In this document: in pieces, positions 1 to 64,000 of the stretch | Layout of the letters: each line of letters starts with the position of its first letter | How positions within the stretch are numbered: the stretch's first letter is position 1 | NCBI GenBank assembly: GCA_965197585.1 | Contig: OZ240215.1 | Coordinates: forward strand, 864,001 to 928,000 | DNA length: 64,000 nt | DNA from: Dehalococcoidia bacterium | GTDB lineage: Bacteria > Chloroflexota > Dehalococcoidia > Plut-88900 | Direction: 5' to 3' | Notes under the pieces: generated by a model | Database searches by the model: none | What the model was told of the DNA's origin: nothing | What the model saw: the letters and a program-made list of their open reading frames with translations, nothing else | Made by a program: the position numbers and the translations under genes

Positions 1-1263
1 CAGGTGAACAAGGCGGAGAGAATGCCCGAGCTGGTTAGCGTGGCATTCCGCAAAGCTTGGGGCAACAGGCCGGGGCCCGTGTACCTGGACCTTCCCGGCG
101 ACGTGCTCCACGAGCGGGTGGACGAGGCGAACGTACAGTTCCCGGTCAACTCCAGGACCGACGCTCGAATCCTTGGGGACCCGGATGAAGTTAAGAGGGC
201 AATCGAGCTTTTGTCCAAGGCCGAGAAGCCCTTGGTCCTGTCGGGGACGGGTGTGATGTGGTCAAAGGCATCCAAGGAGATCCAGGAGTTTGTCGAAACC
301 ACGGGTATTCCCTTCTACACGACACCCCAGTCCAGGGGCGTGATACCCGAAGACAACGAACTTTCCTTCCCGGCCGCCCGCTCAATGGCGTTCAGGGAAG
401 CCGACGTAGCCCTGGTTGTGGGTACCAGGATCAACTGGATCTGGCAGTACCTGCAGGCCCCCCGGTTTAGGGCGGACCTGAAAACTATCCAGGTGAATAC
501 GGACAGGGAAGAGATTGGCCACAACAAGGCGGCGGAAGTCGGCATAGTCGGGGACGCCAAGATGGTGCTGCGACAGCTGATGGAAGAGGCTAAAGAGCAG
601 AAATTCGAGAACAAGAGCAAGAGTGCGTGGATCGATCAGTTGCGCGCCAAGGAGGCTACCAACAACGAGCGAAGCCAGCCCACCCTGAACTCCGACCAGA
701 TCCCGATGCACCCGCTCCGCATGATGAAGGAAATCAGGGAATTCCTGCCCAGGGATGCCATGTTGGTCGTAGACGGCCACGAGACTTTGAACTTCGGTCG
801 GCAGTCCATACAGACCTACTACCCTGGTCACAGGATCAACTCCGGTGCGTCGGGGTGCATGGGGGTCGGGCTTCCGTTCGGGCTGGCGTCGGCGCTGGCG
901 AAGCCGGACAAGAAGACGCTGGTAATCCACGGTGACGGCTCCTTCGGGATCAACGCCATCAATATAGACACGGCGGTCAGGCACAACATCCCGCTGGTGT
1001 GTGTGGTGAACGTGAACGGCGGTTGGGCGTCGGGACGAAAGGGCGACGACGTTCTGAAGACGGGAATCGAGCTCGGATTCGAGCAGCGATACGACAAGCT
1101 GGGAGAGGCTCTCGGCGCGCATGGTGAATACGTCACGAAGCCGGAAGAGATGAAACCCGCCCTGCAGCGAGCCTTCGACTCCGGCAAGCCGGCTATCGTC
1201 AATGTGATCACCGACCGCTGGGCCGCTTCCACGACCCAGAACTTCCAGCCCTACGATCACTAG
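1..1263 (+). CDS. ThDP-dependent enzyme (acetolactate synthase / 2-hydroxyacyl-CoA lyase-like), 5'-truncated by window
   Basis: RPGPVYLDLPGD motif, central FAD-binding-like domain, C-terminal ThDP motif GDGSFG...VNGGW. Confidence 0.9.
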   Translation, partial: QVNKAERMPELVSVAFRKAWGNRPGPVYLDLPGDVLHERVDEANVQFPVNSRTDARILGDPDEVKRAIELLSKAEKPLVLSGTGVMWSKASKEIQEFVETTGIPFYTTPQSRGVIPEDNELSFPAARSMAFREADVALVVGTRINWIWQYLQAPRFRADLKTIQVNTDREEIGHNKAAEVGIVGDAKMVLRQLMEEAKEQKFENKSKSAWIDQLRAKEATNNERSQPTLNSDQIPMHPLRMMKEIREFLPRDAMLVVDGHETLNFGRQSIQTYYPGHRINSGASGCMGVGLPFGLASALAKPDKKTLVIHGDGSFGINAINIDTAVRHNIPLVCVVNVNGGWASGRKGDDVLKTGIELGFEQRYDKLGEALGAHGEYVTKPEEMKPALQRAFDSGKPAIVNVITDRWAASTTQNFQPYDH

Positions 1264-1283
1264 ACCGAAAGCAAAATAGACTC

Positions 1284-1327
1284 AAAAAGGAGCGGCTCCG
1301 ACATTGTCGGGGCCGCTCCTCTTTGTT
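1284..1327. terminator. Bidirectional intrinsic terminator
   Basis: Stem AGGAGCGGCTCCGACA/TGTCGGGGCCGCTCCT with A-tract 5' and T-rich 3', between convergent genes. Confidence 0.8.
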
Positions 1328-1343
1328 ATCGAGTTGGGCTGGC

Positions 1344-1799
1344 CTATTGGCCGAGATGTACGATTTCTAGGTTGCCCCAGTGCCGGTTGAGGTACTCCGC
1401 GACAAGGCGGCGGTGGCACTGGTCGGGCTTGTCCTCGCTGCAGAGGAGGCAGGCGTCGGCTATGGTCCTTTTCGGGATCGTCTTCTCGATGCGGCGCTCT
1501 TGCATCAGCGCGAGGAACTCACGCTGGTAGCGGTTCCAGTCGTGGTGTTGGTTCCGGTAGCTGTCCAACATTTCCTTGGTCGGGGCCATGGAGGGGAGAT
1601 GGACGTAGTCCATGTCGCAGATGTTGTTCAGGAAATATTCCAAGTCATTCTTCTTGGCAAAACCGGCCAGCTGCGAGACGTTGTTTAGCCGAACATCAAC
1701 CAGACGTTTGGCCCCCGACTTCCGCAGGAGATTGAAGAACCCGGATGCGGCAATCTTGGTGAAACCTATGGTGTAAATCTTCAAAAGGTATGGTTCCAA
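1344..1799 (-). CDS. DUF488 family protein
   Basis: IYTIGF...LVDVRLNNVSQLAGFAK...CLLCSE..P.QCHRRLVAE pattern. Confidence 0.85.
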   Translation of the reverse strand: MEPYLLKIYTIGFTKIAASGFFNLLRKSGAKRLVDVRLNNVSQLAGFAKKNDLEYFLNNICDMDYVHLPSMAPTKEMLDSYRNQHHDWNRYQREFLALMQERRIEKTIPKRTIADACLLCSEDKPDQCHRRLVAEYLNRHWGNLEIVHLGQ

Positions 1800-1818
1800 T
1801 AATCCGTTCTGGAGGGAT

Positions 1819-2757
1819 TTACACTTTCACCGCAGGAACGACTTCCTTGGCGAGGCGGGTGAGGTGGGCGATGTCTAGGTCGGGGGGTGAGATGATGACT
1901 TCGTTGCAGCCGGCGTCTACCACGGTTTGGAGACGGGCGACGCACGTGTTCAAGTCTCCGAAGGTGGTGTAGGTGTCGGAGTCGAAGGCGGGGCCGTAGA
2001 CGGACGTGGCCAGTCCTCGGTTCCGCGCCCGAGCCTTATCCACGTCTTCATCAATGGTCATGTATTCGAGGCTGGCGTAGCCGAGGGAGTCCGGGTCCCG
2101 ACCCCTCTCCTTTGCAAAACCCTTTATCTTACTTATCTTCTCGGCGAGGATTTCGGGTGAGTTGCGGGCTCCGCCTATCCAGCCGTCGGCGAGCGCTGCG
2201 GTACGCTTCAGGACGCCGTCAGCCTCACCGCCAATCCAGATGGGCAGGTTCTCTTTCTGCACGGGGCGGGGCTCGATGTTCACGTTGCTGAAGTTCACAA
2301 ACCGTCCCTCGAAGGCGGCGTCGGGGCCCGACCAAATTGCCCGCATGGCTGCGAGATTCTCACGAAATCGGCGCACTCTCTCCTCGAGCTTCATGCCCAA
2401 TGAATGGAATTCTACTTCCCGACCTCCGAGGCCGATGCCCAGGTCCAAACGCCCGCCGGAGAGGTAGTCTATGGTAGAGACTTCCTTAGCCAGGAGGATG
2501 GAGTGTCTGTGCGGAAGTAGAAGAACTGCGGTGCCAAGCCTCACCCTTGTGGTGACGGCGCTAGCCCAGGCGAGCATGGTCATGGCGTCGGGGACCTTGG
2601 ACGGGCTGTAGATGCGGTCGAGGATCCAGACAGTGGAAAACCCCAGCTCTTCTACAGTCTGGAACCATTTGACAAAGTCGGCGGGAGCGGGGAGGTCACC
2701 GCGGTAGTGTGTGGGCACGAGGACGCTCATCTGGGTGGGTCGAGCCATAGGGGTCAC
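1819..2757 (-). CDS. LLM-class flavin/F420-dependent oxidoreductase
   Basis: EELGFSTVW, RVRLGTAVLLLP, LSGGRLDLGIGLG, P.PVQ..LPIWIGG motifs. Confidence 0.9.
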   Translation of the reverse strand: MTPMARPTQMSVLVPTHYRGDLPAPADFVKWFQTVEELGFSTVWILDRIYSPSKVPDAMTMLAWASAVTTRVRLGTAVLLLPHRHSILLAKEVSTIDYLSGGRLDLGIGLGGREVEFHSLGMKLEERVRRFRENLAAMRAIWSGPDAAFEGRFVNFSNVNIEPRPVQKENLPIWIGGEADGVLKRTAALADGWIGGARNSPEILAEKISKIKGFAKERGRDPDSLGYASLEYMTIDEDVDKARARNRGLATSVYGPAFDSDTYTTFGDLNTCVARLQTVVDAGCNEVIISPPDLDIAHLTRLAKEVVPAVKV

Positions 2758-2794
2758 CTCCTGCTATGTTTGCCCGGAGTCCGCGCTATTGCAC

Positions 2795-3202
2795 TTAAAG
2801 GTTGGCGGGCTCCAGGATACCGAACTGGTTCCCGTAAAGGTCTTCGAAGACTGCCTGGACTCCCCAGGGCGCGGTCTCGGGGGCCTGGTGGAACTTTACG
2901 CCCAGCCTCGAGAGCCTTTCATATTCCTTGGCGCAGTCGTCTGTGTGAAACATCCACATTGTGCCCTCCCCGACGCGGCTCAGGAGAATCTTTCGGTCCT
3001 CCTCAGCCTGGAAGGGGCCCGGAAGGAAGAGGACTATTTCGGGCTCTGTCTGGCCCCTGGGTGCGACGGTGAGCCACCGGAAACCGGGCACTACGGAGGA
3101 GTTGTCTTCACCTTTTTCGAGGCCCAGGACGTTGGTATACCAGTCAAGGGCTTCATCTAGGTCGGATACGAGGATGGAGACGTGGGCGAGCTTGGTAATC
3201 AT
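2795..3202 (-). CDS. VOC (glyoxalase/bleomycin resistance) family protein
   Basis: HVSILVSDLDEALDWY..VLG and PWG..AVFEDLYGN motifs. Confidence 0.9.
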   Translation of the reverse strand: MITKLAHVSILVSDLDEALDWYTNVLGLEKGEDNSSVVPGFRWLTVAPRGQTEPEIVLFLPGPFQAEEDRKILLSRVGEGTMWMFHTDDCAKEYERLSRLGVKFHQAPETAPWGVQAVFEDLYGNQFGILEPANL

Positions 3203-3409
3203 GGCGGCAATGATAGCATGGGAGGTGAGGCCCGGGGTTGGAGGAGTTTTGCAGGTCGTCGGATTGGAGTGGCTGGGTCACCCTGTAACTAACTGGCTTG
3301 TATCAGGGCTCAATAGCTCACCCATATTCATCGACTAACTCATTAGCGTAGTAAGATGATCTGGCTATACGAACCAAGTGAGAGACGTACAAGCAATAAG
3401 GGGGAGAAC

Positions 3410-3696
3410 ATGGCAGCGTTTGTAATAACCGATGTAGAGATAACGGATGCCGACCTCTACGGACAGTTTTTGGTGAAAGTGACTGCCACCGTCGAGGGGC
3501 ACGGCGGTAAGTTTGTTGCCAGGGCGGCGCGCTTAGTGTGATCTCTGGCGACTGGTCGCCCAATCGCATAGCCATACTCCAGTTCGACAACCTCGATCAG
3601 ATCCACGCCTGGCTAAGCTCGCCGGAATACGCGGCCCTGAATGACATGCGCTCCAAGTCCTCCAACATCAACATAGTAGTCGTAGAGGGTTTATAG
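3410..3696 (+). pseudogene. DUF1330 family protein, frameshifted
   Basis: MAAFVITDVEITD...HGGKFVAR continues in another frame as GALSVISGDWSPNRIAILQF...WLSSPEY...VVVEGL*; one base missing at GCCAGGGCGGCG (~3520). Confidence 0.8.
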
Positions 3697-3797
3697 CCCC
3701 GAGGCCCGAAAGACCTTCATTCCGCTATTGTTGCCGGCCTGGGGCCAGAGGGCCTGTCGGCGAGAACTTACCCAGAACCGGATTGAGTAGGTGAATC

Positions 3798-5450
3798 ATG
3801 GTCAAAATGAGTGGGGGTGAAGCCCTTGCCAAGTCTCTGGTTAGGGAAGGCGTTGAGGTTGTATTCGGTATCCCGGGCATACAGATGTATGGGATTGTCG
3901 CCGGGCTGAGGGATGAGCCGGACATCCGGATGATCACCACTCGGCACGAGCAGGCAACGACGTATATGGCCGACGGCTATGCCCGCACGTCGGGAAAACC
4001 GGGAGTGGCAATGGTGGTGCCGGGGGTGGGACTCTATAACGCCGCATCCGGATTGACCAATGCGTATTCCCGCGCGGCGCTATAGGCAAAGGCCTCGGGG
4101 TCGTTCGTGAAATCTCAAACCAGCCCGACGCTGTGCGGCCCGTGACCAAATGACATCGGCAAGCGAGCAGGCCCCGGGAAGTGCCGGATGCCGTCTTCGA
4201 GGCATTCAGGCAGATGCGTACGGGTCGCCCCCGCCCCGTCTTGATCGAGATGCCGCCGGAAGCGGGCGTGGAACGGGAAGACATCAAGCTGCGCGACCCT
4301 GCTCGTATCTCTCGCATCGTGCCTAGCCCGGATGACCTGAAAGAGGCTGCAGGAGTCATAGCTCGCTCATCCATACCCATGATATTCGCCGGGGGGCGGG
4401 GTTGCTAGGTCGGATGCGGAGGAAGCTCTGATCAAGCTGGCGGAAGCGACAAACATACCGGTAGTAACTTCCAGCGGAGGCAAGGGGACGATCCCTGACA
4501 ACCATCCGCTGTCATATGGCTCGTGTTTCAGCCCCCGTGGCGAGAGGCAGGAGATGAATCAGCTGTTCGAGGTGATGCAGTCGGCGGACGTGGTTATAGG
4601 AATCGGAGCGCGCTTTTCGTTGGGGAATCCGGCGGGTGAGGCGTCGACATTGATAAACATCAATATCGACGACACGGAACTCACCAGAATCCAGGCCAAC
4701 ACGATACCTTTGCACGGCGACGCTCGGGCCACCATCGAGGCGCTGCTTCCCTACCTGATGGAGGCTGGCGCAGGTGAGCGAACATAGCCCGCGAAAGCGG
4801 TCAGAGCGGCGCGCAGCCTGATATCGTATTACGACATCGGGCTGAAGGAGCCGCAGTACCCGGTCCTGGAGGCGATGCAGAAAGGCGTTCCGGAAGACGC
4901 CTTCATAGTTTGGGACGTCACGCAGTTCGGGTACTACGCCCGCACCCATTGGAAGGTGAATCACCCGAAGACTTACATAGATTCCGGCTATTCGTTCAAC
5001 CTGGGCTACGCCTTCCCGACCGCGCTGGGAGTGAAGGTGGCCAACCCGGACCGGCCGGTGGTGTGCATAGCGGGTGACGGCGGGTTCATGTTCAACGCGT
5101 CCGAACTGTCAACGGCAGTCAAGTACGGGATCAACGTTGTAACCGTGATCTTCAGAAACGACTCATATGGCAACGTTGCCCGAGACCTGGAGGAGGGGTT
5201 CAACGGAGCCTATGGTACCGACTTACATAACCCCGATTTCGTCAAATTCGCGGAGTCGTTCGGAGCTGTCGGGTTGAGGGCGGAGGACCCGCTGGAGCTG
5301 GAGACACTGGTGCCCCAGGCGCTGGCACTCAAGGCGCCGGTGCTTATAGACGTGCCCTTCGGAGAAATGCCGATACCAAGGGCGCCACAGATTTCGTTCG
5401 TCTACAATCTGCCCTGGACGCAGCCCCAGGAGGGCCTTATCACGTCCTGA
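3798..5450 (+). pseudogene. ThDP-binding protein (acetolactate synthase-like), disrupted
   Basis: N-terminal VFGIPG...RHEQ..YMADGYAR and C-terminal GDGGF...NDSYG motifs split by a frameshifting deletion (~4070), TGA (4151), a frameshift in a G-run (~4395) and TAG (4785). Confidence 0.85.
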
Positions 5451-5465
5451 GCCCGAGAGGCGGTG

Positions 5466-6245
5466 TTACTGGAATTTCGGAGGTCGTTTCTCCTTGAAGG
5501 CTTGGCCCGCATTCACCATGTCACCGGTGGAAGCTGCGGCGATGCTGGAATCGCGCTCGTAGGTGAGGGCGGCGCCGAAGTTCGACTCTGCGCCTACGTT
5601 GAGCGCGGCCTTGGCCAGAGCAATGGCCATGGGTGACTTTTCGAGCACCTTGTGGGCAACGGCGGTGGCCTCTTCTACCAGCTTGTCGGCGGGAACGACG
5701 CGGTTGACCATGCCAAGTTGCTTGGCCTCGGCGGCAGGTACATGCTCTCCCAGGTAGATAAGCTCCTTGGCCCGAGCCAGACCGATACCCTGGGGTAGCA
5801 GATAAGTTCCCGCACCCGTCACTGTAGCGCCTACACCTGTTTCCGGGAACCCGAACTTGGCCTCCTCGGACGCAACGACGAGGTCACAGTCGAGGGCAAT
5901 CTCGCAGCCCGCGCCGAGAGCGTAGCCGTTTACCGCGGCAATGGCGACTTTGCGCATGTCTCTCAAGACCTGGGCCACGGTCTGCAGGTTATGGGTGCTA
6001 CGTTTCTCTTGTCCAGGAGGGATGCCTGCAGCAGCTTCCTTGAGGTCGGCGCCCGCACAGAATGCCCGACCCTCGCCGGTAAGGATTACAATCTTCACGT
6101 CGGGGTCAGCCTCGGCCTGCTCCACGGCCTCCCTGAGCTCCCTGGCGAAGACGCGGTTGACGGCATTGAGGGACCGGGGGCGGTTGAAACGGATCCAGAG
6201 GATTCCATCTTCCTTCAGGTCGTATATCAGCGTTTCCTGGCTCAT
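5466..6245 (-). CDS. Enoyl-CoA hydratase/isomerase (crotonase) family
   Basis: FNRP..LNA, GRAFCAGADL, AVNGYALGAGCEIAL.CD, FGFPE. Confidence 0.93.
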   Translation of the reverse strand: MSQETLIYDLKEDGILWIRFNRPRSLNAVNRVFARELREAVEQAEADPDVKIVILTGEGRAFCAGADLKEAAAGIPPGQEKRSTHNLQTVAQVLRDMRKVAIAAVNGYALGAGCEIALDCDLVVASEEAKFGFPETGVGATVTGAGTYLLPQGIGLARAKELIYLGEHVPAAEAKQLGMVNRVVPADKLVEEATAVAHKVLEKSPMAIALAKAALNVGAESNFGAALTYERDSSIAAASTGDMVNAGQAFKEKRPPKFQ

Positions 6246-6274
6246 TACTGCTCCTCCATTAAGGGCACTAGGTA

Positions 6275-7486
6275 TCAGGCTATAACGGAACGGTCTTTCA
6301 GTTCGACTATTTGCTCCCAGGACAAGTCGAGTTCACGAAGCACTTCCTCTGTGTGCTGGCCCCACTCGGGCGCGGGCCCCGAGGGATGAGTAGGCGTGTC
6401 CCGCAGCGCGAATGGGATGCCAATTTCCGGGTACACCCCGAGACCCGGATGCTCAACCTCGGTGAGGAAGTTGTTGGCCTTTACCTGGGGGTCGGCGACA
6501 ACCTCCGAAAGGCGGGCATCCTGCGCCCATACAAGCTGGTATTCGTCGAAACGTGGCGCCCATTCGACCAATGGTCTACGGGCGATGGCCTCGTCCAAAA
6601 GCTTGATGGCCTCCAGGTGGTTCTTCATCATCTTTCCGTGGGCGTTGAACCGTGAGTCTGAGGCGAGGCCGGGGACTTCCAGCGCCAGGCAGGTCGGGGC
6701 CCAGTAGCGGTCACCCTGGGGCATGGAAAACTGGACCCAGCGGCCATCGCCGCACTGGTAGGTATTATATAGGGGGCTGGGTGCGGAGGTACGGGTCTCC
6801 CGAAGCACGTCTTCGCCGGAGAACAGGGTGCGGTGAAGGTCGTAGCCTGCCACCCACATTCCACTGGACAGAAGGGATGATTCGACTATCTGGCCTTTGC
6901 CGGTGCGTTCCCTGGCAAACAGGGCAAGGGAGATGGCATTGGTCATGCAGACGGCTGTAGTCAGGTCTCCCATGGCGCCGTGCAGGTGAGTAGGGGGGCC
7001 GCCGGGTTCGCCCATGAAGGACAGGAACCCCCCTCGGGCCCAGAATCCTACCTCGTCGAAAGCGGGCTTGTTCTTGTCGGGGCCCTTGGGGCCGAATCCG
7101 GTGAGGAGACCGTAGATAAGTCTGGGGTTGAGGGCGGTGATGGTCTCGGGGGTCATCTCCAGGTGTTCGAGAGCCTGGGGCCGGACATTGGTGACGAAGA
7201 CGTCGGCGGTCTGGACGAGACGGTAGACTAGCTGTTGACCCTCGGGCTTGCGTAGGTCGATGCCTGCGCTGCGTTTGCCGCGGTTGACCATCTCGGCCAT
7301 GTAGTTGAAGGGTGGGGTCTTGGCTCCCCAACGTTCCTCCAGGTCGAGGCCGCGTATGGGGTCTCCGCCGTCGAGGGGCTCTATCTTGATGACGTCGGCG
7401 CCACACTCGGCGAGGAGCATACCGGCGGCAGGCCCTGCGAACCAGATGCCTAGCTCAACTACCTTGATGCCTTCCAGCGGTCTCAT
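6275..7486 (-). CDS. Family III CoA-transferase (CaiB/BaiF)
   Basis: PLEGIKVVEL..AGP...GADVIKIEP..GD, NRGKRS, AP.WGQHT; SD CAGGAG before ATG 7486. Confidence 0.93.
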   Translation of the reverse strand: MRPLEGIKVVELGIWFAGPAAGMLLAECGADVIKIEPLDGGDPIRGLDLEERWGAKTPPFNYMAEMVNRGKRSAGIDLRKPEGQQLVYRLVQTADVFVTNVRPQALEHLEMTPETITALNPRLIYGLLTGFGPKGPDKNKPAFDEVGFWARGGFLSFMGEPGGPPTHLHGAMGDLTTAVCMTNAISLALFARERTGKGQIVESSLLSSGMWVAGYDLHRTLFSGEDVLRETRTSAPSPLYNTYQCGDGRWVQFSMPQGDRYWAPTCLALEVPGLASDSRFNAHGKMMKNHLEAIKLLDEAIARRPLVEWAPRFDEYQLVWAQDARLSEVVADPQVKANNFLTEVEHPGLGVYPEIGIPFALRDTPTHPSGPAPEWGQHTEEVLRELDLSWEQIVELKDRSVIA

Positions 7487-7627
7487 TGCGATCTCCTGTA
7501 CCGTAGAATCCGAACTCCGCGACATTCTATGGTCACAGGCGTTGGGAATTTCGGCCTGACAATATAATATGCAAGCGCGTGTCGGCAAGCGAAAACACCC
7601 CCTAAATTGCAACAGAGAGGAATTCCC

Positions 7628-8578
7628 ATGAGCGTTGACGAGATTAGAACGAGCAGTGAACTACCACCCCCTGAAGTTAAGGAGGTGGCTGATCGCATAT
7701 TCTGCTATCTGCAGGCCGACGGCAGCTGGGGACTGAATAACGCGGGTTTCGTGGTGGGGAGGAGGGGGGCGACGGTTATCGACACGTGCTTCACCGAGCG
7801 CAGGACTCGGGCCTTTATCGATTCGATACGGGAAGTAACCAAGCTGCCGCTTCAAACCCTGATCAATACACATCATCACGGCGACCACACTCACGGTAAC
7901 TATCTGTTTCCGGATTCGACCATTGTTGCGCACGAGCTATGCCGGGAGGCCATATTGGAAGCGGGACTCCCGCAGCCCGACAATCCCATAGGTATGCTGT
8001 TCCCCAATGTGGACTGGGGCAACCTGGAACTGGCCGCACCGACCCTGACGTACCAGGACAACATGACCCTGTACATCGAGGATTTAAGGCTGGAGCTTAT
8101 CTTCATGGGCCCCGCCCACACGACCAACGACACCGTGGTCTGGCTTCCAGACTTAAAGCTGCTGTTTTCGGGCGACTTGATTTTCAACGAAGGGACACCG
8201 TTTGTCGTCATGGGGTCGGTTGCCGGGTCTCTGGAGGCCGTCGAGAGGCTCAGAGCCCTCGGTCCCGAGACCATAGTCCCGGGCCACGGGCCTGTGTGCG
8301 GCCCAGAGCTTTTCGACCCCACCGAGGCATACCTCCGGTTCGTTCAGGACATCGCCAGGGTGGGGTTCGACGCAGGTGCGGGGCCGCTGGAGATAGCCCG
8401 AAGCGCGGACCTCGGCGAGTTCTCAGAATGGCATGACGCTGAACGGCTTGTGGGCAACATTCACCGTGCCTTTTCAGAGATCAAGGGACATAAGTGGGGC
8501 GAAAAATTGGAGATGAGGCCAATCATCGCGGAAATGGAAGCCTACAATGGAGGAAGCCCCCTCAGGTGTCTGGCGTAG
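7628..8578 (+). CDS. MBL-fold metallo-hydrolase (cyclase-like)
   Basis: NTHHHGDHTHGN, AHT..D, FSGDL, VPGHG. Confidence 0.9.
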   Translation: MSVDEIRTSSELPPPEVKEVADRIFCYLQADGSWGLNNAGFVVGRRGATVIDTCFTERRTRAFIDSIREVTKLPLQTLINTHHHGDHTHGNYLFPDSTIVAHELCREAILEAGLPQPDNPIGMLFPNVDWGNLELAAPTLTYQDNMTLYIEDLRLELIFMGPAHTTNDTVVWLPDLKLLFSGDLIFNEGTPFVVMGSVAGSLEAVERLRALGPETIVPGHGPVCGPELFDPTEAYLRFVQDIARVGFDAGAGPLEIARSADLGEFSEWHDAERLVGNIHRAFSEIKGHKWGEKLEMRPIIAEMEAYNGGSPLRCLA

Positions 8579-8595
8579 GATCATGCAAGGCGAAT

Positions 8596-8625
8596 TGACA
8601 GTTTTGGCGTGGCAAAGGTATTGTT
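8596..8625 (+). promoter_or_regulatory. sigma70-type promoter for LLM-amidohydrolase pair
   Basis: TTGACA-18nt-TATTGT upstream of ATG 8701. Confidence 0.5.
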
Positions 8626-8700
8626 TGCCGAGCCTCGCGAATGTCCGCTAGCCGGATTCCGCAATTTCTAAACGGGTAACACCTGAAGGACAGATAGACC

Positions 8701-9807
8701 ATGATGACATTCGGCCTGTTCCTCTCCTTCATGCAGATCTACGAAGAGCAGCGCGGCCTGGACATGTACAAGAACATGCTGGAGCTCGCGATTCTCGCCG
8801 ATGACCTGGGGTTCGACAATGTCTGGGTGCCGGAGCATCACCTGATCCACTACATCCCTGCCCCGAACGCGCTGCTGGGCGCCACCCAGGTCGGGCAGCA
8901 CGTGAAGAATGCTACTGTCGGGACTGCGGTAGTTCTTCTGCCCTTCCACCACCCTCTGGCGATGGCCGGCGACATAGCCGCTACCGACAACATGTTGAAC
9001 GGCAAGTTTGAGCTGGGTGTGGCCCGAGGCGCATACAAGTACGAGTTTGACCGCTTCGGGCAGGAATTCGGGGACAGCCGGGCCCGCTTTGATGAGTCTC
9101 TCGGAATCCTGGAAAAAGTCTGGCACAGCAAGGATGAAGGAATAGCGCACAAGGGCAAGTTCTGGTCTTTCGACAACACGTATATCTGGCCCCGACCCGT
9201 GCAAGACCCCCATCCCCCGGTATGGGTTGGGTGCATGCACGAATCGACGGCTCTGCACTATGCCCGCAAGGGATACAACGTATTCAATGCACCCTTCCGG
9301 CGTCCCATGAGCCACATCCAGCGGATCTGCGACGCTTTTCATCAGGGGAGGGAAGAGTCTGGCCATGCCCGCGGGCAACAGAGAGTTGGTATGTCGAGGA
9401 TGTACTATGTCGCAGAGACCAAGGAAGAGGCTTTCGCCAAGACGCGGGACGTAATTGTTAACCACCGCATCGGAACACGGCTGCACGACTACACTCAGAA
9501 CTCCAACCCGAGGGCCTACGTGGCCCCCGAGTCGAACGACGATGATCCGTCCCAGCAGGAGGTCTACGACAATCTGCTGATGGGAACACCCGATGAGGTG
9601 TTAGAGAAGGTCTACGCTTTCGACAGGGCGGGTCTCGACCACCTTTCACTGTTTACCCACTTCGGCCCCGGACATGAGGACATGGTGCGCTCTCTCAAAC
9701 TCTTCGCCAAAGAGGTTATGACACCCTACAGGGCGCGGGAGTCGGCTGCGAATGGACGGGAGCCGGTCCTGGCGGGGAAGGGGGTGGCCTGTGGCGTCGG
9801 AAGATAG
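8701..9807 (+). CDS. LLM-class flavin-dependent monooxygenase (luciferase-like)
   Basis: ADDLGFDNVWVPEHH, GTAVVLLPFHHP, ELGVARGAY, PRPVQDPHPPVW. Confidence 0.92.
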   Translation: MMTFGLFLSFMQIYEEQRGLDMYKNMLELAILADDLGFDNVWVPEHHLIHYIPAPNALLGATQVGQHVKNATVGTAVVLLPFHHPLAMAGDIAATDNMLNGKFELGVARGAYKYEFDRFGQEFGDSRARFDESLGILEKVWHSKDEGIAHKGKFWSFDNTYIWPRPVQDPHPPVWVGCMHESTALHYARKGYNVFNAPFRRPMSHIQRICDAFHQGREESGHARGQQRVGMSRMYYVAETKEEAFAKTRDVIVNHRIGTRLHDYTQNSNPRAYVAPESNDDDPSQQEVYDNLLMGTPDEVLEKVYAFDRAGLDHLSLFTHFGPGHEDMVRSLKLFAKEVMTPYRARESAANGREPVLAGKGVACGVGR

Positions 9808-11443
9808 AGGATTGCTGCTGAAATCTCGGCAGCTTATAACGATGGCCGGATCGCCGAGTCGGGACCAGGATGCCGTTGCGGTGAAAGGGGACACGATTGC
9901 CGGGGTAGGGCCCAGGGACGCAGTGTCGGGAACTCTCGGGCAAGACTTCACCACCTACGATTTCGGGAACCGGCCCATAATGCCGGGATTCGTCGACGTC
10001 CACGTACACCCGGAGATGGCCTCGTTGGCCTTGTATAACCGGGTCGACGTACACACTCCTCCCCGAGAGACGATAGACGACGTTATCGAAGCCTTTCGGG
10101 AGAGGATGGACATGGCGGAGGAGACGGGCTGGCTGTTTGGCCACGGGAGCCTGTTCCAAGACCAGAAGCTGAAGGATAAACGCCTCCCCGACCGCCACGA
10201 CCTGGACAAAGTGAGCACCGATATCCCTGTGGCGATGATGGCCGGCGGCCACAACCTGATACTGAACTCCAAGGCCCTGGAGATCGTGGGCATAGGCCCG
10301 GGTTTCCGAGTCCCGGCGGGCGCCACGGTGGAGCTCGATGACTCGGGGCACCCCAACGGAATCATCAAGGACCTCGAGCACCTGCTCCCCATCCCCCGCC
10401 CCGACTTGTCTACCAAGGAGAAGGCCCTTAAGGCGATATCCCGTGAGCATTTGACCGCCAACGGCGTGACGACAATTGGGGACATATCTCACAGCTCCGA
10501 GGGAATCGGGCTGGCAGATCGGCTGATCGGCAGCGGCGATATCAACATCCGCTTCAGGACGTACATTTGGGTGCCGCGCCTCATGTCGATAAACGATGCT
10601 TGCCGGTGGCAGGAACACCTGACCATCAACTCCGACGACAAGTACATGCGCATTCAAGGGGTCAAGATGTTCGCCGACGGCGGGTACTCCGCGGCGCTGG
10701 CAGCGGTGAAGCTGCCCTACGTCGGGCGGAATGGGTCGAGAGGGAAGCTGGCATTGAACCGTAGGCAAATCCTGAATGCGATGGTTGGGACCCGAGAGGC
10801 GGGTCTGCAGCTGATCATCCACTGCAACGGTGAGAGGGCCCAGGAATCGATGTGCAAGGTGGCTATCGAACTTGGTGACCCGCCCACGGGCCGCATGGTG
10901 AACCGCATGGAGCACGCCGGGAACTTCGTGTCGGACCCTGGGACCCGGGAACTCTGGCGCAGGGCAGGCATCATGCCGGCGCCCCAGGCCGTTTTCCTCT
11001 ACACCTTCGGAGACTACTTCCCGGTGTACATGGGCGACTATGCCAGCAAGGGCAGGTTCTCGTTCCGCACCATGTTGGACGATGGGTGGGAGCTGCCCTG
11101 CAGCTCAGACGGCTCGGGCTCCGAGGTCAGGCACCTGAACCCATTCTTCAGCATCTGGTGCGCCGTGAAACGTCAGACGTTCACCGGACAAATAATCGAC
11201 CCGGAGCAGAGGGTGTCGGTAGACGAAGCGCTGAAGATGCACACCATCTATCCGGCGGCTGCTCTCGGCGAGCAAGATTCAAAGGGAAGCCTGGAGGCGG
11301 GCAAGTTGGCCGACATCGTGGTCCTGAACCGGGACCCGATGGGCATGACGGGCGACGAACTGTTGGACGTGAAAGTGGACTACGTGTTTCTCGGGGGGCG
11401 GGAAGTCTACCGGAGGCCGGGGTCCGAGCCCTACACGACGTAG
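9791..11443 (+). CDS. Amidohydrolase, YtcJ/Amidohydro_3-like
   Basis: MPGFVDVHVH, K.FADG, HCNG, RMEHA, GSLEAGKLADIVVL; overlaps the LLM gene end. Confidence 0.9.
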   Translation: MASEDRGLLLKSRQLITMAGSPSRDQDAVAVKGDTIAGVGPRDAVSGTLGQDFTTYDFGNRPIMPGFVDVHVHPEMASLALYNRVDVHTPPRETIDDVIEAFRERMDMAEETGWLFGHGSLFQDQKLKDKRLPDRHDLDKVSTDIPVAMMAGGHNLILNSKALEIVGIGPGFRVPAGATVELDDSGHPNGIIKDLEHLLPIPRPDLSTKEKALKAISREHLTANGVTTIGDISHSSEGIGLADRLIGSGDINIRFRTYIWVPRLMSINDACRWQEHLTINSDDKYMRIQGVKMFADGGYSAALAAVKLPYVGRNGSRGKLALNRRQILNAMVGTREAGLQLIIHCNGERAQESMCKVAIELGDPPTGRMVNRMEHAGNFVSDPGTRELWRRAGIMPAPQAVFLYTFGDYFPVYMGDYASKGRFSFRTMLDDGWELPCSSDGSGSEVRHLNPFFSIWCAVKRQTFTGQIIDPEQRVSVDEALKMHTIYPAAALGEQDSKGSLEAGKLADIVVLNRDPMGMTGDELLDVKVDYVFLGGREVYRRPGSEPYTT

Positions 11444-11468
11444 CCCCGCAGCCGAGAGCAGGCTCTCG

Positions 11469-12320
11469 TTAGGTCAGGAACTCCTGTTTCCATTGGTCGT
11501 AGGCGTCCTGGCCTAGGGCGATGTTCATCGTTTCCTCGGGGGCGAGGGTGCTTTTGAGGTCGTCGGCTCCCAGGCCCGACTTCTGCGCTTTGTAGGTATC
11601 GAAGAGCGCCTTTATCGCTGCCCGGATGGGCAGGTGGCCCTTCTGTGCGATTCTTACTCCAACGGATGCCAGGCGATCAAGGTCGTCAAGCTCTGGGGAA
11701 CTTGAGCCCGTGAGGAGAGGGATGGGTGCGGCCTTACGCACTTCTTCCAAGAGGGCGATGGTAGAGATACCGGTGAAGAAAAGCGCATCTACACCCAGCT
11801 TGGCATAGGCGCGGGCGCGCTCCACAACGGAGTCGGGGCCTGCGATGCTTCTACCGATAATTACGAGAGATTGGTCGCGCCGGGCCCTCAGGGCGGCGTT
11901 GAGCTTGCCGGTCATTTCTGCGATGGAGATCAGCTGCAAGTCGGGGCCCGAGGCGAAGGGGGCCGGAAGCACGGTGTCCTCGATTGTCAGGGCGGAAACT
12001 CCGGCGTTCTCCATCTCCTCGACGGTTCGCATGACGTTAAGGGCGTTTCCGTAGCCGTGGTCGGCGTCGACCATAAGGCTGATGTCGGATGCCCGGGTGA
12101 TGCGCCGGGCCTGGTCGGCGAACTCGGTGAGGGTGATTAGAGTCCAGTCGGGAGCGCCAATGGCCACGGCGGACGCTATAGACCCGGCGAGCATGCCGAT
12201 CTCGAAGCCTGCGGCCTCGGCGAGACGGGCGGACATGGCGTCGAACACGGAGGCAGGCCGGACGCAGCCGTCGCGGGCGAGGTAGTCTCTGAACCGCATC
12301 CGGCGTTCTGTTACAAGCAT
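11469..12320 (-). CDS. Isocitrate lyase/PEP mutase family, oxaloacetate decarboxylase-like
   Basis: VFDAMSAR, LMVDADHGYGNALNV, IEDTVLP (lacks the KRCGH of methylisocitrate lyases). Confidence 0.85.
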   Translation of the reverse strand: MLVTERRMRFRDYLARDGCVRPASVFDAMSARLAEAAGFEIGMLAGSIASAVAIGAPDWTLITLTEFADQARRITRASDISLMVDADHGYGNALNVMRTVEEMENAGVSALTIEDTVLPAPFASGPDLQLISIAEMTGKLNAALRARRDQSLVIIGRSIAGPDSVVERARAYAKLGVDALFFTGISTIALLEEVRKAAPIPLLTGSSSPELDDLDRLASVGVRIAQKGHLPIRAAIKALFDTYKAQKSGLGADDLKSTLAPEETMNIALGQDAYDQWKQEFLT

Positions 12321-12465
12321 GTAGTCGTCCTTTGGCAGGGGTGTCGGGGGACAGTATAGCGGGTGGGGGGAGTTCAGGAGCGCCCATTTAACGTCAGCGT
12401 TGACAGGATATGGCTGTTGACGGACAATTGTTTCCGTACATTTGAGCACGTACAGGGAGGAATAC

Positions 12466-12714
12466 ATGGCAAGGTTGGACGTGCGTCTTGATTCGGAGCA
12501 CCGCCGAAGGCTGGAAATACTGGTTGAAGAAAAGGGCGAGCCGATTTCCGAAGTTGTCAGGCGTTTGATAGACGACGCATACGAAGAAATAATGCTGGGG
12601 CGTCGCATACGGGCTGTCGAAAGGATAGGAAGCCTGGAAGTTGAAGACGTCCCCGACCCCGAGCAGCTGTCCCGAGAACTGGAGGCGGCTCATGAGCCCG
12701 GCGGCCTTTATTGA
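12466..12714 (+). CDS. Antitoxin (ribbon-helix-helix/CopG-like) of VapBC pair
   Basis: Small protein with RHH-like ISEVVRRLID; overlaps the downstream PIN gene; GGAGG SD. Confidence 0.7.
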   Translation: MARLDVRLDSEHRRRLEILVEEKGEPISEVVRRLIDDAYEEIMLGRRIRAVERIGSLEVEDVPDPEQLSRELEAAHEPGGLY

Positions 12715-13141
12715 CGCAAACATCCCGATCTATGCGGGTGGGAGAGAGCATCCTTACAAGGCGCCCTGCTTGCAAGTATTGAGGGTGGTTGCTCTACATC
12801 CGCGGTCATTCTTTACCGATAGCGAAGTGCTGCAAGAACTCTTGCACCGATACCGCTCTTCCGGTAGATGGGCATTGGGCCGAGATATCTTTCAGTCCTT
12901 CGCGGAGGCCATGCGCTACAGAGTGGAGCCTGTATTCCTCGAAGACGTCGAGTGGGCCGGCGATCTCGCGGACCGTTACCCGGAGGTGAGTTCTCGTGAC
13001 CTGGTTCATGCAGCAGTGATGAAACGGCTGGGCGTCGACCGCATCATTTCAGCGGACACGGACTTTGACAACTTGCCGGGCGTAATCCGACTGGCCCCTG
13101 CCGAAGTAGGGGAATGGGGCGGTTCCTTGCTGATAAGCTAA
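12692..13141 (+). CDS. vapC: PIN-domain VapC toxin
   Basis: FIDANIPIY, EVLQE, RDLVHAA, IISADTDFD. Confidence 0.9.
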   Translation: MSPAAFIDANIPIYAGGREHPYKAPCLQVLRVVALHPRSFFTDSEVLQELLHRYRSSGRWALGRDIFQSFAEAMRYRVEPVFLEDVEWAGDLADRYPEVSSRDLVHAAVMKRLGVDRIISADTDFDNLPGVIRLAPAEVGEWGGSLLIS

Positions 13142-13249
13142 GGTTGAATACTGGTAGTCGCCATGCAGCTTGGCGCACAGTGGTAGGTATAATGATGTAC
13201 GAGTGCATCCCACTCTCACTCAACTAGACTTTTCGTAGAGAGGCACGAT

Positions 13250-13810
13250 ATGGACGTTAGACAGATGGTGGAACAGAGTTTCGAAGAACTGGAAATGGAA
13301 TTGGCACACATGCTGGAGGACCTGACCCGGGAGGAATTGCTCTGGAGGCCCGACGAGGACTCCAACTCGATATGCTTTCTCGTTTGGCACATGAGTCGGG
13401 CCGAGGACATATTTATCAGCGACTATTCGTTAAGGCAGCCCCAGGTGTTTGAGAGAGGGGGCTGGTCCACTCGGTGGGGTATAGCGGCGGACGAAACGGG
13501 ATTCGGGTACGGACGGGAGCAGTTGGCGGCATTCCCTAACCCGCCTCTTGAGGAGCTTGTCCAGTATAGGCGTGAGGTGCGCACCGAAAGCAGGGCCTAC
13601 CATCGCTCCCTAAAGCCCTATGACTATGACCACATCCCGCCGAGCGATCACCCGAGGCGACGGGGCTACACGATAGGCAGGGTGTGGACCCATCTTATCT
13701 GTGAGATTGCACAGCACGTCGGGCAGATTTCGTATCTGAGGGGCCAGCAGAGGGGAATGAACAAGCGGGGCAGTGTAGGGGATTGGAGTTGGGTTACCCG
13801 GGAGGGATGA
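13250..13810 (+). CDS. DinB family protein
   Basis: NSI..LVWH..R.ED and HL.....H.GQI.YLR motifs. Confidence 0.85.
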   Translation: MDVRQMVEQSFEELEMELAHMLEDLTREELLWRPDEDSNSICFLVWHMSRAEDIFISDYSLRQPQVFERGGWSTRWGIAADETGFGYGREQLAAFPNPPLEELVQYRREVRTESRAYHRSLKPYDYDHIPPSDHPRRRGYTIGRVWTHLICEIAQHVGQISYLRGQQRGMNKRGSVGDWSWVTREG

Positions 13811-13860
13811 CCCCTCTAAGAGTCAAGTAAACATCGAAAATACAGAGCGTTCTTTGATAC

Positions 13861-14739
13861 TTACTTATCCGCTACAGGCAGATTGGACTCCGCCAGACGA
13901 GTGAAGCCTAAACTGCTGCAGAATTCCTGGAAGCCGGGGTTGGGGAGGCCGCTCCATTGCAGGTCCTCCAGTTCCTCCTCAAGGGGGACGTCTGTCCTTA
14001 GGGTCGCCAGCTTCTTGTAGAGAAGAGCTTCGGGATGCATGTTTTCCAGGTTTTGGGAGAGGGCCTTGGCGCCGCGCACCTTTACATTCCACTGGTCGGG
14101 GTCCGCCGGTATGCTCTCGACGTTCTGATAGGAACTGAGGATGGTTGCAGTGCTGGATGCGCCCCAGCGAGGGATGCCGGGAATTCCGTCTGCATTGTCC
14201 CCGACCAAGGCTAAGTAGTCGGGGATAGACGTAGGTGGTACGCCGAACTTCTCTATGACCGCATGTTCGTCGAGGACGATCTCCCGTCTTCTGTCCAGGC
14301 AGACCACCTTGTCGCCGGAGATGACTTGGCAAAGGTCCTTATCGGGAGAGCAGATGACTACCTGCTCAATTTCCTCGGCGTTCTGCCATCCAACGGCGGC
14401 GGTGGCGAGGGCGTCGTCGGCTTCAAATTCAACCATAGGCCAAACGACTATACCAAGCGCACGCACCGCGTCCTCGGCCAGTGAGAACTGTGCTGCAAGC
14501 TCCTCCGGAATGCCCGTCCCGTCCTTGTACCCCTTGAATAGGTCGTTGCGGAATGAGGTGATGACGTGGTCAAAGGCGCAGGCAACGTGGGTGACGTCGG
14601 GCTGGCGCAGTAGCAAGAGGAGGGTCTGCACCAAGCCCCTGACCGCTCCCACGGGCCGACCGTCGGGGGCGGAGAGGGGCGGCATCGCAAAATGGGCGCG
14701 GAACAACTCGTAGGTGCCGTCTATCAGGTGCAGCTTCAT
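13861..14739 (-). CDS. 5'-3' exonuclease / flap endonuclease (stand-alone PolI N-terminal-like)
   Basis: LIDGTYELFRA, FEADD, SPDKDL, ALVGD.ADGIPGIP. Confidence 0.92.
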   Translation of the reverse strand: MKLHLIDGTYELFRAHFAMPPLSAPDGRPVGAVRGLVQTLLLLLRQPDVTHVACAFDHVITSFRNDLFKGYKDGTGIPEELAAQFSLAEDAVRALGIVVWPMVEFEADDALATAAVGWQNAEEIEQVVICSPDKDLCQVISGDKVVCLDRRREIVLDEHAVIEKFGVPPTSIPDYLALVGDNADGIPGIPRWGASSTATILSSYQNVESIPADPDQWNVKVRGAKALSQNLENMHPEALLYKKLATLRTDVPLEEELEDLQWSGLPNPGFQEFCSSLGFTRLAESNLPVADK

Positions 14740-14836
14740 AATGACCTCGCGGTTGAGGATTATACATGGGTGGGGGACACACATAGTCTGGTATTCTCGT
14801 GGAAGCGAGAATCTGAGGAGAGGCAATCGCGAACAC

Positions 14837-15688
14837 ATGAAAGATAAGACGGTGTTAATCACCGGTGCGAACGCAGGTATTGGTCTGACTACGTCAGTTG
14901 GGCTTGCGAAGCTCGGGGCCCGGGTCCTGATGGTGAGCCGGGATGAGGGGCGAGGCCGGAAAGCGCATCAATTGGTCAAAGAGAAGTCAGGGAACAGTGA
15001 TGTGCATCTGCTCATTGCCGAGCTTTCAGATCAAGACTCGATAAGAAAGTTCGCACGAGAGGTGAAAGAAGGCTTCGGGGAACTTCACGTGCTGTTGAAC
15101 AACGCGGCGGTGATACCACGTCGGCGGGAGGTCACGGGTGACGGATTTGAGAGGCAGTTCGCCGTGAATCACCTTGCTTACTTTCTGCTGACGGGCCTGC
15201 TGCTTGATCTTCTGAAAGCTAACTCCCCGGCGCGCATAGTGAACGTTTCATCGCAAGTACATGCGGGTGCGGTGATCGATTTTGAGGACCTGCACTCCGA
15301 ACGAGGCTATACCCGAACCAAGGTATATGGTCGGACTAAGCTGGCTAACATCCTCTTCACATACGAGCTTTCCAGGCGGCTGAAAGGGACTGGGGTCACT
15401 GTCAACTGCCTTCATCCGGGGATAGTGGCTACCAACCTGCTGGCCGACGCCGGAGGATTGCCGCGCAAGCTAAAGGCCGTGACCAGGATAATTTCAGTCG
15501 ATGCGGAGGCCGGGGCCCGGACGTCGGTCTACCTCGCATCGTCGGAGGAAGTTGAGGGAGTGAGTGGGCGTTACTTCGTGCGGGAGCGTGTGGTCGAGTC
15601 GTCTCGTGAGTCTTACGACGAGACAGTAGCGAGGCTCTTGTGGGACGTAAGTTGTGAGATGACGGGACTGAACGTGGATTGGGCCTGA
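14837..15688 (+). CDS. SDR family oxidoreductase (retinol dehydrogenase-like)
   Basis: ITGANAGIG, NNAA, VNHL.YF, YGRTKLAN, LHPG. Confidence 0.92.
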   Translation: MKDKTVLITGANAGIGLTTSVGLAKLGARVLMVSRDEGRGRKAHQLVKEKSGNSDVHLLIAELSDQDSIRKFAREVKEGFGELHVLLNNAAVIPRRREVTGDGFERQFAVNHLAYFLLTGLLLDLLKANSPARIVNVSSQVHAGAVIDFEDLHSERGYTRTKVYGRTKLANILFTYELSRRLKGTGVTVNCLHPGIVATNLLADAGGLPRKLKAVTRIISVDAEAGARTSVYLASSEEVEGVSGRYFVRERVVESSRESYDETVARLLWDVSCEMTGLNVDWA

Positions 15689-15694
15689 TCTCGG

Positions 15695-16564
15695 CTAAGA
15701 ACTCAGGAAATTCAGGATAAGGCGCGCCGTTTCCTCGGGTTCTTCAAGGTGGACGAAGTGGCCCGTACCGGGGATGACTACCTTCGTCAATGGGCCTGAG
15801 AATAGGTGGTCCATCTGCTCGAAAGATTCGAGGCGCTTGGGACGGTCATGGGTGCCGTGAAGAGCGAGAGTGGGCACGGTGACGGGGCCGACAACCAGTT
15901 TGGGCTCGGTATCTTCGAGGCTGGGGTCTCGCAGAGACGCGTTGATGGCATGGCGGTAGTAATTGAGAGCGGCTTTCACTACTCCCGGTTGTCGGAAAGT
16001 CTTCTTCACCGACTCCAGCAACTCGGGCGGGATGTCCCAGTTGGGAGAAGCGTTCTTCCACCAGTCGACGATAAACTGAAAGTCGTCGTGAGGGAGGGTG
16101 TCCTCGGCGGAAGGAAGCTGGAAGTAGTAGGAATGCCAGGTGCCTCGCAGGTAGTCGAAGTCCCGATCAAGGGACGCTCCGGGGTGAGCGGAGCCTAGGG
16201 TGATCAGCTTTGTCACCTTTTCGGGATCGAGGGTCGCGGCAGAGTAGGTGGCTAGGGCGCCCCAGTCGTGACCGATGAGGATAGCAGAATCGGCCCCTAG
16301 AGCCTGGATCAGGTCCAAGGCGTCCCGGCCAAGCACGGCCGACTGATATCTTCCGTCAGCCGGGACAGGTGTGGGAGCATAACCCCGCATGAAGGGGGCA
16401 ACGGCTCGGTAGCCGACGTCGGCGAGTTTAGGGAGAAGATAGCGATAGGTGTAGGCGTTGTCGGGGAAGCCGTGGAAGCAGAGGACAAGAGGCCCGCTCC
16501 CCGCCTCGACATAGCTGAAGTCGACCGCATTTGCCGTTATGGTCCCAGTCTTGAAGTCCTGCAT
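15695..16564 (-). CDS. Alpha/beta hydrolase (epoxide hydrolase-like)
   Basis: HGFPD, GHDWG nucleophile motif, GHFVH.E. Confidence 0.92.
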   Translation of the reverse strand: MQDFKTGTITANAVDFSYVEAGSGPLVLCFHGFPDNAYTYRYLLPKLADVGYRAVAPFMRGYAPTPVPADGRYQSAVLGRDALDLIQALGADSAILIGHDWGALATYSAATLDPEKVTKLITLGSAHPGASLDRDFDYLRGTWHSYYFQLPSAEDTLPHDDFQFIVDWWKNASPNWDIPPELLESVKKTFRQPGVVKAALNYYRHAINASLRDPSLEDTEPKLVVGPVTVPTLALHGTHDRPKRLESFEQMDHLFSGPLTKVVIPGTGHFVHLEEPEETARLILNFLSS

Positions 16565-16698
16565 GACAGGTAGAGTATGGGGTTTAGGGTGTCGGGTGCA
16601 AGGGGGTAAGAGCGTTGACGGATTGGGTGGGCGGTCTCTAAACTTTTCGGCATTCAATGGCCCAGATTTCGACGGATAACAATGGAACGGAGAAGGCA

Positions 16699-17511
16699 AT
16701 GGGCGAGCTTGATGGAAAAGTAGCAATAGTCACAGGAGCAGGGAGATTGAGGGGGATCGGCAGGGCAGCGTGCGTCGCATTGGCACAGCTGGGAGCGGAC
16801 ATAGTACCGACCGGAACAGGTCGAAACCCGGCCAGCTTCCCGGATGACGAGAAAGCGATAGGCTGGAAGGACATCGAGAGTACGGCGGAACAGGTACGAG
16901 CCCTCGGGCGGAGGGCGTTGCCGTTGGTCGTGGACGTGTCCAACGCGGAGAACGTGGCTGAAATGGCCGCCCAAACGGTACGTGAGTTCGGGCGAATCGA
17001 CATCATGGTGAATAACGCTGCATACGCCCGGGGCGCCGACCGCGTCCCGACGGTGGTCCTGGATGACGCCATATTCAAGAAGGTGGTCGACATCAAGATA
17101 ATGGGAACGTACCTGTGCTCTAAGGCGGCGGCGCAGGTGATACTGGCTCGGGGGGAGGGTGGAAAGATAGTCAACGTGTCGTCGGGGGCGGGAAAGAAGG
17201 GCGATGCCGACACCCTTGCCTATTGCGCCGGATGTTTTGCACAAGTGGCAATGACACAGACGCTGGCCGAGGAGTTGGGCCCTTACGGGGTGAACGTTAA
17301 TTGTGTCTGCCCTGGGGCAGTCGACACCCATAGGATGGACGATCTGGTTTACTCGAACGCATGGGACCAGATGGCCCAGGAAACGCCAATAGGACGGAAC
17401 GGGACGGATGAGGAGGTGGGTGAGTTTATAGCCTACCTTTGCACTAAGGCGTCGTCGTGGATACACGGCCAGTCCATAAACATCGACGGCGGCCTGATAA
17501 TGGAACACTAG
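16699..17511 (+). CDS. SDR family oxidoreductase, tandem copy 1
   Basis: VAIVTGAGRLRGIG, NNA, NVSS, VNCVCPG, IDGG. Confidence 0.92.
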   Translation: MGELDGKVAIVTGAGRLRGIGRAACVALAQLGADIVPTGTGRNPASFPDDEKAIGWKDIESTAEQVRALGRRALPLVVDVSNAENVAEMAAQTVREFGRIDIMVNNAAYARGADRVPTVVLDDAIFKKVVDIKIMGTYLCSKAAAQVILARGEGGKIVNVSSGAGKKGDADTLAYCAGCFAQVAMTQTLAEELGPYGVNVNCVCPGAVDTHRMDDLVYSNAWDQMAQETPIGRNGTDEEVGEFIAYLCTKASSWIHGQSINIDGGLIMEH

Positions 17512-17615
17512 GGAGAAACGTAGACTGGAGCGCCAGAGCATTTTCTGGGCACGCTTAATACTCATGGGAGCTAGAGTGAACGTGTTTTCGGGATAAGAAT
17601 TGAGTGGAGAACACA

Positions 17616-18428
17616 ATGGGTGAGCTGGACGGAAAAGTAGCGATAGTCACTGGGGCGGGGAGATTGAGGGGCATCGGCAGGGCGGCGTGCGTGGCGCTGG
17701 CCAAGCTGGGCGCAGATATTGTCCCGACGGGAACGGGACGAAACCCGGCCAGCTTCCCGGATGACGAAAAAGCAATAAATTGGAAGGACATCGAGAGTAC
17801 GGCGGAGCAGGTGCGGGCTCTCGGGAGGAGGGCTTTGCCGCAAGTGGTGGATGTGTCAAACCCCGAGGACGTGACTGAGATGGCGGCAAACACGGTGCGC
17901 GAGTTCGGGCGGATCGACATTATAGTTAACAACGCTGCCTATGCCCGGGGGGCGGACCGAGTCCCGACAGTCGAGTTAGACGACTACTACTTCAAGAAAG
18001 TGGTGGATATCAAGGTCTGGGGCACATACCTCTGCTCCAAGGCGGCGGCGCAAGTGATGTTGGCCCGGGGCGAGGGTGGCAAGATAATCAACGTGTCGTC
18101 GGGGGCCGGTAAGCGGGGTACAGCCGACGCTCTTGCCTATTGCGCGGGGTGTTTCGCACAGGTGGCAATGACTCAGACTATGGCTGAGGAGCTCGGGCCG
18201 TATGGCGTGAACGTGAATTGCGTCTGCCCAGGTGCAGTCGACACTCACAGAATGGACGACCTGGTCTATTCGGATGCATGGGAGAAGATGGCCCAGACAA
18301 CGCCGATAGGGCGTAACGGAACAGATGACGAAGTTGGAGAGTTCATAGCCTACCTGTGCACCAACGCAGCCTCGTGGATCCACGGCCAGTCGATAAACAT
18401 CGACGGTGGTCTGATAATGGAGCACTAG
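17616..18428 (+). CDS. SDR family oxidoreductase, tandem copy 2
   Basis: Same length as and nearly identical protein to copy 1. Confidence 0.92.
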   Translation: MGELDGKVAIVTGAGRLRGIGRAACVALAKLGADIVPTGTGRNPASFPDDEKAINWKDIESTAEQVRALGRRALPQVVDVSNPEDVTEMAANTVREFGRIDIIVNNAAYARGADRVPTVELDDYYFKKVVDIKVWGTYLCSKAAAQVMLARGEGGKIINVSSGAGKRGTADALAYCAGCFAQVAMTQTMAEELGPYGVNVNCVCPGAVDTHRMDDLVYSDAWEKMAQTTPIGRNGTDDEVGEFIAYLCTNAASWIHGQSINIDGGLIMEH

Positions 18429-18442
18429 GACAGCAAAGAGTG

Positions 18443-18484
18443 AAAAGGCGGAGGGGCTGGCATTGCCAGCCCCTCCGTTCTTTA
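18443..18484. terminator. Bidirectional intrinsic terminator
   Basis: GCGGAGGGGCTGGCA/TGCCAGCCCCTCCGT stem with AAAA 5' and TCTTT 3', between convergent genes. Confidence 0.8.
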
Positions 18485-18504
18485 TGAAGGTTTTAAGGAA
18501 AGGC

Positions 18505-18831
18505 TCAGCGGAGGGCCGCCTTTTCGACAGTATCGGCGATCCATGCGTTGAGGCTCTTGCCTTCAAGGGTGGCCGCGGATACGGCAGCTCGATGGACCTC
18601 CGGGGAAACACGGAGTGAGATTTTGCCAGAACGAGGTTTCTCGGGCTCCGAACCATGTTCCCTACAGAAAGCGATATAGTCATCGACCGAAAACTCGAAC
18701 TCCTTTTGAAGCTGCGCAGGAGTTTCTGCTTGAAAATGGATAGTGTCTCCGATATTAACTACAAGGCCGGACAGTATCCCTTCTTCCAAGTCGATGTCGA
18801 CTTTGGCTATGTACCCTTTATACGTCAACAT
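18505..18831 (-). CDS. hicB: HicB family antitoxin
   Basis: YKGYIA.V..D, SVDDY..FC, PEKP.SGK.SLRVSPE.H, SLNAWI. Confidence 0.92.
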   Translation of the reverse strand: MLTYKGYIAKVDIDLEEGILSGLVVNIGDTIHFQAETPAQLQKEFEFSVDDYIAFCREHGSEPEKPRSGKISLRVSPEVHRAAVSAATLEGKSLNAWIADTVEKAALR

Positions 18832-19081
18832 TGGTGATTCCTGCCTCGCTCAACAAGTGTCTGACGGCCTCTAAAAGATCCTTGCTGGCCTCCGGTCGGG
18901 GGTGAGGACGGTGAAAGACTGCGAAATGTAACTCTAGCCGTACACCAATCCGGGACCCGGCCCGCTCTTCTAACTCAGCCCCCAGGGCCAGGAGGAGCGA
19001 TTCTATGTCATCCCATCGAATTCCTGAACGGGTCGGGGTCTCTAGTATCGCGGCGAGAGTCCTGCGGTGCTTCCGCCTCAC
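18818..19081 (-). CDS. hicA: HicA family toxin
   Basis: KH.RTL..I...P....I.W.DIESLL.ALGA...GSR...FHRPHP. Confidence 0.92.
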   Translation of the reverse strand: MRRKHRRTLAAILETPTRSGIRWDDIESLLLALGAELEERAGSRIGVRLELHFAVFHRPHPRPEASKDLLEAVRHLLSEAGITNVDV

Positions 19082-19911
19082 GATGAAATGATATCACTCT
19101 GTGCTATCATTGTCGATGATCGAGTGGAGGAGGCACGTGGTTTCGGGGAGCGTATTGCCAGGTGGTAAATGGCGAAAGCCAGACCAATGATGCCACCCCC
19201 GACTACCGCGTCCAGGAAGAAATGGTTGGCGGTTACGACTATGGCGGAGAAGGCCACAATTGGGAAAATGACGCCGAATAAGCGCAAGGCTCGACTCCCG
19301 GTTCTTAGGAGCATGATCGAGAAGAGCAGAGTCCACCCGAAGTGCATGCTGGGCATGGCGGAGTGCTGGTTATAGTAGGCGATGGACTGCTTGCTGTTAT
19401 AGAACGCGGGTCCCATGACCTCTATGGAATCTACGAAGCCCTCTTCGAACATCAGCCTGGGTGGGGTGACGGGAAGGGTTAACCACAGCACCCATGTAAT
19501 GACGTAGCTTATGAGGAACACCCTTCGGAAATATACGAATGAATCGTAGCGGAGGCAGAGGAGTGCCACGGCCCCGGGCACTATTACAGGTAGAAAACCC
19601 AGAGAATAGGCCCAGTTGAAGAAGGTCACGATCCACGAGGCCTCGGAGAGGAGGCGGGACTGGAGTGCAGGCTCCCAGTAGATGCCCAGGAATTTCTCGA
19701 TATCGATTACTTTGAGGGCGTTTGTCCGGCCGACTGCCTCAACCTCTTCGAGGAAGACGTGGCGCAGGGACATGTAAACGATGTACCCGAGGACCAGGAG
19801 CGAACCCTCCTTGACGAACCTGTTTTCGAAGAGGGCGCGGAGGGTGGAGATGGGACGCGTCGGGGCACTGGTAAGCAGGGGTGAGGTCGGGGAAAGGCCG
19901 GGGACACGCAA
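19078..19911 (-). CDS. PAP2 superfamily membrane protein (PAP2_3 / IPC synthase-like); start uncertain
   Basis: P.TPPR, N..SAMPSMHFGW, VVTANHFFLD. Confidence 0.85.
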   Translation of the reverse strand: MRVPGLSPTSPLLTSAPTRPISTLRALFENRFVKEGSLLVLGYIVYMSLRHVFLEEVEAVGRTNALKVIDIEKFLGIYWEPALQSRLLSEASWIVTFFNWAYSLGFLPVIVPGAVALLCLRYDSFVYFRRVFLISYVITWVLWLTLPVTPPRLMFEEGFVDSIEVMGPAFYNSKQSIAYYNQHSAMPSMHFGWTLLFSIMLLRTGSRALRLFGVIFPIVAFSAIVVTANHFFLDAVVGGGIIGLAFAIYHLAIRSPKPRASSTRSSTMIAQSDIISS

Positions 19912-19912
19912 G

Positions 19913-20581
19913 CTAGGAGGAGGTCCTCTTGTCTACCAGGGCTTTGGCGTGGGCCAAGAGAGGCTCAAAGAACTCTTCGTAGAACTGGGAGTCGATGCCT
20001 ATGACAGTGTCGCCATAGATTACGATCCCGCTGAGCCCGTTGAAGACGCTGCTTTCGCAGATGCCCTTGTCTACGAAATCCAGGTTGTAGCTGTCTTGCC
20101 CTTCCTTACCGGCTCTGATGAGGGCGCAGGACCGAGGGTTTTGGTTAAGCCTATCGACTCCGGGGCGGGTGACAAGAATGAGGGACTCGAAGAGGCGTTG
20201 GGCGTCCTGTTCGGTGGGGAAAGACTGCACCCACCAAGTCGAGAAGAGTCCCGCCGTGTTCATGTCGCAGCGAAGGATGGTCGATTCGGCCTCGGACTGG
20301 TGGAACTTGAGGAATAGGCGCTCGACGTTGCGCTTGGGTTCGTTCTCGACATATGTGCGCGTGACCCTGGTTAGCTCCCCCAACTCGCCGTGGGGGCGGA
20401 ATATGCAGTCTTCATCCGACCATTCGATCAGGGAGGTCGGGGCTTGAGTGGGGGTCGCCGGGGGGGTAGTCGGGGATGGTGTGGGCGCGGGCAGAGTGGC
20501 CGTAGGCGCTGCTCCCGAGCTGCAGGCCGCGGCAAAGGCCAGGAGGGCCACGATTAGGGTCAAGGTGATTATGGATCGCAT
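19913..20581 (-). CDS. Hypothetical lipoprotein
   Basis: Signal peptide with lipobox AAAC followed by a Pro/Thr-rich linker. Confidence 0.7.
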   Translation of the reverse strand: MRSIITLTLIVALLAFAAACSSGAAPTATLPAPTPSPTTPPATPTQAPTSLIEWSDEDCIFRPHGELGELTRVTRTYVENEPKRNVERLFLKFHQSEAESTILRCDMNTAGLFSTWWVQSFPTEQDAQRLFESLILVTRPGVDRLNQNPRSCALIRAGKEGQDSYNLDFVDKGICESSVFNGLSGIVIYGDTVIGIDSQFYEEFFEPLLAHAKALVDKRTSS

Positions 20582-20678
20582 TAGATAGTCGAAAAGGATC
20601 AGAAGACGTAGGTCAATTTTACACCAAGTGGAGAGGCGCCACTTTCATCCGGCGCTCCAATAAAGGACCGATATGTCG

Positions 20679-21575
20679 CTAAGAAGGCGTCTGTTCGCCG
20701 GTAAGCCGGTCCATGACCATTGTTATATGGGCTCGAACTTCGTCGGTTGGGGCCAGCGTTAGGGCGCGGGCAAGGGAGTCTAGAGCCTCTTTAGTGCGGC
20801 CCATCTTGGCCAGTGCCACGGCCTGGTTGTTAATGGCGAGGACGTTGTCCGGGTCGAGGCTAAGAGCGGCCTCGGAATCAGCGAGGGCATCGGGGGCACG
20901 GTCCTGGTCGAGGTAGGCTGCGGCCCGATTTACCAGGGCAATGACGAGATTGGGTTGCAGACTCAGGACGGTGGAGGCGTCCTTGACGGCTGCATCGAAA
21001 TCACCCTTGTGTCTGTAGGCCTCACCGCGATCGATGTAGGGTTGGGGCAGATGCGGGTCCAGGTCAATGGCGGCGGTGGTGTCCTGGATCGCTCTATCGA
21101 AAGCGCCTATTGTTAGGAAGGCACTGGCTCGGTGGCTGTAGGCGAGGGGATACCGGGGATCGAGGCTTACGGCCTTGTTGAAGTCACCGAGAGCCATGAC
21201 GACTTTACCCAAACCCCTGTAGGCAGCGCCCCGGTTGACGTGGGCGGCGGCGGTTGGATTCAGAGCGATGGCTTCATTGGAGTCTGCGAGGGCGCGCTCG
21301 AAATTGCCCATGTTGACATAGGCGGCGGCGCGGTCGACGTAAGCCCCGGCATTTTGGGCGTCGAGCATCAGGGCTTTGGTGGCGTCGGTGACGGCTTTGC
21401 CGGCCTGGCCCTTGAAGTTGTGGGCCTCGGAGCGGCGGAGGTAGGCGTCTACCAGGGTACCGTCGAGACGGATGGCGAGGTCGAATAGGCCGATTGCCTC
21501 GTCGATCTGGCCTTGGTCGAGGAGACGTACCCCTTCTTGGAGGTTTGTCAGCGCGTTTTGCGTTTGATCGGACAT
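20679..21575 (-). CDS. Tetratricopeptide repeat protein
   Basis: About eight 34-aa repeats of type A..NRG.AY...G....A..D...A..L.P. Confidence 0.92.
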   Translation of the reverse strand: MSDQTQNALTNLQEGVRLLDQGQIDEAIGLFDLAIRLDGTLVDAYLRRSEAHNFKGQAGKAVTDATKALMLDAQNAGAYVDRAAAYVNMGNFERALADSNEAIALNPTAAAHVNRGAAYRGLGKVVMALGDFNKAVSLDPRYPLAYSHRASAFLTIGAFDRAIQDTTAAIDLDPHLPQPYIDRGEAYRHKGDFDAAVKDASTVLSLQPNLVIALVNRAAAYLDQDRAPDALADSEAALSLDPDNVLAINNQAVALAKMGRTKEALDSLARALTLAPTDEVRAHITMVMDRLTGEQTPS

Positions 21576-21591
21576 GTATGGGGGAGCCGGG

Positions 21592-23424
21592 TTAGAGGTG
21601 TTCTTTGACGATCTCGGCGAGCTTTTGGGTCATCCCGACCACGGCTGCGATCTCACTGGTGTCGGCCTCACGTATGGCGTTGACCGTACCGAACCTGCGG
21701 ATGAGGGCCTTCTTCCGCTTGGGCCCGATGCCCGGGACAGAGTCCATGGCCGACCTCACGCTGCTCTTCTTCCGCAGTTGCCTGTGGAAGGTAATGGCGA
21801 AGCGGTGGGCCTCGTCTCTGATGCGCTGGACAAGGTAGAGGGCCTGGGAGCTGCGAGGCAGGATAATCGGCTCCTTGCTGTCGGGGCGGAATACCTCCTC
21901 GTAGCGCTTTGCGATGCTGGCCAGGGGTATATGCGCGATGCCGAGTTCCAGGAAGAGCTGGTGTATGGCGCCCAGGTGGCCCTTGCCGCCGTCGATGAGG
22001 ACGAGGTCCGGGACGATGGTCCAGCTGTCGGTTTTGGCGTTGACGGAGTCCTTGAGCCGACGGAAGCGTCGGCGGAGCATCTCCTGCATCATGGAATAGT
22101 CGTCGATGCCCTGGACGGTCTTGATCTTGAACTTGCGGTAGTGGGCAGGCTTGGGTTTTCCGTTTTCGAAGACGACCATTGAGCCGACGGGGTTTGAGCC
22201 CTGAATGTTGGAAATGTCGTAGCATTCCATACGCTGGGGCAGTTCGGGGAGGTTGAGGTGCTCCTGAAGCTCAGACATGGCCCCGGTGATGGCGTCGGCG
22301 TCGGCCAGCCACTTGATGTGGCGCTGCGCGAGCCCCTGCTCCGCGTTGGCGGCGACCATATGCAGCAGGTTCTTGCGGTTGCCGCGGCGGGGGACCCTCA
22401 TATGTACTCTACGGCCTCGTTTACTCTCCAGCCAGGAGTTAATCAAGGTGGAGTCAACAGGTGCGTGCTGGAGGAGGAGGAGGGGCGGGACGTAGGATGC
22501 CGAGTCGTAAAACTGCTTGATGAATCCGGCCATAATCTCGGCGTCACCCTCGTCTTGGGTGCCTTCCATGATGAAGTGGTCTCGGCCGACGGTCTTGCCC
22601 GCCCGGACGAAGAATATCTCGATCCATGCCTCGTCCTGGCCGCGTGACAGGGCTATGTAGTCCTCGTCCTTGAGGTGTAGGGAGTGGACTTTCTGCGTCT
22701 GCGATACCCTGTCGATGGCGCGTACCTGGTCCCTGAGGGCTGCGGCGCGCTCGAACTCGAGACGCTCGGCGGCCTGGTGCATACTGGCGCTCAGGTCTTT
22801 GACTATGGTCTCGTGCTTCCCTTCGAGGAACAGGATGACCTGGTCGATAACCTGGCGGTACTCGTCCTTGGACGCCGCGCCGATGCACGGCCCGACGCAA
22901 CGGTGGATGTAGTAGTCGAGACAGGGGCGCGGGTCGGTGCCGGTGATGTTCTTGGTGCAGGACCGGTAGGGGAAGAGCTTCTTGATTAGGTCCAGGGTGC
23001 GTCGGACGGAACTGGCGGATGCAAAGGGGCCGAAGTATCGGGCGCCGCGCTCGTCGTCCCGTCTCCTGGTGAAGTAGACGCGGGGAAACTCCTCTTCAAG
23101 GTCTATCTTGATATATGGATATGTCTTGTCGTCCTTGAGGCGGACGTTGTACTTGGGCTTGTAGCGCTTGATGAGGGTGTTTTCGAGGATAAGGGCCTCG
23201 CCCTCGGAATCGGTGACGACGTATTCGTACTGGGCGATGCGCGCGGCGAGGTGCCGACCCTTGAGGGTGAGTGAAGAGGAGTCGGCGAAGTAGGAGCGGA
23301 CTCGGCTGCGCAGGCCCGCGGCCTTGCCGACGTAGATAACCTTGCCGGAGGCGTCCCGGAAGATGTAGACGCCGGGTTTAGTGGGGGTGGCCTTTACCTG
23401 GTCGGCGATGGAGAGCGTAGGCAT
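21592..23424 (-). CDS. uvrC: Excinuclease ABC subunit C
   Basis: PGVY..YVGKA..LRSRVRSYF GIY-YIG domain, ECYDISN, DLVLIDGGKG, RIRDEAHRFA, HhH. Confidence 0.97.
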   Translation of the reverse strand: MPTLSIADQVKATPTKPGVYIFRDASGKVIYVGKAAGLRSRVRSYFADSSSLTLKGRHLAARIAQYEYVVTDSEGEALILENTLIKRYKPKYNVRLKDDKTYPYIKIDLEEEFPRVYFTRRRDDERGARYFGPFASASSVRRTLDLIKKLFPYRSCTKNITGTDPRPCLDYYIHRCVGPCIGAASKDEYRQVIDQVILFLEGKHETIVKDLSASMHQAAERLEFERAAALRDQVRAIDRVSQTQKVHSLHLKDEDYIALSRGQDEAWIEIFFVRAGKTVGRDHFIMEGTQDEGDAEIMAGFIKQFYDSASYVPPLLLLQHAPVDSTLINSWLESKRGRRVHMRVPRRGNRKNLLHMVAANAEQGLAQRHIKWLADADAITGAMSELQEHLNLPELPQRMECYDISNIQGSNPVGSMVVFENGKPKPAHYRKFKIKTVQGIDDYSMMQEMLRRRFRRLKDSVNAKTDSWTIVPDLVLIDGGKGHLGAIHQLFLELGIAHIPLASIAKRYEEVFRPDSKEPIILPRSSQALYLVQRIRDEAHRFAITFHRQLRKKSSVRSAMDSVPGIGPKRKKALIRRFGTVNAIREADTSEIAAVVGMTQKLAEIVKEHL

Positions 23425-23643
23425 TACCAGGTAATTTTAGCATGCGGCTTGAGCACAGTTGGCATATGACAAGCAAATGGAAAAAGCTTCGCGTATGATT
23501 GTCTTCCGGTAACAGGCACGATGTTTGATTGTTTGTTCTGCCGGGAGAAAATCTGAGTCAGAGGTTGTGGAAGAAGTGTCGGTGGCTTTTCTTGTTCCGT
23601 AGTCGGCAATTTATGGTGTGCGATGGGTGCATGTGGGGAGGGG

Positions 23644-23673
23644 AATATAGTACAACCGTGCGGGGCCAGTCAA
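23644..23673 (-). promoter_or_regulatory. Putative distal uvrC promoter
   Basis: Minus strand TTGACT-18nt-TATATT preceded by TTGTAC, same geometry as the promoter at 54753. Confidence 0.45.
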
Positions 23674-23722
23674 TGGGGCGGCGTCACAACCCCGCCAGGA
23701 AAGAGACCATTCCCCCACCCTT

Positions 23723-23748
23723 GCATCCCGGCCCCAGGCCGGAATGAA
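23723..23748 (-). repeat. REP-like palindrome (TCATTCCGGC...GCCGGRAT family)
   Basis: Reverse complement TCATTCCGGCCTGGGGCCGGGATG resembles the copy at 25522. Confidence 0.55.
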
Positions 23749-23761
23749 TGGAGAGAGGGGG

Positions 23762-24130
23762 CTATCTGAGGAAGAAAGTAAGGACGCCGAGAAGAAGGGC
23801 TACGACCACAGTGATCAGGCCGATACGCCTGACATCGGTAAGGACGTAGCCGTAGCGCCAGGGCGCTCCGGCAGTTGCAGGGGCGACGACCTGCGTTCCG
23901 GGTTGCGCAGTTCGCTCCACGGCCTCGGAAGGAGAGCCTGATTCGAGAGCGTCGGTCGACTCAAGGACAGGGGCATCGGTATCCGCGGCGCCGGCCGCGG
24001 GGGGAGGGGTAGGAGTGGGGGCAGAGACTCCGGAAAGCTCGATCTGCCGTTGGGACAGACTCGGCTTGCCCTTCTTTCTCTTGGTGCTTGCAGATTGTCT
24101 GGCGGCGAACCGCTTTGACTTTTTCGCCAT
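23762..24130 (-). CDS. Hypothetical protein with basic N-terminus and C-terminal TM helix
   Basis: SD CAGGA; Lys/Arg-rich start, low-complexity linker, YV..D.RRI plus hydrophobic tail. Confidence 0.7.
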   Translation of the reverse strand: MAKKSKRFAARQSASTKRKKGKPSLSQRQIELSGVSAPTPTPPPAAGAADTDAPVLESTDALESGSPSEAVERTAQPGTQVVAPATAGAPWRYGYVLTDVRRIGLITVVVALLLGVLTFFLR

Positions 24131-24200
24131 GTTTAGTCCTGATTAAAAATCTATGGTCAGATTATAGTCGGCGGGAAACCGGGGCCGCAAACGCGGAACG

Positions 24201-25133
24201 TCACGCTCTTGGATGGGCCTTGTCGTATTGGTCCCGGACCTGGTCGCTGGCAAGGTGGGTGTAGACCTGGGTCGTGGAGATGTTGGCGTGGCCGAGCATC
24301 TCCTGGACGTGCCTGAGGGGTGCGCCACCTCTGAGCATGTGGGTGGCGAAGCTATGACGGAGGATGTGGGGAGTTATGGGGGTCTTGATCCCCGCCTCTT
24401 TTGCGTAACCCTTCAAGATGAGCCAGAAGCCTTGCCGCGTAAGACGGTCGCCCCGGCGGTTCAGGAACAGAGCCTGCTCCTCGAACTTCTTTCGGAGACG
24501 AGGCCTGGCCCGTTCGACGTACTCCCGCAGGGCCTCCGAGGCCTCCTGGTGGATGGGAACGATCCTCTCCTTGCCGCCCTTGCCCAGACAGCGGACATGG
24601 TTGTTGCGAATGTCGACGTCGGCGACGTTGAGGGAAACTAGCTCGGTGACTCGGAGTCCGCTGGCGTACAAGAGGTCCAACATGGCGCAGTCACGGAGGC
24701 TGTCGGGAGAGACGGGTTTGGGCCGGCCATCCGGGGTCTTGCGTTCCCTGGTCGCAGTTAAGAGCCTATTGATGTCCTCGACGGAGAGGGCTTTTGGCAG
24801 GGCTCGCCCGACCTTCGGCGAGTTCATATGCTCGGTGGGGGCGGTCTCGATGTCACCCTCGTCGACCAGGAAGGCGAAGAAGGACTTGATGGCGGCGATC
24901 TTTCGGGCGATGGTGGAGTCCTTGAAGGTGCGGTCCCGGAGGTCTAGGCCATACTTGGCGACCATGTCGCGATCTACGCCGCCCCAGTTGGAGACATGCT
25001 TCCTGGGCCCGAGGCCCGTTTCGATGAACTCCAGGAACTGGTAGAGGTCGTTGCGGTAGGCGTATAGGGTGTTGGCGGAAAGGCCGCGTTCCACGGTGAG
25101 ATGAGTTAAAAATGCATCGATTACTATTTTCAC
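24201..25133 (-). CDS. xerD: Site-specific tyrosine recombinase XerD
   Basis: ERGLS.NT..AY..DL, LYASGLRVTEL, GKGGKER, HILRHSFATH, LGHANISTTQVYTH. Confidence 0.95.
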   Translation of the reverse strand: MKIVIDAFLTHLTVERGLSANTLYAYRNDLYQFLEFIETGLGPRKHVSNWGGVDRDMVAKYGLDLRDRTFKDSTIARKIAAIKSFFAFLVDEGDIETAPTEHMNSPKVGRALPKALSVEDINRLLTATRERKTPDGRPKPVSPDSLRDCAMLDLLYASGLRVTELVSLNVADVDIRNNHVRCLGKGGKERIVPIHQEASEALREYVERARPRLRKKFEEQALFLNRRGDRLTRQGFWLILKGYAKEAGIKTPITPHILRHSFATHMLRGGAPLRHVQEMLGHANISTTQVYTHLASDQVRDQYDKAHPRA

Positions 25134-25254
25134 CTTGCCACTCTCCTATAGATATGAGGATGAATACCGGACAAGTTTAACATAACGCGATAGTGGATGG
25201 TAAAGTCGAGCCTGGCGGGTGGTCCCGTTCACATAGAGGGGTGACATATCCCCC

Positions 25255-25283
25255 TTGACTTCATAAGACATGTGTTCTATTAT
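25255..25283 (+). promoter_or_regulatory. sigma70 promoter with LexA-like box
   Basis: TTGACT-17nt-TATTAT with AGAC-ATGT-GTTC abutting the -10. Confidence 0.6.
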
Positions 25284-25521
25284 TGGGCCAGTCTAGACCC
25301 GACACCCACCTTAAGGAGGTACAAAAAACTAGGGAAGCCCACCCGGCCCCCGAGGACTCAACGTCCAAGCCCATCCCAAAGGGCGGCCCACACGCCGCCC
25401 CACGGCACAAGCAAACGCCGCCATCTCCTCATCCCATCGGGTCCCGTGCCCCTTCCCTGACCACCCAGGCGATGGAAGAAGCCCTGGCTTTCTACTCCCA
25501 CCCCTCCCCCACCATCCCCCA

Positions 25522-25550
25522 GTCATTCCAGCCTCCAGGCCGGAATCCAG
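25522..25550 (+). repeat. REP-like palindrome inside element A
   Basis: GTCATTCCAGCCTCCAGGCCGGAATCCAG. Confidence 0.65.
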
Positions 25551-26198
25551 AGGCGGGGTGCGCAGGGAGATTACAACAAGGGTGAAAGGAGATGTACTCG
25601 CGGACCGTAAGACCCCCATAGAGAACCGTCTCGAAGTTCGGACCGCACCGCAAGAGTTAGCGCGCTACGGCGAGGGGGTGCCGGAGGATTTGCTCCGTAT
25701 CGCTCCGGCAAACTGAAAAATCATTAGTCAGGCTGTGGGGCCACAGCTGGATCCCTGGCCCTGACGTGCCCATAGCGGTATACAGCCCCGAAGGAGCCTC
25801 TCACGGACGTCCTGCCCTGGAAGTGTCCGTGAATATAATCGAGCAGAGGGCACGGCCGGCTGCAAGTCCCTCCCTCTCAGGCGGGGCCTGCTCTTAAGGC
25901 CCCCCGACAGCCGGAACACCCGCAAAGAGAGAATGCAAAGCCAGTTAGAGGGCAAGAGGGCGTCTTCCATCGCCGTCCCAAAACCCAACAGACAGAACGG
26001 AAACCCAAACCCCACAATCGAAGATGGAACATCCGCCTCTGGAGGACTGAATAAAAGGCTGGTGTGTCGCTAACCTGCCGAACAAGTACAGCGGATTGAC
26101 CGGCATTCGGCGGGGAGGCTACACTGGATGGGTGAAGTGAACGGATAGTGAAGCTGACCGGACTACTTATACGATAAGGACGGAGCCCGAGATCAAGG

Positions 26199-27035
26199 AT
26201 GCTTGAAATCAACATGGACCCCCTCCTGATTGGTGGGTTGTCCTGGCACGGGATTTTCACGGCCCTGGGGGTGGCATTTGCGGTATTCGGCACGACGAGG
26301 CTTGCGCGGGACAGGGGCATGGACCCCCAGGTCATCTATTCCTGCGCAGCGTGGGCGGTGCCGGGAGGGGTGGTGGGGGCTCGGCTGGTCCACGTATTTG
26401 ACAACTGGTCCTATTACATAAACGACCCGGTAAAGATATTCACCATCTGGAATGGCGGTGTGGGGCTGTGGGGCGCTTTGCTCGGTGGGACGATTACCGG
26501 CGTCACCTGGGCTATTTTGAACAAGCAGTCCGTGGGCAAAATCGCCGACATTACTGCTCCCATGATGCTGGTCGCTCAGACTATTGGCCGGGTGGGGGAC
26601 GTGATCAATGGAGAACACTTCAGCACCCGGACGAGCCTGCCGTGGGGCTGGGTCCACACCCACGCCAACTGGCCGGGCCTCAATACGGGCCGACCGGCGA
26701 TTCCCGTATCCGAGAGCGGAGCGGAGATAGCATATCACCCCTCCGTTGCCTACGAGATGGTGGGCGACGTACTGCTGTTCTTTGTCATCATGCGGCTCAT
26801 CGGTCGAGTCAAGCCCGACGGTATGGTGATGCTCATCTATCTCGGGACATATGCGGCTATAAGGTTCGCTGTGCAGTTCACTCGGGACGATCCGGGGAGA
26901 ATAGGGTCTTTGCATCAGGCGCATGTAATATCTCTGCTAACGATGGTAGCGGTCTTGGCAGTCGGGGCATTTCTGCTGGTGCGCCAGCGTTCTGAAGGGC
27001 CCCGTGCCCCGAGCCCGCCATTGAAGAGCGCATGA
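26199..27035 (+). CDS. lgt: Prolipoprotein diacylglyceryl transferase
   Basis: WHG, GARL.HV, W.GG...G.L.GG, AQ.IGR.G..INGE, HP...YE, RF..QF.R.D. Confidence 0.93.
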   Translation: MLEINMDPLLIGGLSWHGIFTALGVAFAVFGTTRLARDRGMDPQVIYSCAAWAVPGGVVGARLVHVFDNWSYYINDPVKIFTIWNGGVGLWGALLGGTITGVTWAILNKQSVGKIADITAPMMLVAQTIGRVGDVINGEHFSTRTSLPWGWVHTHANWPGLNTGRPAIPVSESGAEIAYHPSVAYEMVGDVLLFFVIMRLIGRVKPDGMVMLIYLGTYAAIRFAVQFTRDDPGRIGSLHQAHVISLLTMVAVLAVGAFLLVRQRSEGPRAPSPPLKSA

Positions 27036-27158
27036 TGAGATGGGCAACTTTTGCTAGAGTAATTCGTTAAATGGTGTGAGGGACTTGTTGCCCGAATCGG
27101 TCTTTTGTTGACATACTATGAGTAACGGTTACAGGACAGGAGAGGAGCCGATAGCGCT

Positions 27159-27974
27159 ATGGTGAATCCCGGCACAGGAACGCAGCAGACCGCACCGAGT
27201 GGCCTGGCGAGAATCGGGTTCTCGCCGGCGCCGTTTATGCATGCAGTAGCGTTCGTGGCCGGATTCTCGCTGGTGTTCACGGGGCTTGGGGCGCTTTTGG
27301 GGTCCCTGGGGACGGGGAGTTGGCGGGACTGGCTGGAGATCGGGGCGGGAACGTTACTGATTATCCTGGGATTCCACCTGAGCGGGGTTGTGCGGTTCGG
27401 CCCGCTAACCAGCATTCTGTACCGGCAGAGAGGAATCGGGATCGGGGCGGGCGACAAGCCGAACCTCATGAGGTCTGCGGTGGTCGGGGCGGCGTTTGCC
27501 ATAGGATGGACGCCGTGCGTGGGCCCGATCCTGGCGGGGATACTGTCCCTGACACTTGAGGGTTCGATAGGTCAGGGTGCGGTGCTGATGTTCGCGTACT
27601 CCCTGGGCCTGGGACTGCCATTCCTGTTGGTAGGGGCCTTCATAGGCGTTGCCAAGCGATGGCTGAAGAAGGTTAATCCGTACCTCGAATTCATCGAGCT
27701 CATAAGCGGACTGTTGCTGGTGTTGATTGGAGCGCTCATTGTGACCGGCTCCCTGCAACAGCTGAATTCCTACTTCACGTTCATACCCGAAGTAACGGGC
27801 AGCAGCGAAGTCACGGGGATGGGTGGGGCGTCGATAGTCATAGCGTTTGCGGGCGGAATACTGTCGTTCCTGTCGCCGTGCATCCTGCCTCTGGTGCCGA
27901 TCTGGCTGGGATACATGGGAGGCTCGGTGCTGGACCGCCGGACCCCGAGCATCCAGCCCGCTCCGGCTGCCTAA
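27159..27974 (+). CDS. ccdA: Cytochrome c biogenesis/thiol-redox membrane protein CcdA (DsbD-TM), circularly permuted
   Basis: GWTPCVGPIL, YSLGLGLPF; the usually N-terminal AF.GG.LSFLSPCILPLVP motif lies at the C-terminus. Confidence 0.88.
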   Translation: MVNPGTGTQQTAPSGLARIGFSPAPFMHAVAFVAGFSLVFTGLGALLGSLGTGSWRDWLEIGAGTLLIILGFHLSGVVRFGPLTSILYRQRGIGIGAGDKPNLMRSAVVGAAFAIGWTPCVGPILAGILSLTLEGSIGQGAVLMFAYSLGLGLPFLLVGAFIGVAKRWLKKVNPYLEFIELISGLLLVLIGALIVTGSLQQLNSYFTFIPEVTGSSEVTGMGGASIVIAFAGGILSFLSPCILPLVPIWLGYMGGSVLDRRTPSIQPAPAA

Positions 27975-27991
27975 AGCCCACCGACGGGTCC

Positions 27992-29710
27992 CTAGTACGG
28001 TCTTTGCCGACTGGATGCAGGTGTGCTCTGCCCGGCAGGCGCGAAATCGACCAGCTCAAGCTCTAGCCGCTCTCTACCTTTCCAACGGTTGGTCTTGATG
28101 TGATAGACCGCGTCGATCGGGCCGGTCAGTTCACCGAGTCGGTGGCCCATTTTGAAGGCGACTGCATTCCAGACCGACGCCCCATCCTGCAGGGACATCC
28201 TCAAGTGAGACGCGTCGGCGCCCATGGTGCGTACCCCGAGGGGCTTAAGCCTCTTGGAAAGGAACATGGGTCGGGGATTTCCCTGGCCCACGGGTTCCAG
28301 AAGCTGGATGAACTTGAGCAGCCGAGCCTCGATCTGGGTGAGAGGCATGACGACGTCGATCTTGATGGAGGGTTGAAGGTCGAGGTCGCCGAGCCTCTCG
28401 GCGGCGATCTCGGTAAGCCGACCCTTGAGCTCTTCGAGATTTTCGTTGGCGATGACGAAACCGGCGGCCTGGGAGTGACCGCCGTGGCGAATGAACAGGT
28501 CGGTACACTGCTGGAGGGCTGCGGTGATGTCGAACTCGGGGATGGAACGGCAGGAAGCGCGTGAGATCTCGGGCCCGGTGGACAGCACGACCGCCGGTTT
28601 GTAATGCTCTTCGCTGAGCTTACCGGCGACCAGCCCCACGACGCCTGGCTCGAAACCCGGGCCCCCGGCGATGATGATGGGACCAGAAACGGGTGAGTCG
28701 CCAACCTGAGTCTGGGCCTTCGCGAAGGCGTCCTCGGTGTGGCTGCGGCGCTGCCGGTTGCGGGTGTTCAGCTCCTCTGCCAGGGGCTGGGCCTCGGCGG
28801 AGGAGGTAGCCGTGAGAAGACGGTAGCTGGTGATGGCGTGGTCCACCCTGCCTGCAGCGTTGATCCTGGGGGCTAATGTGAAAGAGATGGACTCGGCGTC
28901 CAGGTTACCGGGGTCCACGCCCGCCCGGGACATTAGCTCCCTGAGGCCGGGGCGCTCGGCCCTGTTCAGGACTTCGAGACCGCGTTTTACGAGATTGCGG
29001 TTGTCATCGACCAGCGGCGCCATGTCGGCCACGGATCCTAAGGCGACGAGGTCCAGCAGGCTCTCGTCCTCATCGTGACCTAGATGGGCCCGGAGAGTTT
29101 GAATTATCCTGTAGGCCAAGCCGACGGCCGCCAACTCCCGGAATGGATATTCAGAGTCCTGGCGTTTGGCGTCGATTACTGCGAGGGCGGGGGGGAGGTC
29201 GGGTGGGGGGGTGTGGTGGTCGGTGACGACGACGTCGATGCCCATTTCGTTGGCGAGATTTATCTCATCGAGAGAGCTGACGCCGCAGTCGGCGGTAATG
29301 ATCAGGCCGACGCCCAGGCCGCCGAATTTTTCGAGTCCCTGAACGCTGAGCCCATGTCCTTCCTCCGTTCTATGAGGAATATAGGGAGTGGTGCGGGCTC
29401 CGAGGCCTGTCAAGCCGTTATTCAGCAGGGCCGTTGCGGTTACACCGTCGGCGTCGAAGTCGCCGTAGACTGCGATGAGCTCGCGCTTCTGGATGGCCGC
29501 GGCGATGCGCTCGATAGCCGTTGCGATGTCAGGGAGTAGGTTGGGGTCGGGGAGGGGACGCTGCTCGATGGAGAGGAACTTCTTGATTAGTGAGAGGTCG
29601 GTGAGGCCGCGATTGTATGAAATCTGGGCGGTGGAGAGGGGGATGCCTCTGAGCCGTGACAGCGCGTCCCGGGGCACGGGGGGCGAAATGGCCCAGCGGA
29701 ATTTCGTCAT
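27992..29710 (-). CDS. recJ: ssDNA-specific exonuclease RecJ
   Basis: YGDFDADG, TADCG, TDHH, ALGSVAD, PRINAAGR, GGH.QAAG. Confidence 0.97.
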   Translation of the reverse strand: MTKFRWAISPPVPRDALSRLRGIPLSTAQISYNRGLTDLSLIKKFLSIEQRPLPDPNLLPDIATAIERIAAAIQKRELIAVYGDFDADGVTATALLNNGLTGLGARTTPYIPHRTEEGHGLSVQGLEKFGGLGVGLIITADCGVSSLDEINLANEMGIDVVVTDHHTPPPDLPPALAVIDAKRQDSEYPFRELAAVGLAYRIIQTLRAHLGHDEDESLLDLVALGSVADMAPLVDDNRNLVKRGLEVLNRAERPGLRELMSRAGVDPGNLDAESISFTLAPRINAAGRVDHAITSYRLLTATSSAEAQPLAEELNTRNRQRRSHTEDAFAKAQTQVGDSPVSGPIIIAGGPGFEPGVVGLVAGKLSEEHYKPAVVLSTGPEISRASCRSIPEFDITAALQQCTDLFIRHGGHSQAAGFVIANENLEELKGRLTEIAAERLGDLDLQPSIKIDVVMPLTQIEARLLKFIQLLEPVGQGNPRPMFLSKRLKPLGVRTMGADASHLRMSLQDGASVWNAVAFKMGHRLGELTGPIDAVYHIKTNRWKGRERLELELVDFAPAGQSTPASSRQRPY

Positions 29711-29729
29711 TCCGGGCAGGAGGAAAGGA

Positions 29730-30419
29730 TCACCAGAGGGATAGTCCGCTGCGGTCCAGCTCTTCGTTGTAATCGTTGGCGAGGGTGAAGGCGCGGATAG
29801 TGAGGTATACCCAGGCGGTAATCCCGATGGTAACGAAGACGTATGTGTATTGCAGGTTGGACCAGACCATATACGTGGTTAGCGTAATGGCGATCCCGGG
29901 CAGGATGAATCTACGGCCGCGGAGGGGGTCTGACTCCCCGGTCGGGTAGGCAAGGAAGATGAGGGCGGCCCAGGCCGGTACACCTAGGGCGTAGAAGATC
30001 GGGCCTTCTCCGATGAAGGTCAAGAGCACAAAAATACCCCAGACGATGGAGCCCGCAATCATCAGTGATAGGCCGGTGATAACCTTTCCAACATAGATGT
30101 GCCCTACTCCCCAGATTCCGATCATGCTGCAGAGGGAGGCCAGCATGGCGGCGGTGTCGGGGTCCTTGCGGGGAAGAGGGGGAAGGTCTTCTTCACGGAG
30201 CTCGGCTTCGGGCGGGGGCCAGGTCAGCGGTCGGTAGCCATCCAGCCTGATGATGCCGTGGCCGTTTCTGATTACATCAGGGTCAACGCTGTGGAGGAGC
30301 GAGTCGGGAATCGGGCCCCAGGAGTGTCCGCCGCAGCCACGGCACTGGGTTTCCCTAATGGCGGCGATAACCGAGCAGTGCCGGCAGACCTTGGAGTCTA
30401 CAACCGGGTTATACGGCAT
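29730..30419 (-). CDS. Hypothetical membrane protein with N-terminal zinc ribbon and TM2-like segment
   Basis: CxxC...CxxC, K.P..A.LAS....GVGHIYVG, several TM helices. Confidence 0.7.
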   Translation of the reverse strand: MPYNPVVDSKVCRHCSVIAAIRETQCRGCGGHSWGPIPDSLLHSVDPDVIRNGHGIIRLDGYRPLTWPPPEAELREEDLPPLPRKDPDTAAMLASLCSMIGIWGVGHIYVGKVITGLSLMIAGSIVWGIFVLLTFIGEGPIFYALGVPAWAALIFLAYPTGESDPLRGRRFILPGIAITLTTYMVWSNLQYTYVFVTIGITAWVYLTIRAFTLANDYNEELDRSGLSLW

Positions 30420-30603
30420 GGGGCTTGCCTTCCGAAAGATCCCGACCAAGGCAAAAGGCACTATAAGTCGGGAAGAACCGATGCACTAACTCCGAGGCCA
30501 CACGGGTCACGATTAAGACCCTCCCATCAACTACCTGGCCGAAATATACGCGAACGGTACGATCGGGTGGTGTCGGGGCCCACCCCGGGTTGCAGTGAAC
30601 CGG

Positions 30604-30963
30604 CTACTTGTCTTTGGTCATTATCGACGTGAGAAAATCGCCGATAAATAAGTATCGGAACTCCCTGCCCTGATTGCACCGGAACGCGCCGTACATGGCG
30701 TAAAGGACGGCCAGTAACAGGATCAGTAGGAACCCAGGACCACTCACCATCTGGATCATAAGGGCCAGAAACACCATTAGCGCTTGGAAGATGAAGGCCT
30801 GCAGGGCCTGAAAGCCTACGTAATTAGAAGACTTTCTCTTGAATACCCAGATGGCCATAGTAATGACAATGGGGGGGCCTGGATATAACAGGTTAATTAG
30901 TAATGCAGAGTGGGCAAGAGCGGCCCACATGCGTTCGGAGGAGCTGATTTCGCCGGGTTGCAA
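30604..30963 (-). CDS. DUF4870 family membrane protein
   Basis: ER.WAALAH, S.YV.FQALQA..FQ, G..FRY..IG. Confidence 0.8.
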   Translation of the reverse strand: MQPGEISSSERMWAALAHSALLINLLYPGPPIVITMAIWVFKRKSSNYVGFQALQAFIFQALMVFLALMIQMVSGPGFLLILLLAVLYAMYGAFRCNQGREFRYLFIGDFLTSIMTKDK

Positions 30964-31198
30964 AGCAACTCACCTCGTAAGTTATGGGTAGGTATGGCCC
31001 TGTCAGACAGCCTGATTATAGCATACGCCGGGGGTTGGCCTTTTGGGAGAAGTAGCACCACACATCCCCGTCAGAGGAACAAGAATTATGGGTCATCACA
31101 AATGGCCTGCATTTTTGTTGGCCATTGGCTAAAGGAGCATGTAGAGGGACAGGGTTGATGGGTATTGGCGTTTAGGCGGCTGGGGAGAGATATGCCTA

Positions 31199-31248
31199 AA
31201 ATTCCTCGCGGAGCCTCGGAATTACAGCAAAAAATATCGGAATGACAC
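31199..31248 (-). repeat. Degenerate REP-like palindrome(s)
   Basis: ATTCCTCGCGGAGCCTCGGAATTACA followed by TCGGAATGACA (reverse complement TGTCATTCCGA). Confidence 0.5.
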
Positions 31249-31285
31249 GTAAACGGATGCAAGTAGGGGGGAGGGAGTGGGTCGG

Positions 31286-32530
31286 TCAGGCGGGGGGTTG
31301 GCGGAAGACGAGCACCGAGTTGTGGCCGCCGAACCCGAGAGAGTTGGAGAGTGCGACCTTTACCTCGCCGCGGCGGGGGATGTGGGGGGTGTAGTCCAGG
31401 TCGCAGTCGGGGTCGGGGTCTTCGAGGTTTATGGTGGGTGGGATTTCGCCTCGGTCTATGGCTAGTACGGTGATGGCGGCCTCAAGAGCGGCTGCCGCTC
31501 CGATGAGGTGGCCGGTCATGGACTTGGTAGAAGAGATTGGGATGCGGTAGGCCTCTTCCTGGAAGACTTTCTTGATGGCAAGGGTCTCGAACTTGTCGTT
31601 GAGGGGGGTGGAGGTGCCGTGGGCGTTGATGTAGTCGATATCGTCGGGTTGGACCTGGGCGTCTCCCAATGCCATCTTTATGGCTCGAATGCTGCCTTCA
31701 CCGCCCTCGGCGGGCGCGGTGAGATGGAAGGCGTCTCCGGAGGTGCCGTATCCAATGAGCTCGGCAAGTATGGTAGCCCCGCGCCCGACGGCGTGATCCA
31801 TATCCTCGATCATCAGCATTGCGGCGCCTTCGCCCATGACGAAGCCATCCCGGCCCGCGTCGAAGGGACGGCAAGCCTTCTGGGGTTCGTCGTTTCTCGT
31901 GGACAGGGCCCTGGCGGCGTTGAACCCAGCAACGGCGATGGGGGTGATGCTGGCCTCTGCGCCGCCGGTAATCATGGCCTTGGCCTTGCCGGCCTGGATC
32001 AGCTGGTAAGCGGCGCCTATGGCATCGCTGCCGCTGGAGCAGGCGGAAGTCGTACAGAAATTGGGTCCCTTGATACCGAGGTCTATGGAAACCTGTCCGG
32101 AAGCCATGTCGGTGATCATCATGGGGACCAGGAAAGGGCTGATACGAGAGGGGCCCTTGTCCCGGAGCACGTTGAACTGCTCCGATAGCGTGATAAGTCC
32201 CCCGATGCCGCTCCCGATAACCGTTCCTACGTCGCCCGCGTTTTCGTCGGTAATTTCAAGGCCGGATTGGGCGGCGGCCTCCCTGGCGGCGATGACGGCG
32301 AACTGGACGAAGCGGTCCATACGCCGTGCGGCCTTCCGGTCAAGGTGATCGTTGGGGTTGAAGTCGGAGACTTCTGCGGCGATGTGGGTCTCGTAGTCGG
32401 AGGAATCGAAGGCGGTGATATAGCCCACGCCCGACTGACCGGAAATCAAGCTCCCCCAAGTAGACTCGACGTCCATTCCGAGAGGGGTAACCAAACCAAC
32501 GCCTGTGACTACTACACGGTGGTCAAGCAC
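31286..32530 (-). CDS. fabF: 3-oxoacyl-ACP synthase II
   Basis: RVVVTG.G..TPLG, SACSSG, YINAHGTST, KSMTGH, SNS.GFGGHN. Confidence 0.97.
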   Translation of the reverse strand: MLDHRVVVTGVGLVTPLGMDVESTWGSLISGQSGVGYITAFDSSDYETHIAAEVSDFNPNDHLDRKAARRMDRFVQFAVIAAREAAAQSGLEITDENAGDVGTVIGSGIGGLITLSEQFNVLRDKGPSRISPFLVPMMITDMASGQVSIDLGIKGPNFCTTSACSSGSDAIGAAYQLIQAGKAKAMITGGAEASITPIAVAGFNAARALSTRNDEPQKACRPFDAGRDGFVMGEGAAMLMIEDMDHAVGRGATILAELIGYGTSGDAFHLTAPAEGGEGSIRAIKMALGDAQVQPDDIDYINAHGTSTPLNDKFETLAIKKVFQEEAYRIPISSTKSMTGHLIGAAAALEAAITVLAIDRGEIPPTINLEDPDPDCDLDYTPHIPRRGEVKVALSNSLGFGGHNSVLVFRQPPA

Positions 32531-32555
32531 TGGAAAGTCCTGCCTTTACACGGAT

Positions 32556-34100
32556 CTAAGGGGAAGGCTGCTTTGCAGGGGGCCCCTGGTCCAGGAGTTC
32601 AATGCCTCGGCGGTAGGTCTCAATGTCGGAGAGGGTCCTGTACTGGCGGAGGAACTTGATAACGCTCTCCCGGGTTGTGGAGACCTCGTTGATCATTCTC
32701 CTGATCCTGTCCATCCCTCCGTCTCCCACGGTGCGCCAAAGGGAGGCGTACTGCTCATAGAACTTTTCGCCCCCCAATTTGGTCGGCAATACGCTGTGGA
32801 GGAAGTCGAAGAAGTGGGGCTCCTTCGTAACCAGCTTGCTGTGCATATCCTTCCACTGACCGGTGCCGGGCAGGGGAGTGAGTATTGTGTAGTTGGGAAA
32901 CTCGATCCTGGTCTCGTTGACCTTCTCCTTGAGATTTTCGAAGTTATTATCCATCCAATGCTGGAAGATCATAACGGCGCCCCAAATCCGAATGCCCATG
33001 CTGTGGAGGATGTCGATGGACTTCTCGTTGTCACCGACACGGGTGCCCTTGGCAACGGAGTTCAGGTCGCTCTGTTCAAAGGATTCAAGGCCGACTAACA
33101 CGGTGTCGAGCCCGGCCTTGGCCCATTTTTCGAACTTCTTGGGGTTTCGGACCACGTTGTCGGCGCGGACCTGCATCCAGTAACGTTGGCCGAGATCCAT
33201 GTCGATGATCTTGTCGGCGAGGTCGTCCATGGGATCAAATCCCGGCGGGTAGGCCATTTTGAGGGAGCCGGGAAGCTCCTGGATGGCCAAGTCGTCGACA
33301 ATGTTGATCCACGAATTGCGGGGGAGCTTGGAAAGCTCAAGGAGCGTGCGATCGTTGCCCTGGACCTTGTACTCGCCGCGGTGGAACTCGTGGACGGAGC
33401 AGAAGTTGCAACGGTAGATGCAACCGCGAGCCATTTCTACGGAGTAGGGCTTGGTGTGATATAGGAAGAAATAGTCGTCCCTGTACTGGTCTACGAGATG
33501 CCGGGCGGGCAGAGGGCGCTCGTTCATGGATAGGGAGTCGAACTCCTTAAGGGAGCTCTTCTTTATTACTTTGGTGTTGGACTGGTCGAAGTCCCCGCTG
33601 GCGGTGCGGTAGATAACCTCGGGTATAGAGTCGAGTCCCCGGTCATTCTGGAGGCTGAGTACAAGGCGGCGGAAGGTGTTCTCACCGTCGCCGATGACGA
33701 TTGCATCGATGTCCGGGCTGAATGCGTCCTGGGGTGCGAGGGAGACGTGATGACCGCCTACAATGATGATTATGTCCGAGGATATCTTCTTGATCTCCCG
33801 GGCCAAGTTCTTAACGGACGAGACGTCGACCGTGTAGCCCTCTCGTATACCGACTACGTCGGGCTTGAACTCCTCGATGACCTGGGCCAGAGGCTTCTTG
33901 TCGACGCGCATGTCATAGATACGTACGTCAGCGATGTCGAGGAGGTTTCCGGCCAGGTATTCCAAGCCCAGGGGTTCGACAATCACCGTGGCGTTAAAGC
34001 CTACAAAGAGGCTGTTGGGCGGCTCTGTTAAAAGGACTCTGCGGGGACGTTGGTACGTTCGGGATCCTACGCCCCTAGTCGCCTGAACAGTCATGGGCAC
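32556..34100 (-). CDS. Cobalamin-binding radical SAM protein (HpnR/BchE-like)
   Basis: EPLGLEY, VGGHH, GDGE, RGCIYRCNFC (CX3CX2C), LTPLPGT, FDFLHSVLPTKL. Confidence 0.88.
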   Translation of the reverse strand: MPMTVQATRGVGSRTYQRPRRVLLTEPPNSLFVGFNATVIVEPLGLEYLAGNLLDIADVRIYDMRVDKKPLAQVIEEFKPDVVGIREGYTVDVSSVKNLAREIKKISSDIIIIVGGHHVSLAPQDAFSPDIDAIVIGDGENTFRRLVLSLQNDRGLDSIPEVIYRTASGDFDQSNTKVIKKSSLKEFDSLSMNERPLPARHLVDQYRDDYFFLYHTKPYSVEMARGCIYRCNFCSVHEFHRGEYKVQGNDRTLLELSKLPRNSWINIVDDLAIQELPGSLKMAYPPGFDPMDDLADKIIDMDLGQRYWMQVRADNVVRNPKKFEKWAKAGLDTVLVGLESFEQSDLNSVAKGTRVGDNEKSIDILHSMGIRIWGAVMIFQHWMDNNFENLKEKVNETRIEFPNYTILTPLPGTGQWKDMHSKLVTKEPHFFDFLHSVLPTKLGGEKFYEQYASLWRTVGDGGMDRIRRMINEVSTTRESVIKFLRQYRTLSDIETYRRGIELLDQGPPAKQPSP

Positions 34101-34351
34101 TCCCTGGGCCGTGCGGCCCTAGCAGGTCATACAGGGTATGGGTGAAAAAAGATTCGGGTGAAAACAAGGTAATCATCAGACTTCTTTCGGATGTGAATTA
34201 TAACACAACAGCCTAATGTCAAATCTGGGGATGGCTGAGCAGGCGGCGACCAGGTGGCATTACGGGTGCGGGATACCGGATAATGTATGGCGTATGTGAA
34301 AAGTGCATGGCCGGACAGAATTTCTTTCCAGCATTATGCAATTATCTAACA

Positions 34352-35692
34352 ATGCCGAGCAAACTATCAACAGGAAGATCAGATAAGCCTCGCGTTGCGG
34401 TAGCGGCGCACGGGTGCAAGCTGAACCAGGCCGAGGCGGACGCAATGAGCCGCCGACTGGCCGAGGTAGGGTTCGAAGTTGTACACCAGTCCGCCGAGGC
34501 TGACCTCTACGTGCTGAACACCTGCAGCGTGACCCACGTGGCCGATGCTAAAGGCAGGCAATGGCTCGGGGGGGCGCGGAGGAGGAATCCGCAGGCAAAG
34601 GTGATCGCGACGGGATGCTACGCGATGCGGGCCACGGGGGAGGTTGAAGCGCTTGAAAGCGTGGATGCGGTGGTCCTGAACAGGGACAAGGGTCGGCTGG
34701 CAGAAGTGGCGTCGGAGTTGATGGCGGACTGGGAAGATGGGGTCGCTCGGTCTCCTATCCCGGATGCGAGGGGGGTGGGGAGGAGCAGGGCTTTCGTGAA
34801 GATTCAGGATGGGTGTAATCAGTTTTGCGCGTTCTGCGTAATACCTATGACCAGGGGCCGGGAATTCAACGTGCCCCTGGACCAGGCCCTGATCGATATC
34901 CGTGCACGGTTGGATGAGGGATTCAAGGAAGTGGTTATCACCGGCCCCCAGATCGGCTCCTACGGCCAGTACCCGCCAACCGCCGAGTTTCGCCGAGACC
35001 CGGAAGGGTATGATGGTCGGCTGCACGGGTTGATTGAGAGGGTGTTGGAAGAGACGGACCTACAGCGGTTGAGGGTCTCCTCCATACAGCCGCAGGACGT
35101 GACGCCAAGGCTGCTGCGGGCGTTTGGCAGTGCTCGGGTGTGCAGCCATGTTCACATAGCTCTGCAGAGCGGAAGCGACGCCGTACTGAGCCGCATGGGC
35201 CGACGATACAGGGTGGATGAGTATAGGAAGGCGGTATACAGATTCCGAGAAGCCATCCCCGGCATTGCCATCACGACCGACGTGATGGTCGGGTTTCCGG
35301 GAGAGACTCGGGAGGAGTTCGAAGAGAGCTACCGGTTCTGCCGAGAGATGGCCTTCGCAGCGGTGCACGTGTTCCCGTATTCTCGGAGGCCCGGGACCCG
35401 GGCGTACGATTTCGATGGAGCAGTGCCCGATGAGGAGAAGCGGGACAGGATGGGCCGGATGCTGGCGCGGGCAGGGGAGTTGTCGGTGGAGTACCGTCGG
35501 GCTTTCCTTGGGAAGCCGCTGGACGTGTTGTGGGAGGAGAAGGTACGGGTGGACGGGTCGGAGTATTGGTCTGGGCTTTCGGATAACTACATCCGGGCCT
35601 ACGCTTCGGACAGTGGAGCCGCGGAAAATGAAATTACCCGTGGGGTAGCCACGAGTGAAGTTGGCAAGGGGTTGCTGGTGGAAAGAGCTTAG
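34352..35692 (+). CDS. mtaB: tRNA t6A37 methylthiotransferase MtaB
   Basis: GCKLNQAE, NTCSVT, TGCYA, KIQDGC..FC.FC, FPYS.RPGT, G.SDNY. Confidence 0.92.
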   Translation: MPSKLSTGRSDKPRVAVAAHGCKLNQAEADAMSRRLAEVGFEVVHQSAEADLYVLNTCSVTHVADAKGRQWLGGARRRNPQAKVIATGCYAMRATGEVEALESVDAVVLNRDKGRLAEVASELMADWEDGVARSPIPDARGVGRSRAFVKIQDGCNQFCAFCVIPMTRGREFNVPLDQALIDIRARLDEGFKEVVITGPQIGSYGQYPPTAEFRRDPEGYDGRLHGLIERVLEETDLQRLRVSSIQPQDVTPRLLRAFGSARVCSHVHIALQSGSDAVLSRMGRRYRVDEYRKAVYRFREAIPGIAITTDVMVGFPGETREEFEESYRFCREMAFAAVHVFPYSRRPGTRAYDFDGAVPDEEKRDRMGRMLARAGELSVEYRRAFLGKPLDVLWEEKVRVDGSEYWSGLSDNYIRAYASDSGAAENEITRGVATSEVGKGLLVERA

Positions 35693-35711
35693 CCCTGGTG
35701 GAGTAGGGTAA

Positions 35712-36551
35712 CTAACAGACTTTGGCGGGGTTGAGCAGGACTCGCCCATTGCGGCTTTCCACGTAGCCGGAAATGGTCTCTGGGTCGTGGGCGAAGACCA
35801 GTAGCCAGCCGTGTTTCTCGGCGTCTTCCAGCAGCTTGCGCTTGCGCTCCATGCTCTCCATCGGGTATTGATCGAAGGCGGGGATATAGGGCAAAGGCAG
35901 GTGATGGGAAGTGGCGACCAGGTCTCCCAGGATCACGGCTTTGCGCTGGCCCGTGCCGGCCATGACTAGCTGGTGCCCTGCCGAGTGTCCCCCGGTCAGG
36001 ACGGTATCTACGCCTTTTTCAATCTCAGTGTCTCCATCGAGCAGCTCGAGCTGTTTGTTGAAGAGGAGCGGCTCGAAATCGTCGGGGTGGTAGGCGGCCT
36101 TGTTGCGTTCGTTGGGGTGTGTGGCCTCTTCCCAGTCAGCGCGCTGGACCAGGTATTTTGCCTTTGGGAAGGTCGGGACCACCTCGCCCTTTGAGTTGAA
36201 GCGGGTGCAACCGCCCACGTGGTCGAAGTGGAGGTGAGACAGAATCACGAGGTCTATGTCCCGGGGCCCGAGCCCGTGCTCCTTGAGACGCCGTAGGATC
36301 TTGCCCGCGGAGAGTCCATAAATGTCCTTGTCTCGGTCGGACTCTTTTTTGCCGATGCCCGTGTCGACGAGGATGTTGTGGCCGTTGGAGTGGATGAGCA
36401 TGCAGTTGAGGCCCATTTGAAGCCTGTTCCTGCGGTCGGCTTTGACTTTGCGCTGCCAGAGGGTCTTAGGAACGACGCCGAAGATCGCGCCCGCGTCGAG
36501 TTTGAAAGTACCGTCACTAATGACGTGAACGTCGATATCTCCGAATTTCAC
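35712..36551 (-). CDS. MBL-fold metallo-hydrolase (YtnP-like)
   Basis: DG.FKLD.GA.FGVVPK..W, SHLHFDH.GG, GH..GHQ, F.HDP. Confidence 0.9.
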   Translation of the reverse strand: MKFGDIDVHVISDGTFKLDAGAIFGVVPKTLWQRKVKADRRNRLQMGLNCMLIHSNGHNILVDTGIGKKESDRDKDIYGLSAGKILRRLKEHGLGPRDIDLVILSHLHFDHVGGCTRFNSKGEVVPTFPKAKYLVQRADWEEATHPNERNKAAYHPDDFEPLLFNKQLELLDGDTEIEKGVDTVLTGGHSAGHQLVMAGTGQRKAVILGDLVATSHHLPLPYIPAFDQYPMESMERKRKLLEDAEKHGWLLVFAHDPETISGYVESRNGRVLLNPAKVC

Positions 36552-36590
36552 AAGCCACCTCCAGAAACGGGATGGTGATAATGGTCTAAA

Positions 36591-36666
36591 TGGTGCGCCT
36601 GAAGGGATTCGAACCCCCGACCCTCGGTTCCGAAGACCGATGCTCTATCCGCTGAGCTACAGGCGC
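36591..36666 (-). tRNA. tRNA-Arg(TCG)
   Basis: Reverse complement GCGCCTGTAGCTCAGCGGATAGAGCATCGGTCTTCGGAACCGAGGGTCGGGGGTTCGAATCCCTTCAGGCGCACCA; anticodon loop CT-TCG-GA; encoded CCA. Confidence 0.95.
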
Positions 36667-36700
36667 AAAGTGTTCCGCCGGGTGAAGTTTTGAAAGGACA

Positions 36701-36777
36701 TGGGGTGAGCGAAGGGATTCGAACCCTCGATCTCCAGGGCCACAACCTGGTGCCTTAACCGCTAGGCTACGCCCACC
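36701..36777 (-). tRNA. tRNA-His(GTG)
   Basis: Cloverleaf with G-1, anticodon loop TT-GTG-GC, GTTCGAATC T-loop, CCCA end. Confidence 0.95.
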
Positions 36778-36891
36778 ATGAGCAGAGACGTGTGGCGGAT
36801 TCTAGCATCGGGCATTAGAGGGGTCAAGGAAAAAAGGTGATGGGCAGAGGGACCGCATTGCTTTCGGAAGCCTGAATGGCAAGTAAACGGA

Positions 36892-37611
36892 TTAGTGTTC
36901 AGGGTTATTGTCCGGTTGTTTGAGGAGGTCGGGGCGGCGGCGCTGGGTCTCAATCAGTGATTGCTCCTTCCGCCAGGAATCGATGTGCGCGTGGTGACCC
37001 GAGAGCAGGATTTCCGGCACCGACCAGCCCCGAAACTCGGGGGGACGGGTGTACTGGGGGTACTGGAGTAGTCCGTCGGTGTGGGACTCACGGGCGGTTG
37101 ATTCCTCGGAACCCAGGACCTCAGGCATAAAACGGGCTACGCAGTCGATGACGACCATGGCCGCAAGCTCTCCGCCGGTGAGCACGTAGTCTCCGATGCT
37201 AATTTCGTCAGTAGCGAGATGATCAACAATTCGCTGGTCCACGCCCTCGTAGTGGCCGCAGAGAAGAACGATGTCGGGGTGTTGGGCCAATTCCCCAGCG
37301 ACCTTCTGGGTAAGGAGCCGACCCTTGGGGCTGAGCAATATCACGGGAATCGGGCTGGGTGTGGGTTGCGTCTTGCTGATGTTTGCAAGCTGGGTCTCGA
37401 CTGCTTTGAAGACGGGCTCGGGCTTCATAACCATGCCGGGGCCTCCACCGTACGCGTAGTCATCGACGATCCTGTGCTTGTCCTCGGCGTAGTCACGGAT
37501 GTCGTGGAGGTGGACGCTGATCAAACCCCTGTCCCGGGCGCGCTTTATGATGCTTTCGCTGATCGGGCCGTGAAACATGGTGGGGAACAGGGTAAAGACG
37601 TGAAAGTTCAT
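36892..37611 (-). CDS. trmD: tRNA (guanine-N1)-methyltransferase
   Basis: [41 protein letters not shown]. Confidence 0.97.
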
Positions 37612-37629
37612 GGCGAGGGCTGGAGCCTG

Positions 37630-38115
37630 CTAGTGAGCCGTGTCGCCTTTTAGCAGGGTTAGAGCGTGGGATAGTACAGGAGAAATGGCGTCCAGGCATT
37701 CCCGGACGGCCTTCGGGCTGCCGGGCAGGTTGACTATCAGGCATGAGCCCTTCGCGCCCGCTATCTGACGGCTGATCATGCCCATCGGTGTCTTTTCCAT
37801 GCTGGCGAGGCGCATGGCCTCAGGGATGCCGGGGACCTGGCGTTCTATGACGGACAGGGTGGCCTCCGGGGTGATGTCCCGGGGCCCGAGGCCCGTGCCT
37901 CCAGTGGTCAGTATTAGGTCGACATCGCCGCTGTCAGCCCATTCCCGTAGGGTGTTGGCTATCTGGTGCTGATCATCCGGCACGATGACATATTTGGCTG
38001 GATTCATGCCCAGTGCGGTAACCATTTCGTTGATGAGAGGCCCGCTCGCGTCCTCGCGCTTGCCCTGGGCCCCGAGATCGCTGCTGGTGAGTATGCCTAC
38101 GTTGAATGGGGACAT
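37630..38115 (-). CDS. mog: Molybdopterin adenylyltransferase Mog/MoaB
   Basis: T.SD...G.RED.SG, VPD, TTGGTG..PRD.TPEA, NLPGSPKAV.E. Confidence 0.93.
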   Translation of the reverse strand: MSPFNVGILTSSDLGAQGKREDASGPLINEMVTALGMNPAKYVIVPDDQHQIANTLREWADSGDVDLILTTGGTGLGPRDITPEATLSVIERQVPGIPEAMRLASMEKTPMGMISRQIAGAKGSCLIVNLPGSPKAVRECLDAISPVLSHALTLLKGDTAH

Positions 38116-38171
38116 GTCTTTTGGTATCCGCAATCCATGATAGCACGGTAGGAAATCGGCGCTGTTTTGCG

Positions 38172-38224
38172 TTGACAGTGGCACCCTGAGTGGTAGAATG
38201 TGGGGACTAGTGGGGACAGGTGGG
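38172..38224 (+). promoter_or_regulatory. mraZ promoter with MraZ-binding direct repeats
   Basis: TTGACA-16nt-(TG)TAGAAT; GTGG repeated every 10 bp at 38190, 38200, 38210, 38220. Confidence 0.8.
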
Positions 38225-38232
38225 CGATGCCT

Positions 38233-38661
38233 ATGTTTCTCGGGGAGTATGAATATCGCCTGGACCAAAAGGGGCGGGTGGCGATTCCGCCCAAGGCTCG
38301 AGGCGATTTCAGTGACGGCATAGTCGTAACTCGTGGCTATGATAACTGCATAGTTGCGTATACCACTACGACCTGGGACCGGCTGGCCGAGGAATACGCC
38401 TCGCTGCCGGGTACTGACCGCGGGGCGAGGCTCGTGAACCGGCTGGTGTTCTCCAGCGCTTTCCGATTGACGCTGGACCGCCTGGGCAGACTGGGTCTGC
38501 CGACTCCACTACGGGAATACGCTCAGATCGATGAAGAGGTGGTGGTGGCGGGGGTGGGGAGTCACCTGGAGATATGGGGCAAGGAGCTTTGGGCCCGGGA
38601 ACGGGAGTTGATGGAAGAGAAGGCCTCCGAGATAGCCCAGGGACTGAGCGACCGGCCTTAG
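38233..38661 (+). CDS. mraZ: Transcriptional regulator MraZ
   Basis: MFLGEY...LD.KGR..IP, D..GR..LP..LREYA, GV..HLEIW. Confidence 0.95.
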   Translation: MFLGEYEYRLDQKGRVAIPPKARGDFSDGIVVTRGYDNCIVAYTTTTWDRLAEEYASLPGTDRGARLVNRLVFSSAFRLTLDRLGRLGLPTPLREYAQIDEEVVVAGVGSHLEIWGKELWARERELMEEKASEIAQGLSDRP

Positions 38662-38689
38662 GGGAACCAAGCAGCGCTTCTTTCTGACA

Positions 38690-39613
38690 ATGAGTGAATA
38701 CAGGCACCAACCGGTTATGACGGCGGAAGTGTTGGAGGGCCTAAATGTCAGGCCCGGAGGCACTTACCTCGACGCGACGATGGGCGAGGGAGGCCACTCA
38801 GGCCCGATCGTGGAGTCGTGTCTGCCGGGAGGCCGGGTGCTGGGCCTGGACGCCGATCCGTCCGTTGTGTCGATAGCCTCGCAGCGGTTGTCACATTTCC
38901 AAGGTGCATTCGAGGCGAGGGCAGCGAACTATGCGAATATGAAGTCCATAGCAGCGGATGCCAGCTTCCGGGAACTGAACGGAGTGCTATTCGATCTCGG
39001 GTTTTCGTCTCGGCAGATTGACGATCCGGGTCGGGGATTCAGCTTCCAGGGGGACGGGCCCCTGGACATGAGGTTCGATACGGATCAGGCGCTGACGGCC
39101 GGCGAAATTGTCAACACGTGGCCGGAAGCGGAACTGGCCCAGACGATCCGGGAATACGGGGAAGAGCCCCGGGCCCGGAGAATAGCGGAGGCGATAGTTA
39201 GACAGCGCCCCGTGAATTCGACGGGAAGCCTGGCGGCGATTATTTCGAGGGCGTCGGGTGGAGGACGGCGGAAAATCCATCCCGCAACCCGGACTTTCCA
39301 GGCGCTCCGTATACAGGTGAACAGGGAGCTTGAAAATCTGCAAGGCGGGCTGGAAGGCGCCATAGACCTGCTGGCGGCAGGGGGGAGACTGGTTGTCATA
39401 ACCTACCACTCCCTTGAAGCGGCGCTCGTAAAGTCGTTCCTGCGCCGGGAGTCGGGAATGTGCATATGCCCCCCCGAGCTGCCCGTATGCACGTGTGGAA
39501 GGGTGCGCCGCATGAAGCGGATCACCCGTAAAGCCATAGCTCCGAGTAAAGAAGAAGTGTCCAGCAACCCCAGAGCCCGAAGCGCAAGGCTGAGGGTGGG
39601 AGAAAGGGTCTAG
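38690..39613 (+). CDS. rsmH: 16S rRNA m4C1402 methyltransferase RsmH
   Basis: H.PV, DAT.G.GGHS, DLG.SS.Q, PLDMR, HPATRTFQALRI.VN.EL, NPRARSA.LR. Confidence 0.97.
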   Translation: MSEYRHQPVMTAEVLEGLNVRPGGTYLDATMGEGGHSGPIVESCLPGGRVLGLDADPSVVSIASQRLSHFQGAFEARAANYANMKSIAADASFRELNGVLFDLGFSSRQIDDPGRGFSFQGDGPLDMRFDTDQALTAGEIVNTWPEAELAQTIREYGEEPRARRIAEAIVRQRPVNSTGSLAAIISRASGGGRRKIHPATRTFQALRIQVNRELENLQGGLEGAIDLLAAGGRLVVITYHSLEAALVKSFLRRESGMCICPPELPVCTCGRVRRMKRITRKAIAPSKEEVSSNPRARSARLRVGERV

Positions 39614-39689
39614 CAAGCGGGTCCGGCTGGCGGACAAGGCCGGTACTCACGTCGGCGCTCTTTTGTCAGAGCGCGAAAGGGAATGAGAA

Positions 39690-40811
39690 ATGATAAGAAG
39701 GCCAAAGCAGCTCAATCTCGCGAAGGTAAAGATCATAGGAGTCGGGGGTGGGGGAAGCAATGCGGTCACCCGGATGGCCGTCGGCAAGGCCAAGAATCTG
39801 GACCTTGCCTGTATAAACACTGACGCCCAGGCCCTGGACCTGATGCAGGTGCCCAACCGGCTGTGCATCGGGCCGTCAACTACCAACGGGCTCGGCAGCG
39901 GCGGCGACCCGAGCATGGGCTGGAAGGCCGCCGAGGAGAGCAAGGAAGAGATAGAAGAAATGATCGGGGACGCCGACATGGTGTTCGTGGCGGCGGGGAT
40001 GGGTGGGGGCACCGGTACGGGAGCGGCCCCCATAGTCGCGGAGTTGGCGCGGGAATTGGGAGCTTTGACCGTAGGGGTCGTGACCAAGCCATTTTCGTTT
40101 GAAGGCCGGGCCCGCATGAGCGTTGCCGAAGAAGGCATAAACATGCTGGTGGAGCACGTCGACACCCTCATCACTATCGACAACAACCGGCTTCTGGATG
40201 CCTGTGAGTACGATTTGCCGATGTCGGAAGCCTTTGGATTGGTGGACGACGTCCTTGCCCAGGGCGTGCAGGCGATATCGGACATAATCAACGTTCCGGG
40301 CGAGATCAACGTGGACTTCGCAGATGTTCGCAACGTAATGCAGGATGGCGGCCATGCTCTCATGGCGATCGGGGTGGGGGAGGGTGAAGACAGGATGATA
40401 AAGGCAACGACTCAGGCACTGGCGTCGCCGTTGCTGGAATCGTCTTTCCATGGAGCGACCGGCGTGTTGCTGAACATATCGGGCGGGGACGACTTAACGC
40501 TGGGCGAGACCAACAGGGCGGCGGAGCTGCTGAGCAGGGCCTCTAACCCCGATGCCCTGGTGATATTCGGCGTAGTACGAGACAAGGAGTTGGAGGGGAA
40601 GGTTCGGATAACGCTGATAGCCACGGGACTGGAGATGGGCAGCACCGGTGAGGAGCTTCCAAAAGGTCGGGTGATCACATCCCAGGGCCGGGAAGCGCCG
40701 GAGAGGTTAAAGGGACGGGTGAACGGGCTGCGGAACGGTAAGAACGGGTCTCGGTTCGGTGGGCTTTTCAAGCGGGGGTCGGGCGCCAGGACATCCAGGT
40801 CATTCCGCTAG
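39690..40811 (+). CDS. ftsZ: Cell division protein FtsZ
   Basis: GVGGGG.NAV, NTDAQ, GMGGGTGTG, KPFSFEG, INVDFADV, ITLIATG. Confidence 0.97.
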   Translation: MIRRPKQLNLAKVKIIGVGGGGSNAVTRMAVGKAKNLDLACINTDAQALDLMQVPNRLCIGPSTTNGLGSGGDPSMGWKAAEESKEEIEEMIGDADMVFVAAGMGGGTGTGAAPIVAELARELGALTVGVVTKPFSFEGRARMSVAEEGINMLVEHVDTLITIDNNRLLDACEYDLPMSEAFGLVDDVLAQGVQAISDIINVPGEINVDFADVRNVMQDGGHALMAIGVGEGEDRMIKATTQALASPLLESSFHGATGVLLNISGGDDLTLGETNRAAELLSRASNPDALVIFGVVRDKELEGKVRITLIATGLEMGSTGEELPKGRVITSQGREAPERLKGRVNGLRNGKNGSRFGGLFKRGSGARTSRSFR

Positions 40812-40881
40812 ACAATCTTTAACTGAATTCGAACTCAGTCAAAGATTTTGCTCAAAAACTGCGGTTGTCATAGCTTGACAG

Positions 40882-40928
40882 CGGTAACATGTAGTAGTAG
40901 TTTTACCCAACAGCACTACATGTTGTGG
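40882..40928 (+). promoter_or_regulatory. Tandem NrdR boxes upstream of nrdR-nrdJ
   Basis: GGTAACATGTAGTA and CACTACATGTTGTG, centres 31 bp apart, just downstream of TTGACA at 40875. Confidence 0.7.
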
Positions 40929-40972
40929 TGTTGTGAATTATATCCTTCCCTTACCGGCGGAGTCTTTAAACC

Positions 40973-41512
40973 TTGAGATGTCCCTTTTGTGACTTCGAAG
41001 ATTCGAAAGTCATCGACTCTAGGACCGTAGACAGCGCGGTGCGCCGCCGGAGACAGTGCCTCCGTTGCGGGCTCCGTTACACAACCTTGGAACGGGTGCA
41101 GGGAGCAGTGCTCACCCTGATCAAAGGGGACGGGCGTCGAGAGCTGTTCAACCGGTCCAAGCTTGCGTCGGGGATTCACAAGGCCTGTGCCAAGAGACCC
41201 CTGCCCCTGGGCTCAATCGAGAAGATGGTCGACGAGATCGAAGAAGAGTTGCAGAAGCTCGGTAAGGCTGAGGTGCCGACGGGCATCATAGGCGAAATGG
41301 TGATGAGTCGGCTGAGGGACCTGGACCGCGTGGCCTATATCAGGTTCGCAAGCGTCTACCGCGATTTTGAGGACGTGGAAACGTTCAAGGAAGAAGTGGA
41401 CTCTTTACTAAGCTCTTCAGCCGTTGCAGTGACCCCATCGGCACAGCTGCCGATGTTCATTGAGCAGGGGCGTCAGGAAGCGCGGCGCAGAGAAAGACGC
41501 TCCCGGTCATAG
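40973..41512 (+). CDS. nrdR: Transcriptional repressor NrdR
   Basis: CPFC..SKVIDSR...RRRRQC..C..RYTT.E, ATP-cone, AYIRFASVYR.F. Confidence 0.97.
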   Translation: MRCPFCDFEDSKVIDSRTVDSAVRRRRQCLRCGLRYTTLERVQGAVLTLIKGDGRRELFNRSKLASGIHKACAKRPLPLGSIEKMVDEIEEELQKLGKAEVPTGIIGEMVMSRLRDLDRVAYIRFASVYRDFEDVETFKEEVDSLLSSSAVAVTPSAQLPMFIEQGRQEARRRERRSRS

Positions 41513-41532
41513 AGACGAAAGGGAGATAGGCG

Positions 41533-41733
41533 ATGAAATTGATGAAGGCAAAAACGCCCCTTGACACATATGTGGTGGCGAGCAGGAACGGAGTCCGGCT
41601 TACTAATCCTAAACAGGGCACCGACGAAGTGGACGCCGAAGATGCGGGTGCTGAGGGATATTTTGAGGAGTCGGAAATGACAGATGTCTTAACGGAGTCG
41701 CTGGCATCCAGTCACGGAGCTGGGTCCGGCTGA
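41533..41733 (+). CDS. Small acidic hypothetical ORF
   Basis: SD AGGGAG upstream of ATG; no recognisable motif. Confidence 0.35.
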   Translation: MKLMKAKTPLDTYVVASRNGVRLTNPKQGTDEVDAEDAGAEGYFEESEMTDVLTESLASSHGAGSG

Positions 41734-41822
41734 GGGGACTAGCCGTAGCATAGGAATATTTAGAACGACTTAAGTATCGCCCGCCTCTAGTGAGGCGGAC
41801 TTGGGAAAGAAGACTCGGCGCA

Positions 41823-44210
41823 ATGAAGAAGGTAGAGACCAAGACAACCGTTCACTCGCAGATGGTGCGAGGCCTGACCAAAGAAATCTCCGAGAGCCAA
41901 GGCGATAAGTTGCCACTGGTGTCTGAGAACGGCATTGCCGTTCTCAATCGGCGGTACCTGGTCAAAGACGCGGAAGGCAAGCCGGTTGAAGTGCCGGAGA
42001 ACCTTTACCGCCGGGTGGCGCGGAATATTGCTCAAGGCGACGTGGAGTATGGGTCCACCGCGTTGGAGGCGGAGGAGCTGGCAGAGCGGTTCTACCAGAT
42101 GATGGCCCGCAACCAGTTCATGCCGAACTCTCCGACCCTGATGAACGCAGGCCGGGAATTGCAGCAGCTTTCGGCGTGCTTCGTGCTGGCGGTGCCGGAC
42201 TCGATAGACGGAATATTTGAAGCGGCGAAGCACACTGCCGTTATACATAAGAGCGGTGGCGGCACCGGTTTCGCCTTCTCCAACCTGAGGCCCGAGAGCG
42301 ACAGAGTCGGGTCCACGGGCGGCGTGGCGAGCGGGCCGGTCTCCTTCATCCGAATCTTCGACACCGCGACGGACGTGGTGAAGCAGGGCGGGACTCGGCG
42401 TGGGGCCAACATGGGCATTCTCGACGTGGGCCACCCCGACGTTATCAAGTTCATCCACTCGAAGGACGACGACACATCGCTGCAGAACTTCAATATCTCG
42501 GTGGCTGTTACCGAGCAGTTCATGCAACTGGTGGAGACCGGCGGCAGACACGACCTGATAAATCCCCACAACAATGAGAAAGTTAAGTCGGTAGACGCCA
42601 AGCCCATGTTCGACGAGATGGTGGAAAGTGCGTGGAAGACCGGTGACCCGGGAATCATATTCATCGACCGGATGAACGACGCACGTTCCAACCCCGTGCC
42701 CAAGAGGGGCCCGATCCAGGCCACCAATCCGTGCGGCGAGCAGCCGTTGTATTCATATGACTCCTGCAACCTGGGGTCGATTAACCTGGCGAAGTTCGTG
42801 GTGGAAGCAGAGGGTGGACCCGGTGTGGACTGGGATGGGCTGGGAACGGTGATCGAGACCTCTGTCCGGTTCCTGGACAACGTGGTCACCATGAACAAAT
42901 ACCCGATCCCGGAGATCGCCGAAACGTCGACGAGCATCCGGCGGATAGGTCTAGGTGTTATGGGTTGGGCGGATACGCTCATCCTTCTGGGCATTCCGTA
43001 CGACTCACAGAGTGCGTTGGACCTGGGCGAACAGATCATGAGGTTCATCGACGAAAAGGCGTCGGGAGCGTCGGAGCAGCTTGCGGCGGAGAGAGGGAAC
43101 TTCCTGGACTGGGATGACTCGGAGTACGGTCCGGACGGGAAACTGGGCCCGAGGCCGATGCGTAACTCCACCAGGACTACCATCGCTCCTACCGGCACAA
43201 TCAGCATTATCGCCAACTGCTCCAGTGGGATAGAGCCGTTGTTTGCACTGAGCTACGTTAGGCACGTGATGGACAACGCCCGCCTGGTGGAAGTGAACCC
43301 GTATTTCGAGGCCGTGGCCCGTCGGGAGGGGTTCTACAGCCCCGAACTGATGGAAAAGCTGGCGGATCATGGGAGCGCGCAGGGCATGGATGAAGTGCCC
43401 CAGTGGGTGCAGGATGTCTTCGTAACCTCCCACGACATCAGCCCCGAGTGGCACGTGAAGATGCAGGCGGCGTTCCAGAAATACACAGACAACGCGGTTT
43501 CCAAGACCGTGAACTTCTCAAACAACGCCACCATAGAAGACGTGCGCAAGGTGTACATGCTTGCCTACCAAGAAGGCTGCAAAGGCGTGACCATCTACCG
43601 GGACGGCAGCAAGAGCAAGCAGGTATTGAACATAGGCCAGACGGAAAAAGCCCGCAGCGACGAGCAGCCCGTGGCGGCGAGCCCGACGCCAAGACGCAGG
43701 CCGTCCAAGGTGCAAGGCATTACCGAAAAGGTCCACACGGGCCACGGGAACATGTACGTGACTGTCAATTTCGATGAGGAGAAGAGTCCCTTTGAAGTCT
43801 TCTCCAACCTGGGCAAGGCCGGGGGTTGCGACTCGGCGCAGCTGGAAGCGATATCGCGGCTGACGTCTCTGGCGCTGCGCTCGGGCATCGAGCCTGAGGA
43901 CGTGATCGACCAGCTAAGGGGTATAACCTGCTGTCCGGCCTGGAACGAAGGAGAATTGGTGAAGTCGGGGCCGGATGCGGTGGCGCTCGTGCTGTCGCGG
44001 CACCTGATGGAGCATAAGGATTGGGTAGAAACGGCCGATTCGGCGGTGGTCAGTTCGCAGATCCCACTGCCGCAGATGGAAAAGAACGGCAACGGAAACG
44101 GTAATGGAAAGACGACCTACTCAGGCCGATGCGCGGAGTGCAACGGAAACCTGGTTTACCAGGAAGGCTGCGTGACGTGCTACGGGTGTGGATACAACAA
44201 ATGCGGATAA
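41823..44210 (+). CDS. nrdJ: Class II (B12-dependent) ribonucleotide reductase with TSCPD domain and C-terminal Zn ribbon; start uncertain
   Basis: PNSPTLMNAG, LSACFV, GG.RRGANMG, TNPCGEQPL, CNLGSIN, APTGT, GCKGVTIYRDGS, C-terminal EGC..C..CG..KCG. Confidence 0.96.
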   Translation: MKKVETKTTVHSQMVRGLTKEISESQGDKLPLVSENGIAVLNRRYLVKDAEGKPVEVPENLYRRVARNIAQGDVEYGSTALEAEELAERFYQMMARNQFMPNSPTLMNAGRELQQLSACFVLAVPDSIDGIFEAAKHTAVIHKSGGGTGFAFSNLRPESDRVGSTGGVASGPVSFIRIFDTATDVVKQGGTRRGANMGILDVGHPDVIKFIHSKDDDTSLQNFNISVAVTEQFMQLVETGGRHDLINPHNNEKVKSVDAKPMFDEMVESAWKTGDPGIIFIDRMNDARSNPVPKRGPIQATNPCGEQPLYSYDSCNLGSINLAKFVVEAEGGPGVDWDGLGTVIETSVRFLDNVVTMNKYPIPEIAETSTSIRRIGLGVMGWADTLILLGIPYDSQSALDLGEQIMRFIDEKASGASEQLAAERGNFLDWDDSEYGPDGKLGPRPMRNSTRTTIAPTGTISIIANCSSGIEPLFALSYVRHVMDNARLVEVNPYFEAVARREGFYSPELMEKLADHGSAQGMDEVPQWVQDVFVTSHDISPEWHVKMQAAFQKYTDNAVSKTVNFSNNATIEDVRKVYMLAYQEGCKGVTIYRDGSKSKQVLNIGQTEKARSDEQPVAASPTPRRRPSKVQGITEKVHTGHGNMYVTVNFDEEKSPFEVFSNLGKAGGCDSAQLEAISRLTSLALRSGIEPEDVIDQLRGITCCPAWNEGELVKSGPDAVALVLSRHLMEHKDWVETADSAVVSSQIPLPQMEKNGNGNGNGKTTYSGRCAECNGNLVYQEGCVTCYGCGYNKCG

Positions 44211-44228
44211 ATTCTTAATATCAACTGA

Positions 44229-44379
44229 GGGCAGTCGGGGAGAACGCTCCCCCAGAACGTGGCCCGAGCCATCGGGCTAATCTCCCTTCTGCCTGTACCC
44301 CGGTGCGCTGTTCCTCCCAGCGCACACGACCTCGGGCACCCTTGGGCGCCACCTCCCCCCAGGGTGCCCACTCTTTTAC
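44229..44379 (+). other. Multi-hairpin structured region ending in a terminator-like stem
   Basis: GGGGAG/CTCCCC, GGCCCGA/TCGGGCT, GTGCGCTG/CAGCGCAC, GGGCACCCTTGGG/CCCAGGGTGCCC followed by CTTTT. Confidence 0.55.
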
Positions 44380-44479
44380 CCAAAATCACGTTCGATCCGG
44401 GCGTGAGTGATATAATCTACTATGCAGCTTCAGGCCGTGCAAGGCCAGTAGCTGCAACGTTATCTTAAGGAGGCCCAGC

Positions 44480-45277
44480 ATAAAACTGTCTTTCATCGGC
44501 GGTGGAGTTATGGCTGAAGCCATAGTCCGCGGCGTCATCGAACGGGGAGTCGCCAAGGCTCCCGACATCCTTGTCAGCGAACCCCTCGAACCCCGACGCA
44601 CGGCCCTTGTTAAGACCTATGGGGTCGGGGCGGCGGAAGACAATCTTTCGGCCCTGGAAGACCGGGAGGCCGTGGTCCTGGCGGTAAAGCCCCAGGTCAT
44701 GCCATACGTACTGAAGGAACTGCAAGGCCGAGTCGGTCCCAAACAGGTGGTCGTGTCCATAGCGGCTGGCGTGAAGCTCGACACCCTGCATTCGGGGCTG
44801 GGCCACGACGTTCTGGTAAGAGCAATGCCCAACACCCCGGCCCAGATAGGCCGCGGGATCACGATGTGGACTACTGCGGACGGCGCGGGCCCCGAGGCTA
44901 GAGAGGCGGGAGCCCAGATACTTCAGGCATTGGGTGAGGAGATCTACGTAGAGGACGAGAAGTATTTGGACATGGCGACGGCTCTGAGCGGCGGCGGTCC
45001 GGCCTACACCTTCTTAATCATAGAATCGTTGATAGATGCGGGCGTGCACGTGGGGCTGGCGAGGGACGTGTCGGAGAAACTGGTACTGGAAACCGTACTG
45101 GGGTCGGCGATGTTATACAAGGAGTCGGGGGCGCACGCGGCGGCGCTGAAGAACATGGTGACCTCGCCCGGAGGCACGACTGCCGAGGCGCTGCTGGTCC
45201 TGGAAGAGGGCGGACTCAGGGGCCTGTTTATCAGGGCCGTGGTCGAGGCATACCACAAAGCTCAGAGGGTGGGCTGA
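44480..45277 (+). CDS. proC: Pyrroline-5-carboxylate reductase (apparent ATA start)
   Basis: (M)KLSFIGGGVMAEAI Rossmann motif, LAVKPQ, SIAAG, RAMPNTP, SG.GPAY, VTSPGGTT. Confidence 0.95.
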   Translation: MKLSFIGGGVMAEAIVRGVIERGVAKAPDILVSEPLEPRRTALVKTYGVGAAEDNLSALEDREAVVLAVKPQVMPYVLKELQGRVGPKQVVVSIAAGVKLDTLHSGLGHDVLVRAMPNTPAQIGRGITMWTTADGAGPEAREAGAQILQALGEEIYVEDEKYLDMATALSGGGPAYTFLIIESLIDAGVHVGLARDVSEKLVLETVLGSAMLYKESGAHAAALKNMVTSPGGTTAEALLVLEEGGLRGLFIRAVVEAYHKAQRVG

Positions 45278-45278
45278 T

Positions 45279-45542
45279 TTGGTGATATTCACCTTTATCG
45301 CAGCGCTGGCTCAAGTCCTCTCCTGGATGATAATCGCCCGCATGATCCTGAGCATGGTCTTCCCCATGGGGACGGACCGGCAGTGGGTCGCTTCTCTGAT
45401 GCACGTCCTTTACAGGGTGACGGAGCCAATCCTGGCCCCGATCAGGAAACTGGTGTACCGGGGCGGCACACTGGATTTCAGCCCGATGGTTGCGGTGCTG
45501 CTCCTATGGTTAGTCTCCCTCGTCTCCGGAAGACTGGGCTAG
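45279..45542 (+). CDS. YggT family membrane protein
   Basis: R.ILS, VTEPILAPIR, G.LDFSP. Confidence 0.9.
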   Translation: MVIFTFIAALAQVLSWMIIARMILSMVFPMGTDRQWVASLMHVLYRVTEPILAPIRKLVYRGGTLDFSPMVAVLLLWLVSLVSGRLG

Positions 45543-45620
45543 CGTAGTAAGCCTGATACCCTATATCATCGTTGGACTCAGGGGCGGAATGACGCCCGAC
45601 TTCCTCCCTGTTATCAAACG

Positions 45621-46478
45621 ATGCCTAAGGTAGCCATAGTCACCGACAGCACCTCCTGCATACCTCATGAGCTCTCTCAGGAGCTTGGCATTCACGTCGT
45701 GCCGCTTACCTATGTTTTTGGCGACACCGTGGTGGCCGACGATCCAACGCTGGACATGGCCGACTTCTACCGACGCCTGGAAACCTCCGAGAAGCCGCCG
45801 ACCACATCCCCCGCATCTCCGGGAGCGTACGTGGAGACGTTCGAGGACCTCATTGGGAACTTCGAGGCGATACTTTGCATCACCGTATCGTCGAGGTTCA
45901 GCGGTATGCACCGGGCGGCGACTGTGGCTAAGGGAATGGTGGTTACAGACTCCTCGCCTACACAAGTCGAAATCATGGACTCGGGCGGAGCGGCAATGCT
46001 GCAGGGGTTCGTTGTGCTGGCAGCGGCTCGGGCGGCGGTAGGGGGGGCATCGTTGGAGGAAGTCACGCGTGCAGCCGAATCGGTCAGGTCCCGGGTGCGC
46101 CTGGTGGCCGTGATCGACACGTTTAAGTATTTAGGCCGCAGCGGCCGGTTCCCGAGAATTGCCACGTGGGGGGCATCGCTCATCGGGTTGAAGCCGATAC
46201 TCTCGTTGAAGACGGGACAAGTGAAACCCGTGACTGTTGCAAGAAGTCGTCAGGCTGCCGAGAGCAAGATCTTGAGAATGCTGAAGAGGGACACGGAGGG
46301 GAAGGAGACAGTGCGGGTGGCAGTCCTGCATGCCAACGTGCCGGAAGAAGCGGAAGCGTTTGCCCGGATTGTCGGGGAGACGGTAGACTGCGCCGAGCTG
46401 CTGATGTCTCACCTGACCCCGGTAATGGGGATCTACACGGGCCCCGGAGTCCTGGGTCTCACCTACTACACCGACTAG
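45621..46478 (+). CDS. DegV family fatty-acid-binding protein
   Basis: AIVTDST, VVPL, P.TS..SPG, SS..SG, YL..SGR, KPIL, TGPG. Confidence 0.93.
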   Translation: MPKVAIVTDSTSCIPHELSQELGIHVVPLTYVFGDTVVADDPTLDMADFYRRLETSEKPPTTSPASPGAYVETFEDLIGNFEAILCITVSSRFSGMHRAATVAKGMVVTDSSPTQVEIMDSGGAAMLQGFVVLAAARAAVGGASLEEVTRAAESVRSRVRLVAVIDTFKYLGRSGRFPRIATWGASLIGLKPILSLKTGQVKPVTVARSRQAAESKILRMLKRDTEGKETVRVAVLHANVPEEAEAFARIVGETVDCAELLMSHLTPVMGIYTGPGVLGLTYYTD

Positions 46479-46496
46479 CGAACAGAGAAAACCAGG

Positions 46497-47186
46497 TTGC
46501 TGAAGGCACTTTACATATTGGGCTGCTACCTGTTCGGCTCGCTCCCCGTTACTGAGGCACTGGCCAAGAAGAAGGGCACGAACCTCCGAAAAGTGGGCAC
46601 AGGCAACGTGGGCGCGGGTAATTTGTGGCAAACGTCGGGTGCGATGAGCGGGATGATTGGTGGAGCATTCGATGTCGGGAAGGGTGCGCTGCCGGCGATG
46701 GTGGCCGGTGTACTGGGGTTGGGCAAGGGGGTGGGGTGCGCGGGGTCGGTGGCCGGCCTGATTGCGCAGATGTGGCCCGTCTTCAAGAAATTCGACGGCG
46801 GCAGGGGGAACTCCTCGGCCATCGGCTTGGCATTGACGCTAAGTCCGAAGTCGTTCCTCATGGCGCTCATTCCGATGCTTGCCGGAGGAGCGATAAGGTC
46901 TCTCCCAATCATGATGCGGAACGACCTGACGTGGAAGCAGCGTATGAAGTTCCCCAGTAAAAGCACCGATGAAGTTCCCCTGGGGATGCTTGCGGGTTGG
47001 GTGGGCATGCCGCTGTTTGCATGGCTAATGAATGAGCCCAAGCCCGTTGTTCGGGCCTTGCTGGCTATGGCAATCGCAATCGTGGTGCGCCGTATAACGG
47101 GTGGGTTGTCGGACGACATCGCAGAGGGAAAGGACCTGAAACAGGTTGTGCGGAACAGGGCCCTTTATGACCGGGTGACGAGGTAG
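46497..47186 (+). CDS. plsY: Glycerol-3-phosphate acyltransferase PlsY-like
   Basis: YL.GS.P, G.NLR..GTGN.GA.N, D.GKG, WPVF..F.GG.G. Confidence 0.8.
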   Translation: MLKALYILGCYLFGSLPVTEALAKKKGTNLRKVGTGNVGAGNLWQTSGAMSGMIGGAFDVGKGALPAMVAGVLGLGKGVGCAGSVAGLIAQMWPVFKKFDGGRGNSSAIGLALTLSPKSFLMALIPMLAGGAIRSLPIMMRNDLTWKQRMKFPSKSTDEVPLGMLAGWVGMPLFAWLMNEPKPVVRALLAMAIAIVVRRITGGLSDDIAEGKDLKQVVRNRALYDRVTR

Positions 47187-47210
47187 CGGCCCAAGCCGCG
47201 ACGCCGCCTA

Positions 47211-47846
47211 ATGTCTCGTCATCGAACCGGCCCAGCGCAGGTCGATAACCCAGCGGCTCGGCTGGAAGCCGACGTGGAACTGCTGAAGAGTTGCCTCCCT
47301 GCTCCCCCGCCTCCCGTGGCAAATCCGTACCTGGTCTTGATGTGTGGTTTACCGGGCGTCGGCAAGACTCATTTCGCGCGGTGCCTGGCTGCCGAAGCGC
47401 GGTTGCAGATGATAGAGTCGGACGCGGCGCGGAAGGCATTGATGGTTGTGCCCGCGTATAATGCCGAGGAGAACCTTCGAGTTTTTGCAGCGTGCCGCAG
47501 GCTGATGGATGAGCTACTGGACAACGGCGTACCCGTCCTGCTGGACGCTACCAACGTTACGGAGCGCGACCGAGCCTATTCATACGCGGCGGCTGAGGGG
47601 AGGGGGGCGGAGGTAATGGTGGTCAGGGTAACGGCGCCGGAGAGCGAGGTACGCCGGAGACTCAGGCGTCGGGAGCGGGGGCTTGCGAAGGACGGAGCAT
47701 CGAATGCGGGTTGGGACGTCTATTTGAAGATGAAGGCCCGCGAGGAACCTGTGACAAGACCTCACTTTGTCGTAGATACTTCGAAAGACATAACACCGGC
47801 AATCGTGAAAATATCGAATAAACTGAAAGTCATAAACGGAGACTAG
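47211..47846 (+). CDS. P-loop kinase (AAA_33 family)
   Basis: GLPGVGKT Walker A, SD..RK.L, V.LDATN. Confidence 0.85.
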   Translation: MSRHRTGPAQVDNPAARLEADVELLKSCLPAPPPPVANPYLVLMCGLPGVGKTHFARCLAAEARLQMIESDAARKALMVVPAYNAEENLRVFAACRRLMDELLDNGVPVLLDATNVTERDRAYSYAAAEGRGAEVMVVRVTAPESEVRRRLRRRERGLAKDGASNAGWDVYLKMKAREEPVTRPHFVVDTSKDITPAIVKISNKLKVINGD

Positions 47847-47859
47847 AGGAGACTCATAA

Positions 47860-49365
47860 ATGGAAATAACCGTTGTCCAAGGCAACATAACGGAACTGAA
47901 AACCGACGCGGCTGTGGTCAACCTGTTCGAAGGGGTCAAGCAGCCGGGCGGCGGCACGGGAGCGGTCGACATGGCCCTGGACCGGGCTATCAGCAACCTG
48001 ATAGCCGATGGCGAGTTGACGGGCAAGGAGGGGGAGATAGTCCAACTGCACACGATGGGCAAAATAGCTCCAAAGCGGGTTGTGGTGGTCGGCCTGGGCA
48101 AAAAAGAGAAGTTCGATGAGGACACCGTGCGCCGGGTGATGGGCGGTCTCTGCCGCAACCTTCGGGCGAAGGGCGTGAGGAAGGTGGCGACAATCGTGCA
48201 TGGGGCGGGGATAGGCGGAATGGACGCCGGGGAGTCGGCGTGCGCGATAGCCGAGGGCAGCGTGCTTGGGACGTACAGGTTTTCCAAGCATAGGACCACG
48301 GCGCCCGAGACAGGCGAAATTGAGACACTGGCCTTGGTCGAGGTGGATGATTCCAAGCTGGCGTCGCTGGAAGCAGGCGTGGAGAAGGGCAAGGTTATCG
48401 CCGAGGCGGCGAACCTCGCCCGTGACATGGCCAACGAACCGGCCAACTTCATGACACCGACGGACATGGCGGCAACGGCTGAACGGGTTGCAGAGGACTC
48501 GGGGCTGGAAGTCGAGGTGCTGGACGAGATGCAGATGGACGGGCTGGGGATGGGGGCTATTGCCGGTGTGGCCAAGGGGACCCGCCAGCCGCCAAAGTTC
48601 ATCATATTGCGATATCGCGGTGCGGGAGACGGAGCCGATAAGAACATTGGGCTCGTAGGGAAAGGTGTGACCTTCGACTCGGGAGGAATTTCTCTCAAGC
48701 CGGCGGCCAATATGGGCGAGATGAAGGGCGACATGTCGGGTGGGGCGTCGGTTATAGCTACGATGGGAGCTATAGGGAAGCTGAAGCCGAAGGTCAACGT
48801 AACGGGCCTCGTCCCCGCATCCGAGAACCTGCCGGGAGGCGCGGCCCAGAAGCCGGGCGACGTGGTAAGGGCAATGAACGGCAAGACCATCGAGATTGAG
48901 AACACCGACGCCGAAGGCAGACTTCTGCTGGCCGACGCCCTCTCCTACGGCCGGAAGATTGGCCTCACTTCGATGGTGGACATAGCAACACTTACCGGGG
49001 CGATAGTCATAGCCCTGGGGCACGTGAGCTCGGGGGTGTTCGGGAATGACCAGGACCTGGTCGAGAGCGTAATCGGGGCGGGGAAGGGGGCAGGGGAGAA
49101 GATTTGGCAGCTGCCTCTGTTTGATGAATACAAGGAGCAGAATAAGAGCGACGTGGCGGACGTGAAGAACACGGGTGGCAGGCCGGCGGGCTCGATAACC
49201 GCGGCTCAGTTTCTCTCGGAATTCAGCGAGGATACTCCCTGGGTCCACCTGGACATCGCCGGGACCTTCATGTCGAGTAAGACGAAAGGCTACGTGGTGA
49301 AGGGCGCGACGGGGGTGCCCGTAAGGACACTGATCAACTACGTGTTGTCGCAGGCGGAGAAGTAA
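47860..49365 (+). CDS. pepA: Leucyl aminopeptidase (M17)
   Basis: VGKGVTFDSGG, MKGDM.G, NTDAEGRL, ATLTGA, W.HLDIAG. Confidence 0.97.
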   Translation: MEITVVQGNITELKTDAAVVNLFEGVKQPGGGTGAVDMALDRAISNLIADGELTGKEGEIVQLHTMGKIAPKRVVVVGLGKKEKFDEDTVRRVMGGLCRNLRAKGVRKVATIVHGAGIGGMDAGESACAIAEGSVLGTYRFSKHRTTAPETGEIETLALVEVDDSKLASLEAGVEKGKVIAEAANLARDMANEPANFMTPTDMAATAERVAEDSGLEVEVLDEMQMDGLGMGAIAGVAKGTRQPPKFIILRYRGAGDGADKNIGLVGKGVTFDSGGISLKPAANMGEMKGDMSGGASVIATMGAIGKLKPKVNVTGLVPASENLPGGAAQKPGDVVRAMNGKTIEIENTDAEGRLLLADALSYGRKIGLTSMVDIATLTGAIVIALGHVSSGVFGNDQDLVESVIGAGKGAGEKIWQLPLFDEYKEQNKSDVADVKNTGGRPAGSITAAQFLSEFSEDTPWVHLDIAGTFMSSKTKGYVVKGATGVPVRTLINYVLSQAEK

Positions 49366-49418
49366 GCGAGGGCTGGAGTAAGTTGAAGAATGGAGAAATT
49401 AGCAAGAGTGATTAGGCA

Positions 49419-50558
49419 ATGCTGGGAGGACTGAAAATCAGAAGGTCCGGTCCCAAAGAAACGGACCACCAGCGATATCGCCGATACCTCAAGAATGAGT
49501 TAGAGGCGGTACAGCTATACCGGGACTTGGCCGACGTCGAGAAGAACGAAGAGCGGGCCGGTCTTTTTCGAAGGTTGGCGCAGGCGGAGATGCGTCACGT
49601 CCGGATCTGGTCGCGCAAACTGGGGCTGGAAGACCAATCGCCGGACAACTACCGGCGGACTCTGCGCGTGATAGTGCTGCGCACTGTGGCCCGGGTGCTC
49701 GGCACCCGGGCCGTCATGCCGATGATTCTGAAGTCTGAGGCAGCGGACGCTAGCACCTACAGGGAGGACCCGGAGGCGACCAACATAGTCCAGGAAGAAA
49801 TCGAGCATTTCAACGTGCTGGGTCGGCTAGCCGGTCGGCCCGACCATACCCAGATTCTCTCCCTGGAACGCCGCCATTACAGCGGCACTGTCAACGTGCG
49901 GGCAGGAGTCCTGGGATTCAACGACGGACTGCTGTCGAACCTGAGCCTGGTGATGGGGGTGGCGGGGGCTACCTCGGACCCTAACTTTATTGTGATAGCG
50001 GGGATCTCGGGGCTGCTGGCTGGGGCGTTCTCAATGGCGGCGGGGGAGTATGTGTCGGTGAGGGCACAGAGGGACGTGTACGAGAGAGAGATTGAGGTGG
50101 AAAGGGCCGAGCTGGAGGAGATGCCAAAGGAGGAGATGCAGGAGCTGGCATTTATATATCAACGAAAGGGTTTCACGAGACAGGAGGCCCGGGCTGTTGC
50201 CGAGCGGATCATCTCCAACCCGGAAGTAGCCCTGGCTACGCTGGCCCGCGAAGAGCTGGGCCTGGACCCGAGCCAGCTCGGGTACCCGTGGATGGCGGCG
50301 ATCAGCTCCTTCCTGGCCTTTGGCCTGGGGGCGGTAATACCCCTGCTCCCGAACTTGTTCACCGAAGGCCTCCTTGCACTAATGCTCACGATAGCGGTGA
50401 GCGGGGTGGCGACTGTCGGGATAGGAGTCCTGCTGGGGATCATCACGGGGAAGAACCCGCTGTGGGGAGGTGGACGCATGTTATTGGCCGGGACGATTGC
50501 AGCGGGTGTGACATACGGGATAGGCTCTGCGATAGGAATTTCCCTGGAGACACACTAG
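49419..50558 (+). CDS. VIT1/CCC1 transporter with N-terminal ferritin/rubrerythrin-like domain
   Basis: E..A..LY..LA...E.RH and EE.EH; R..VLG.NDGL.SN, SMAAGEYVSV. Confidence 0.9.
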   Translation: MLGGLKIRRSGPKETDHQRYRRYLKNELEAVQLYRDLADVEKNEERAGLFRRLAQAEMRHVRIWSRKLGLEDQSPDNYRRTLRVIVLRTVARVLGTRAVMPMILKSEAADASTYREDPEATNIVQEEIEHFNVLGRLAGRPDHTQILSLERRHYSGTVNVRAGVLGFNDGLLSNLSLVMGVAGATSDPNFIVIAGISGLLAGAFSMAAGEYVSVRAQRDVYEREIEVERAELEEMPKEEMQELAFIYQRKGFTRQEARAVAERIISNPEVALATLAREELGLDPSQLGYPWMAAISSFLAFGLGAVIPLLPNLFTEGLLALMLTIAVSGVATVGIGVLLGIITGKNPLWGGGRMLLAGTIAAGVTYGIGSAIGISLETH

Positions 50559-50650
50559 ACTCGATTGCTGGGCCGAGCCGGTAGAAGTGAGTTATTGTTA
50601 CGCCGTTCTGCTCTTCCCCTTGGCCTTCCTGCTCGGGGGCCGAGCTCTCT

Positions 50651-51613
50651 CTAACCCGCCGTCAACGCTGACCTTAGCTGGTGCATAGCCAGGTTGCCGC
50701 CGCTGACTACAACCGCCACCTTTTTGCCCCGGACTTGGTCCTTGATCTGCAATGCGCCTGCCAGGGAAGCGGCGCCCGCGCCCTCGGCCAAGGTGCGGGT
50801 CTTTTCGAGGAGCATGAGAATCGCATTCTGGATCTCTTCCTCGCTGACCTGCAGGAAATCATCGAGCATGTCCCGCATGATCGACTGAGGCATCTCGAAG
50901 GCAGTCCGGGTCGCTAGGCCCTCGGCGGCGGTCTCCATGGAGGCTTCAACCAGCTCGCCGCTCTTCCACGAAAGGTAAGCCGCAGGGGCCTTGGCCGCTC
51001 CAACGGCGATCACCTGGATGGCCGGGTTGATGGTCTTGGCGGCTATTGCTGTGCCGCAGGCCCCGCTACCCCCGCCCACCGGGACGAAAATTACTTCCAC
51101 GTCAGGGAGGTCTTCGATGATTTCGACGGCGTATGTCCCAACACCGGCGATGAGGTCGGGTTCGTTGCCGCTGTGGATGTATCGATAGCCGAACTCGGCG
51201 CAGAGGCGTTCGACGTGCCCTCGGGACTCGTCAAAGTCCGCGCCATGAAAGATGACTTCCGCGCCAAAGTCTCGCATCGCTTCCACCTTGCCGGGGTTCG
51301 CGCCTTCCGGCACGACGATAATCGCCCGGACTCCGAACAGCCGACCTGCGTAGGCTATCGATTGGCCGTGGTTGCCAGTCGAGGCGCAGATGATCCCCCG
51401 AGCCTTGTCCTCTTCGGAGAGCCGGGATACCAGATTGATCCCGCCCCTGACCTTGAAGGCCCCGGTGACCTGGTAGTTCTCGTGCTTCAGGTATACTTCG
51501 GCGCCCAGGGTGTCGGAGAGGGAGGGGTAGTGTCGGAGGGGGGTCCTGCTAACGTAGGGGCTTATGGCTCGGCGGGCAGAGAGGATATCTGCGAAGGTTG
51601 ACTGGGTGTGCAT
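50651..51613 (-). CDS. Threonine/serine dehydratase (PLP, no regulatory domain)
   Basis: RTPL, K.EN.Q.TGAFKVRG, S.GNHGQ, VGGG, EGAGA, SGGN. Confidence 0.92.
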   Translation of the reverse strand: MHTQSTFADILSARRAISPYVSRTPLRHYPSLSDTLGAEVYLKHENYQVTGAFKVRGGINLVSRLSEEDKARGIICASTGNHGQSIAYAGRLFGVRAIIVVPEGANPGKVEAMRDFGAEVIFHGADFDESRGHVERLCAEFGYRYIHSGNEPDLIAGVGTYAVEIIEDLPDVEVIFVPVGGGSGACGTAIAAKTINPAIQVIAVGAAKAPAAYLSWKSGELVEASMETAAEGLATRTAFEMPQSIMRDMLDDFLQVSEEEIQNAILMLLEKTRTLAEGAGAASLAGALQIKDQVRGKKVAVVVSGGNLAMHQLRSALTAG

Positions 51614-51817
51614 ATGGAGGCTCCGATTGTCCCGTTTACGTTTGGTAGATTTTCGAAGGGCTTGTGCTAGAGGTTAGAGTCGTATGATAGGCCTCCGTGG
51701 AGGCCCCTTCAATGTTGGCGCGATACTGTGCTAGAGTATATGCACTAATTTGAAACTGAAGAGCGGCGGGAGAAGAAGACCAATCGGGTTTCGATCCCGC
51801 AGCGAGGCTGAAAAACC

Positions 51818-52180
51818 ATGAGTGGTCTAACGGGAATTGATGTAAATACGGTGGTCAAGGCCGAGCCGAACCCTAATTTGGATGAGATACACCCCGGAGA
51901 CACCGTCAAGGTGCACTATCGGGTAATAGAAGGGACCCGGGAGCGTATCCAGGTGTTCCAGGGAACGGTCATCAGGGTCCACTCCGGCGCTATCGATGGG
52001 AACTTCACGGTGCGCAGGGTAGCGCACGCGGTGGGTGTGGAGAGGACGTTCCTGTTCAATTCACCCAGGCTTCAGAGGCTCGAAGTCGTAAAACTGGGTC
52101 GGGTCAGGCGGGCCCGCCTGTACTACCTGCGGGGCCTGTCGGGCAAGGCCGCCCGTATCAAAGAGAAGCGCTACAACTAG
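51818..52180 (+). CDS. rplS: 50S ribosomal protein L19
   Basis: GDTVKV....EG.RER.Q.F.G.VI, GVER.F, G.VRRA.LYYLR...GKAARIKE. Confidence 0.97.
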
Positions 52181-52261
52181 AGGCCCGAGGCCCGGCTTCC
52201 GAGTCCATTTCACCTCTTCCCTGTTCCGGGGCGACCATATGCAGTGCCGCAGATATTGGCT

Positions 52262-54715
52262 ATGCCATTCGCTGAGATCGCCGTCGATGCACCCCTGGAA
52301 CCCGACAGGACTTTCACCTATTCCGTTTCCTCCCACCTGGACCTGAGACCCGGTCATTCCGTTTGGGTCCCCTTCGGGCCGCGCCGTCTGCAGGGCATCG
52401 TCTTCGAACTCGCCGCTTCTTCCAACTTCGAGGAAACGCGGGAGATAATCGGGCTTGTCGACCCTGCCCCGATTCTCGGGTCCCGGCAGCTCTCTCTCGC
52501 TCGATGGATAAGCCGCCGATACCTCTGCTCCCTCTTCGAGGCCGCTGCGTTGATGCTGCCCCACGGTTTCCGGCGCAAGGTGCGGACTTTTTATTCGCTC
52601 AACCCAGGCCCTTTGCCTGACTCCTTCGTCCCGTCGGAATCGGAGAAAAAGGCGCTGGATACGTTGGCAGAGGTGGGACGTACGGAAATTGCCGGGTTGA
52701 AGGGGAAGCTGGGGTCTCGGGCACAGGTGAGGGTGGAAAAACTGGCGAGGTGGGGGGTGGTGAGACGGGAGTCGGAGTGGCCGAGACCCGTCGTTTCTCC
52801 CAAATACGAGACACAGTTTTTCCTGAAGATGGATGCCAAACAGGCAGTTGTACGGGCGCGCCTGAAGAAAAATGCAGTCAACCAGCGAGCCCTGCTGGAT
52901 GCACTGTTCGAGATGCCTGACGGGGTTAGTGCGTCAGAGCTCAGAGAGCGCAGCATATCGACTGCTGCGATAAAAACCCTGGGGGAGAGGGGGGTATTGG
53001 GTTCCCGGAAGGTGCGGGTTATCAGGGACCCCTTGGCGTCGAGACACTACGAACGGATGGACGCACCCGCGCTTATGGAAGACCAGCAATGGGCCTGGAC
53101 GCCGATCGAGGAGGCGTTAGAAAAGTCGGCGGCGGGTGGGGAGGGGAATGCGTTCCTGCTGCGGGGGGTTACCGGAAGCGGCAAGACCGAGCTTTACATA
53201 AGGGCGCTGGAGCGCACCCTGGAGTTGGGTCGCCGGGGCATCGTGCTAGTGCCGGAGATATCGCTCACCCCGCAAACGATTCAGAGATTCAGCAGCCGGT
53301 TTCCGGGACAGGTGGCCATCTTGCACAGCCGACTGAAAGCAGGGGAGAAGTTCGACGAATGGTGGCGCATTCGAGACGGGGAATTCGGGGTGGTGATAGG
53401 CCCGAGAAGCGCATTGTTTTCGCCGCAGCCGGACCTCGGGCTGATAGTGCTGGATGAGGAGCACGACAGCTCCTACAAGCAGTCGGAGCCCGCGCCTCGC
53501 TACCACGCCAGGGACGCGGCCCTTGAACTGGCAAAGCTGTCGGGGGCAGTGGTGATTCTCGGGAGCGCGACGCCCGACGTCACGACGTCATATAGGGCGT
53601 CGATAGGAGAATTGGAATACCTGGAGCTCCCGAGACGCATATCGGTCAGGCCCAGGCTATCGGGAGTGGAAGAGGAAGGAATCGGAGGAATGGCGAGAGT
53701 CGACGTGGTGGACATGAAACAGGAGCTTAGAAGCGGCAACCGCGACATGTTCAGCCGGTTATTGCGGAGCGAGATGGGCAAGGCTCTGTATGCAGGCGAG
53801 CAGGTGATTCTGTTCATAAACAGGAGGGGTTTCGCCACGTCGGTGCACTGCCGAGAGTGTGGGCTGGTGGTCAGGTGTCGGCGCTGCGAGGTGGCGCTCA
53901 TTTATCACGGGGCCAAGGGCAAACTTGTGTGCCATCACTGCGGTTATAACATCAGGAAACCCGAGGTGTGCCGAGGCTGCGGCAGCCCGGACCTCGGGTA
54001 TTTGGGCACGGGCACGCAGCGGTTGGAAGAAGAGATGCGGCTGAGATTTCCCAATGCCAGGACATTCCGGTGGGACCGGGACTCGATCTCCAAGCCGTCG
54101 GAGCATGAGGAAGTGCTGGAGAAGCTGCAGACGGGTCAGATCGACATACTCATCGGGACTCAGATGGTGGCCCAGGGATTGCATCTGCCGCAAGTGACAC
54201 TGGTGGGGGTGATGAGCGCCGACGTCGGCATCAACTTCCCCGATTTCAGGGCGGGGGAGCGGGTGTTCCAGCTTTTGACCCAGGTGGCGGGGCGGGCGGG
54301 CCGGGGCCCGGGGGGAGGGAGGGTGGTGGTGCAGACTTTCAACCCGGATCACTACGCCATCCAGGCTGTCGCCGACCACGACTATGTCGGCTTCTACCGG
54401 CAGGAGACCAGCTATCGAAGGCAAAATCGCTATCCCCCCTACGCCCGGCTAACGAGGCTGGTCCACTCACAATTCGACCCGGCCAAGGCGGAGGCTGAGT
54501 CCCAGAAGGTTGCGGTCCGGCTGCGAAAGGAGCGCGACCGTCTGGGCCTGCCGCAGACCGACGTTCTGGGCCCGGTCCCTTGTTTCGTGCCGAGGCTGAA
54601 GGGCCGGTACCGCTGGCACGTCCTGATCAGATGCGACGAGCCCGCCCGACTCTTGGAACGGGTGGGGCTGGGTGAGGGGTGGTCGGTGGACGTGGACCCG
54701 GTGACTCTGCTGTGA
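52262..54715 (+). CDS. priA: Primosomal protein N'
   Basis: GVTGSGKTE, LVPEI.LT, DEEH, GSATP, NRRG, Zn-finger Cys pairs, GTQM, QVAGRAGR. Confidence 0.97.
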   Translation: MPFAEIAVDAPLEPDRTFTYSVSSHLDLRPGHSVWVPFGPRRLQGIVFELAASSNFEETREIIGLVDPAPILGSRQLSLARWISRRYLCSLFEAAALMLPHGFRRKVRTFYSLNPGPLPDSFVPSESEKKALDTLAEVGRTEIAGLKGKLGSRAQVRVEKLARWGVVRRESEWPRPVVSPKYETQFFLKMDAKQAVVRARLKKNAVNQRALLDALFEMPDGVSASELRERSISTAAIKTLGERGVLGSRKVRVIRDPLASRHYERMDAPALMEDQQWAWTPIEEALEKSAAGGEGNAFLLRGVTGSGKTELYIRALERTLELGRRGIVLVPEISLTPQTIQRFSSRFPGQVAILHSRLKAGEKFDEWWRIRDGEFGVVIGPRSALFSPQPDLGLIVLDEEHDSSYKQSEPAPRYHARDAALELAKLSGAVVILGSATPDVTTSYRASIGELEYLELPRRISVRPRLSGVEEEGIGGMARVDVVDMKQELRSGNRDMFSRLLRSEMGKALYAGEQVILFINRRGFATSVHCRECGLVVRCRRCEVALIYHGAKGKLVCHHCGYNIRKPEVCRGCGSPDLGYLGTGTQRLEEEMRLRFPNARTFRWDRDSISKPSEHEEVLEKLQTGQIDILIGTQMVAQGLHLPQVTLVGVMSADVGINFPDFRAGERVFQLLTQVAGRAGRGPGGGRVVVQTFNPDHYAIQAVADHDYVGFYRQETSYRRQNRYPPYARLTRLVHSQFDPAKAEAESQKVAVRLRKERDRLGLPQTDVLGPVPCFVPRLKGRYRWHVLIRCDEPARLLERVGLGEGWSVDVDPVTLL

Positions 54716-54738
54716 CGTGGGCCCCTTGCCCCCTAAAA

Positions 54739-55500
54739 GTGACACGAACCCCTTGACCAAATCAAAACACTTGTACTATTATCCCCTCGACTAGCTCGTC
54801 ACTCACCCTAACTATCTCAAGGAGGAACCACAACCCAGGGGGAAACCCAGCCCCGGCCCCGAGGACTCAACGTCCCAGCCCATCCCAAAGGGCGGCCCAC
54901 ACGCCGCCCCTCGGCTCAAGCGAAAGCCGCCATCTCCTCATACCAAAGGCCCGGCTGCCCCTTCCCCAACCACCCAGGCGATGGAAGGTCCACAGACTAT
55001 GCTCGGCATGCCCCGTCCAAGGCCCCTGCCGATTCAACGCTTCCCACTACCGGATGCGTTTACCCCGGCCATTTACGTGCCGGTTTACCGGACAGGTCAA
55101 CCGACCCCCGGTCTAGCAAGGCCCTCGTGCCTTGTTTGTCCCGCCGTCCCCGCCATCCGTCTCTACGACCGATGCACCGGGACGCCGGTTATGAAAGACC
55201 GCCTCAGGCGGCATCTTCCCCGTCAGCGGTCCGGTCAAGTGCCGCTGCCGGAGGGATCGGCCCCACACAACCCTGACCACAGCCGACAACATGTGGGGAT
55301 AATCCAGCCCGGCGCCGACGGCTCGGCAGCAACCTACGGCCTGGTTTCTAGTCCCGGACCTTCCATCGCCTGCCTCCCCTCAACAAACAAACCCGAAACA
55401 CCCAAATCCCAATCGAAGATGGAACATCCACCTTGGGCGGGTCCGCCTCAGGAGGACTGAATAAAACTCCAGTGTGTCACTAATCTACCGAACGAGTACA
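54739..55500 (+). ncRNA. Two-copy structured intergenic element, copy B
   Basis: Shares promoter architecture and 5' and 3' blocks with 25241-26090; perfect 17-bp long-range stem 54975-54991/55356-55372. Confidence 0.6.
54753..54782 (+). promoter_or_regulatory. sigma70 promoter with LexA-like box
   Basis: TTGACC-18nt-TATTAT with AAAC-ACTT-GTAC abutting the -10. Confidence 0.6.
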
Positions 55501-55586
55501 CGACCTTTACAGGTCTAAGGCCATTTCATAGAATGGGCCGGTGCCCGAATCAAACATGATATTTCGCTACGCCGCAGAGACTCCCA

Positions 55587-56072
55587 TTGGCCGTACTCCC
55601 GCTTAGAGTCGCCCCCGACCCGATACTCCGCCAGAGGGCCAAACGCGTCCGGGCTATAGACGCGTATATCAAGAAGCTGGCGGAAGACATGGTGGAGAGC
55701 ATGCATGAGTACAACGGCGTGGGTATTGCAGCTCCACAAGTGGGTGTTTCCCTCAGAGTCATCGTGATTGAGGTGCCGGATGAGCCCGTTATCACGCTTA
55801 TCAACCCGGAGATCGTGAAGAAGACCGGTGAACGTGACGTAAGCGAGGGCTGCCTGAGCATTCCGGGCTACAGGGGGGATATCAAGAGGGCGGAAACTGT
55901 CCTGGCAAAGGGGCAGGGGCTTGACGGGAAAGAGGTGAGAATCAAGGCAACGGACCTGCTCGCCCAGGCCCTGGAGCATGAGGTCGGGCATATCCAGGGT
56001 TCTCTTTATACCGACCTCCTGGAGAGCATAGACAAACTGCATAAGCTGCCCCCGGAAGAAGAGGAAGAATAG
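55587..56072 (+). CDS. def: Peptide deformylase
   Basis: GVGIAAPQVG, EGCLS, EHEVGH. Confidence 0.95.
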   Translation: MAVLPLRVAPDPILRQRAKRVRAIDAYIKKLAEDMVESMHEYNGVGIAAPQVGVSLRVIVIEVPDEPVITLINPEIVKKTGERDVSEGCLSIPGYRGDIKRAETVLAKGQGLDGKEVRIKATDLLAQALEHEVGHIQGSLYTDLLESIDKLHKLPPEEEEE

Positions 56073-56198
56073 GTGGACAGGGGGGTGGGGGGCGGTTTGA
56101 GTTATCATTGACGCAATTGTGCAAGGAATCACTAATGACTCGCGGGGCCGCAAGGCGTAGAATAGGTTATACCGACTCGTGAACGGCGGACTATTTAG

Positions 56199-58595
56199 TT
56201 GATCATACTTCTCCGGCTATACAAGCTCTTTCCCAAGGGCAACACCTTAAGCCTGCTAATCATCGGCCTGCTCGTCATTGCAGCCCTGGTGGTCCTGGTC
56301 CCGAACAAGACGCCCGGCCTTGACAGGGAGGGATTCCGGCAAGGGCTGGACATCAAGGGCGGCACCCACCTCGTCTACGAGGCTATCCCCCCTGAGGGAG
56401 AAGTCGTCACCGATTCCCAGATGGAGGGAGTCATAAGCATAATCCGGCGCCGGGTAGACGCGTTCGGGGTGTCGGAGCCCATCGTACAGAGAGTCGGGGA
56501 CGACCGTATCATGGTGCAGATCCCCGGCATCAAGGACGTGGAACAAGCCAAGAGTCTCATTGGCAAGACGGCCCAGCTTGATTTCCGGGAGCAGAGACGC
56601 AAGGAAGACGGCACATTCGTTACCGATCCCACTACTGGCAGTATCATCTGGGACCCGGCCCTCACGACAAACGATACCGGCCAATTGGCGCCTGTCACGG
56701 GTGAATTCCTGCTCCCGACCTCCCAGGTATTGCTTGACCCGAGCACCAACCTTCCCCAAGTCGCCTTCGAGTTCAATGACGAAGGCGCCAGGATGTTCGA
56801 GAGGGTTACGAGCAGGCTGCTCAACCAGCCCCTGGGGATACATCTTGACGGGGACCTCATCTCTTCCCCGACAGTGCAAGCCGTCATATCGAGAAACGGT
56901 GTAATTACGGGGCTCTCTCTAGACGAAGCAGACGTCTTGGCCATTCAGCTAAACGCGGGCGCCCTTCCCATTCCCATCCAGACGATACGCGAGCAGGACG
57001 TTGATGCAACGCTGGGCGCGGAATCGGTGAGCAAGAGCCTGGTAGCGGGGGTGGTGGGTTTGCTTCTCGTCCTCGGGTTCCTGATGTTCTACTACAGGCT
57101 GCCTGGTGTCCTCTCCGCAGGCGCACTCATAATCTACGGGATGGTGGTGCTGTCGACGTTCAAGCTGCTTCCCGTGACCCTTACGCTCTCGGGCATCGCC
57201 GGCTTCATCTTGTCCATCGGCATGGCGGTCGACGCCAACGTCCTTATATTCGAAAGACTGAAAGAGGAATTACGAGCGGGTCGAAGTCTGAGGGTAGGCA
57301 TTGAGGCGGGGTTCAACCGGGCCTGGGTGGCCATCCGTGACAGCAATGTCTCGACACTGATCACCTGCGCCATATTGTGGTGGTTCGGGAACAAGCTGGG
57401 GACACCGCTGGTAACCGGCTTTGCGATCACGCTGGCCATCGGCGTGGTAACAAGCATGTTCTCGGCGATGTTCGTGACCAGGAGTTTCCTCAGGTTCGTC
57501 GTCGGGGCCCGGGTGCAGGAGAAGCCTGGGTTATTCGGACTGGGCAAGGCCGGGGCTCAGGCGGTCGAGGCTTCAACCCCTCGGCGTGGGCTGAACCTGG
57601 TCAACAAGCGGGTCTGGTACTTCGTTATCTCGGGGGCGGTCCTGTTACCGGGCATCGTCTCCCTGATCTTCCCTCCGGCCTTCAACACGGGCATCGAGTT
57701 CTCCAGTGGCTCGACCATTGAGGTTCGGTTCATAAACCCCTCCGACCTGTCGAGACTCACGACCGGTGCGGTTACGTCTCAGGCCGTGCGGGAGGTGCTG
57801 GACGAGCTGGGGCACGGCGACGCGATAGTTCAAGCCCTGGAGGCCAATGCGTTCCTCATCCGTACCGAGACGCTGGGGCAGGGTGAGATCGACCAGGACG
57901 GGAACGTGGGCCCCTCGGACAGCCAGCTTATTCAGCAGGCATTCGCACAGCGCTTTGGGGGGACGAGTATAGACCGCTTCGAGGTCGACTTCGTGTCTCC
58001 GATAGTAGCCGCTGAGATGGTGCGTAACGCGGCGCTGGCAGTGCTGTTCGCAATAATCGGCATTTTCTTATACATAGCGTGGGCATTTCGTAAGATGCCC
58101 CATTTCTTCCGATATAGCCTATCGGCGGTATTTGCCCTGTCCCACGACGTCCTGATAGTACTGGGCCTCTTCTCGATCATGGGGAAGGTGTTCGGGATTG
58201 AGCTGAATACAATGGTGATCACAGCCATCCTGGCAGTGATCGGTTACAGCATTAACAACACCATCGTAGTCTTCGACCGCATCAGGGAGAACATGCTCAA
58301 GCGGACGGGCGAGCGGTTCGAAGTCACCGTGAACAACAGCCTGCTGGAGACGATGGGTCGATCGCTGAACACCAGCCTGACAACGCTGTTCACGCTGATG
58401 GCCCTGGCCCTCTTTGGCGGGAGTACGCTGCTGCCGTTCATCCTGGTACTGCTCATCGGCGTGATTGCCGGAACGTACAGTTCCATGCTGATAGGCCCGC
58501 AGATTCTGGTGATGTGGGAGAACCGGGAGTTCGGCGTGATACTGCGCCGTGTCCAGGCCCGGCTCGGCGGAGCCCGAGCCCGCACCCCCACTTAG
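56199..58595 (+). CDS. secDF: Fused protein translocase subunit SecDF
   Basis: GLD..GG, GVSEP, IGMAVDANVLIFER (SecD) plus GIEF..G, GYSINNTIVVFDRIREN, GTYSS (SecF) in one ORF. Confidence 0.95.
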   Translation: MIILLRLYKLFPKGNTLSLLIIGLLVIAALVVLVPNKTPGLDREGFRQGLDIKGGTHLVYEAIPPEGEVVTDSQMEGVISIIRRRVDAFGVSEPIVQRVGDDRIMVQIPGIKDVEQAKSLIGKTAQLDFREQRRKEDGTFVTDPTTGSIIWDPALTTNDTGQLAPVTGEFLLPTSQVLLDPSTNLPQVAFEFNDEGARMFERVTSRLLNQPLGIHLDGDLISSPTVQAVISRNGVITGLSLDEADVLAIQLNAGALPIPIQTIREQDVDATLGAESVSKSLVAGVVGLLLVLGFLMFYYRLPGVLSAGALIIYGMVVLSTFKLLPVTLTLSGIAGFILSIGMAVDANVLIFERLKEELRAGRSLRVGIEAGFNRAWVAIRDSNVSTLITCAILWWFGNKLGTPLVTGFAITLAIGVVTSMFSAMFVTRSFLRFVVGARVQEKPGLFGLGKAGAQAVEASTPRRGLNLVNKRVWYFVISGAVLLPGIVSLIFPPAFNTGIEFSSGSTIEVRFINPSDLSRLTTGAVTSQAVREVLDELGHGDAIVQALEANAFLIRTETLGQGEIDQDGNVGPSDSQLIQQAFAQRFGGTSIDRFEVDFVSPIVAAEMVRNAALAVLFAIIGIFLYIAWAFRKMPHFFRYSLSAVFALSHDVLIVLGLFSIMGKVFGIELNTMVITAILAVIGYSINNTIVVFDRIRENMLKRTGERFEVTVNNSLLETMGRSLNTSLTTLFTLMALALFGGSTLLPFILVLLIGVIAGTYSSMLIGPQILVMWENREFGVILRRVQARLGGARARTPT

Positions 58596-58723
58596 CTCCT
58601 GGACCTTGGGCGTAGGCCCCAAACGCCATCTTTTCCTTGACACCGGATACCCCTGAATATACCCTCACGTTAGGGAACTGGAAGGCCCGTAGCCCCCAAG
58701 TAGAGACAGCGAAGGAAGGGATA

Positions 58724-59593
58724 ATGAGAGACAAACTCGTAACCCTGGAACAGGCCGCCAACCTGGTACGTACCGGCGACAAAGTGATCATGATGGGGGG
58801 CCTGGACTACACCCCAATGGCGCTATTGAGGGAGATAGTCAGGGGCGGGACGACTGACCTGAACACTCTCGGTGTGGTGGGAGCGTCACTGAATCTCGAC
58901 TTCCTGGTCGGGGCGGGTCGGACGGCCACCGTGGAGACCTGCGATTTCAACTTCCAGCCCTTCGCCAGGGTCGCGCCCAACTACCTGCGCCTCCAGAAGC
59001 AGGGCCGCATCAAGATGAAAGACAACACCTGAGGCGTGCTCTATAGCATGGTCCAGGCTGGATCAATGGGCATCCCCTTCGTCCCGACCCTCGGCTACGC
59101 AGGCAGTGACGTAATTAGGGAAAGAGACGACTTCACCATGGCCCCCAACCCCTTCGACCCGTCAGAGACGGTGGTGATGGCCAAGGCTATCACTCCCGAC
59201 GTCGCATTGTTCCACGGAAGCAAGGGTGACAGCCGAGGCAACGTGCTGGTCAGCAAAGGCGGGGAAGCCTTGATGCTGGCGCAGGCGTCGGACAAGGTGG
59301 TAGTGACGGTTGAGGAGATCGTGGATTCGGTCTCGCAGAACGATCCAACGGGGACTTTCATTCCTGCAATCCACGTCAAGGCTGTGGCCCACGCGCCTTT
59401 CGGGGCCTACCCCAGCGCGTGCCCGGGCTTCTATGGCATGGACGTGGAGGAGATGAAGAAGTACCTGGACGCTTCCACTTCCGACGAGACCTTTGAAGGT
59501 TACCTGGCCGATGAGGTATACGCCTTCCACGACCACGAGGACTACTGCCGGTCTCGGGGCCTGGGGGTTCGGGTGCCTGCAGCGGTGGGGTAG
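58724..59593 (+). CDS. Family-I CoA-transferase-fold subunit alpha (GctA/IpdA-like), probable selenoprotein (UGA at codon 103)
   Basis: ORFs 58637-59032 and 59036-59593 are in the same frame, separated only by TGA 59030-59032; the joined 289-aa protein has DKL..L.QA...V..GD, PMAL.RE, GIPF.P, PD.A..H....D..GN, V.VEE. Confidence 0.85.
59033..59072 (+). promoter_or_regulatory. Putative bacterial SECIS element
   Basis: Hairpin TGGTCCA-GGC-TGGATCA (59049-59065) with a G-first apical loop 23 nt after the UGA. Confidence 0.6.
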
Positions 59594-60345
59594 TGTCTCA
59601 ACCGCCTAACTGCACGTTCGAAGAGTTCATGGCCGTCCTCCTGTCGCGGGAGGTGCATGATTGGGAGACCTCGGCCTGCGGTGCACTGTCCTTCATACCT
59701 GCCTCCGCACTCCTTCTGGCCGAAGCGTCCCACGCCCCGAACGGCGAATTCATAGTCCTGGACAGCGACTACTACAACCCGTTCGTCGGGGGGAAGGACT
59801 TCCACTACCTCGCCCAGAGGGGAAAGCTCGACCTGTTCTTCATGAGCGGGATCGAGATAGACCGGGAGGCCAACTTCAACCTGCACCTCATCGGAGACCC
59901 CGATTCGCCAGAGGTCAGGATGCCGGGTCAATACGGAACGGGGCTCCTCTACTATGCCGTGCCCCGCATAGTGCTCTTCCGCACCCGCCACGATAAGCGG
60001 ACATTCGTTGAGAAAGTGGACTATGTCTCGGCGGCTTCCTCTTCGCCGGAGGGCTTTGTCCGCCGTACAAAGGAAGTGGGGGTAATAACTCCGCTGGCAA
60101 AGATGGAGCTATCGAGGGAGTCGGGTATATTGGAGTTGGTCTCTGTGCACCAGGGGCACACGCTTGAAGAGGTGAGAGAGAACACGGGCTTCGAGCTGAA
60201 GATTAAGGACGGCGGCGAGACTGCGCCGATGACTCCGATTATTTCTGATGAGGAGCTTCACCTGCTCCGTACAGACGTCAAGGCCCGAATGATCGAAACC
60301 AACACCTACCCCCACGACGCCCGGGCCAATATACGCGAAGCGTAA
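59593..60345 (+). CDS. Family-I CoA-transferase-fold subunit beta (GctB/IpdB-like)
   Basis: E.M...L.RE, HAPN, D.FF.SG..ID..AN.N, R.PG, H.KR.FVEKVDY.S, L.SVH.G....V.ENTGF; overlaps the alpha stop codon. Confidence 0.88.
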   Translation: MSQPPNCTFEEFMAVLLSREVHDWETSACGALSFIPASALLLAEASHAPNGEFIVLDSDYYNPFVGGKDFHYLAQRGKLDLFFMSGIEIDREANFNLHLIGDPDSPEVRMPGQYGTGLLYYAVPRIVLFRTRHDKRTFVEKVDYVSAASSSPEGFVRRTKEVGVITPLAKMELSRESGILELVSVHQGHTLEEVRENTGFELKIKDGGETAPMTPIISDEELHLLRTDVKARMIETNTYPHDARANIREA

Positions 60346-60390
60346 ACCCGAAGCCTTCCCCCGCTAAACAGCGCAAAGGGCGTTTCCAGA

Positions 60391-61452
60391 CTATTGGGAA
60401 GTGCGCTTGATGCGGGCCACACTGCGGATTCGGTCCTCGGCGAGACGGTCTGCGGCGGAGGCGGTGGTGATGCCCTCCGCCTTGGCCCGATCGAAGATAT
60501 CCAGAAGAGTGTCGTAGACCTTGGCGGTCCGGTCCATGGCCGCATCCCTGCTCTTACCCTCAACCTCACAGGCCACGGTTATTACACCGCCGGCGTTTAT
60601 GGCGTAGTCGGGTGCATAGAGGATGCCGGCTTCGGCGAGGGCCTCTGCGTGGCGAGGGTCCTTGAGTTGGTTGTTGGCGGCCCCTGCCACTATTGGCGCC
60701 TTGATCTGGGGAATGGTGTCGTCGTTTAGGACGGCGCCCAGGGCGCAGGGAGAGAAGATATCGCATTCGACGGCATGTATCTCTTCCGGCGCGACTATGG
60801 AAGCCCCGAGTGCAACCGCCTCAGCAATTCTGGACTCGTTGATGTCGGCGGCGATGACCCGGGCGCCATCTTCCCGCAGGTGTCGAGCGTAGTTGTAAGC
60901 GACCTTCCCGAAACCTTGGATGGCGACGGTCTTACCGTTCAGGGAGTCGGAGCCCGTGAGCTCCTTCATGCAGGCGCGAGCCCCTTGGTAGATTCCGAAC
61001 CCGGTAATCACCTCTGCCCCGCCCAGTCCGCCGTGGGACTCGGGGAGACCGGCAGCGTAGCGGGTCTCCTTGCGCATGTGGACAACATCCTGGTTCACGA
61101 CGCCGACGTCCTCAGTAGTGATGAAACGGCCCCCCAGGGTGTCGACGAAACGGCCGTGGGCGCGGAATAGGGACTCGGATTTGTCGGTGTTGGAGTCGGC
61201 GATGATGACGGCCTTGCCGCCCCCGTAGTCGAGACCGGCCAGCGATGACTTGTAAGTCATTGCCCTTGCGAGGCGCAACACGTCCAGGATTGCCTCTTCC
61301 TCGGTGGCGAAGGGCCACATGCGGGTGCCCCCGCAGGCAGGCCCGAGCGTCGTGTCGTGAATGCAAATGAGAGCCCTGAGACTGGCAGCCTCATCGGTGT
61401 AAAGGGCCAGCTCCTCGTACCCGTACTGCTCCATGTAATCGAAGATTTTCAT
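60391..61452 (-). CDS. Glu/Leu/Phe/Val dehydrogenase (leucine dehydrogenase-like)
   Basis: IHDTTLGPA.GG.R, MTYK, GGGK, EDVG, QG.GKV, GAANNQ, PDY..NAGG. Confidence 0.93.
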   Translation of the reverse strand: MKIFDYMEQYGYEELALYTDEAASLRALICIHDTTLGPACGGTRMWPFATEEEAILDVLRLARAMTYKSSLAGLDYGGGKAVIIADSNTDKSESLFRAHGRFVDTLGGRFITTEDVGVVNQDVVHMRKETRYAAGLPESHGGLGGAEVITGFGIYQGARACMKELTGSDSLNGKTVAIQGFGKVAYNYARHLREDGARVIAADINESRIAEAVALGASIVAPEEIHAVECDIFSPCALGAVLNDDTIPQIKAPIVAGAANNQLKDPRHAEALAEAGILYAPDYAINAGGVITVACEVEGKSRDAAMDRTAKVYDTLLDIFDRAKAEGITTASAADRLAEDRIRSVARIKRTSQ

Positions 61453-61509
61453 GGCTGCGCTCCAAATCGATGGGGCTTAAGGGCCATCAAACCAGGGGAC
61501 GAGTGTAAG

Positions 61510-62763
61510 TCAGGCTGGGGGTTCCAGGGACTCGCGGATCAGATCCTCGCCAAGGGTCAGCATCTCACGGATTTGTGTCTCTGACCAGCCGCGGGTCTCG
61601 GCCGAGCTGTCCAGGTAGGCTTTCAGGGCGTCTCGGGGCGTCATGCCGTCGACTGCCTGGCCGTCGAGCCTGAAGGACCGGGTACGGTCCACCTCGCGGC
61701 TTATGGCGGCGACGAAGTGGGCAGGAGCGAGGGCTTTACGAATGTCGGCGTCAAGGATCATGGGCTCGAGCTCGGCTGGGACCTTGATGCGGAGACGGAC
61801 AACGGCATCAGCGATGGGAGACTGCTTGAGTCGGTTGATAATGGTGGCGGTGGGGTTAAGGTCGTCGGAGGGGATGTCGACGTCTATTGTAACGAAGGGT
61901 CGAGCGGTGACCGTTTGGAACCGGTAGCCAGTGACGCGCTGGCCTTGGGGTAGAGAAGGGTCCAGGTCAGCGACGTAAAAGCCTTTGGGGTCCTTTTCCT
62001 CACTGAAGTCCACTCGCTGCAAGCTGCCGCTATAGACTACCGGCGGCGACTCCGTGAGGACTTGCATCTTGTGGACATGTCCGAGGGCTACGTAGTCGAA
62101 CTGGGGAAGGGACACGTTGCTCAGGAGGATGACGTGGTCGTTTCCTATCATCATGCTGCGCTCGGAGCCGACCGTGGCCTGGGCTACGGTAATGTGGGCA
62201 GAGAGGATGGCGGGAATGGACGGGTCAAGGGACTCGGCTTCATTGAACAATAGCCTTGTAAGGAGGTCCTGGATCTGCTCGTTGAGTTGGTCGAAGGTGA
62301 GATTCTTCACGGAGTCACGGGAGAGCAGAATGGAGCGTCGGGGCCAGGGTAGGCCGACGATCTGCACGGGCCCCGACTTAGTCTCTATCGTCCAAGTGCC
62401 CCCCCTGTCGGCGACGGTGACGTTTTGGACGGCGAGGGTGTCGTAAATCTCGATAGACGTTGCTTGTGCCAGAGCGTAAGGAAGGTCGTGGTTGCCGACC
62501 AAAAGGAAAACCTGGACTCCGGCGCTGGCAAGCCGAACGACGCGCTTGGCAAACTCCCGTTGTTGAGTCTGCTTGGGCTCCCGGCTCTTGAAGGCGTCCC
62601 CTGCAAAGACCACCAGATCGACGTTGTTGGTCAGGGAATATTCGACCAGCTCGTCGAATGCGGACAGGAAGTCACCCATGCGGGTGGAGAGGCCGGTTGT
62701 CGGGTCCAACCGGCCATAATTCTCGACGCCTATATGGAGGTCTGAAAAATGGACTATGCGCAT
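61510..62763 (-). CDS. sbcD: SbcD/Mre11-type nuclease
   Basis: H.SD.H.G, AGD, GNHD, DYVALGH.H, YSGS..R.DF.E. Confidence 0.93.
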   Translation of the reverse strand: MRIVHFSDLHIGVENYGRLDPTTGLSTRMGDFLSAFDELVEYSLTNNVDLVVFAGDAFKSREPKQTQQREFAKRVVRLASAGVQVFLLVGNHDLPYALAQATSIEIYDTLAVQNVTVADRGGTWTIETKSGPVQIVGLPWPRRSILLSRDSVKNLTFDQLNEQIQDLLTRLLFNEAESLDPSIPAILSAHITVAQATVGSERSMMIGNDHVILLSNVSLPQFDYVALGHVHKMQVLTESPPVVYSGSLQRVDFSEEKDPKGFYVADLDPSLPQGQRVTGYRFQTVTARPFVTIDVDIPSDDLNPTATIINRLKQSPIADAVVRLRIKVPAELEPMILDADIRKALAPAHFVAAISREVDRTRSFRLDGQAVDGMTPRDALKAYLDSSAETRGWSETQIREMLTLGEDLIRESLEPPA

Positions 62764-62787
62764 GGGCCTACGGGAGGGAGACTCGGC

Positions 62788-63000
62788 CTAGGAACGGGCT
62801 ATGGAGATGTTCTCCAAGGTAACCTGCTTCAGTACGTCCGGCCCCAGCCTTTTGGCGGCATCAAGCACCTCTACGCCGGCCAGATTTCCATCGACGTCAT
62901 AGTCCGCAGCCAGCCCATCGGCCACGTGCTTGGTAGTGACTGTAGTTTCCAAGAAGCGAATGTAGAGAGCATCCACCTGTCCATCGTAGGTAATCTTCAC
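62788..63000 (-). CDS. DUF2283 family protein (putative antitoxin)
   Basis: I.YD...DALYI......D.D..G...G.E.L.A. Confidence 0.85.
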   Translation of the reverse strand: MKITYDGQVDALYIRFLETTVTTKHVADGLAADYDVDGNLAGVEVLDAAKRLGPDVLKQVTLENISIARS

Positions 63001-63009
63001 AATACTCTC

Positions 63010-63264
63010 CTAGAAGTAATAGGCGTATACAGTTACGATGACTATCGCCGATTCTTCGTCAACGAAAATGGGACGCACCTTCTTCGTCTGATAGTGCTCG
63101 CCGTTCCACTCTCCATTGTATGGGAAGTCCTTTTCGCATTCCAATCTCCCTAGTGCTGCCGTACTCCATTCAGTCTCGTTTATTGCGTCAATAACTTCTG
63201 CTTCTGTAGCCCCGCGGTATCGCATCTGATCACGTGCGTGAGCAGAGAAGAGAACCGACTTCAT
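63010..63264 (-). CDS. DUF4258 family protein (putative RelE-like toxin)
   Basis: FS.HA..QM..RG.T..EV...I and C-terminal I.IVTVY. Confidence 0.8.
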   Translation of the reverse strand: MKSVLFSAHARDQMRYRGATEAEVIDAINETEWSTAALGRLECEKDFPYNGEWNGEHYQTKKVRPIFVDEESAIVIVTVYAYYF

Positions 63265-64000
63265 AAAGTGGCGAGAGCTTGCCGCACAGATTCGACTAGT
63301 CTCTCGATGGGGACACGGGACTGGGACATGGAGTCTCGGTCTCTGATGGTGACGGCGTTATCGTCTAGGGAGTCGAAGTCTACGGTGACGCAGAGGGGAG
63401 TCCCGATCTCGTCCTGGCGCCGATACCTGCGCCCGATTGACTGGGCGTCGTCATACTGGGCACGGAAATCAGTTCGGACCGTATCGAATACCTGCTGTGA
63501 CAAGGGAAGGAGACGCCGGTTGCGGCTGAGGGGCAGCACGGCTACCTGGACGGGGCAGAGGTCCTTGTGGAGTTTCAGGAGGACTCGGGTCTCGCCGCGT
63601 ACCTCTTCCTCTCGGTAGGAGTCAACTAGGAAGGCGAGGGTGGCGCGGTCCACGCCCCCAGATGGCTCGATGACGTAGGGAGTGACGTGCTGCTTGGCCT
63701 CCTCGTCGAAGACCGTGAGTGATTTGCCACTGGTCTTGGAATGCTGAAGAAGGTCGAAGTCTGTTCGGTTAGCGATGCCCTCCAACTCGGACCAACCCAT
63801 CGGGAATAGGTACTCGACGTCTGCGGTGGCCTTTGCGTAGTGGGCGAGTTCATCGGGATCGTGCCAGCGAAGACGCAGGTTCTCGGGTCGGATACCGAGG
63901 TCAAGATACCACTGGAATCGCTGCTCGACCCAGTACTGGAGGGATGAGTCCGCCTCATCGGGCATGACGAAGTACTCCATCTCCATCTGCTCAAACTCTC
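63261..64000 (-). CDS. glyQS: Glycine--tRNA ligase, homodimeric alpha2 type; 5' part outside window
   Basis: EFEQMEMEYF, LAHY...T.D.EY.FP.GW.ELEGIA.R, P.VIEPS.G..R, anticodon-binding SIGRRYRRQDEIGTP. Confidence 0.96.
   Translation of the reverse strand, partial: EFEQMEMEYFVMPDEADSSLQYWVEQRFQWYLDLGIRPENLRLRWHDPDELAHYAKATADVEYLFPMGWSELEGIANRTDFDLLQHSKTSGKSLTVFDEEAKQHVTPYVIEPSGGVDRATLAFLVDSYREEEVRGETRVLLKLHKDLCPVQVAVLPLSRNRRLLPLSQQVFDTVRTDFRAQYDDAQSIGRRYRRQDEIGTPLCVTVDFDSLDDNAVTIRDRDSMSQSRVPIERLVESVRQALATL

Follow-up and report, generated by a model that had tools for sequence, protein, structure and literature searches.

A probable structured RNA gene in a transposon-like frame, repeated beside host promoters across one genus of Dehalococcoidia

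A basic question raised by this locus is what a pair of intergenic regions with one elaborate architecture represents; namely, whether they are copies of a noncoding RNA gene or of a mobile element. We analysed the two regions, copy A and copy B, within the window (the whole 64,000-nucleotide stretch of a Dehalococcoidia genome considered here; Table 1). A preliminary description had proposed either an undescribed noncoding RNA family of 700–800 nt or a non-autonomous mobile or cassette element with variable cargo. Our results indicate a combination of both: each stretch is probably a non-autonomous cut-and-paste transposable element, the payload of which is the gene for a large structured noncoding RNA. 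The shared architecture was largely described correctly. Copies A and B have in common an ungapped block of 128 nt (25351–25478 and 54860–54987) with exactly 15 mismatches, an A/C-rich linker and a 3′ block. The description of a two-copy element was wrong, as 58 copies were detected in this genome with a covariance model; nhmmer with the 5′ block finds 57, and one further copy beyond these is internally deleted.

Table 1 Coordinates of the features of copies A and B within the window
Feature	Position	Strand	Basis or remark
Copy A, left target duplication, 5 bp, GCGGG (right, GCGGA)	25215..25219	+	Empty site, ortholog comparison
Copy A, left terminal inverted repeat, starts TG, GTTC...GTGACA motif	25220..25247	+	
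Copy A, own promoter, TTGACT, 17 nt, TATTAT	25255..25283	+	10/12 matches
Copy A, Shine–Dalgarno-like AAGGAGG, no start codon after it	25313..25319	+	
Copy A, conserved 5′ domain: multi-helix junction with invariant single-stranded blocks	25320..25467	+	Covariation, fold
Copy A, closing stem, 5′ arm	25468..25485	+	Fold
Copy A, central domain, insert family 1 (12 members in genome)	25486..25956	+	Insert clustering
Copy A, closing stem, 3′ arm	25957..25974	+	Fold
Copy A, A/C-rich, G-poor linker, putative Rho loading site	25975..26017	+	Composition
Copy A, optional mini-hairpin module	26018..26046	+	Absent in the orthologous copy of species G005
Copy A, conserved tail CTGAATAAAA	26047..26056	+	Short-form copies terminate just past the tail
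Copy A, right terminal inverted repeat, ends ...GTACA	26061..26090	+	Motif versus IS-Y inner repeat, 16/20
Copy A, right target duplication, GCGGA	26091..26095	+	
lgt host promoter, TTGACC, 18 nt, TACACT, outside the element	26096..26125	+	Starts 5 bp past element end
Copy B, left repeat: inner remnant, outer part missing	54735..54752	+	
Copy B, own promoter, TTGACC, 18 nt, TATTAT	54753..54782	+	10/12 matches
Copy B, AAGGAGG and conserved 5′ domain	54819..54974	+	Covariation, fold
Copy B, closing stem, 5′ arm, 17 bp	54975..54991	+	Fold
Copy B, central domain, insert family 3 (7 members)	54992..55355	+	Insert clustering
Copy B, closing stem, 3′ arm	55356..55372	+	Fold
Copy B, A/C-rich linker, two mini-hairpin modules, tail CTGAATAAAA	55373..55466	+	
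Copy B, right terminal inverted repeat	55471..55500	+	0 mismatches to motif
def host promoter, TTTACA, 17 nt, TAGAAT, outside the element	55506..55534	+	5 bp past element end

To establish how widely the element is distributed, we searched related genomes with the covariance model and recovered 421 copies in nine species, all from a single genus of Dehalococcoidia. All nine searched species of this genus are positive, with 23–70 copies per genome. The same model gave zero matches in three sister genera (3 genomes), there were also zero in 135 genomes from 101 other genera of the class, and viral contigs gave 0 matches to the element core pattern. Sites are common to several species of the genus, often at identical positions, and they persist although the flanking genes are just 76–77% identical between species. 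When copies are compared with one another, the closest pair is 96.3% identical and every other pair is at most 93.7% identical; therefore, there is no sign of recent movement. XerD and PriA had been correctly named as neighbours of the two copies, but the suggested association with DNA-transaction genes is incidental, as the neighbours of other copies are diverse.

Complete copies are 730–881 bp in length and have TG...CA ends, with a left end that starts TGA or TGG, and imperfect terminal inverted repeats of ~27 bp. The left end of copy A recurs in 15 copies that also retain the right end. Of the copies with both ends, 5 have a perfect 5-bp duplication and 4 have a duplication that matches at 4/5 positions; the remainder share longer strings (2 copies) or show weaker duplications (4 copies). 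Given that the ends are complete in only 15 of 58 copies, transposition cannot be demonstrated for most of them.

Insertion places the right end of the element precisely 5 bp ahead of the −35 hexamer of a host promoter, with the element pointing towards the gene. In 17 of 27 copies, TTG occurs at exactly +5 past this end (genome frequency, 0.0126 per position), and TTT occurs there in 4 more; a TAnnnT box at 16–18 nt spacing is present in 17 of the 27. An empty site in relatives, which the preliminary description suggested seeking, exists for copy A in species G003. There, GCGGA directly precedes TTGACC with nothing inserted, and the lgt promoter is unchanged. The site is filled in species G000, G005, G002 and G001, and the G002 ortholog has a perfect GCGGA on both flanks. 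The G003 site may reflect secondary loss, because more distant species hold the element at this position.

The element ends point to a candidate mobiliser, the resident IS481-family insertion sequence IS-Y. Between the end motif GTTCGG..AGAT..GT.ACAC and the IS-Y inner repeat, 16 of 20 positions agree, and the IS-Y protein scores 281 bits against the IS481 model NF033577 (cut-off, 224). Judged from this resemblance, the element would be moved in trans by an IS481-family transposase resembling IS-Y. For its own part, IS-Y lies within a palindromic repeat rather than before a promoter. A search of this genome for an autonomous element with the same ends, allowing up to 5 mismatches, found none. 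Two other candidates were rejected. A 423-aa transposase located in copy c05 is not an autonomous form, as it belongs to a single-copy insertion sequence with different ends that inserted into c05. IS-X, present in about 20 copies, agrees at 15 of 27 end positions by eye and targets a different palindromic repeat.

The unusually exact target, 5 bp ahead of the −35 box, raises the possibility that the RNA takes part as a cofactor in its own mobilisation, through RNA- or polymerase-assisted homing of the transposase to promoters. Guide RNAs serve IS110, IS200/IS605 and CRISPR-associated transposons. The conservation of the RNA jointly with the transposon frame is consistent with such a role, and no partner transposase with the same target habit was seen. 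However, the targets share only the 5–6 nt of the −35 box, too short for a guide, and the RNA has no stretch that changes from target to target. The RNA is also equally well kept in copies without usable ends, and we know of no use of RNA by IS481-family transposases. We consider this explanation very improbable.

Covariation of its helices supports the interpretation of the element interior as a structured RNA gene that belongs to no Rfam family. RNAalifold on plain MAFFT alignments performed poorly because indels in helix 2 misalign; in its place, the 5′ domain structure was set by hand and then taken through a covariance model and pair counts. The counts cover 90 copies, in an alignment that had been fitted to the covariance model, and show compensatory changes on both sides in 16 of 27 pairs of the 5′ domain. 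Paired cells amount to 94.4% compared with 88.4% in shuffles, and double-change cells number 122 compared with 27.5 ± 4.2 in shuffles and 30 or fewer in slid controls. The observed values on five covariation measures were attained by none of 500 shuffles, although the copies are mutually related and shuffle controls therefore overstate the significance. Independent folds of copies A and B, along with the pair counts, recovered the compensatory differences that had been named at the outset.

The closing stem was also described accurately: in copy A, 12 perfect base pairs (25468–25479 with 25963–25974) are followed by 1 mismatch and 5 more pairs, and in copy B the stem has 17 bp. Arms pair better within copies than between copies (0 of 2,000 permutations). 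Fold z-scores are −2.37 for copy A and −5.92 for copy B. The use of G–U pairs to assign the strand proved to be a weak argument, with 58 G–U versus 44 A–C cells in the 5′ domain and 47 versus 32 in the closing stem; duplex energies are significant on the opposite strand too. An Rfam scan of the window reached the gathering score for two tRNAs only. Copy A has no match up to an E value of 10 and copy B has four chance-level matches (all E ≥ 1.4). Neither copy therefore fits HEARO, OLE, GOLLD, ROOL, group I or II introns, tmRNA, RNase P, 6S, SRP or a riboswitch.

The sigma-70-type promoter reported ahead of each copy is present in both, and under a strict rule the element promoter is retained in 73 of 77 copies. 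The AAGGAGG sequence (54819–54825 in copy B) indeed leads to no start codon, as ATG, GTG and TTG are absent from the 4–14 nt downstream in 77 of 77 copies. We found no conserved open reading frame in the element copies. Copy B contains an open reading frame of 159 codons, from an ATG in the closing stem to a TGA in the tail, and this might suggest that the element encodes a protein from an unusual start, with either AAGGAGG serving as a genuine ribosome site or the closing-stem ATG opening the frame. In most copies, however, the frame from this ATG has only 4–37 codons. Within the family with the long frame, 35 of 54 gap runs are 1–2 nt in length and variable columns lack a third-position bias (60/60/54). 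On the basis of these gap and codon-position patterns we rejected the copy B frame as a gene, and with no start codon behind AAGGAGG in any copy, the coding explanation is almost certainly wrong.

A different alternative is a purely selfish, MITE-like repeat, in which promoter and fold are by-products and conservation results from descent and gene conversion. The terminal repeats, target duplications and empty site are in keeping with it, other small repeats are abundant in the genome and nested into each other, and orthologous copies in sister species differ in promoter subtype, which points to conversion. In addition, the depth ratio of the 5′ domain in RNA libraries is no higher than that in a DNA library (see below). 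Yet conservation favours the RNA part over the ends: all 58 copies contain the 5′ domain, whereas only 15 have both ends. The strict promoter and the compensatory changes also argue against a by-product, as do core motifs that survive in species with housekeeping genes only 76% identical. We regard a purely selfish repeat as quite unlikely.

The inserts enclosed by the closing stem had been read as a possible variable cargo. Clustering of 55 inserts shows that those of copies A and B are not unique but belong to families of 12 and 7 members, respectively. The cargo is thus not free-varying, because the inserts fall into about seven recurring types. The representative of the copy A family has a fold z-score of −1.67. 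Among the top 25 of 144 insert matches outside elements, most are to another repeat that is nested in insert family 4; on these matches, we rejected the idea that inserts are antisense to host genes.

To evaluate transcription, we used the depth of assembled contigs. In contigs from three RNA libraries, the 5′ domain has 8–47 times the depth of neighbouring genes, compared with 48 times in a DNA library. By library, the summed 5′ domain ratios are 32–47 for X1, 8–10 for X6 and 48 for the DNA run X12, and X4 yielded only low-depth pieces. The RNA-library ratios are explained equally well by DNA carry-over or by ordinary per-copy expression. One RNA-library contig of 1,084 nt, which starts in the 5′ domain, exceeds the length of the element.

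We propose that a plus-strand transcript would start about 7 nt past the −10 box. AAGGAGG, near its 5′ end, may act as a STAB-SD-like stabiliser against RNase J, and the A/C-rich, G-poor linker may load Rho, so that transcription would end near the CUGAAUAAAA tail, ahead of the host promoter. Both steps are suggested by composition and analogy. The host has genes for RNase J (565 bits; cut-off, 400) and Rho (593 bits; cut-off, 509). Over 73 copies, median linker length is 42 nt and the base fractions are 0.43 A, 0.42 C, 0.09 G and 0.06 T; Rho-loading stretches are usually cited as 70–80 nt, longer than this linker. Selection would keep the RNA, not the transposon ends.

The 5-bp spacing between the right end and the host −35 box, together with an orientation that is always towards the gene, could also indicate a domesticated cis-acting module, in which the strong promoter and the long folded leader feed or gate transcription of the downstream gene. 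Read-through into the gene could, for instance, be set by conditional termination by Rho in the A/C-rich linker. There is no intrinsic terminator on the plus strand inside copy A or copy B, and the 1,084-nt contig is longer than the element. By a crude test, the longest downstream open reading frame is co-oriented with the element in 39 of 55 copies, and elements upstream of lgt, def and the gene after copy c48 are retained across the genus. However, this purpose would require no more than a promoter, and yet covarying RNA of about 700 nt has been conserved. At least 16 of the 55 copies do not face a co-oriented frame, and the genes downstream of the copies are functionally unrelated. The host promoters are intact and therefore need no help, and a fixed orientation can result from the way in which the transposase reads its target. 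Overall, we judge the cis-acting module to be unlikely. With respect to replication, 21 of 57 copies are co-oriented under one reading of GC skew, with no clean pattern.

For the RNA carried by the transposable element, we lean towards a function in trans, in which it may act as free RNA or as an RNA–protein particle. A more far-reaching proposal, which we rate as unlikely, is that it represents a new class of RNA: the payload of a promoter-homing transposon that recognises the −35 box or the bound sigma factor and sets a strongly expressed RNA gene 5 bp ahead of the promoter. The RNA would then be needed either for homing or as a genus-wide repertoire of ~60 particles or regulatory leaders that have been domesticated and can exchange at least seven kinds of central domain.

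A single putative RNA family makes up about 1.3% of the genome. Whereas non-autonomous elements normally retain nothing but their ends, in this family the strong promoter and the covarying RNA of 0.7 kb are better preserved than the transposon ends and persist at shared sites throughout the genus. The hundreds of natural variants are a resource for resolving the fold and partner of a new large RNA. A shallow search of the literature returned nothing on this element family or on −35-targeted insertion.

Several known systems resemble parts of the element. MITEs and the Correia elements of Neisseria, which are non-autonomous elements with terminal inverted repeats and promoters, are similar in having many copies, inverted repeats and target duplications without a transposase gene, and in being intergenic, near genes and a source of a promoter. 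MITEs are usually well under 0.6 kb, and the element, at 0.73–0.88 kb, is several times larger than typical bacterial ones. It also differs from both in that its interior is a putative covarying RNA gene, better kept than the ends, and that its target lies at a fixed distance from a −35 box. IS481 elements share the TGT...ACA-type termini, the short target duplication and, in the case of IS-Y, the end motif. By contrast, our element has no transposase of its own and a left end of TGA or TGG rather than TGT, and IS-Y and the abundant IS-X target palindromic repeats, not promoters.

Among structured RNAs, HEARO and the omega-RNAs of IscB and TnpB, including copies without open reading frames, are likewise multicopy mobile elements with a structured RNA and its own expression signals. 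The element matches no such Rfam model at E values up to 10, and an IscB or TnpB gene was attached to no copy seen. It also has inverted repeats and target duplications, whereas IS200/IS605 elements have neither. OLE, ROOL, GOLLD and raiA RNAs are comparable in their length of several hundred nucleotides, multi-helix core, invariant junction nucleotides and orphan function. The element differs from them in that it has no Rfam match, occurs in 23–70 copies per genome rather than in one or a few, exchanges its central domain between about seven types and has its gene in a transposon frame. STAB-SD, a 5′ stabiliser of the cry3A mRNA of Bacillus thuringiensis, resembles the Shine–Dalgarno-like sequence near the 5′ end, which has no start codon and occurs in a host with RNase J; this analogy would account for only the first 40 nt of the element RNA.

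No bacterial transposable element is known to select its sites by a constant spacing of 5 bp from the −35 box of a promoter. A parallel in target choice is found in the yeast retrotransposons Ty3 and Ty1, which home to promoters of RNA polymerase III genes, tethered by transcription factors. These also insert a short fixed distance upstream of the transcription start machinery and spare the host gene, although they are eukaryotic LTR retroelements and the element described here is a bacterial DNA element. If the target rule holds, the element would be a bacterial counterpart of the yeast promoter-homing elements, and would point to a way of inserting DNA beside genes without breaking them.

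Copies A and B, the two regions upstream of lgt and def, were read and aligned with each other, and the layout given for them in the preliminary description stands. A sigma-70-type promoter (10 of 12 matches) precedes both, each has an AAGGAGG motif without a start codon downstream, and the ungapped 128-nt block of the 5′ region contains exactly 15 mismatches. A long-range stem of 12 bp in A and 17 bp in B encloses inserts that are unlike each other, and an A/C-rich linker and 3′ block common to both complete the unit. As anticipated, no Rfam family fits either copy: copy A had no matches up to E 10, the four matches of copy B were all at chance level and the only matches above threshold in the window were two tRNA genes outside the copies.

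The element is not limited to two copies, as had been claimed. A search of the 3.43-Mb genome (G000) with the 5′ block returned 40 scored matches among 80 candidates, and nhmmer identified 57 copies with the 5′ block and 46 matches with the 3′ block, in addition to one copy with an internal deletion in the 5′ domain. Whole elements recur, inserts included; most copies share nearly every position with at least three other copies. The inserts of A and B had been described as having no evident similarity to each other; the 55 that could be delimited fall mostly into recurring families (12, 10, 7, 6, 6, 6 and 4 members, and 4 singletons), the insert of A belonging to the first and that of B to the third. 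Copy c33 carries in its central domain two nested copies of a roughly 230-nt repeat, which is also found at about ten places outside elements, on both strands.

Across the genus, a covariance model recovered 421 copies in nine species (58, 39, 42, 70, 41, 42, 52, 23 and 54). The 3 genomes of the three sister genera, which complete the order, had none, and nor did 135 genomes drawn from 101 further genera of the class, in a search with stricter filters and only 17 candidates scored per genome. BLAST agrees with this distribution. An exact-pattern scan of the genomes of 185,579 species gave at least 80 matches, and all those listed are 'MAG: Dehalococcoidia bacterium' records; the scanned viral contigs had none.

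The element is non-coding. ATG, GTG and TTG are absent 4–14 nt past AAGGAGG in all 77 copies (57 from G000 and 20 from four other species), and the open reading frame from the closing-stem ATG spans 4–37 codons in most copies. It reaches 99–173 codons in six of the seven members of the third insert family; we rejected this frame as coding, as 35 of 54 gap runs are 1–2 nt and variable columns are spread 60/60/54 over the codon positions.

Because RNAalifold on MAFFT alignments broke down at indel-rich helices, six helices were set by hand on A2 (an alignment of 5′ domains) and converted to a covariance model, to which 90 copies from nine species were aligned. Compensatory pairing in the 5′ domain, suggested earlier from A and B, is supported: 94.4% of cells are paired compared with 88.4% in shuffles, 16 of 27 base pairs show two-sided changes, and double-change cells number 122 compared with 27.5 ± 4.2 in shuffles and at most 30 in slid controls, counts that come from an alignment fitted to the model and from copies related to one another. 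None of 500 shuffles matched the observed value on any of five pairing measures. Helices 1, 2, 3 and 5 covary; helix 6 varies only from G–C to G–U, and helix 4 (GAGGA/UCCUC) shows no covariation in any copy and hence provides no test of pairing. Same-copy arms pair more stably than different-copy arms in the two outer helices (−23.96 versus −22.38 kcal/mol) and in the copy-specific extension of the closing stem (−13.44 versus −9.84 kcal/mol; 0 of 2,000 permutations in each case), the extension falling into two complementary sequence classes. Single-sequence folds of A and B give the same helices (z-scores of −2.37 and −5.92). Wobble pairs, previously cited as evidence of strand, are not decisive (58 G–U versus 44 A–C); the + strand is assigned because the element's own promoter is conserved, strictly so in 73 of 77 copies.

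Anchoring copies at the −35 box and at the 3′ end located the termini. Both are kept in 15 copies (left TGATCCCGTTCACATAGAGGGGTGACAT, right ...GTGTCACTAATCTACCGAACGAGTACA); read inward, they form imperfect inverted repeats with TG...CA termini. These copies are 730–881 bp long, apart from one that a nested repeat lengthens to 1,099 bp. Just beyond the termini, the flanking 5 bp are identical in five of the 15 (c03, c24, c40, c55 and c56) and agree at four of five positions in four (copy A, c26, c28 and c44); c06 and c13 have longer shared strings, and four further copies a weak match. The remaining copies, including B, lack the outer part of the left repeat and have other repeats before the inner part, and many of them also end soon past the tail CTGAATAA. 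Upstream of many copies (for example, c01, c07, c10, c20, c21, c31, c42, c43 and c47), G-rich, palindrome-centred repeats of several families (about 170–260 nt) are nested within the left repeat, separating its outer part from its inner part; small repeats inserted in one another make the whole genome a mosaic. Hairpin modules of about 22–45 nt (TCGAAGAT..CCGCC-NNN-GGAGGA and variants) are inserted at several sites, both in the RNA and within other repeats. A YYGAAKA-like duplication flanks them, their presence varies between orthologous copies (missing in G005 at the lgt site), and they look like very small mobile insertions.

Coordinates of the element copies and associated features
Feature	Location	Strand
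Copy A (= c08), upstream of lgt	window 25220-26090	+
Copy B, upstream of def	window 54735-55500	+
Tiny hairpin modules	window 26018-26046 and 55413-55456	
Tiny hairpin modules inside 5′ domain	c01, c21, c24, c27, c39, c42, c43, c49 (A2)	
tRNA genes	window 36594-36666 and 36704-36776	minus
Copy with internal deletion in 5′ domain	G000 3315500-3316206	
Solo left end	G000:C1:3404962-3405100	
Repeat of c33 insert (examples elsewhere)	G000 3022438-3022885 and 3034373-3034674	both
IS-X (one copy)	G000:C1:1248220-1249275	
IS inside c05	G000:C1:659335-660705	
Unrelated body at def site	G003 L142:1210-1500	

The preliminary description named the neighbours XerD and PriA correctly (Lgt and Def are likewise correct names), but its tie to DNA-transaction genes is not supported: the partner of the element is the downstream promoter, not any class of gene. 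A right end could be recognised in 27 copies, of which one is probably a false match. In 17 of them TTG begins exactly 5 nt past the terminus (TTT in 4 further copies), whereas at the 19 remaining offsets tested it is seen in only 3; the genome frequency of TTG is 0.0126 per position. TAnnnT follows at a spacing of 16–18 nt in 17 of the 27. A promoter scan also calls these downstream promoters for lgt and def. A solo left end immediately precedes the −35 box of the groES–groEL promoter; a CIRCE-type inverted repeat comes after that promoter.

We searched the genus with unique DNA downstream of each copy. At lgt, the element occupies the same point in G000, G005, G002 and G001, with a perfect GCGGA on either side in G002, and G003 provides the exact empty site that had been proposed as a check (...CGCCGG GCGGA TTGACCGG...). 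The host promoter is intact there and is thus older than the insertion. Given that G008, G004 and G006 also carry the element at lgt, and G007 a remnant, the empty site may represent either the ancestral state or a precise loss of the element. At def, the element is present in eight of nine species; between priA and def of G003, a promoter of this type precedes about 300 nt of sequence that is richer in AT and unrelated to the RNA. It is unlikely that the element serves its downstream gene as a leader in cis. The same placement in front of promoters recurs in copies from other species, and in G007 (L116 and L118) copies lie immediately upstream of tRNA-gene and 5S rRNA-gene promoters.

Flanking genes are 95–96% identical in the nearest species and 76–77% in the farthest. 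Between orthologous copies, the promoter subtype may differ (G000 versus G002), as may a mini-hairpin module (missing in G005), which points to exchange among copies. The highest identity between two full copies in G000 is 96.3%. A MITE-like selfish repeat whose RNA has no function, a reading in keeping with the inverted termini, is improbable, and a role of the RNA in assisting the element's own mobility is more doubtful still: the RNA part persists across deep divergence and where the transposon ends have been lost, and selection therefore appears to act on the RNA. Parts of the element are present in RNA libraries of three studies; in their contigs the 5′ domain has 8–47 times the depth of neighbouring genes, which is no more than the 48 times in contigs of a DNA library.

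The RNA would be transcribed from the + strand. With RNase J in the genome, AAGGAGG may act as a STAB-SD-like shield. Rho is present too, and the linker (42 nt; A 0.43, C 0.42, G 0.09) could serve as its entry site, which would end the RNA ahead of the host promoter.

The genome has 29 rve-domain matches, and a transposase-bearing element with the same outer ends was not found in G000. Two resident IS481-like insertion sequences, IS-X and IS-Y, insert in palindromic repeats and so do not account for the promoter target of the element. IS-X (1,056 bp, with about 20 further places) has copies that are mostly 96–99% identical and always targets the same 5 bp (ATTCC) within a GTCATTCC/GAGGC...GGAATC repeat, in either orientation. 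A single-copy IS inside c05 encodes a distant IS481-like transposase (423 aa), has two repeated binding motifs per end and also lies 5 bp before a −35 box, with a 5-bp duplication agreeing at four of five positions. An IS481-type transposase would move the element in trans. IS-Y, in two copies, encodes a 375-aa protein scoring 281 bits against the IS481 model NF033577 (cut-off of 224); it starts with TGTA, and its inner repeat GTTCGGGGAGATAGGTAACAC agrees with the right-end motif of the element at 16 of 20 aligned positions.

Follow-up and report, generated by a model that had tools for sequence, protein, structure and literature searches.

The gene for the alpha subunit of a two-subunit enzyme with the CoA-transferase fold contains an in-frame TGA that, judged by comparison across genomes, is almost certainly a selenocysteine (Sec) codon. 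The gene lies in a stretch of 64,000 nucleotides from a Dehalococcoidia bacterium, hereafter the window. The genome is a single contig of 3.43 Mb and 91.9% complete. We hold with high confidence that the TGA is a genuine Sec codon within a single alpha gene. Positions 58724-59593 would then form one selenoprotein gene, whose product is the alpha half of a heterodimer. Within the CoA-transferase fold this enzyme would belong to the GctAB/IpdAB/AibAB branch. Alpha would be co-transcribed and translationally coupled with beta at 59593-60345 (Table 1).

Table 1. The alpha-beta locus, in window positions.
Feature	Position	Strand	Description
Alpha gene	58724..59593	+	ATG at 58724, TAG at 59591-59593; 289 codons with one in-frame TGA; read directly
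In-frame TGA, codon 103 (U103)	59030..59032	+	Context KDNT-U-GVLYSMVQAG; the TGA/Cys column
Purine-rich GAAGGAAGG	58711..58719	+	Read directly; likely the ribosome-binding site of alpha
Beta gene	59593..60345	+	GTG start at 59593, 250 codons; 1 nt in common with the alpha stop
SECIS-like hairpin TGGTCCA-GGC-TGGATCA	59049..59065	+	Stem 59049-59055 / 59059-59065, loop GGC 59056-59058

One TGA at one column in many lineages

A sequence-only reading of this DNA had described a single TGA that splits an otherwise whole gene, followed by an intact and coupled beta gene. Direct reading of 58724-59593 confirms both: the 289-codon frame holds one TGA, and the beta start codon overlaps the alpha stop by one nucleotide. 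Under table 11, alpha is broken into ORFs of 131 and 185 aa, the second of which starts at a GTG (59036) directly 3' of the TGA.

A lone in-frame stop resembles a pseudogene, and gene callers treat it as such. Among 120 database matches, 61 are truncated ORFs that begin at Met106, 109 or 115, just past the TGA, which is what a gene caller leaves after a stop at this place. Yet a nonsense mutation, an assembly error or a pseudogene deserves practically no weight as an explanation. About 130 loci, spread over several phyla, have this codon at this very column, and both halves of the gene are under purifying selection in one frame. In three relatives, alpha residues 1-102 are conserved at 91, 72 and 69%, vs 81, 67 and 56% for the remainder; hence conservation on the N-terminal side matches that on the C-terminal side. 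Over 58990-59287, TGA included, a DNA-run contig has the same sequence as the window, and the alpha-beta coupling is preserved in 11 of 11 loci of the window's family. The pseudogene and assembly-error reading is thus already refuted by conservation.

The TGA is also bridged by contigs of two RNA libraries from different studies. These contigs stem from relatives of about 93% identity and may represent DNA carry-over; the comparison (40 of the 253 differences listed) uses contigs only and so gives no level, strand or ends.

How often the TGA recurs was assessed in three sets of genomes. In 61 related genomes 32 loci were examined, and TGA occupies the identical aligned column in 16 of the 31 loci in which this column is aligned. 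Each of the 16 has exactly one TGA in the homologous frame. They belong to four families, range from 100 to 34% identity, and carry the motifs KDNT-U-G and LDS[TG]-U-P around the column. A sample of 401 genomes of the phylum contributed 28 further loci, four with TGA in the contexts KDTA-U-G and EH[TA]-U-[AI]. Finally, a scan of a metagenome collection and of a set holding one genome for each species gave TGA at the column in 120 of 160 loci (79 of the 80 loci from species genomes), counts from a narrower alignment (A3) and two search patterns, one of which contains Cys, so that the Sec:Cys ratio among these loci is not a frequency. Ten of the loci (L175-L184) are the same places as L028-L037; thus the total is roughly 130 TGA loci, not all independent. 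It is this comparison across loci, and not the thermodynamics of a single sequence, that puts the observation far beyond chance.

By their record labels, some of which look unreliable for metagenome-assembled genomes (MAGs), the species genomes with TGA comprise 29 Betaproteobacteria, 30 Chloroflexota (23 of them Dehalococcoidia), 4 Binatia, several delta-type lineages, a single Methylomirabilota and a single Thermodesulfobacteriota. Among six records (L210, L237, L215, L234, L246 and L249) some are labelled Bordetella parapertussis, Streptomyces or Enterobacteriaceae, and their sequences group with Betaproteobacteria- or Binatia-type copies. These labels are probably binning or naming artefacts. 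One genome of the phylum (G357) has two homologues, L057 and G357:C445:1248-2027, with one in-frame TGA each; the column was checked for L057.

The residue that replaces Sec in the closest homologues is Cys. Cys stands at the TGA column in 14 of the 55 database homologues that cover it, and these 14 are the closest full-length matches (motifs DNTCG, DSTCP, EHACP and ESACY). The Cys motif 'D.TCP....LQA', which the sequence-only reading had named, is indeed present in homologues P0070 and P0071. Cys is also found at the column in loci L045, L058, L064, L067, L123, L135 and L242. In more distant database homologues the column is Asn (15), Glu (10), His (10) or another residue.

A quick IQ-TREE phylogeny of 69 rows unites the Sec forms with the Cys forms in a single group (29 rows: 18 C, 10 U, 1 V; SH-aLRT 85). 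The tree takes all 28 rows of alignment A1, of any length, plus every further column-covering match of at least 255 aa, with truncated ORFs left out. Glu forms adjoin this group, not the GctA-like Gln forms. On the tree Sec and Cys interchange at least six times, of which at least four changes are forced by starred branches.

The hairpin and the selenocysteine machinery

The hairpin with a G-first loop, also described in the sequence-only reading, lies downstream of the TGA, with the loop G (59056) 23 nt past the A of the TGA. It starts 16 nt after the TGA; the spacing rule of bSECISearch is 16-37 nt. When columns are numbered from the U of UGA, the stem joins 20-26 to 30-36 and encloses GGC. 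Bacterial SECIS elements are described as having a small apical loop that holds a G, directly downstream of the UGA (PMC1088965). The hairpin of the window, at +19..+35, has such a loop, GGC.

The window sequence by itself gives no signal of unusual folding. The fold of 59020-59100 has a stability of z = 0.52, with 133 of 200 shuffles folding at least as well, and the minimum free energy (MFE) structure of this single sequence picks a different hairpin. An Rfam scan of 58950-59200 gave no match, only two chance-level hits. The stem is short, 6-7 bp, and the loop has 3 nt. Furthermore, the central CCAGGCUGG encodes the conserved Q-A-G, so the pairing is partly forced by the peptide.

The alignment carries the case for the hairpin. 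The pairing is present in 95.6% of cells (104 distinct 48-nt sequences). Three pairs show changes on both sides (20:36 as UA/AU/GC, 22:34 as GU/AU/CG, 23:33 as UA/CG; 76 cells). The covariation score was matched by 0 of 500 shuffles, and when the register is slid only 19-46% of cells pair. When 16 relatives were folded from the UGA, the hairpin was in the MFE structure of 14.

Synonymous codon choice gives the same picture. All 120 TGA loci use CAG for Gln and GCT for Ala, and have C as the last base of the codon that precedes Gln. Gly is GGA in 71 of them and GGG in 49, and this synonymous choice varies with the middle base of the same preceding codon. Seven, six and five of the seven pairs are formed in 84, 35 and 1 TGA loci, respectively. 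The hairpin is lost in three Cys forms that share the MVQAG/MIQAA peptide, which make 4, 4 and 3 pairs, a closest-clade control of three DNAs only; the median of 37 other homologues is 3. On this comparative evidence the hairpin is real and selected.

Two further observations concern the same region. Columns 24-32 of alignment A4 (L095-L254), nine bases in all, read CCAGGCTGG in 102 of the 104 distinct sequences, which come from several phyla, and CCAGGCGGG in the other two. Such constancy is unusual where a sequence codes for protein. The three further Sec subtypes L057 (KDTA-U-G), L061/L079 (EHT-U-A) and L078 (EHA-U-I) have hairpins in other registers. Because these registers differ, the observation suggests that the SECIS was rebuilt after independent Cys-to-Sec changes.

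Selenocysteine insertion depends on dedicated machinery, and a check of the genome found all of selA (542.7 bits), selB (369.6 bits), selD (385.4 bits) and tRNA-Sec (Rfam 65.8 bits; ARAGORN tRNA-SeC, anticodon tca). The selD gene lies outside the window (L013; G000:C1:3357253-3358176, minus strand) and has one in-frame TGA itself, in the context HCAG-U-ASK. It is followed on its 3' side by a hairpin with the apical loop at +27..29, vs +26..28 in the alpha gene. Hence, selenophosphate synthetase is itself a selenoprotein here. Across genomes, selA was found in 10 of 10 other TGA-form genomes tested. The co-occurrence is non-discriminating because 5 of 5 Cys-form genomes have selA too, as do 155 of 201 genomes from the phylum as a whole, a tally that takes in three unpublished genomes.

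If TGA were a sense codon for Trp or Gly in a reassigned code, the frame would likewise be open. TGA is not reassigned in this genome, however, because it is the ordinary stop of 541 of 1905 ORFs of at least 300 aa. Moreover, the closest homologues have Cys at the column, not Trp or Gly, and the genome holds a dedicated tRNA-SeC with selA and selB. A changed code is therefore a negligible alternative.

A further alternative is that the UGA terminates and alpha is made as two polypeptides, residues 1-102 and a second piece restarting at GTG 59036 or Met109, with the hairpin serving coupling or attenuation. The 185-aa ORF directly after the TGA would provide the second piece, and divided subunits occur in this fold. 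We nevertheless judge a split alpha very improbable. It would give no reason for a break exactly at a column that holds Cys in unsplit homologues and that toggles with Cys at least four to six times. In the AlphaFold (AF2) model the TGA position lies inside one compact domain, at a strand-helix junction. No Shine-Dalgarno-like run precedes 59036, and the spacing of the hairpin and its small G-containing loop are as in bacterial SECIS elements (PMC1088965).

Selenocysteine insertion, our preferred reading, would follow the usual bacterial route. The hairpin 16 nt downstream of UGA 103 would present its GGC loop and recruit SelB with Sec-tRNA(Sec). We infer this recruitment from the anatomy of the hairpin and from the machinery in the genome.

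The two subunits and the possible chemistry

Both subunits match the Pfam family CoA_trans (alpha 8e-16, beta 1.9e-9). NCBIfam has no dedicated model; its matches are all sub-threshold, to 3-oxoacid and acetate CoA-transferase A subunits. Read through the TGA, alpha matches glutaconate CoA-transferase A best among PDB entries (1poi_A, 4e-35, residues 4-279), followed by AibA (5mzw) and IpdA (6co6, 6coj, 6con). An AF2 model of alpha built from 28 sequences has a pLDDT of 93.1 and a pTM of 0.91. Foldseek places this model with GctA (1poi_A, TM 0.85) and IpdA (0.81-0.84), and next with AibA (0.77). In the model, residue 103 follows strand 97-100 and is the first residue of helix 103-115. Reactive Cys and Sec residues typically cap a helix in this way.

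What occupies column 103 in the known enzymes can be read from the profile of the Cys/Sec clade. The sequence-only reading had aligned the segment with a Glu of IpdA, and this alignment holds: column 103 matches the E of 'REMDEGM' in IpdA from Rhodococcus and M. tuberculosis (6co6_A, 6con_A). The column is Ala in 6coj_A, a PDB entry titled 'IpdAB E105A COCHEA-COA complex', Gln in GctA and Gly in AibA. In keeping with the title of this variant, we take Glu105 to be catalytic in IpdA. In 28 alpha and 12 beta sequences, no Cys other than C103 is invariant. The Sec/Cys column probably marks a catalytic residue.

The beta subunit differs from that of the transferases. Its profile matches AibB best (3.6e-38); the best five alignments are all to AibB variants, and the sole position that differs among these five entries is Cys56. 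In AibB, Cys56 replaces the conserved catalytic glutamate of the glutaconate CoA-transferases (Gcts; PMC7756340). All 12 beta sequences carry L, I, T or D at the Cys56 column (Leu56 in the window). Thus, with the column placed through AibB and not through a GctB alignment, the class I glutamate nucleophile is absent from all 12 beta sequences, as is an AibAB-type Cys. An Asp follows the Glu column in 3 of 4 beta sequences of the window's family and is not conserved outside that family. Since the beta glutamate is missing, the enzyme is probably not a CoA-transferase. In one deltaproteobacterial MAG the beta ORF call (L263, 8902-9957, plus strand) is 351 aa, about 100 aa longer than elsewhere, which may be a start-codon overcall or an N-terminal extension.

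The gene neighbourhood offers little to choose a pathway by. Only the alpha-beta pair recurs across families, and no neighbourhood conserved beyond it was found. Among 58 neighbouring ORFs scanned at about 20 loci, no steroid-catabolism gene was seen. TctC receptors lie in 16 of 120 flanks, often at betaproteobacterial loci, and FAA-hydrolase in 6. Some betaproteobacterial loci have CMD, acyl-CoA dehydrogenase-like, LysR or ADP-forming acyl-CoA synthetase genes, and Chloroflexota loci have Leu/Phe/Val dehydrogenase, aminotransferase, DAO, Zn-ADH or malate synthase genes. The neighbour ORF calls behind these lists are crude and cover the loci other than the lower-GC L260 and L264. These neighbours hint at carboxylate or amino-acid catabolism and give no pathway. 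Context does not settle the choice among chemistries.

In the window, a Glu/Leu/Phe/Val dehydrogenase gene (60391-61452, minus strand) is convergent to beta; it is found in 9 loci of the window's family and in no other lineages. Directly upstream of alpha lies an ORF for a membrane protein of 798 aa (56199-58595, plus strand), which is kept there in the family (L090, 11 loci) and by eye looks like a fused SecD/SecF. A second, weakly related CoA_trans-like pair lies just upstream of the window (L026 and L027, G000:C1:860903-862750). It has Gln at the Sec column and no TGA, and is probably an ordinary 3-oxoacid-type CoA-transferase.

An ordinary CoA-transferase, with another carboxylate or Sec itself in place of the beta glutamate, would agree with the Pfam matches of both subunits and with GctA as the best PDB match. 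The ADP-forming acyl-CoA synthetase and the TctC carboxylate receptors that adjoin some loci, and the Asp after the Glu column in the window's family, also point this way. We still consider a transferase improbable. The Glu column is L, I, T or D in all 12 beta sequences, and the neighbouring Asp is restricted to one family. In addition, the class I ping-pong mechanism requires that CoA be carried, which a selenolate cannot do. The nearest relatives in the tree are Glu-on-alpha forms and not GctA-like Gln forms.

In view of the absent transferase nucleophile, and of Sec or Cys at the very column whose Glu was mutated in the only characterised hydrolase of the branch, we expect an enzyme that transforms CoA esters as IpdAB or AibAB do. 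We file it as one that works like IpdAB or AibAB, yet is a member of neither. Sec103 would cap its helix at the position of IpdA Glu105. The substrate may be an acyl-CoA, probably a beta-keto or unsaturated (di)carboxylyl-CoA. The selenolate could then attack the acyl chain of the bound CoA ester, forming a selenoester or a Michael adduct. The outcome would be an IpdAB-like or thiolase-like (retro-Claisen) C-C cleavage or hydrolysis, or a conjugate addition. That Sec or Cys acts as a nucleophile on the acyl chain is our preferred but tentative proposal, which we hold to be possible rather than probable.

Sec103 may instead be a redox or acid/base group and not a covalent nucleophile on the acyl chain. 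It could protonate an enolate, a part proposed for AibB Cys56, or be joined to CoA-SH or a different thiol in a selenenylsulfide. Thiol-type oxidoreductases make up most of the known selenoproteins (PMC13188914), AibAB decarboxylates within this fold with Cys as a possible general acid (PMC7756340), and a CMD-family gene and an AhpC-like gene adjoin some loci. The 28 alpha and 12 beta sequences, however, have no second conserved Cys that could resolve a selenenylsulfide. Sec has a low pKa and so donates protons poorly. The neighbouring genes also vary from locus to locus. We regard such roles as somewhat unlikely. If the nucleophilic role of Sec103 is correct, there would be a fourth catalytic solution in this fold, beside Glu on beta (transferases), Glu on alpha (IpdAB) and Cys on beta (AibAB).

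Relation to known systems and significance

Each of the three characterised systems shares part of this pattern. IpdAB (PDB 6co6, 6co9, 6coj, 6con), the cholesterol (steroid) ring-cleaving hydrolase, likewise has two subunits of the CoA-transferase fold (Foldseek TM 0.83-0.84) and a beta without the transferase glutamate. Its special residue is also on alpha and in the same column (E105 = U103), and the Glu forms are the nearest group to the Cys/Sec forms in the tree. Unlike the proteins described here, it has Glu at this column instead of Sec or Cys; the identity is 24-25%, and no steroid-catabolism genes lie beside the examined Sec/Cys loci. GctAB (1poi) is the best match of alpha (4e-35 for the single sequence, 8.4e-64 for the profile, TM 0.85) and has the same gene pair. 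It differs in the Gln at the GctA column and in the catalytic Glu of GctB, which is absent here (PMC7756340). AibAB, the 3-methylglutaconyl-CoA decarboxylase (5mzw and others), is the best match of beta and is a non-transferase with Cys in place of the catalytic Glu. In contrast to our pair, its Cys is on beta (Cys56B, here Leu/Ile/Thr/Asp), and AibA has Gly at the Sec column.

More than 110 bacterial selenoprotein families have been defined computationally (PMC13188914). Like these families, the alpha subunit has an in-frame UGA, Cys homologues, a downstream stem-loop with an apical G and the Sec machinery (PMC13188914). The known families mostly have thiol-oxidoreductase folds with UxxC or CxxU motifs (PMC13188914), whereas here a lone Sec stands in a CoA-transferase fold and has no partner Cys.

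The text of the review that covers these families has no entry for a CoA-transferase or PF01144 family (PMC13188914), and the texts of deep-Sep (PMC12013277) and BSepDB (PMC13326102) have none for a CoA-transferase family; supplements may list one. The text of a 2022 review (PMC9312934) names none either, nor do the GOS, Olavius and Sargasso papers or Haft's 2022 preprint, within the passages searched. Literature searches that paired selenoprotein or selenocysteine with (glutaconate) CoA-transferase returned nothing relevant. On this basis, and within the passages searched, we regard the protein as representing a new family of selenoproteins. The recoding is of a known kind, and the catalytic variant of the fold may be new.

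The TGA form is found in at least 79 species-level genomes of the scanned collection. Annotation of this gene suffers from a systematic error, as gene callers give either one fragment (175-186 aa) or two pieces. The intact enzyme is therefore missing from metabolic reconstructions of Dehalococcoidia, SAR202 and freshwater Betaproteobacteria. Nearly every base of the hairpin is kept across phyla, so that it could help to refine models of the bacterial SECIS. The natural Cys forms can be expressed without Sec machinery and thus offer a direct handle for biochemistry.

If confirmed, this would be a widespread selenoprotein family in acyl-CoA metabolism, outside the thiol-oxidoreductases that dominate the known selenoproteome. 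It is conceivable, albeit doubtful, that it is also the first selenoenzyme in which Sec serves as a covalent nucleophile in non-redox acyl-CoA chemistry that breaks or rearranges a carbon skeleton. Should this be true, selenolate acyl-CoA chemistry would operate in many uncultured Dehalococcoidia and freshwater Betaproteobacteria.
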